Virus record (IMG/VR): IMGVR_UViG_3300044984_003074
Reading direction: 5' to 3' (one strand)
Origin: a virus
Taxonomy: Duplodnaviria > Heunggongvirae > Uroviricota > Caudoviricetes
Length of the DNA: 18,024 nucleotides
Shown here: positions 1 through 18,024 of the stretch, piece after piece
How positions within the stretch are numbered: position 1 is the first letter of the stretch
How the letters are laid out: every line of letters begins with the position of its first letter
Made by a program: the position numbers and the translations under genes
The notes under the pieces: generated by a model
What the model was told of the DNA's origin: nothing
Database searches by the model: none
What the model saw: only the letters and a program-made list of their open reading frames with translations

Positions 1-677
1 CTCAAGGGACTAAATTCAAAGGAATTAAACTTGGTAACTTTGGTTTAATGTCATCTTTCTCCACTTATTTTGGACATACTATGTCAACTATTGAAGGTGG
101 TGTAATTACAACCAATGATGACGAAATTTATAACACTTTATTACAACTTAGAAGTCATGGATGGGATAGAGATTTGTCATCTGAAAAACAACAAGAATTA
201 AGAAAAGAATGGGATGTAACGGATTTCTCTGCGTTATACACATTTTACATACCAGGGTTTAATGTAAGAAGTACCGATTTACAAGCTCAAATTGGAGTTA
301 AACAATTAGATAAAGTTGATGGAATGATTAATAATCGATATGAAAATTTCCTATATTACAAATCTAAACTAGAAGGTAAGACATGGTTTCCTAAAACTTT
401 TGACGATAGTTATACATCAAATTTTGCAATCCCTGTTATCACCAAAACTTTAATAGATAAAGAAAATTTAATTAAAGAATTAACGGACAATAATATTTCA
501 TGTAGACCATTAATTTCAGGGTCTATGGGGACTCAACCATTTTACAAAAAATTATATGGTGAGAATAAATTACCTAATTGTTCAATTATAGATGAAAGAG
601 GAGTTTATGTTCCAAATCATGATAAAATGACAAAAGAAGATATTGATAGAATTTGTGATATCTTACTAAAATATTAA
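1..677 (+). CDS. 5'-truncated PLP-dependent DegT/DnrJ-fold enzyme, ColD-like GDP-4-keto-6-deoxy-mannose 3-dehydratase
   Basis: The frame is open from nt 3 (QGTKFKGIKLGNFGLM...), so the real start lies upstream of the window. SFSTYFGHTMSTIEGG...LRSHGWDRDL...PGFNVR...CRPLISG are DegT-family motifs. His (nt 75-77) sits where aminotransferases have the PLP lysine, as in ColD. Confidence 0.85.
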   Translation, partial: QGTKFKGIKLGNFGLMSSFSTYFGHTMSTIEGGVITTNDDEIYNTLLQLRSHGWDRDLSSEKQQELRKEWDVTDFSALYTFYIPGFNVRSTDLQAQIGVKQLDKVDGMINNRYENFLYYKSKLEGKTWFPKTFDDSYTSNFAIPVITKTLIDKENLIKELTDNNISCRPLISGSMGTQPFYKKLYGENKLPNCSIIDERGVYVPNHDKMTKEDIDRICDILLKY

Positions 678-682
678 TATAG

Positions 683-1471
683 ATGTTGAAGTACTTTAAA
701 CCCGCAAGAGGTAATGGTGTTCATCAAAGAGGTTATTTTTCATACATAACCGAAGCTGTTGTCCATATACATAATGTATTGTTAAATTATCCAGATGAAA
801 AATTAAAAATATATTATGACTTATCAAATATATTTGGTTATGGTAGTCAAAACATTTATGATGTTTGTTTTGTCCAAGACAAAGATGATTATTTAAATAA
901 TGTTAATGAATATTCTAACATTGAGTTAGTTAATTATATTTCACCATTAAATGCGTATGAAAGTGAAACATTTGTACCAAAAGACTTAAAAATGTGTGAA
1001 TCAATTATTAAAGATAACTTTATATTAAATGATGAGATGAAACAATTATTTTCGTCAAGACATCCCCAAATTGATTTTACAAAAACTATAGGATTTCATA
1101 GAAGAGCCACTGATATGTCAAGTGTACACTATGTTTCAACAATAGATTTATCAGAAATATTTAAGACATTAGAAAAAGAAGAGTTTGAAAATGTGTTTTT
1201 AATGTGTGATAATCTTAATGATTTAAATGAATTTAAAAAAAGATACGGTAATAAACTAATAACTTTTGATGAATTTACTTCATCAAAGACTGAAGATAAT
1301 CCATTTTTTAAATTAAAAAATGATGAGGAGTCAATTAAACAACACATTCAAGAAATTGTTTTTGGTGCGTATACTTTAGGCATGACAAAAAAATTATTTT
1401 GTACAAAGTCAAATTTATCAACATTCTCAATATTTTCAAACTCAAAATTAAACTACACAAGATTAAATTAA
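683..1471 (+). CDS. NodZ/GT23-like (fucosyltransferase-type, GT-B) glycosyltransferase
   Basis: IGFHRRATD followed by VFLMCD resembles the GxHxRxTD and [IV]YLA[TS]D donor-binding motifs of GDP-fucose transferases. It lies between two GDP-sugar enzymes. Confidence 0.6.
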   Translation: MLKYFKPARGNGVHQRGYFSYITEAVVHIHNVLLNYPDEKLKIYYDLSNIFGYGSQNIYDVCFVQDKDDYLNNVNEYSNIELVNYISPLNAYESETFVPKDLKMCESIIKDNFILNDEMKQLFSSRHPQIDFTKTIGFHRRATDMSSVHYVSTIDLSEIFKTLEKEEFENVFLMCDNLNDLNEFKKRYGNKLITFDEFTSSKTEDNPFFKLKNDEESIKQHIQEIVFGAYTLGMTKKLFCTKSNLSTFSIFSNSKLNYTRLN

Positions 1472-1472
1472 T

Positions 1473-2453
1473 ATGTCAAAAAAAATTGCACTTATAACAG
1501 GAATAAATGGTCAAGATGGTTCTTATTTAGCAGAATTTTTACTTGAAAAAGGATATGAAGTACACGGGACTTTAAAAAGAAATTCAGTAGCAGAAAACCA
1601 AACTGCAAGATTGGATAACATATTTAACCAAATTAACCTACACTACTCGGATTTAACTGATTTATCTTCATTAATTTCTGTAATTCAAAAAACAAATCCT
1701 GATGAAATTTATAATTTGGCAGCACAATCCCATGTTAGGATTTCGTTTGACCAACCAATATACACAGCCAATGTCACAGGTATTGGAACTCTTAATTTAT
1801 TAGAAGCAGTTAAATTAATTAAACCGTCTATTAAAATATACCAAGCATCTTCTTCAGAAATGTTTGGAAACTCAATTGACGAAGATGGGTTCCAAAGAGA
1901 ATCCACCCCATTAAATCCTGTATCACCTTATGGGTGTGCCAAAGTGTTTAGTTATAATATTGGGAGAAACTATAGAAACTCGTATGGTATGTTTATTTCC
2001 AACGGTATTTTATTTAATCACGAATCTCCAAGACGAGGAACAAACTTTGTTACAAATAAAGTTTGTAAAGAAGCGGTTAAGATTAAATTAGGATTATCAA
2101 ATGAATTAAAATTAGGTAATTTAGAAGCAACTAGAGATTGGGGCCACGCTAAAGATTATGTAAAAGCAATGTGGATGATATTACAACAAGACAAACCAGA
2201 TGATTATGTATGTTCGACAGGGATTTCACATTCAGTAGAAGATTTATGTGAGTATACTTTTTCAAAGTTAGGGTTAAATTATAAAGACTATGTTACAGTT
2301 GATGAAAAATTCTTAAGACCTGAGGAACTTCGTGATTTAAAGGGAGACTCATCAAAATTAAATTTGGTAACAGGATGGTCACCTGAATACACATTTGAGG
2401 CAATGTTAGATGAAATGATTGAACATTGGATAAACTTTTACACAAAAAATTAA
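1473..2453 (+). CDS. gmd: GDP-mannose 4,6-dehydratase
   Basis: ALITGINGQDGSYLAEFLLEKGYEVHG, YNLAAQSHVRISF, YQASSSEMFG, SPYGCAK, NGILFNHESPRRG, LGNLEATRDWGHAKDYV: full-length canonical Gmd motifs. Confidence 0.97.
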   Translation: MSKKIALITGINGQDGSYLAEFLLEKGYEVHGTLKRNSVAENQTARLDNIFNQINLHYSDLTDLSSLISVIQKTNPDEIYNLAAQSHVRISFDQPIYTANVTGIGTLNLLEAVKLIKPSIKIYQASSSEMFGNSIDEDGFQRESTPLNPVSPYGCAKVFSYNIGRNYRNSYGMFISNGILFNHESPRRGTNFVTNKVCKEAVKIKLGLSNELKLGNLEATRDWGHAKDYVKAMWMILQQDKPDDYVCSTGISHSVEDLCEYTFSKLGLNYKDYVTVDEKFLRPEELRDLKGDSSKLNLVTGWSPEYTFEAMLDEMIEHWINFYTKN

Positions 2454-2456
2454 ATT

Positions 2457-2840
2457 ATGGTAACAATACCTGTAAGTGTTGGAGAGTTGATTGATAAATT
2501 ATCTATTCTCCATGTAAAAAAAACAAAGATTTTAAATGAAGAAAAATTATCATTCATTAATAATGAATTTGAACTAATTTATAATATGTCATCAATTTAT
2601 TTAGATGATGAAGAAATTTTAAAATTATACCGTGAACTAAACGAAGTTAATTTAAATTTATGGGAAATTGAGGATGAGTTAAGAACAATTGAATCAACAA
2701 AAAATTTTGATTCCCATTTTATTGAATTAGCAAGAAAAGTATACTACACTAATGATGAAAGGTTTTCGTTAAAAAATAAAATTAACGATATAACCAATTC
2801 AGAAGTTAGAGAACAAAAAGATTATATTGAATACAAATAA
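2457..2840 (+). CDS. DUF6165-like small helical protein
   Basis: N-terminal IPVSVGELIDKLSILHVK and LWEIEDELR...FIELARKVYYTNDERF match my recollection of this glycosyltransferase-associated family. Confidence 0.75.
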   Translation: MVTIPVSVGELIDKLSILHVKKTKILNEEKLSFINNEFELIYNMSSIYLDDEEILKLYRELNEVNLNLWEIEDELRTIESTKNFDSHFIELARKVYYTNDERFSLKNKINDITNSEVREQKDYIEYK

Positions 2841-2858
2841 ACAATTAAAATAATTTAA

Positions 2859-3599
2859 ATGGCGACATACAGCAAATCAAAGAACACTAAACCAACACCT
2901 ACACCTGAAACAACTAACAAACCTATCAATAAAAAAGATTTAATTTGTTCAATTGTCCCTAAAAAGACAAAACAAAAATTTTTATCAGAAAGTCAAAAAA
3001 CATATTATGATAAGTTATCTACAAATCAAATTACAATATGTTCAGGACCTGCGGGAGTTGGTAAAAGTTACATAGCAATGAAAGCGGCTGTGGACTTATT
3101 AATTGACCCAACAACTCCATATGAAAAAATTATTATTGTAAGACCGGCAGTAGAAGCTGAAGAAAAATTAGGTAGTTTACCTGGTGGGGTTGAGGAAAAG
3201 TTAGACCCTTATATTTTTCCCTCATATTATCTTTTAAATAAAATTATTGGTAAAGACATAAGAGAAAAACTAAAAGATATTGAAGCGATTGAAGTTTTTG
3301 CGTTAGCTTATATGAGAGGAATGAATATTGATAACTCAATTTTAATTTTTGAAGAAGCTCAAAATTCAACTCCAAGTCAAATGAAATTATTATTAACCCG
3401 AATTGGTTTTAACTCCAAGTTTTTTATATCAGGAGATTTAGAACAATTTGATAGACATAAAGATAAAACCCAAACAGGATTGTGGGATGCTCTTAAAAAA
3501 TTCCAAGACATGGAAGATGTTGGGGTATTTGAATTTAAACCAGAAGATATTGTGAGAAATCCATTAATTTCTAAAATCTTAAAAAGATACGAAGAATGA
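2859..3599 (+). CDS. phoH: PhoH-family ATPase
   Basis: Walker A GPAGVGKS, IIIVRPAVEAEEKLGSLPG, LAYMRG, EEAQN, GDLEQFD, DIVRNPLI. Confidence 0.95.
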   Translation: MATYSKSKNTKPTPTPETTNKPINKKDLICSIVPKKTKQKFLSESQKTYYDKLSTNQITICSGPAGVGKSYIAMKAAVDLLIDPTTPYEKIIIVRPAVEAEEKLGSLPGGVEEKLDPYIFPSYYLLNKIIGKDIREKLKDIEAIEVFALAYMRGMNIDNSILIFEEAQNSTPSQMKLLLTRIGFNSKFFISGDLEQFDRHKDKTQTGLWDALKKFQDMEDVGVFEFKPEDIVRNPLISKILKRYEE

Positions 3600-4192
3600 G
3601 AATTGGTATTGAGGTAAATGGTGTACTTAGAGATACTTTAAAAAAAATTCAACAAGAGTATGAAAAATGGTATATTGATAATCCATTTAAAGAAGAAAAC
3701 GAAGAAGAGTTTGAGTATAAAGTAATATCTGACTTAACTTCTTTAGATATACTTTCTCATCTTAATTTTAAAGATGAAGATGATTTGTATAATTTTTTAT
3801 ACAAAGAACATACCATGGAAATTTTTGGACATTCAGGTTCCGTAGAAAATTCAAGTATGTCAGACTTAAATGATTTTTATTTAGATATGAGAGACAATCA
3901 CGAAATAGTAATTGTTTCAGATGAAATTGGAAAATCTAAACCAGCGACTTTATTTTTCATTTCTAAATTTGGATGTTTGATTGAATCTGTTAGATTTTAT
4001 AGTGAAAGTACAATTAATTTACTTTGGAATTCAGTAGACATTTTACTTACAGCAAATCCTAAACTATTATTAAACCATCCTGAGGATAAAATCATTGTTA
4101 AATATGACACATCTTATAACTCAGATATAAAAACAGAGTATTCAATATCAAAGATTAAAGAACTCAAATTAAAAATAGAAGAAATAATATGA
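3596..4192 (+). CDS. HAD-fold, 5'(3')-nucleotidase-like protein with degenerate catalytic motifs
   Basis: RIGIEVNGVLRD corresponds to HAD motif I (hhhDhDGVL) with E/N in place of D/D. It has IVS (motif II) and DILLTANP where DILIDD is expected. ATGA overlap with phoH. Confidence 0.6.
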   Translation: MRIGIEVNGVLRDTLKKIQQEYEKWYIDNPFKEENEEEFEYKVISDLTSLDILSHLNFKDEDDLYNFLYKEHTMEIFGHSGSVENSSMSDLNDFYLDMRDNHEIVIVSDEIGKSKPATLFFISKFGCLIESVRFYSESTINLLWNSVDILLTANPKLLLNHPEDKIIVKYDTSYNSDIKTEYSISKIKELKLKIEEII

Positions 4193-4470
4193 TAAGTGTA
4201 TTAGGAGAAAATTATTACATTGATTTAGATGTAATTGAACAATACCTTGACATGTCAGACAAGGAAATACCTGAAACTTTATCAGGAGAGACAGAAATAA
4301 AAATTAACATTATCAAATTTGATATGGTAAAAATGTTATTAGAAACAATCTTAACTGAACAAGACACTGTTGATGAAAAATTAGGGATGAAAGGTAGTTC
4401 AAACACAAGTATTCCCTTTAGAATAGCATTTAATAGTCTTTTAAATAAAAAATTAATCAATCATTATTAA
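4189..4470 (+). CDS. hypothetical protein
   Basis: 93-aa ORF translationally coupled (ATGA overlap) inside the operon; no motif recognised. Confidence 0.75.
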   Translation: MISVLGENYYIDLDVIEQYLDMSDKEIPETLSGETEIKINIIKFDMVKMLLETILTEQDTVDEKLGMKGSSNTSIPFRIAFNSLLNKKLINHY

Positions 4471-4474
4471 TAAT

Positions 4475-5527
4475 ATGGAAAACACAATTCAAGAAAAAGT
4501 ATTAAACTCCATCCAAGTATTAAGAGATAAACAAGCAAGGATATATTTTTTAGTACAAGATACTAAAGGTAACGCAAAGGCTTCTATCAGACTTATTTAC
4601 CAAATGGCAAAAACATTAAAAGACAACGGATTTAATCCAATCATATTACACGAAAAGGCAGAATACGCTGGTGTCGCTGCTTGGTTAAATGAGGAATATA
4701 TGTCTTTACCTCATAGAGCTATTGAGGGACAAAATTTAGAAATCTCACCTGAAGATTTTTTAATCATACCTGAAATTTTTGGGTACGTAATGGACCAAGT
4801 AAAACAATTACCTTGTGCAAAAATTGTATTTAATCAACAATACGCACATATGTTAGAAACATTACAACCAGGACAATCATGGTCTCAATTTGGGTTTATG
4901 AAATGTTTAACAACATCAAACAAACAAAAAGAATATGCGGAAAGAATTATGAGACAAGCGTCTTTTGATATTATTGAGCCGTATATCACAGAATTTTTTA
5001 AACCAAAATCAACACCCCCAATGCCAATTATTGGTATTCACACTAAAGAACAAAGTGATTCTATAAACATCATTAAAGCTTTTTATTTAAAATTCCCTCA
5101 ATATAGATGGTTCACATTTAGAGATTTAAGAGGTCTTTCTGAAAAAGAATTTGCCAATTCTTTAAGTGATTGTTTTGTTAGTGTTTGGATTGACGACCAC
5201 AGTGGGTTTGGTACATTCCCATTAGAATCTATGAAATGTAATGTACCTGTGATTGGTAAAGTACCAAATCTATCTCCTGATTGGATGACAGAAAACAATG
5301 GTATTTGGATTACAGACCAAACATTATTTCCAGACATTATCGCAGATTATGTACAAAATTGGCTTGAGGATAATATAAATCCTGAAGTTTTTGATGAAAT
5401 GAAAAAAACTGTGGAACCATTTTCAGATAAACATAAATTTGAATCATCAGTTGTAACCTTATTTAGTGGTTACTTAAACAATAGAGCGGATTCATTCGAA
5501 CAACAAATTTCAAAAACAGAAGAATAA
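4475..5527 (+). CDS. GT-B (GT4-like) glycosyltransferase
   Basis: C-terminal SGFGTFPLESMKCNVPVIG resembles the GT4 EGFGLxxLEAMAxGxPVI motif; N-terminal RIYFLVQD...IYQMAKTLKDNGFNPIILH. Confidence 0.7.
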   Translation: MENTIQEKVLNSIQVLRDKQARIYFLVQDTKGNAKASIRLIYQMAKTLKDNGFNPIILHEKAEYAGVAAWLNEEYMSLPHRAIEGQNLEISPEDFLIIPEIFGYVMDQVKQLPCAKIVFNQQYAHMLETLQPGQSWSQFGFMKCLTTSNKQKEYAERIMRQASFDIIEPYITEFFKPKSTPPMPIIGIHTKEQSDSINIIKAFYLKFPQYRWFTFRDLRGLSEKEFANSLSDCFVSVWIDDHSGFGTFPLESMKCNVPVIGKVPNLSPDWMTENNGIWITDQTLFPDIIADYVQNWLEDNINPEVFDEMKKTVEPFSDKHKFESSVVTLFSGYLNNRADSFEQQISKTEE

Positions 5528-5528
5528 T

Positions 5529-6335
5529 ATGAGCAATAAATTATCACTTTCGGTTATACTACCAATTAAATCCTCAAAAGCAAAAAACTTTGAGGACTAT
5601 TTTGAAAAGGCAATATCATCTCTTAAAACTCAACAAGTTGGTTTTGAAGAGTTAATCATTGTACACACTAATGAAGAATCATTAGTTAATCATCTTAACA
5701 ATTATGATTTTGGCGATTTACAAGTATCTAAATTACCATGGGGAGAAGCTCCTAACTATTGTGAACAAGTGAATTATGGAATAAAAAACGCAAAGAGTAC
5801 TTGGGTATCCCTTTTTGAATTTGATGACGAATATTCGTCTATTTGGTTTAAAAATGTTAAAACATATTCTGAAGCTTACCCTGAAACACAAATGTTTTTA
5901 CCTGTAGTGGTTGAAACTGATGAAAAAGGTCTTTTCGCAGGATTTACTAATGAGGCAACATTCGCTGCAAACTTTACACAAGAGATGGGATTTTTAACTA
6001 ATGAAACATTACAAGATTATCAAAATTTCCAAACAGCGGGTTCCGTATTTAAAAAAGAAATTATTGAAGACTTTGGAGGGTTTAAATCCTCAATGAAACT
6101 TACATTTATTTATGAGTTTTTATTAAGACTTACTTACAATTCAGTATCTATTATGACAATACCAAAACTTGGATACAAACATGTTAATTTAAGAGAAGGT
6201 TCAATTTTTTGGAATTACAAAAATGGTGATGAAAGAATGGTTGAAGATGAAGTTAAATTTTGGATTCAAACCGCAAAAAAAGAATATTTTTTCACTGACG
6301 ATAGAGTCATAAAATATCAATCTGAAAATGTATAA
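5529..6335 (+). CDS. GT-A (GT2-like) glycosyltransferase
   Basis: LSVILPI, AISSLKTQ, ELIIVH, VNYGIKNAKSTWVSLFEFDD (DxD region), YEFLLRL. Confidence 0.8.
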   Translation: MSNKLSLSVILPIKSSKAKNFEDYFEKAISSLKTQQVGFEELIIVHTNEESLVNHLNNYDFGDLQVSKLPWGEAPNYCEQVNYGIKNAKSTWVSLFEFDDEYSSIWFKNVKTYSEAYPETQMFLPVVVETDEKGLFAGFTNEATFAANFTQEMGFLTNETLQDYQNFQTAGSVFKKEIIEDFGGFKSSMKLTFIYEFLLRLTYNSVSIMTIPKLGYKHVNLREGSIFWNYKNGDERMVEDEVKFWIQTAKKEYFFTDDRVIKYQSENV

Positions 6336-7082
6336 ATGCAAGAAACTCTATCTGCAACGACAGAAGATGTTTTATCTAAAAAAAGGGGGAGAAAGCCAGT
6401 CAATTTAAATTATTTTGATGTAAGAGAAGAAGAAGCGGTTAGAAATTTTTTAATTGCTGAAAGTTCACAAGATAAAAATAAAATTTATAACGAATTTTTA
6501 AGAGGCCCTCTCGATAAGATGATTTCATCCATCATACGACGATATAAATTATATCGTAAAGATATGGACTTTACTGAAATTCACACCGACACTCATTCTT
6601 TTTTAATGACAAAGGTTGATAAATTTAAACCAGATAAGAATAAAAAGGCCTATTCTTATTTTGGTACTATTTGTAAAAATTATTTGATGGGTCAAATAAT
6701 TAAAGACCAAAAAGAAACAAATAGAAAAATTTCATACGAAGATATTTCGGCTAGTTTAGAAGAAAGAGCTGATATGAGTTATAGAATTGATGATGATATT
6801 GTGGAAACTCAAGTCGTCATCAATGAATATTTAAAAGAATTAAAAGATTTTATTGAATTAGAAAATTTAAATGAGAATGAACGAAAATTAGGATATGCCC
6901 TTGTTGATTTATTTGATAATTATGAAACAATATTTTCAGGAGCGGATAATAACAAATTTAATAAAAATGTTATTCTACTTTCTTTAAGAGAAATGACAAA
7001 TTTAAGCACTAAAGAAATTAGAAGTTCTATTAAAAGATTTAAAAAATTGTACATGATTATTCAAATTAAAATGAAAAACTAA
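6336..7082 (+). CDS. phage sigma-70-like factor (candidate late sigma)
   Basis: MISSIIRRY...KVDKFKPDKNKKAYSYFGTICKNYL resembles sigma region 2 (KFDPxKGxKFSTYA). C-terminal LREMTNLSTKEIRSSIKR is HTH-like. It directly precedes the putative structural block. Confidence 0.65.
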   Translation: MQETLSATTEDVLSKKRGRKPVNLNYFDVREEEAVRNFLIAESSQDKNKIYNEFLRGPLDKMISSIIRRYKLYRKDMDFTEIHTDTHSFLMTKVDKFKPDKNKKAYSYFGTICKNYLMGQIIKDQKETNRKISYEDISASLEERADMSYRIDDDIVETQVVINEYLKELKDFIELENLNENERKLGYALVDLFDNYETIFSGADNNKFNKNVILLSLREMTNLSTKEIRSSIKRFKKLYMIIQIKMKN

Positions 7083-7090
7083 TAGAAAAG

Positions 7091-7098
7091 TATTTATA
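7091..7098 (+). promoter_or_regulatory. TATTTATA motif, candidate phage late promoter
   Basis: In the 19-nt gap after the sigma-like gene, 3 nt before ATG 7102; the same motif recurs before other genes on both strands. Confidence 0.45.
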
Positions 7099-7101
7099 GT
7101 T

Positions 7102-7467
7102 ATGCCTAGACCTCAAAGAAAAGAAATTAATTTTACTAAAGATTCAATATTATCTTTAATGCAAGAAATCTACAATGAACTTGTAGAACAAAGACAGACT
7201 GCAATTAGAATACAAAATAAAATGTTATCTATGTTAAAAGACCCTGCAGATATGACCACTATTGGTCCTGTCATTGAAAAACAACAAAAAATAGTTAATG
7301 ATTGTGTTGAAAAGAAAATTAGTCTTTCAAAACTTCAATCAGGAATTTGGGAAAAAAGTAATAATAATACTGAATCATTCTCAATGGCAGATTTAGATGA
7401 TGATATAATTCAAAATCTAATAGATAAAGATGTTTCAAATGACGAAGAAACTTACAGAATGAGATAA
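7102..7467 (+). CDS. hypothetical helical protein
   Basis: 121-aa ORF with coiled-coil-like heptads and an acidic tail; first gene of the putative structural block. Confidence 0.75.
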   Translation: MPRPQRKEINFTKDSILSLMQEIYNELVEQRQTAIRIQNKMLSMLKDPADMTTIGPVIEKQQKIVNDCVEKKISLSKLQSGIWEKSNNNTESFSMADLDDDIIQNLIDKDVSNDEETYRMR

Positions 7468-7470
7468 TAT

Positions 7471-9552
7471 ATGGAATTAGATATTAACTCGGCAGCGGAA
7501 TCCATTCAAAGTAAAATCCAATCAGCAAAAACTTATTTAGAAGTTTCTACTGCTGGAAAGGATTTAGTTAAAAATGCCGCTAATTCTGCTACAAAATCTA
7601 CAACACAGTTAACTACACAATTAAATAAGATTAAAGACCAACAAAAAAGATTTCAAAGGGAGCCACCTAATTCAATGTCCCAAATGTTGGCATTTGTAAA
7701 TCAACTTAAAGGTTCTGGGTCAGGTACTTCTTCATTTATACAAAAAAAAATGTTGGAGATTGCCGCCATAATAGAACCAAAACTTGCTGGTATTGTTAAA
7801 GAAGAAACAATTAAGGCTTTAGGATGTTCAATAGAACAAACATTTCAAGGAACTGACCCTGCGACATTACAATCAACACCAATGGCTTTGTTACCGCAAG
7901 CCGATGGTATTTACATACCTGTTAGTTCAATTGACCTTTTTTCAAATTTAAAACAATCTCCTGAGACTGATTTTGGTAAAATTTTTTACGAAAAAGAACA
8001 ACCTTCAGCAGATTCAAAATTTAAACCGTATGGTGGTGATGTAGCATTTCCAATGAACAAACAACTTTATACTTTGATGACTCAAAATAATCAAGGTAGG
8101 TCTTTTAGTGATATTAATGGTCAAAATTATTTAGGTAAATCAGGTCAAAATTTATTTGATGTCCAATATTCAAATACAAATAGTTTTGGAGTTACCGGAG
8201 ATTATTACAGAGTTATATTACTTAATCGTACAAATGATTCAGGTAATGTTGGTAACCAAGTCGGAGAATTTTTATCTGATTATTATAGTTCTATCAAATT
8301 AGTAGATAATGTTGATATTACCGCAAATCTTATAAACCTTATTTCAGGAGCGGTTAGTATTAATCTACAAGCAGGATTTGGACAATTAGAGCAATCAACT
8401 AAATTTGAATTATTAATACAAAGAATTTTAGGATTATGTTTTGATAATAGAAGAGAAATTGATGTTAGTGGGGTAGCTAAAATCGCTGAATTAGATGGTG
8501 TTGATGATAGTTTTTATGAATTAACTGAAGTTGATTTAAGAAATATTCAAGTTAAAATTTCTAACATTCAGAATGGTGTGATGGAATTTGAAGACTGTAA
8601 TAATATTAAATTACCTGTCGATAGTGAATCACTTATTAGTCAATTAATTGAATTTAGAGAGTCAACAGGGAAGACGGTTGCACAACAAGTTGCATTTGTT
8701 GAACAAATGATAGATTCTATTTCTGAAAATCCAGAATGGAAACTTGCCATTCCTGCAAATTTTGATGTTAAAGTTTCAATAAACACTAATATTATTAAAC
8801 AAATACCGTTAGCAGTTGCAGCCAGTGTGTTAAGCCCAAAAGTATTATTACCTCTATACACATTATTATCCGTAGTTCAATCAGGGGCAACATACACATA
8901 TAATCAGGCAATTACAAGTGCAAACACTGCGACACAATCGGTAAACACTATTGGTAACACAGGAGCAAATGTTAATCAACCAAATAGTAATGTTGTAACA
9001 AATGCGTCTGATTTTTTAAAAGTATACAAATCATTTTCAATACAAGTAATATCAAGAGTTAATTCAGAATTTTTAAAAGCGTTATTTGAAATATTAAAAA
9101 AAGAGATTATTAATTTAATGTCTGAAATAGTTATTGACCTTGTTAAAGAAAGATACGGAAAAAAAATCGCAATGATTTTACGATTAATTCAAATTGCATT
9201 ACTTATTTCCCAATTAATTGATGATTACAGAAAATGTAAAAATTTATTAGATAATATTTTATTATTACTTACAACAATTGGACAACTTATACCTACTGCT
9301 CAACCTGAAATACCATTACCACTTTTAGCATTGGCAGGGTCATTACCTGGTATATCCGCAACACAAATGACCATGAAAACAATACAAGCGTTACAATCGT
9401 CAGGTATGCCAACAGGACCTATGCCCGATGGTAGTCCAAATTTGATGTTACAATTTAATTCTTCGTCAAATAAATCAGTGGCGTCAAACATAACAGAAGA
9501 TGGTAAAGTATACACTGTTGGATTAGCTACTCAAACAGGAAAATTTATGTAA
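7471..9552 (+). CDS. large hypothetical protein, possibly virion-associated
   Basis: 693-aa uninterrupted ORF upstream of the spike gene; helical termini; no catalytic motif recognised. Confidence 0.7.
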   Translation: MELDINSAAESIQSKIQSAKTYLEVSTAGKDLVKNAANSATKSTTQLTTQLNKIKDQQKRFQREPPNSMSQMLAFVNQLKGSGSGTSSFIQKKMLEIAAIIEPKLAGIVKEETIKALGCSIEQTFQGTDPATLQSTPMALLPQADGIYIPVSSIDLFSNLKQSPETDFGKIFYEKEQPSADSKFKPYGGDVAFPMNKQLYTLMTQNNQGRSFSDINGQNYLGKSGQNLFDVQYSNTNSFGVTGDYYRVILLNRTNDSGNVGNQVGEFLSDYYSSIKLVDNVDITANLINLISGAVSINLQAGFGQLEQSTKFELLIQRILGLCFDNRREIDVSGVAKIAELDGVDDSFYELTEVDLRNIQVKISNIQNGVMEFEDCNNIKLPVDSESLISQLIEFRESTGKTVAQQVAFVEQMIDSISENPEWKLAIPANFDVKVSINTNIIKQIPLAVAASVLSPKVLLPLYTLLSVVQSGATYTYNQAITSANTATQSVNTIGNTGANVNQPNSNVVTNASDFLKVYKSFSIQVISRVNSEFLKALFEILKKEIINLMSEIVIDLVKERYGKKIAMILRLIQIALLISQLIDDYRKCKNLLDNILLLLTTIGQLIPTAQPEIPLPLLALAGSLPGISATQMTMKTIQALQSSGMPTGPMPDGSPNLMLQFNSSSNKSVASNITEDGKVYTVGLATQTGKFM

Positions 9553-9553
9553 T

Positions 9554-9763
9554 ATGAAAAACGAAGAATTTGAAAATATAATTAACGAACAAAAAAATTT
9601 AAAAACTTTACCTAACAATAAGTTAGTTGAATTTATGGATTTATTATCATCAGATTTTGAAACCACTAAACAAACAATCATTAATACAACTCTTTATTTA
9701 GATAAACTTGAAGAATTGTATAATAATGTGTTAAAAGCATACCAAGAAAGAAATAATGGCTGA
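9554..9763 (+). CDS. small coiled-coil hypothetical protein
   Basis: 69-aa ORF that fills the gap and overlaps the next gene by 8 nt. Confidence 0.7.
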   Translation: MKNEEFENIINEQKNLKTLPNNKLVEFMDLLSSDFETTKQTIINTTLYLDKLEELYNNVLKAYQERNNG

Positions 9764-11291
9764 TAATTCAATATTTTTCCAATGTAAAGTATTAAATACT
9801 GAAGACCCTATGATGTTAGGTAGGATTAGAGGTATTAGACTAATAGATAACATAGATGATATTTTAAAAAGTGTCACTGACCCACCATGGAATGAAGAGA
9901 AAGATATTTGGACTTCAAGAGACCCTTTAGTCTTTAATACTTTATTACCGTATTTTGTTTACGCAATACCTAAAGTAGATGAATTAGTCCAAGTTATTTT
10001 TATGAACAAAGATTTTAAATATCAAAATCAATATTATGTTCAAAACACTTTTTCAACTCCAACAGCAACCTTTAAAGAATTTTATTATGGTGGTAATAAA
10101 TTCACAGGTACGGGTACGCAAATTAAAAACCCAAAACCATTAAAAAATCAAGATGGTTCCTATACTGATAATAGTGTTCATGAAGGTGTATTTCCCCAAC
10201 CTGGAGATAATGCAATTTTAGGTAGAGGTAGTGCTGACCTTATTGTAAAAGAAAATGAAGTTTTATTAAGAGCGGGTAAATTTAAAGGTCAATATTTAAA
10301 AGAAAATGTTATTCCTGTTGCAAATCAACAAAGAGGGTTTTTACAACTTAGTAAATTTCAATCTACAAAAGAAGAATTATCTCCCAAAGTTTATTATGAA
10401 CTAAAAGAAGATGTGGTTCTTACAAAATATTTAATTGAATGGGTTGTTATTAACCCTGAAAACCTTTTAGATAAATTTACAGGGGCGGTTTATTTATACC
10501 AATTAAAAGCAGACTCCACAACAAATTCAAAAAATTTAACTTTAACCAGCGTAGTATCTGAAAATTTAAAAAAATTAGTTGCGACAGTACCATTTATGGC
10601 GTTATCAAAATTAGAGACTATTAATTTTATTAATGATTTTATTAAAACTTGTAATAAAACTAATGTTACTGAAAGTGGTGTACAATTATTTCCTGATAAC
10701 AATGATAATAATAAATTCCCTATGTTTTATAGACCAAGTAAAGCTATGTACTCATTATTGGTACCATCAACAGATGAAGGGGCGTTTGCAAATAGTGCGG
10801 TTGTCAATAATGTTAGTGAAATATACCGAGGTATTAAACTTAGTCCCGCACTTAAAGGTGGGTCCGGTTTAATTTACTCAAAAAATAAAGTTGGTATTCC
10901 ACGAACACCAATTAAAAAAGTTGTTCCTCAATTTAAATATGTTAATGCCGAATCTTCATATGGTGCGTTAGGTAGTAGTAAAGTATTTTTATTATCTCAT
11001 AATTCTCAAATACCTGGTAAAGAAAGAATTAATTTTGCTAACACTCTTTATGGTATTTCTTCTGAAAAATTTGCCAACGATATAATGCCCAATACATCAA
11101 GTATGGTTAGAGGAGAAGAGTTATTAGAGTTGATTGATATGATTGTTAGATTCCTATTAACACATACACACTCATACCCAGGATTACCTCCAGTACCTAT
11201 AACACAAGACGGTTCTAACGCTGATAAAATTCTTGAAGAATTAAATAATTCATTAGAAAAAATACTTAACAGCAATATCCGACTTAATTGA
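9756..11291 (+). CDS. baseplate central spike (gp5/gpV-like) protein
   Basis: N-terminal KVLNTEDPMMLGRIRG plus YAIPKVDELVQVIF matches the OB-fold signature of gp5/VgrG/gpV (DPxxxGRv..., vPxvGexV). C-terminal LLTHTHSYPGLPP carries the HxH metal-binding apex motif. Confidence 0.7.
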   Translation: MADNSIFFQCKVLNTEDPMMLGRIRGIRLIDNIDDILKSVTDPPWNEEKDIWTSRDPLVFNTLLPYFVYAIPKVDELVQVIFMNKDFKYQNQYYVQNTFSTPTATFKEFYYGGNKFTGTGTQIKNPKPLKNQDGSYTDNSVHEGVFPQPGDNAILGRGSADLIVKENEVLLRAGKFKGQYLKENVIPVANQQRGFLQLSKFQSTKEELSPKVYYELKEDVVLTKYLIEWVVINPENLLDKFTGAVYLYQLKADSTTNSKNLTLTSVVSENLKKLVATVPFMALSKLETINFINDFIKTCNKTNVTESGVQLFPDNNDNNKFPMFYRPSKAMYSLLVPSTDEGAFANSAVVNNVSEIYRGIKLSPALKGGSGLIYSKNKVGIPRTPIKKVVPQFKYVNAESSYGALGSSKVFLLSHNSQIPGKERINFANTLYGISSEKFANDIMPNTSSMVRGEELLELIDMIVRFLLTHTHSYPGLPPVPITQDGSNADKILEELNNSLEKILNSNIRLN

Positions 11292-11299
11292 TATTTATA
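11291..11299 (+). promoter_or_regulatory. ATATTTATA motif, candidate late promoter
   Basis: TATTTATA at 11292-11299, 12 nt upstream of ATG 11312. Confidence 0.5.
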
Positions 11300-11311
11300 T
11301 TAAAAAGGTAA

Positions 11312-12811
11312 ATGTCAATTTTAAGGTCATACATAGATAAAAATAATACCATCGTATCAAACTCATTTGTTAATACAGGAAGAAACCCTGTTATTGAGTT
11401 AAACTTTGGTGCTTCTGATTTAGTAGTTCCTAACTATGGATACTCAAGATTACTCTTTAACTTAGATTTATCTTTGTTAGAACAAAATGTTGCTACAGGT
11501 GTAATATCTACAGGATGTACTTCAGCAATGACTCATACATTAAAGATGACAAACACATCTTCATTTGATAATGAATTACTAAATTCGTTTATGTCAAATG
11601 AAAGAAGAAGAGCAACATCATTTGATTTAATATTATTTAGAATACCAAAAACTTCAGGAACAACAGGTACCTCACAGTATTGGGATGAAGGTGTTGGGTA
11701 TGATTATAATGATTTTAATATCGCAAAAAATAGTGGTGTGGGTGGTTCTGCACCGTTAACATATGTTGACAGTAGAGCATTTTCCACAAGACCATCAAAT
11801 TGGTATCAAACAACTACTATTAATGATTGGTCACAGCCAGGTGTTTATAGTAACACAAATAGTGGAAATGTTAATTTTTCAGGACTTACAATTGTTGCAA
11901 GACAACATTTTGAGTTAGGTAATGAAGACCTTAACATGGACATGTCAAATGAAATTAATAGTATCCTTAATGGGACATTGACAGGAGTTACGGGATGGGG
12001 AGTAGCTTATTTACCCCAAATAGAAAATATTACAGGTTTAACCGAAAGTTATAGTGTAGCGTTTTTCTCAAGACATACTCAAACATTTTACCAACCATAC
12101 CTTTTAACAAACTATGATGATATTGTAAAAGACGATAGAAATCAATTTTTAAAGAGTCAAATTAATAAACTATATTTATATGTTTATCAAAACGGTGATT
12201 TAGTAAATTTAGATTCAACACCAATTGTTAGAATTGAGGACCGAAATGGAAATGCTGTTTCCGGTATGGCAACTTTATCTACTTGTTTAAAAACAAAAGG
12301 AATCTATGAGGTAACTGTCCCTAATGGATTTACAGGAGCAACACCATGTCAATATTATGATGTGTGGTCAGGATTGACAATTAATGGTCAAGGTATCTCA
12401 AATGTAACAAATCAATTTGTATTACAAGAATATAAAGCGGGTATTCAAATTGGGTCAGTATCTAAAGACCCACAAATTTATGGGTTTAATTTTTATGGTA
12501 TTTTACAAAACGAACAAATTCTTAACTCAGATATCAGAAAGGTTGGGGTGACAATTAAAAAGGCTTACACCGCCCAACAAATGTTATTAGATGTTTCGGC
12601 GTTTTACAGAGTATATGTTAAAGAAGGAACAACTGAAGTACAAGTACAAGATTGGACACCTCTTAGTAGAACACCAAATGAATATTTTTTCATGTTTGAT
12701 ATGAGAGATAAAATACCTAACCAATATTATGTGGATATTCAAGTGAACACTTCAGGTGAAAAAGATACTTATAAGAAACAATTAACATTTAATATCGTAA
12801 ATAGAAAATAA
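11312..12811 (+). CDS. putative virion structural protein, beta-rich with Ig-like-looking C-terminal domains
   Basis: 499 aa, rich in T/S/N/G, Trp-containing beta-strand pattern (WDEGVGYDY, SNWYQ, DWSQPG); follows the spike gene. Confidence 0.55.
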   Translation: MSILRSYIDKNNTIVSNSFVNTGRNPVIELNFGASDLVVPNYGYSRLLFNLDLSLLEQNVATGVISTGCTSAMTHTLKMTNTSSFDNELLNSFMSNERRRATSFDLILFRIPKTSGTTGTSQYWDEGVGYDYNDFNIAKNSGVGGSAPLTYVDSRAFSTRPSNWYQTTTINDWSQPGVYSNTNSGNVNFSGLTIVARQHFELGNEDLNMDMSNEINSILNGTLTGVTGWGVAYLPQIENITGLTESYSVAFFSRHTQTFYQPYLLTNYDDIVKDDRNQFLKSQINKLYLYVYQNGDLVNLDSTPIVRIEDRNGNAVSGMATLSTCLKTKGIYEVTVPNGFTGATPCQYYDVWSGLTINGQGISNVTNQFVLQEYKAGIQIGSVSKDPQIYGFNFYGILQNEQILNSDIRKVGVTIKKAYTAQQMLLDVSAFYRVYVKEGTTEVQVQDWTPLSRTPNEYFFMFDMRDKIPNQYYVDIQVNTSGEKDTYKKQLTFNIVNRK

Positions 12812-12817
12812 TAAAAT

Positions 12818-13198
12818 ATGGGGCCAGTTAAATTTCACATTACAAATAATTCAGGTTTAAGTTTACTTGTAATGAATAGTCAAATAGGTAATATTGGAGG
12901 ATGTAATAATAATGAAACATTTGATTACGAATTTGATTCGTCATTCACAAACAATACTAACGCCATTAGGTTTTACGACCCATCAACACCAGGAACTTTT
13001 ACAGATGTTGCAGGTTCTTCTTGGTCAGGTGGTGGAAGTGGATTTGACCCAGGATGGCAATCACCATTCACAATTTCCGCTAGTGGAGATTATAACGGTG
13101 TTCTTTTTAACGCCACTCAAAATGGGTGGATTGAATTACAACCTTGGAACTTAATGGAAAACGGTGGTAATGTTAACATAACTTTTATAAAAATTTAA
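12818..13198 (+). CDS. small beta-rich hypothetical protein
   Basis: 126 aa rich in N/G/S/aromatics with only 3 Lys/Arg-type clusters at the termini; fills the gap with 5-6 nt spacers. Confidence 0.65.
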   Translation: MGPVKFHITNNSGLSLLVMNSQIGNIGGCNNNETFDYEFDSSFTNNTNAIRFYDPSTPGTFTDVAGSSWSGGGSGFDPGWQSPFTISASGDYNGVLFNATQNGWIELQPWNLMENGGNVNITFIKI

Positions 13199-13203
13199 AT
13201 ACA

Positions 13204-13668
13204 ATGGCAAATAGAATAGTAAAATTAACAGAATCAGATTTAACAAGATTAGTTAAAAAAGTTTTATCTGAAGAAAGAGGAGTAAATTATATGTTCTTTA
13301 GTAATTTAGTCCAAATAAAAAGACAATGTGAGATTATGTTAGAGATGGACCATGACCAAATTGATGAGATAATTCAAAATGGACATGATTGGGCTGATGA
13401 CCATATAACCGAAGCAAAAACTAATATAGACCAAGTATTTGATTTTTTAATGAATGAAGAAAAAGGAGGGATGAATAACGAATATGATATGGTAGAAGAA
13501 GGTCGTAAAAAAACAGGTACTAAATTATGTGCTCGTGGATTAGCCGCAGCAAAATCAAAATATAAAGTTTACCCTTCAGCTTATTCTAACGGTTTTGCCG
13601 TTCAAGTTTGTAAAGGAACAATTGCAGGACTTGACGGGAAAAAACATTGTTCAGGTGCATATTGTTAA
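13204..13668 (+). CDS. modular protein: LTESDL leader, acidic domain, basic Cys-containing YPSAY domain (DUF5872 N-half-like)
   Basis: MANRIVKLTESDLTRLVKKVLSE leader; HDWADDH acidic segment; C-terminal LCARGLAAAKSKYKVYPSAYSNGFAVQVCKG. Confidence 0.75.
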   Translation: MANRIVKLTESDLTRLVKKVLSEERGVNYMFFSNLVQIKRQCEIMLEMDHDQIDEIIQNGHDWADDHITEAKTNIDQVFDFLMNEEKGGMNNEYDMVEEGRKKTGTKLCARGLAAAKSKYKVYPSAYSNGFAVQVCKGTIAGLDGKKHCSGAYC

Positions 13669-13674
13669 TATGAT

Positions 13675-13704
13675 AAAAAAAGAGAGTTAATTACTCTTTT
13701 TTTT
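13675..13704 (+). terminator. intrinsic terminator ending the long plus-strand block
   Basis: AAAAAAAGAGAGT-TAATT-ACTC followed by a T run to 13704, just after the stop at 13668. The core stem is weak. Confidence 0.6.
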
Positions 13705-13715
13705 ATTTAAAATAG

Positions 13716-13745
13716 TTTGTAATATAAAAAAAACAATTATCTTTG
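13716..13745 (+). promoter_or_regulatory. Bacteroidota housekeeping-sigma promoter (-33 TTTG / -7 TATCTTTG)
   Basis: TTTG at 13716-13719 and TAnnTTTG at 13738-13745 (18-nt spacer), upstream of ATG 13772. Confidence 0.7.
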
Positions 13746-13771
13746 TTGAATAAAAAAATAAGGATAAACTA

Positions 13772-14197
13772 ATGAGAAAATTTTATAGCAGACTTTTTAA
13801 AAGATTAAGATTAAAAATTTATATTCTTTTTAAACAATATTTTTTAAATCGTAAAAAAAACTATAATCGTAATGAAATTAAATCTTCAGCAATTTTTAGA
13901 AAATTAATTAACCATCCTGATTCCACGTTTTTAATTGCACCATTATCCGAAAAAAGATATATTAAAAACGAACCATTAGGAATATTCATTTTATTAAATG
14001 GTTTAAGATTAAACATTACAAACCACATTTATAATTATGATATTGATATTTGCCAAAATTTATTTGATAAACTCTCTTCAATATTTGATGAAAAAGTTGA
14101 AAAAAATAGAATGGAATTTGAGATAGAGATGCAAGGACAAATTCAACACTCTTTATCAAAAATATTAGAAAAAATTACTAACGAAAGTTCTCTCTGA
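13772..14197 (+). CDS. hypothetical protein (basic N-terminus)
   Basis: 141-aa ORF with its own host-type promoter; its 3' end overlaps the convergent gene by 20 nt. Confidence 0.7.
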   Translation: MRKFYSRLFKRLRLKIYILFKQYFLNRKKNYNRNEIKSSAIFRKLINHPDSTFLIAPLSEKRYIKNEPLGIFILLNGLRLNITNHIYNYDIDICQNLFDKLSSIFDEKVEKNRMEFEIEMQGQIQHSLSKILEKITNESSL

Positions 14198-14879
14198 GAA
14201 CTTTTTTTATTAACTCTTGTAACTGTTCGTTTTTTGGTTTATAAGAAGTCATTTTAGGCTTATTACCCGTACCTGATTTAGAGTGTGTTTTTTCAGCCTT
14301 TCTTTTTTGTTGACATGCAGACCTTTTTTGTGAGTCGGTCATTTTACTGGCAACACCGGCAGCACGACATTTAGGATATCCCTTATCACTAGCCTCAGGT
14401 CTACCACACGGAGGATGTCCCCCACCTTCTTTTTTACGACAAATATTAACCCATGGTCCTTTTGGCTGTGAACTTCCTTTTGGTTTCTTTTTAGTTCCAA
14501 ACCAAACCGCTAAATCTTCTTTTAAAAAAGATTCTTTAAGTGGACCAACATCTCGTTTAATTATTTCTTCAGGACTTTCGACATCTGATATACTACTACC
14601 GTCTTCATCATTTTGTCCTGTATAAAAACTTTTTAGATATGTATCAATACGAGATAATTTTTCAGTATTAGCTTCTATTTTTTTTCTTTCTTCAGGACTT
14701 TCTAAATAATCACCATCAGCTTCTTCATAAGCCAATTCCGCATTAGTGTATTTGTAAACAGGGGTATTGAATGGCGCCAATTGGTCTGGTTTCCATTGTT
14801 GTGGTGCAAGAACAATTGGAACTTTATAATGTCCTGATGAACCTGACCCTGTCGCTTCCCTTATTGATTTTTTATTCAT
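14178..14879 (-). CDS. modular protein with basic Cys-containing WF/WVNI/CGR/YPKCR domain (DUF5872 C-half-like)
   Basis: EDLAVWFG...WVNICRKKEGGGHPPCGRPEASDKGYPKCR; ends in QLQELIKKVLRENFR. Confidence 0.75.
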   Translation of the reverse strand: MNKKSIREATGSGSSGHYKVPIVLAPQQWKPDQLAPFNTPVYKYTNAELAYEEADGDYLESPEERKKIEANTEKLSRIDTYLKSFYTGQNDEDGSSISDVESPEEIIKRDVGPLKESFLKEDLAVWFGTKKKPKGSSQPKGPWVNICRKKEGGGHPPCGRPEASDKGYPKCRAAGVASKMTDSQKRSACQQKRKAEKTHSKSGTGNKPKMTSYKPKNEQLQELIKKVLRENFR

Positions 14880-14894
14880 ATATTTAACTTAACC

Positions 14895-14910
14895 ATAAAT
14901 ATCCATTTAT
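14895..14910. promoter_or_regulatory. back-to-back ATTTAT motifs in a divergent 41-nt gap
   Basis: ATAAAT-ATCC-ATTTAT inverted repeat. On the minus strand it reads GATATTTAT, 15 nt before ATG 14879; on the plus strand ATTTAT lies 10 nt before ATG 14921. Confidence 0.45.
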
Positions 14911-14920
14911 TATTAAAATT

Positions 14921-15148
14921 ATGACAGAAAAAGAACCTATGGGGTTATTATTTGATTCTATCGCATATTATACTCCCGAAGACATTGATAAATTAACTGA
15001 TAATTTAACAATTGAACAATCATTTTACATCCTTGCTCAGGCAATAGAATATGCTCATAAAGCTAGATTGTACGATTTAAGGGAGACTGAGCTAGTTTCC
15101 AAATCAATTAGGATGGTTAATACTCATTTAACCAAATCTGAAGAATAA
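14921..15148 (+). CDS. small hypothetical protein
   Basis: 75-aa ORF followed immediately by a terminator. Confidence 0.7.
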   Translation: MTEKEPMGLLFDSIAYYTPEDIDKLTDNLTIEQSFYILAQAIEYAHKARLYDLRETELVSKSIRMVNTHLTKSEE

Positions 15149-15176
15149 AAAAAGGGTCTCACGGGACCCTTTTTTT
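15147..15176. terminator. bidirectional intrinsic terminator
   Basis: A7-GGGTCT-CACG-GGACCC-T7 between convergent genes ending at 15148 (+) and 15179 (-). Confidence 0.85.
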
Positions 15177-15178
15177 AT

Positions 15179-15985
15179 TTATAATTTATTTCCACAAGAC
15201 GGACAAAATTTAAAATTTGTTTTTGTCTTGGTACCACATTCCGTACAATATTGTCTAATGTCTTCTGTGGTTTTATTCTTAGTACTTAATGGTTGTAATT
15301 TAAAACTAATTTCATGTGATGTGTGATAATTAAAATTCTCATATGAATTAGTAAAATTTTGTTTGGATTTATCACCTTTCTCAACTCTGCCGGTTTCAAG
15401 AGATTTTTTACTTCTAATGTTTGGTCCCGCAAATGTATTGGTTATAACGCCAGCAGTATTAGTTGAAGTATTAAACGCTGTTGATGAAATACCTGAAGTT
15501 AAATTACTTGTATTTGTAGAATAATTGTGAATGTTTGTTGTTGTTACACCCATAGGTTGGAATGAACCCGTACCTGAGTGATGTAAATTTGTGTAAGTAA
15601 GTCCATTTGTATAATAGAAATTATTTCTAATAGGTTCTTGTTCATCATAAAACTCAATTCTAACATCCCCATTCAAATCGATTGCCGATATGTTTTCAGG
15701 AGTATTTTTAATTTTATAGGTACTGAACTCAAACTTGTTGTTAGTGTCCAAGAATCGTTCTAAAAACATCCTCTGACCTGGTCTTAATACAACCCCACTT
15801 GTTGAGATGTATTGACCATTCAATTTGATTTTTACAAGTACCGATTTTTGTTTTGGATTATGGATTTCGAATTCGAAATTATCTTTGTCATTTAAGAAGA
15901 TAATGTGGCCGTTATAGACCTTAAGACGCGACTTTTTCTTTGTAATGTGTGCAGTCGGTTTGCCCACCGTAGTTGAGTAATTCAT
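15179..15985 (-). CDS. beta-rich domain protein with T/N/S-rich linker and C-terminal double Zn ribbon
   Basis: C-terminal CTECG...FCPSCG (two CxxC pairs); N-terminal FEFEIHNP...KIKLNG...LRPGQRMFLERF; conserved-looking ETGRVEKG after the low-complexity linker. Confidence 0.8.
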   Translation of the reverse strand: MNYSTTVGKPTAHITKKKSRLKVYNGHIIFLNDKDNFEFEIHNPKQKSVLVKIKLNGQYISTSGVVLRPGQRMFLERFLDTNNKFEFSTYKIKNTPENISAIDLNGDVRIEFYDEQEPIRNNFYYTNGLTYTNLHHSGTGSFQPMGVTTTNIHNYSTNTSNLTSGISSTAFNTSTNTAGVITNTFAGPNIRSKKSLETGRVEKGDKSKQNFTNSYENFNYHTSHEISFKLQPLSTKNKTTEDIRQYCTECGTKTKTNFKFCPSCGNKL

Positions 15986-15999
15986 TTTTTAATTTTATT

Positions 16000-16070
16000 A
16001 TAGTTAATGACTATGTTACCAATACCTTCGTGTCCGTGAATACTCAACAACCTTTAAGGTTGGGGACTGA
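16000..16070 (-). other. candidate structured 5' leader RNA
   Basis: 16011-16070 is 26/60 G+C, against 2/25 and 3/40 in the flanks. It has nested pairings GTCC/GGAC and CAACCT/AGGTTG plus an ATAGT/ACTAT hairpin. Confidence 0.4.
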
Positions 16071-16087
16071 TAAACTAAAATCTAATA

Positions 16088-16095
16088 ATAAATAT
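16088..16095 (-). promoter_or_regulatory. ATATTTAT motif, candidate late promoter for the Zn-ribbon gene
   Basis: ATAAATAT on the plus strand, about 100 nt upstream of ATG 15985. Confidence 0.4.
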
Positions 16096-16107
16096 ATTCA
16101 AAATATT

Positions 16108-16136
16108 TTTGGAATCAATAAAAATGTGTATATTTG
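16108..16136 (+). promoter_or_regulatory. Bacteroidota housekeeping-sigma promoter (-33 TTTG / -7 TATATTTG)
   Basis: TTTG at 16108-16111 and TAnnTTTG at 16129-16136 (17-nt spacer). It overlaps the track's ATG at 16134, which favours a start at 16161. Confidence 0.7.
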
Positions 16137-16160
16137 TACAATAAAAAAATAAAACAGTCT

Positions 16161-16379
16161 ATGAAAAACTTAATCGTAATTTTAATCACAGTAATATTTT
16201 TAACTTCATGTGTAAGTCAAAAAACTATTGAATTAGCAAACGGTAAGATGGTTACCGAAAAAAAATTCAAAAGAATGTGCCATAAAGCTTATAAAAAAAG
16301 TTTTGGTAAAATGTCAAAAGAAGACAAAAAATTGTTTGAAGATGTAAAGATTTCTGTAGATACCTTATCAGGTAACTAA
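16161..16379 (+). CDS. small basic lipoprotein (72 aa)
   Basis: MKNLIVILITVIFLTSC is a signal peptide II with lipobox LTSC; the mature part is Lys-rich. Start reassigned from 16134 to 16161. Confidence 0.8.
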   Translation: MKNLIVILITVIFLTSCVSQKTIELANGKMVTEKKFKRMCHKAYKKSFGKMSKEDKKLFEDVKISVDTLSGN

Positions 16380-16382
16380 TAC

Positions 16383-17810
16383 TTACTTAACAAGTTTAAT
16401 ATAGTCACCCTCTTTATAGGTTACTTTATTTATAAGTGCACTTTGTAATACTTTATACACATCTTGAGTTGGTATAGTTATAGACCTTTTATCCGTAACT
16501 GGTGTTATTGTTTTACTAGCCATTAATGATTTACCAAGAGATTCAGGTGTTTCATTTATAGGGCATTTAATAAACCTGATAAGTGGTTTTTTAACTAATT
16601 TAACCCTATCTCCAAGACTAACACCATGATTATTACCAAATCTATTATGAATTACCAAATAACTACCATCTTTTTCAGGTGTAGATTTTATAAATTTATT
16701 ATCGGATAAAAATTTAACTCTTTCCACCATATCTGTTGTGACCCCAATAGGGAATTCTAATACTTTACCTGTAGGTTTAACATTAATCGGGGTTTTTTCA
16801 TCACCTGTATTTTCGGTTTCAGTCCCTTTTTTCTTCAAATTACCACAGTTGTCTAAAACTAAAATAATTTTATCAGCCGTGTCTCCAAATTCTGTTAATG
16901 ATGGAGAACATCCCCAATAAATAATAGAATTTCCTTTACTGATTTTAACTTCAGGAGAACTTGAATGGCATTTATTTCCTGACAAACATTGTAAACTAAT
17001 TATAATATCTTTACTTTTGTCACCTATAATTTGTTTTGCTTGTTCATCTGTTACAACAATTGGTCCGCTGGTCTTACTCTTTCCATCATATTCATTATTT
17101 AAATTAGCAATACCAATTTCAACACCATTTAATTTAATCGCAAATTCAGCTTCATTACATCTATGGTCACCTCTACATGGAAACCTTGTGTTTTCAACTG
17201 AGTTATACATAACCTCTACAGTTAAACCAACAACACATTCTGCAGGAGATTTTAATTTTAATTCTACTTTAACAAATCTTTCAGGTTTATATTTTTCGTC
17301 GTTAGGATTATCAATTCCTTTAGTGTATTTCTCTGAACCAATAATAACTTCAGGTGCCTCAAATATTGGTTTATTTGAAATAATACCTTGACTTACTAAG
17401 TTATCAAAATATTTGGTCAAATATTCTTTCATTGTTGTTGCTCTTTTTTCTGAAAGATATCCAGGGTCAACTTTTGGGCGTGCAGGGTTTTCATTATCAG
17501 TATTAGTTACCTGAGATTCTCCGGCAATAATTTTTACATAAACAACTCTACCTTTTTTTGATGTTAAAAATTTTGCAGCATTTGCTAATTGACCATCTAA
17601 TTCTTCTTTACCTTCAGGTGATAAAGATTTCCATTTTCCATTTGAGAAAAAACTTTTTCCTTCGAGGGTTATTTCATCGGGATTTGTTGAAGATTGAACT
17701 GCAGAAGTGTTTTGTTCTTTTATTAAATATAAATTTTTTGTTGCACTCTCATGCATCATCAATATTCTTTTAACTTCTTTCGTATCTATATTCCAATTTT
17801 GTTTAATCAT
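16383..17810 (-). CDS. multidomain protein: leader, OmpA-C-like domain, Cys-rich domain, two degenerate C-terminal repeats
   Basis: FSNG...VKIIAGES...LSEKRATTMKEYL...ERFVKVEL follows the OmpA-C pattern (GhtD...LSxxRAxxVxxyL...NRRVei). No signal peptide or TM segment is visible. Confidence 0.65.
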   Translation of the reverse strand: MIKQNWNIDTKEVKRILMMHESATKNLYLIKEQNTSAVQSSTNPDEITLEGKSFFSNGKWKSLSPEGKEELDGQLANAAKFLTSKKGRVVYVKIIAGESQVTNTDNENPARPKVDPGYLSEKRATTMKEYLTKYFDNLVSQGIISNKPIFEAPEVIIGSEKYTKGIDNPNDEKYKPERFVKVELKLKSPAECVVGLTVEVMYNSVENTRFPCRGDHRCNEAEFAIKLNGVEIGIANLNNEYDGKSKTSGPIVVTDEQAKQIIGDKSKDIIISLQCLSGNKCHSSSPEVKISKGNSIIYWGCSPSLTEFGDTADKIILVLDNCGNLKKKGTETENTGDEKTPINVKPTGKVLEFPIGVTTDMVERVKFLSDNKFIKSTPEKDGSYLVIHNRFGNNHGVSLGDRVKLVKKPLIRFIKCPINETPESLGKSLMASKTITPVTDKRSITIPTQDVYKVLQSALINKVTYKEGDYIKLVK

Positions 17811-17823
17811 TTTACTATTTTAT

Positions 17824-17831
17824 TATAAATA
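17824..17831 (-). promoter_or_regulatory. TATTTATA motif, candidate late promoter
   Basis: GTATTTATA on the minus strand, 13 nt upstream of ATG 17810 and just after the capsid-gene terminator. Confidence 0.5.
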
Positions 17832-17840
17832 CTCTATAAT

Positions 17841-17870
17841 AAAAAAAAGGGTTCCATTAGGAACCCTTTT
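17841..17870 (-). terminator. intrinsic terminator of the major capsid gene
   Basis: Perfect 7-bp stem GGGTTCC/GGAACCC with a 4-nt loop and a T8 tail on the minus strand, 20 nt after the stop. Confidence 0.9.
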
Positions 17871-17890
17871 ATTGTTAAATAAGATATTGA

Positions 17891-18024
17891 TTATCTCAAC
17901 TCTCTTAAGTCAAATGTTCTTACACCATCAACTGTAATTCTACCGTAGAAACGGTTGTTTACCATTTTCTTAGCGTATCTAGTCATGATACCTTTGATTG
18001 GTGTGAAGTTGAATGGGTTATACA
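17891..18024 (-). CDS. major capsid protein (T4 gp23-like), C-terminal 43 aa; missed by the ORF track
   Basis: Hand translation of 18022->17891 gives YNPFNFTPIKGIMTRYAKKMVNNRFYGRITVDGVRTFDLRELR*. P-x-x-G-x-x-TRY is the gp23-family C-terminal signature. Confidence 0.88.
   Translation of the reverse strand, partial: YNPFNFTPIKGIMTRYAKKMVNNRFYGRITVDGVRTFDLRELR

What the first reader, a model, noticed from the sequence alone, without database searches (positions are those of the whole stretch)
13204..17810. Shared peptide tag and protease-site grammar suggest a capsid-cargo (internal protein) targeting system
Seen in sequence: the N-terminal leader of 13204..13668 (DLTRLVKKVLSE) and the C-terminal tail of the otherwise unrelated 14178..14879 protein (QLQELIKKVLRE, nt 14190-14225) share L-x-x-L-[VI]-K-K-V-L-x-E, an amphipathic helix. 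In these two and in 16383..17810, apparent domain boundaries fall at [IL]-x-E motifs: LTE and LSE|E; SIRE|A and PLKE-SFLKE|D and VLRE|N; LIKE|Q. Established: the T4 prohead protease gp21 cleaves after Glu in [IL]-x-E, and T4 internal proteins carry a short cleavable capsid-targeting sequence. The window's MCP is gp23-like. Inference: these are small polyprotein-like cargoes loaded into the prohead through a portable helix that works at either terminus, then cut into separate domains at maturation.
Basis: partly seen in the sequence, partly recalled or inferred. Interest (0 to 1): 0.8.

Follow-up and report, generated by a model that had tools for sequence, protein, structure and literature searches.

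The report
Portable leader peptide on phage proteins
Two neighbouring genes of an uncultured T4-like giant freshwater phage share a short helical peptide that proves to be a phage-only tag carried by thousands of unrelated small proteins; it is most likely a "load into the capsid, then cut here" label like the one phage T4 uses, but no experiment has shown this.

Summary
The shared helix lies exactly where stated and is far beyond chance. It is the back half of a 22-residue module, consensus MKKIIRLTESDLxRLVKRVIxE.

- **Spread:** the module occurs 7-14 times in each complete relative (~280-330 kb T4-like phages) and on 6,889 protein clusters in public metagenomes. It is essentially absent from 185,579 cellular genomes.
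- **Position:** most copies are N-terminal. Some are internal joints or C-terminal.
- **Cut-site pattern:** both almost invariant Glu residues sit in L/I-x-E.
- **Head machinery:** the genome has an apparently intact gp21-type protease. Its own site and the capsid protein's site align with the T4 cut sites.
- **Expression:** tagged genes share a promoter-like box with the structural genes.
- **Cargo:** tagged cargo bodies are slightly poor in L/I-x-E and rich in L/I-x-D.

A T4-like capsid-targeting and cleavage tag is therefore the best reading (about 0.5). Packaging and cleavage remain untested.

- The wider "domain boundary grammar" has little statistical support.
- The 475-aa protein carries a different leader, specific to its own family.
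- Only the last 43 codons of the capsid gene lie in the window.

This scan has met the same leader before on other DNA.

The parts
13204..13668 (+). Gene for the 154-aa mosaic protein: leader, helical domain, linker, small Cys-containing basic domain
   Evidence: ORF. 522 relatives in IMG/VR, the best 80 at 66-77% identity over the full length. The C-terminal domain matches phrog_27331 and stand-alone genes of Pelagibacter podophages. The middle domain recurs without the leader in huge phage LR756502.1.
13204..13272 (+). Leader module, residues 1-23, with two candidate protease sites: L8-T9-E10|S11 and L21-S22-E23|E24
   Evidence: Profile A1 scores it 50 bits. T9, E10, L13 and E23 are invariant in paralogues. 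A skeleton-only regex gives Glu in 84/85 and 83/85 cases at the two P1 positions, with a variable P2. Predicted helix 10-25 (low confidence).
14178..14879 (-). Gene for the 233-aa protein: short N-terminal I-x-E|A peptide, acidic region, DUF5872-like Cys domain, C-terminal helix
   Evidence: ORF. phrog_23735 at residues 142-203. Homologues are stand-alone neighbours of the other domain in pelagiphages. In the orthologue alignment I-x-E|A, [LV]-K-E|D and L-x-E near the end are 95-100% conserved. The Atlas lead to DUF5872 is weak.
14190..14225 (-). C-terminal copy of the helix half of the module, residues 219-230, followed by only three residues
   Evidence: In L058, L060, L062, L063 and L017 this position holds a complete leader followed by a further 120-135-residue domain.
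14856..14879 (-). Eight-residue N-terminal peptide of the 233-aa protein, ending I-R-E|A
   Evidence: P3 hydrophobic 100%, P1 Glu 100%, P1' Ala 42/44 in orthologues. This is the same glutamyl-alanyl form as the aligned capsid-protein site.
16383..17810 (-). Gene for the 475-aa protein just downstream of the capsid gene
   Evidence: ORF. No Pfam or PHROG family and no match in cultured phages. Bodies of the 21 family members (20 orthologues) are mostly 30-38% identical (one at 59%).
17715..17810 (-). Family-specific N-terminal leader of the 475-aa protein, residues 1-32, ending I-K-E|Q. It is not the shared helix.
   Evidence: The N-terminus is strongly conserved up to [LIV]-x-E-Q and the sequence then diverges. 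It was found only in this family and its local duplicates.
17891..18022 (-). Last 43 codons plus stop of the gp23-like major capsid protein gene
   Evidence: PF07068 at 206 bits in the genome. Translation.
17825..17870 (-). Terminator-like hairpin after the capsid gene (17841-17870) and a TATTTAT box (17825-17831) ahead of the 475-aa gene
   Evidence: Sequence read. The same box precedes the portal, protease, scaffold-position, sheath-like and tube-like genes.
14895..14901 (-). TATTTAT box 22 nt upstream of the 233-aa gene
11292..11298 (+). TATTTAT box ahead of the 499-aa gene, which heads the co-directional run 499 aa, 126 aa, 154 aa
   Evidence: Gene order.
13772..14197 (+). Conserved 141-aa ORF, convergent with the 233-aa gene and overlapping its end by 20 nt. 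Not part of the tag system.
   Evidence: A syntenic neighbour in 27 of 80 loci.

Best explanation
**What it is.** The shared helix is the back half of a 22-residue, phage-only peptide module, consensus MKKIIRLTESDLxRLVKRVIxE. T4-like jumbo phages of this clade place it on many unrelated small late proteins.

**Proposed mechanism (inferred).** The amphipathic helix binds the prohead core, so tagged proteins are built into the prohead. The gp21-type protease then cuts after the two almost invariant Glu residues (L-T-E| and [IL]-x-E|). This frees the cargo, as with the T4 capsid targeting sequence.

**The window's proteins.**
- The 154-aa protein carries the full N-terminal module.
- The 233-aa protein carries only the helix half, at its C-terminus. 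It also has a separate eight-residue N-terminal I-x-E|A peptide.
- The 475-aa protein has a different leader of its own, ending [LIV]-x-E-Q.

**Evolution.** Because the module is repeated, recombination between copies fuses and splits cargo genes at the tag. This gives polyprotein-like forms with internal tags.

**Shown:** the module, its distribution and positions, its conservation pattern, the protease and capsid genes, and the fusions.
**Inferred:** binding to the core, encapsidation and cleavage.
For: 1. **Beyond chance and selected as protein.** In identical-residue codon pairs of the paralogous leaders, 40% differ synonymously, and the upstream DNA is unrelated.
2. **Many unrelated carriers.** At least 13 carriers in complete relative G001, 10 profile matches in G002, and 7-14 in G004-G007. 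6,889 clusters at E<=0.001 among 1.84 billion representatives, nearly all at residues 1-25. 116 of 123 sampled carriers have no Pfam domain.
3. **Phage-only.** Three short MAG contigs in 185,579 species genomes.
4. **Linked to T4-type heads.**
   - S77 protease in G000, G004, G006 and G007. The miss in G005 is explained by contig truncation.
   - T4-like terminase, portal and capsid protein.
   - The protease is 32% identical to T4 gp21, keeps the NHP and SSRG motifs, and has L-I-E|T aligned to T4's own site.
   - The capsid site aligned to T4 L-T-E|A is I-N-E|A.
5. **Logo-like conservation.** With only the hydrophobic and basic skeleton required, P1 is Glu in 84/85 and 83/85 cases, Asp in 1 and 2, and P2 of the second site is free. 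The gp21 motif is L/I-x-E, and Asp at the cut position blocks processing of the T4 tag (PMC9026906).
6. **Cargo bodies avoid the motif.** L/I-x-E observed/expected is 0.93 and 0.87, against 1.17 and 1.07 in untagged phage proteins. L/I-x-D is 1.14 and 1.26.
7. **Expression.** Tagged genes lie behind the TATTTAT box shared with the head and tail genes.
8. **Joints.** 31 of 150 top carriers have two copies, with 35 internal and 4 C-terminal copies. L044 against L007/L059, and L057 against L025, are fused exactly at the leader.
9. **Precedent.** T4 Alt has propeptides at both ends (PMC9026906).
Against: - No virion, prohead or cleavage data exist for any carrier, and none of the carriers is from a cultured phage.
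- The module has no sequence similarity to the T4 decapeptide retrieved, and it is twice as long.
- The cultured T4-like Flavobacterium phage immuto, annotated with a gp21-type prohead protease, lacks the module, as does Microcystis phage Mel-JY01.
- Some cargo looks envelope-directed, which is unlike T4 internal proteins. Examples are OmpA, PG_binding_1 and hydrophobic membrane-like segments.
- The C-terminal copy in the 233-aa protein lacks the first site, so a cut would not detach it.
- The window's own 154-aa and 233-aa bodies keep conserved internal L/I-x-E sites rather than avoiding them.
- The avoidance signal is modest, about z -2 in each data set. The two sets may share families.
- Glu two residues after a hydrophobic residue is also what a plain amphipathic helix would give.
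Confidence: 0.5

Rival explanations
1. The module is a docking or bundling helix that is not cleaved and does not load capsids. It would plug many late proteins into one shared partner or into each other. Candidates are a tail, baseplate or neck structure, or a hetero-oligomeric helical bundle.
For: - The hydrophobic face at 3-4 spacing is typical of a helix that packs on other helices.
- Copies work at either end or inside proteins, and two copies per chain are common.
- The C-terminal copy of the 233-aa family is conserved although a cut would not remove it.
- The 154-aa gene lies in a run with large unannotated, probably structural genes.
Against: - It does not explain why both P1 positions are Glu and almost never Asp, Gln or Lys, while P2 is free.
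- It does not explain the relative lack of L/I-x-E in cargo bodies.
- It does not explain why in-frame fusion of unrelated domains at the tag is tolerated so often.
- No partner gene recurs next to tagged genes.
Confidence: 0.24
2. The module is an envelope-directed amphipathic helix for late proteins that act on the cell wall or membrane, in lysis, superinfection exclusion or envelope remodelling.
For: - Recognisable cargo is biased to peptidoglycan binding. OmpA and PG_binding_1 are two of the few Pfam hits.
- G001 has a 120-aa carrier made of leader plus a PG-binding-like domain (by eye).
- A 593-aa carrier has hydrophobic segments and a C-terminal PG-binding-like domain (by eye).
- Several two-copy proteins have membrane-like stretches.
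Against: - The leader is highly charged and is not a signal peptide.
- Most cargo is soluble, acidic or Cys-rich, with no envelope feature.
- Internal and C-terminal copies fit a membrane anchor poorly.
- PG-binding and membrane-active proteins are also what ejection proteins of other phages look like (my own knowledge of T7 and P22).
Confidence: 0.12
3. The module is a recognition sequence for one phage enzyme or chaperone that modifies, folds or degrades its carriers. Alternatively it would be a degron for the phage's own Clp system.
For: This genome encodes its own ClpC/ClpP and tmRNA (earlier notes; not checked here).
Against: - Radical-SAM genes are absent from three complete leader-bearing genomes, and in G001 they lie far from the tagged genes.
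- No gene family recurs beside tagged genes. The largest untagged neighbour families are in at most 27 of 80 loci and are syntenic neighbours of single orthologues.
- An internal degron or an internal RiPP leader is unusual.
Confidence: 0.08
4. The similarity is compositional chance, or a DNA-level element (promoter, ribosome-binding or recombination cassette) rather than a peptide.
For: The genome is AT-rich, so Lys, Ile, Leu and Glu are common. M-K-K starts are frequent.
Against: - Shuffles never reach the observed counts.
- Reversed proteins score at most 10.5 bits against 30-34.
- Synonymous differences are frequent and the upstream DNA is unrelated.
- Copies exist at C-termini and inside proteins.
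Confidence: 0.01

Closest known systems
[quoted passage not shown]
   Same: - A short N-terminal peptide is the only thing shared by otherwise unrelated small proteins of a T4-type phage.
- It ends in L/I-x-E, the protease motif.
- The phage has gp20, gp21 and gp23 homologues in the T4 order.
- The cargo set varies between related phages.
   Different: - 22 residues with two candidate sites, against 10 residues with one.
- No sequence similarity to the T4 decapeptide.
- 7-14 carriers per genome and thousands of families, against a handful.
- Copies also occur inside proteins and at C-termini.
- Nothing has been shown experimentally.
T4 Alt (and perhaps gp21 itself), with propeptides at both termini (PMC9026906)
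   Same: A precedent for a C-terminal piece processed by gp21, and so for a tag that need not be N-terminal.
   Different: In the 233-aa protein the only L/I-x-E in or after the helix lies three residues from the end. The helix would therefore stay on the mature protein.
Inner-body and ejection proteins of phiKZ, 201phi2-1 and SPN3US, cut by a gp21-like protease at S/A-x-E, with several sites per propeptide (PMC9026906, PMC5694885, PMC10052503)
   Same: A giant phage, many head-internal proteins, a Glu-specific protease of the same family, and redundant sites in the removed piece.
   Different: Those propeptides are not one portable consensus peptide. The capsid lineage and the cleavage motif also differ.
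Phage P1 DarB N-terminal packaging signal (PMC9024508)
   Same: An N-terminal stretch of about 30 residues is enough to send a reporter into a myovirus capsid.
   Different: One protein and one signal. It is not a repeated module and has no shared consensus with this one.
Encapsulin cargo-loading peptides (my own knowledge, not checked here)
   Same: A short terminal peptide, at either end of the cargo, that binds the inside of an HK97-fold shell.
   Different: There is no protease step, the systems are cellular rather than phage, and the sequence differs.

Membership tests
T4-type capsid targeting sequence / internal protein system | The same genome encodes a gp21-family (Peptidase_S77) prohead protease | tested here: met
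   PF03420 at 81 bits, G000:48910-49626. 32% identity to T4 gp21 with the NHP and SSRG motifs kept.
T4-type capsid targeting sequence / internal protein system | T4-type head module: gp17 terminase, gp20 portal, gp23 capsid protein, scaffold between protease and capsid gene | tested here: met
   PF03237, PF07230 and PF07068 all match. The scaffold is assigned by position only: a 542-aa protein with no family hit, L/I-x-E 15 against 8.6 expected, and six L-D-E-E repeats.
T4-type capsid targeting sequence / internal protein system | A short leader is the only similarity between otherwise unrelated proteins of one phage | tested here: met
T4-type capsid targeting sequence / internal protein system | The leader ends in the protease motif L/I-x-E | tested here: met
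   Invariant Glu with L/I at P3 at both sites.
T4-type capsid targeting sequence / internal protein system | Sequence relationship to the T4 CTS decapeptide | tested here: not met
   The T4 decapeptide was retrieved at two places in NC_000866. Read by eye (no alignment run), it shares only the M-K start, two hydrophobic positions and the final Glu with the first nine residues of the module.
T4-type capsid targeting sequence / internal protein system | The leader is N-terminal and is removed from the mature protein | tested here: inconclusive
   142 of 181 copies are N-terminal, 35 internal and 4 C-terminal. Removal could not be tested. The C-terminal copy in the window cannot be detached by an L/I-x-E cut.
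T4-type capsid targeting sequence / internal protein system | The leader is needed and sufficient for encapsidation; cargo is present in virions and ejected | not testable with these tools
   No cultured carrier and no proteome. Cultured relatives lack the leader.
Radical-SAM/SPASM-recognised leader (RiPP-like tag) | A radical-SAM enzyme co-occurs with tagged genes | tested here: not met
   PF04055 is absent from G000, G002, G004 and G007. The three hits in G001 lie far from the tagged genes.
DUF5872 (PF19197), for the Cys domain of the 233-aa protein | Match to the Pfam model | tested here: not met
   No Pfam hit at E<=0.1. The only lead is an Atlas cluster in which 14% of members carry PF19197.
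OmpA-like peptidoglycan-binding domain, for the 475-aa protein | Match to PF00691 | tested here: not met
   No Pfam hit at E<=0.1. The resemblance of residues about 55-135 is by eye only. One other tagged protein (from the set) does match OmpA.

The most novel reading that the evidence does not exclude
The module is both an address and a self-excising joint. On this reading, T4-like jumbo phages build changeable cargo sets by recombining genes at the leader-coding sequence. They load single proteins or multi-domain chains into the prohead through the helix. The head protease then cuts at both Glu sites, releasing every domain. The cargo would include peptidoglycan-binding and membrane-active ejection proteins, which are not known for T4-type phages.
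Probability: 0.3. Interest if true: 0.8.

Novelty: new variant of a known kind. Interest (0 to 1): 0.62.

Why it matters
If the tag does load capsids, it gives a sequence-only way to list the injected protein arsenal of a large, uncultured group of freshwater (and, by earlier notes, other) giant phages. That arsenal would span thousands of dark-matter protein families. It would also show that the T4 internal-protein principle has been scaled up into a plug-in system with cleavable joints, and it would offer a second natural peptide for loading foreign proteins into phage heads.

Papers held in the searched library do not mention this peptide. This scan, however, has noted the same or sister leaders on other DNA several times. 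Those notes are not independent evidence.

Tried and rejected
- **Structure prediction.** AlphaFold2 with orthologue alignments gave mean pLDDT 58.7 for the 154-aa protein and 40.1 for the 233-aa protein. That is too poor for fold searches, so none was run. Only the helical state of the tag is read from the models.
- **The search for homologous proteins** on residues 1-40 returned only orthologues and said nothing about spread.
- **Cultured phages.** tblastn of a 95-aa carrier against cultured phages found nothing even at E 10. The 499-aa and 475-aa proteins also have no match there.
The genomic context of the metagenomic carriers could therefore not be read. The listing of cluster members showed only unnamed metagenome proteins.
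- **Protease N-terminus.** The start of the phage's own protease looks like the start of the leader, but the leader profile does not score it. This is kept as a lead only.
- **Proteome-wide test.** L/I-x-E is about 1.4-fold enriched in the first 30 residues of G001 proteins, but L/I-x-K is enriched too, so this is weak.
- **Rejected explanations.** A radical-SAM partner, a fixed neighbouring partner gene, a DNA-level cassette and chance.

Full report
**Where the window lies.** The window is the reverse strand of G000:53340-71363. G000 is a 129.6-kb IMG/VR contig, 32% G+C, rated 43% complete. Complete relatives are 280-330 kb. Earlier notes of this scan call it a T4-like freshwater phage, probably of Bacteroidota. 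I checked only the T4-like part.

- The genome has a T4-type large terminase, a gp20 portal, a Peptidase_S77 protease (81 bits) and a gp23 capsid protein (206 bits), in the T4 order.
- Only the last 43 codons of the capsid gene are inside the window.
- The rest of the window holds nucleotide-sugar and glycosyltransferase genes and PhoH. It also holds four large unannotated genes and the three genes of the finding.

**The observation.**
- The strict pattern never arose in 1000 shuffles of the genome's proteins. A loosened pattern was found four times against 0.047 expected.
- The two further copies in this contig head a 381-aa protein and a 222-aa protein.
- Both window copies are kept in orthologues.

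**What the peptide is.**
- In the complete relative G001 at least 13 small, mutually unrelated proteins begin with the same 22 residues, consensus MKKIIRLTESDLxRLVKRVIxE.
- Other complete relatives carry 7-14 copies.
- A profile of the leader found 6,889 clusters at E<=0.001 among 1.84 billion representatives, and 128 at E<=1e-10. Almost all matches are at residues 1-25.
- Of the 150 best carriers, 31 hold two copies. In all there are 142 N-terminal, 35 internal and 4 C-terminal copies.
- 116 of 123 sampled carriers have no Pfam domain. The few hits include OmpA, PG_binding_1 and a GNAT.
- A pattern scan of one genome for each of 185,579 bacterial and archaeal species gave three hits, all on short MAG contigs.
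- The cultured T4-like phages nearest by capsid protein lack the peptide. These are Flavobacterium phage immuto and Microcystis phage Mel-JY01. Huge phage LR756502.1 lacks it too.
- Conservation is at the protein level. 40% of identical-residue codon pairs differ synonymously among G001 paralogues, and the upstream DNA is unrelated.

**The window's proteins are mosaics.**
- *154-aa protein.* It is leader, then a helical domain, then a linker, then a small Cys-containing basic domain. The helical domain also occurs, without the leader, in LR756502.1.
- *233-aa protein.* It has a second small Cys domain in its middle.
- *A shared history.* The two small domains are separate, adjacent genes without any leader in Pelagibacter podophages HTVC023P, HTVC106P and HTVC027P. 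The two proteins are therefore not functionally unrelated.
- *475-aa protein.* It does not carry the shared helix. Its first 32 residues form a leader found only in its own family. That leader is conserved up to [LIV]-x-E-Q, after which the sequence diverges.

**Protease grammar.**
- *The known motif.* T4 gp21 cuts after Glu in L/I-x-E, and an Asp at the cut position blocks processing of the T4 tag (PMC9026906).
- *The protease itself.* This phage's protease is 32% identical to gp21, with the NHP and SSRG motifs kept. It has L-I-E|T aligned with T4's own proposed site.
- *The capsid protein.* Its site aligned with T4 L-T-E|A reads I-N-E|A.
- *The leader.* I required only the hydrophobic and basic skeleton. 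The residue two after L7 is then Glu in 84 of 85 distinct copies. The residue two after position 20 is Glu in 83 of 85, and Asp accounts for the rest. The residue between position 20 and that Glu is free.
- *The 233-aa family.* An eight-residue N-terminal peptide ending I-x-E|A is fully conserved, as are [LV]-K-E|D and the L-x-E near the end.
- *Raw counts.* They are less impressive:

| Protein | L/I-x-E observed | Expected from composition | P |
|---|---|---|---|
| 154 aa | 4 | 1.4 | 0.036 |
| 233 aa | 5 | 1.9 | 0.03 |
| 475 aa | 5 | 5.6 | not enriched |
| 542 aa, scaffold position | 15 | 8.6 | 0.014 |
| 235 aa, next to the portal | 10 | 5.2 | 0.012 |

  - Cargo bodies have L/I-x-E at 0.93 and 0.87 of the composition expectation in two data sets.
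  - Untagged phage proteins have 1.17 and 1.07.
  - L/I-x-D is raised in the cargo, at 1.14 and 1.26.
  - The effect is in the direction expected for proteins exposed to such a protease. It is modest, about z -2 in each set.

**Joints.**
- L044 has one gene made of an N-domain, the leader and a helical domain. The next gene is leader plus the 154-type body. L007 and L059 have one gene made of that N-domain, the leader and the 154-type body.
- L057 and L025 repeat this with a different N-domain.
- In L058, L060, L062, L063 and L017 the 233-type protein runs through a complete leader into a further domain, where the window's protein simply ends in the helix.
- Genes are thus fused and split at the tag. 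This is what recombination between repeated leader sequences would give. A cleavable joint would make such fusions harmless.

**Expression.** A TATTTAT box lies within 50 nt upstream of 29 of 162 genes in G000. These include the portal, protease, scaffold-position, sheath-like and tube-like genes. They also include the 233-aa, 475-aa, 381-aa and 222-aa genes. The 154-aa gene is third in a run headed by such a box. I read the box as a late-type promoter element, by association only.

**Rivals.**
- Radical-SAM genes are absent from three complete carriers.
- No gene family recurs beside tagged genes.
- A plain docking helix, or an envelope-directed helix, remains possible. Recognisable cargo leans towards peptidoglycan binding and hydrophobic segments.
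- The C-terminal copy in the window could not be cut off.
- No data on particles or cleavage exist.

**Verdict.**
A capsid-loading, protease-cut tag is the best explanation at about even odds.
- The library search found no paper naming this peptide.
- This scan has described the same and sister leaders on other genomes, always with the same untested reading.

Noticed in passing
G001 (L086-L103), e.g. G001:229275-231205, 244643-248566; G000:12809-13774 and 109239-109544: Besides the leader studied here, the complete relative carries at least two other recurrent N-terminal leaders on many small genes. One starts M-K-Y-I-I-T-E-S-R-L (11 or more genes). The other starts M-N-L-Q-E-D-I-x-R-I-K-E-V-M-G (9 or more). 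Both contain an L/I-x-E near their end.
   Followed up: partly
window 17825-17831(-), 14895-14901(-), 11292-11298(+); G000 genome-wide: A TATTTAT box lies 11-42 nt upstream of 29 of 162 genes, mostly head, tail and tagged genes. It is the reverse complement of the core of the T4 late promoter word and may be this clade's late promoter.
   Followed up: partly
G000:50004-51632 and G000:47442-48149 (outside the window): The 542-aa protein in the scaffold position has six tandem eight-residue repeats, each holding L-D-E-E. The 235-aa protein between portal and protease has the highest L/I-x-E density in the genome, 4.3 per 100 residues. Both look like protease-degraded core proteins.
   Followed up: partly
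window 13516-13647(+) and 14289-14516(-); L004:2981-3633; L005:2858-3264: The two small Cys-containing basic domains of the 154-aa and 233-aa proteins are a conserved adjacent gene pair in Pelagibacter podophages. They also occur in other marine phages. Their function is unknown, and they are virus-only by the Atlas.
   Followed up: partly
G000:33773-34441(-) (L200:2774-3442): The 222-aa protein, which starts with a short form of the helix, has an H-E-x-x-H motif. It could be a tagged metallopeptidase. No family hit.
   Followed up: no
G000:48910-49626 (L199:7911-8627): The prohead protease begins M-K-K-L-R-I-L-E|A, which resembles the first nine residues of the leader. It also has a second site, L-I-E|T, aligned with T4 gp21. 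The leader profile does not score it.
   Followed up: partly
window 16383-17810(-), residues about 55-135: By eye this stretch resembles an OmpA-like peptidoglycan-binding domain. One other tagged protein has a significant OmpA match and two or three have PG-binding-like domains, mostly by eye. The window protein itself has no Pfam hit.
   Followed up: partly
window 1-7082: A block of nucleotide-sugar and glycosylation genes next to PhoH: DegT-type aminotransferase, GDP-mannose 4,6-dehydratase, DUF6165 and two glycosyltransferases. It is followed by a 248-aa protein with a weak match to late sigma factor gp55 (phrog_234, E 0.0017).
   Followed up: no
window 15179-15985(-): A 268-aa protein with a C-terminal zinc ribbon (PF13240, 26 bits), conserved in relatives (10 of 80 loci). 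Function unknown.
   Followed up: no
window 13772-14197(+): A conserved 141-aa basic ORF converges on the 233-aa gene and overlaps its last 20 nt. It is present in 27 of 80 related loci.
   Followed up: no
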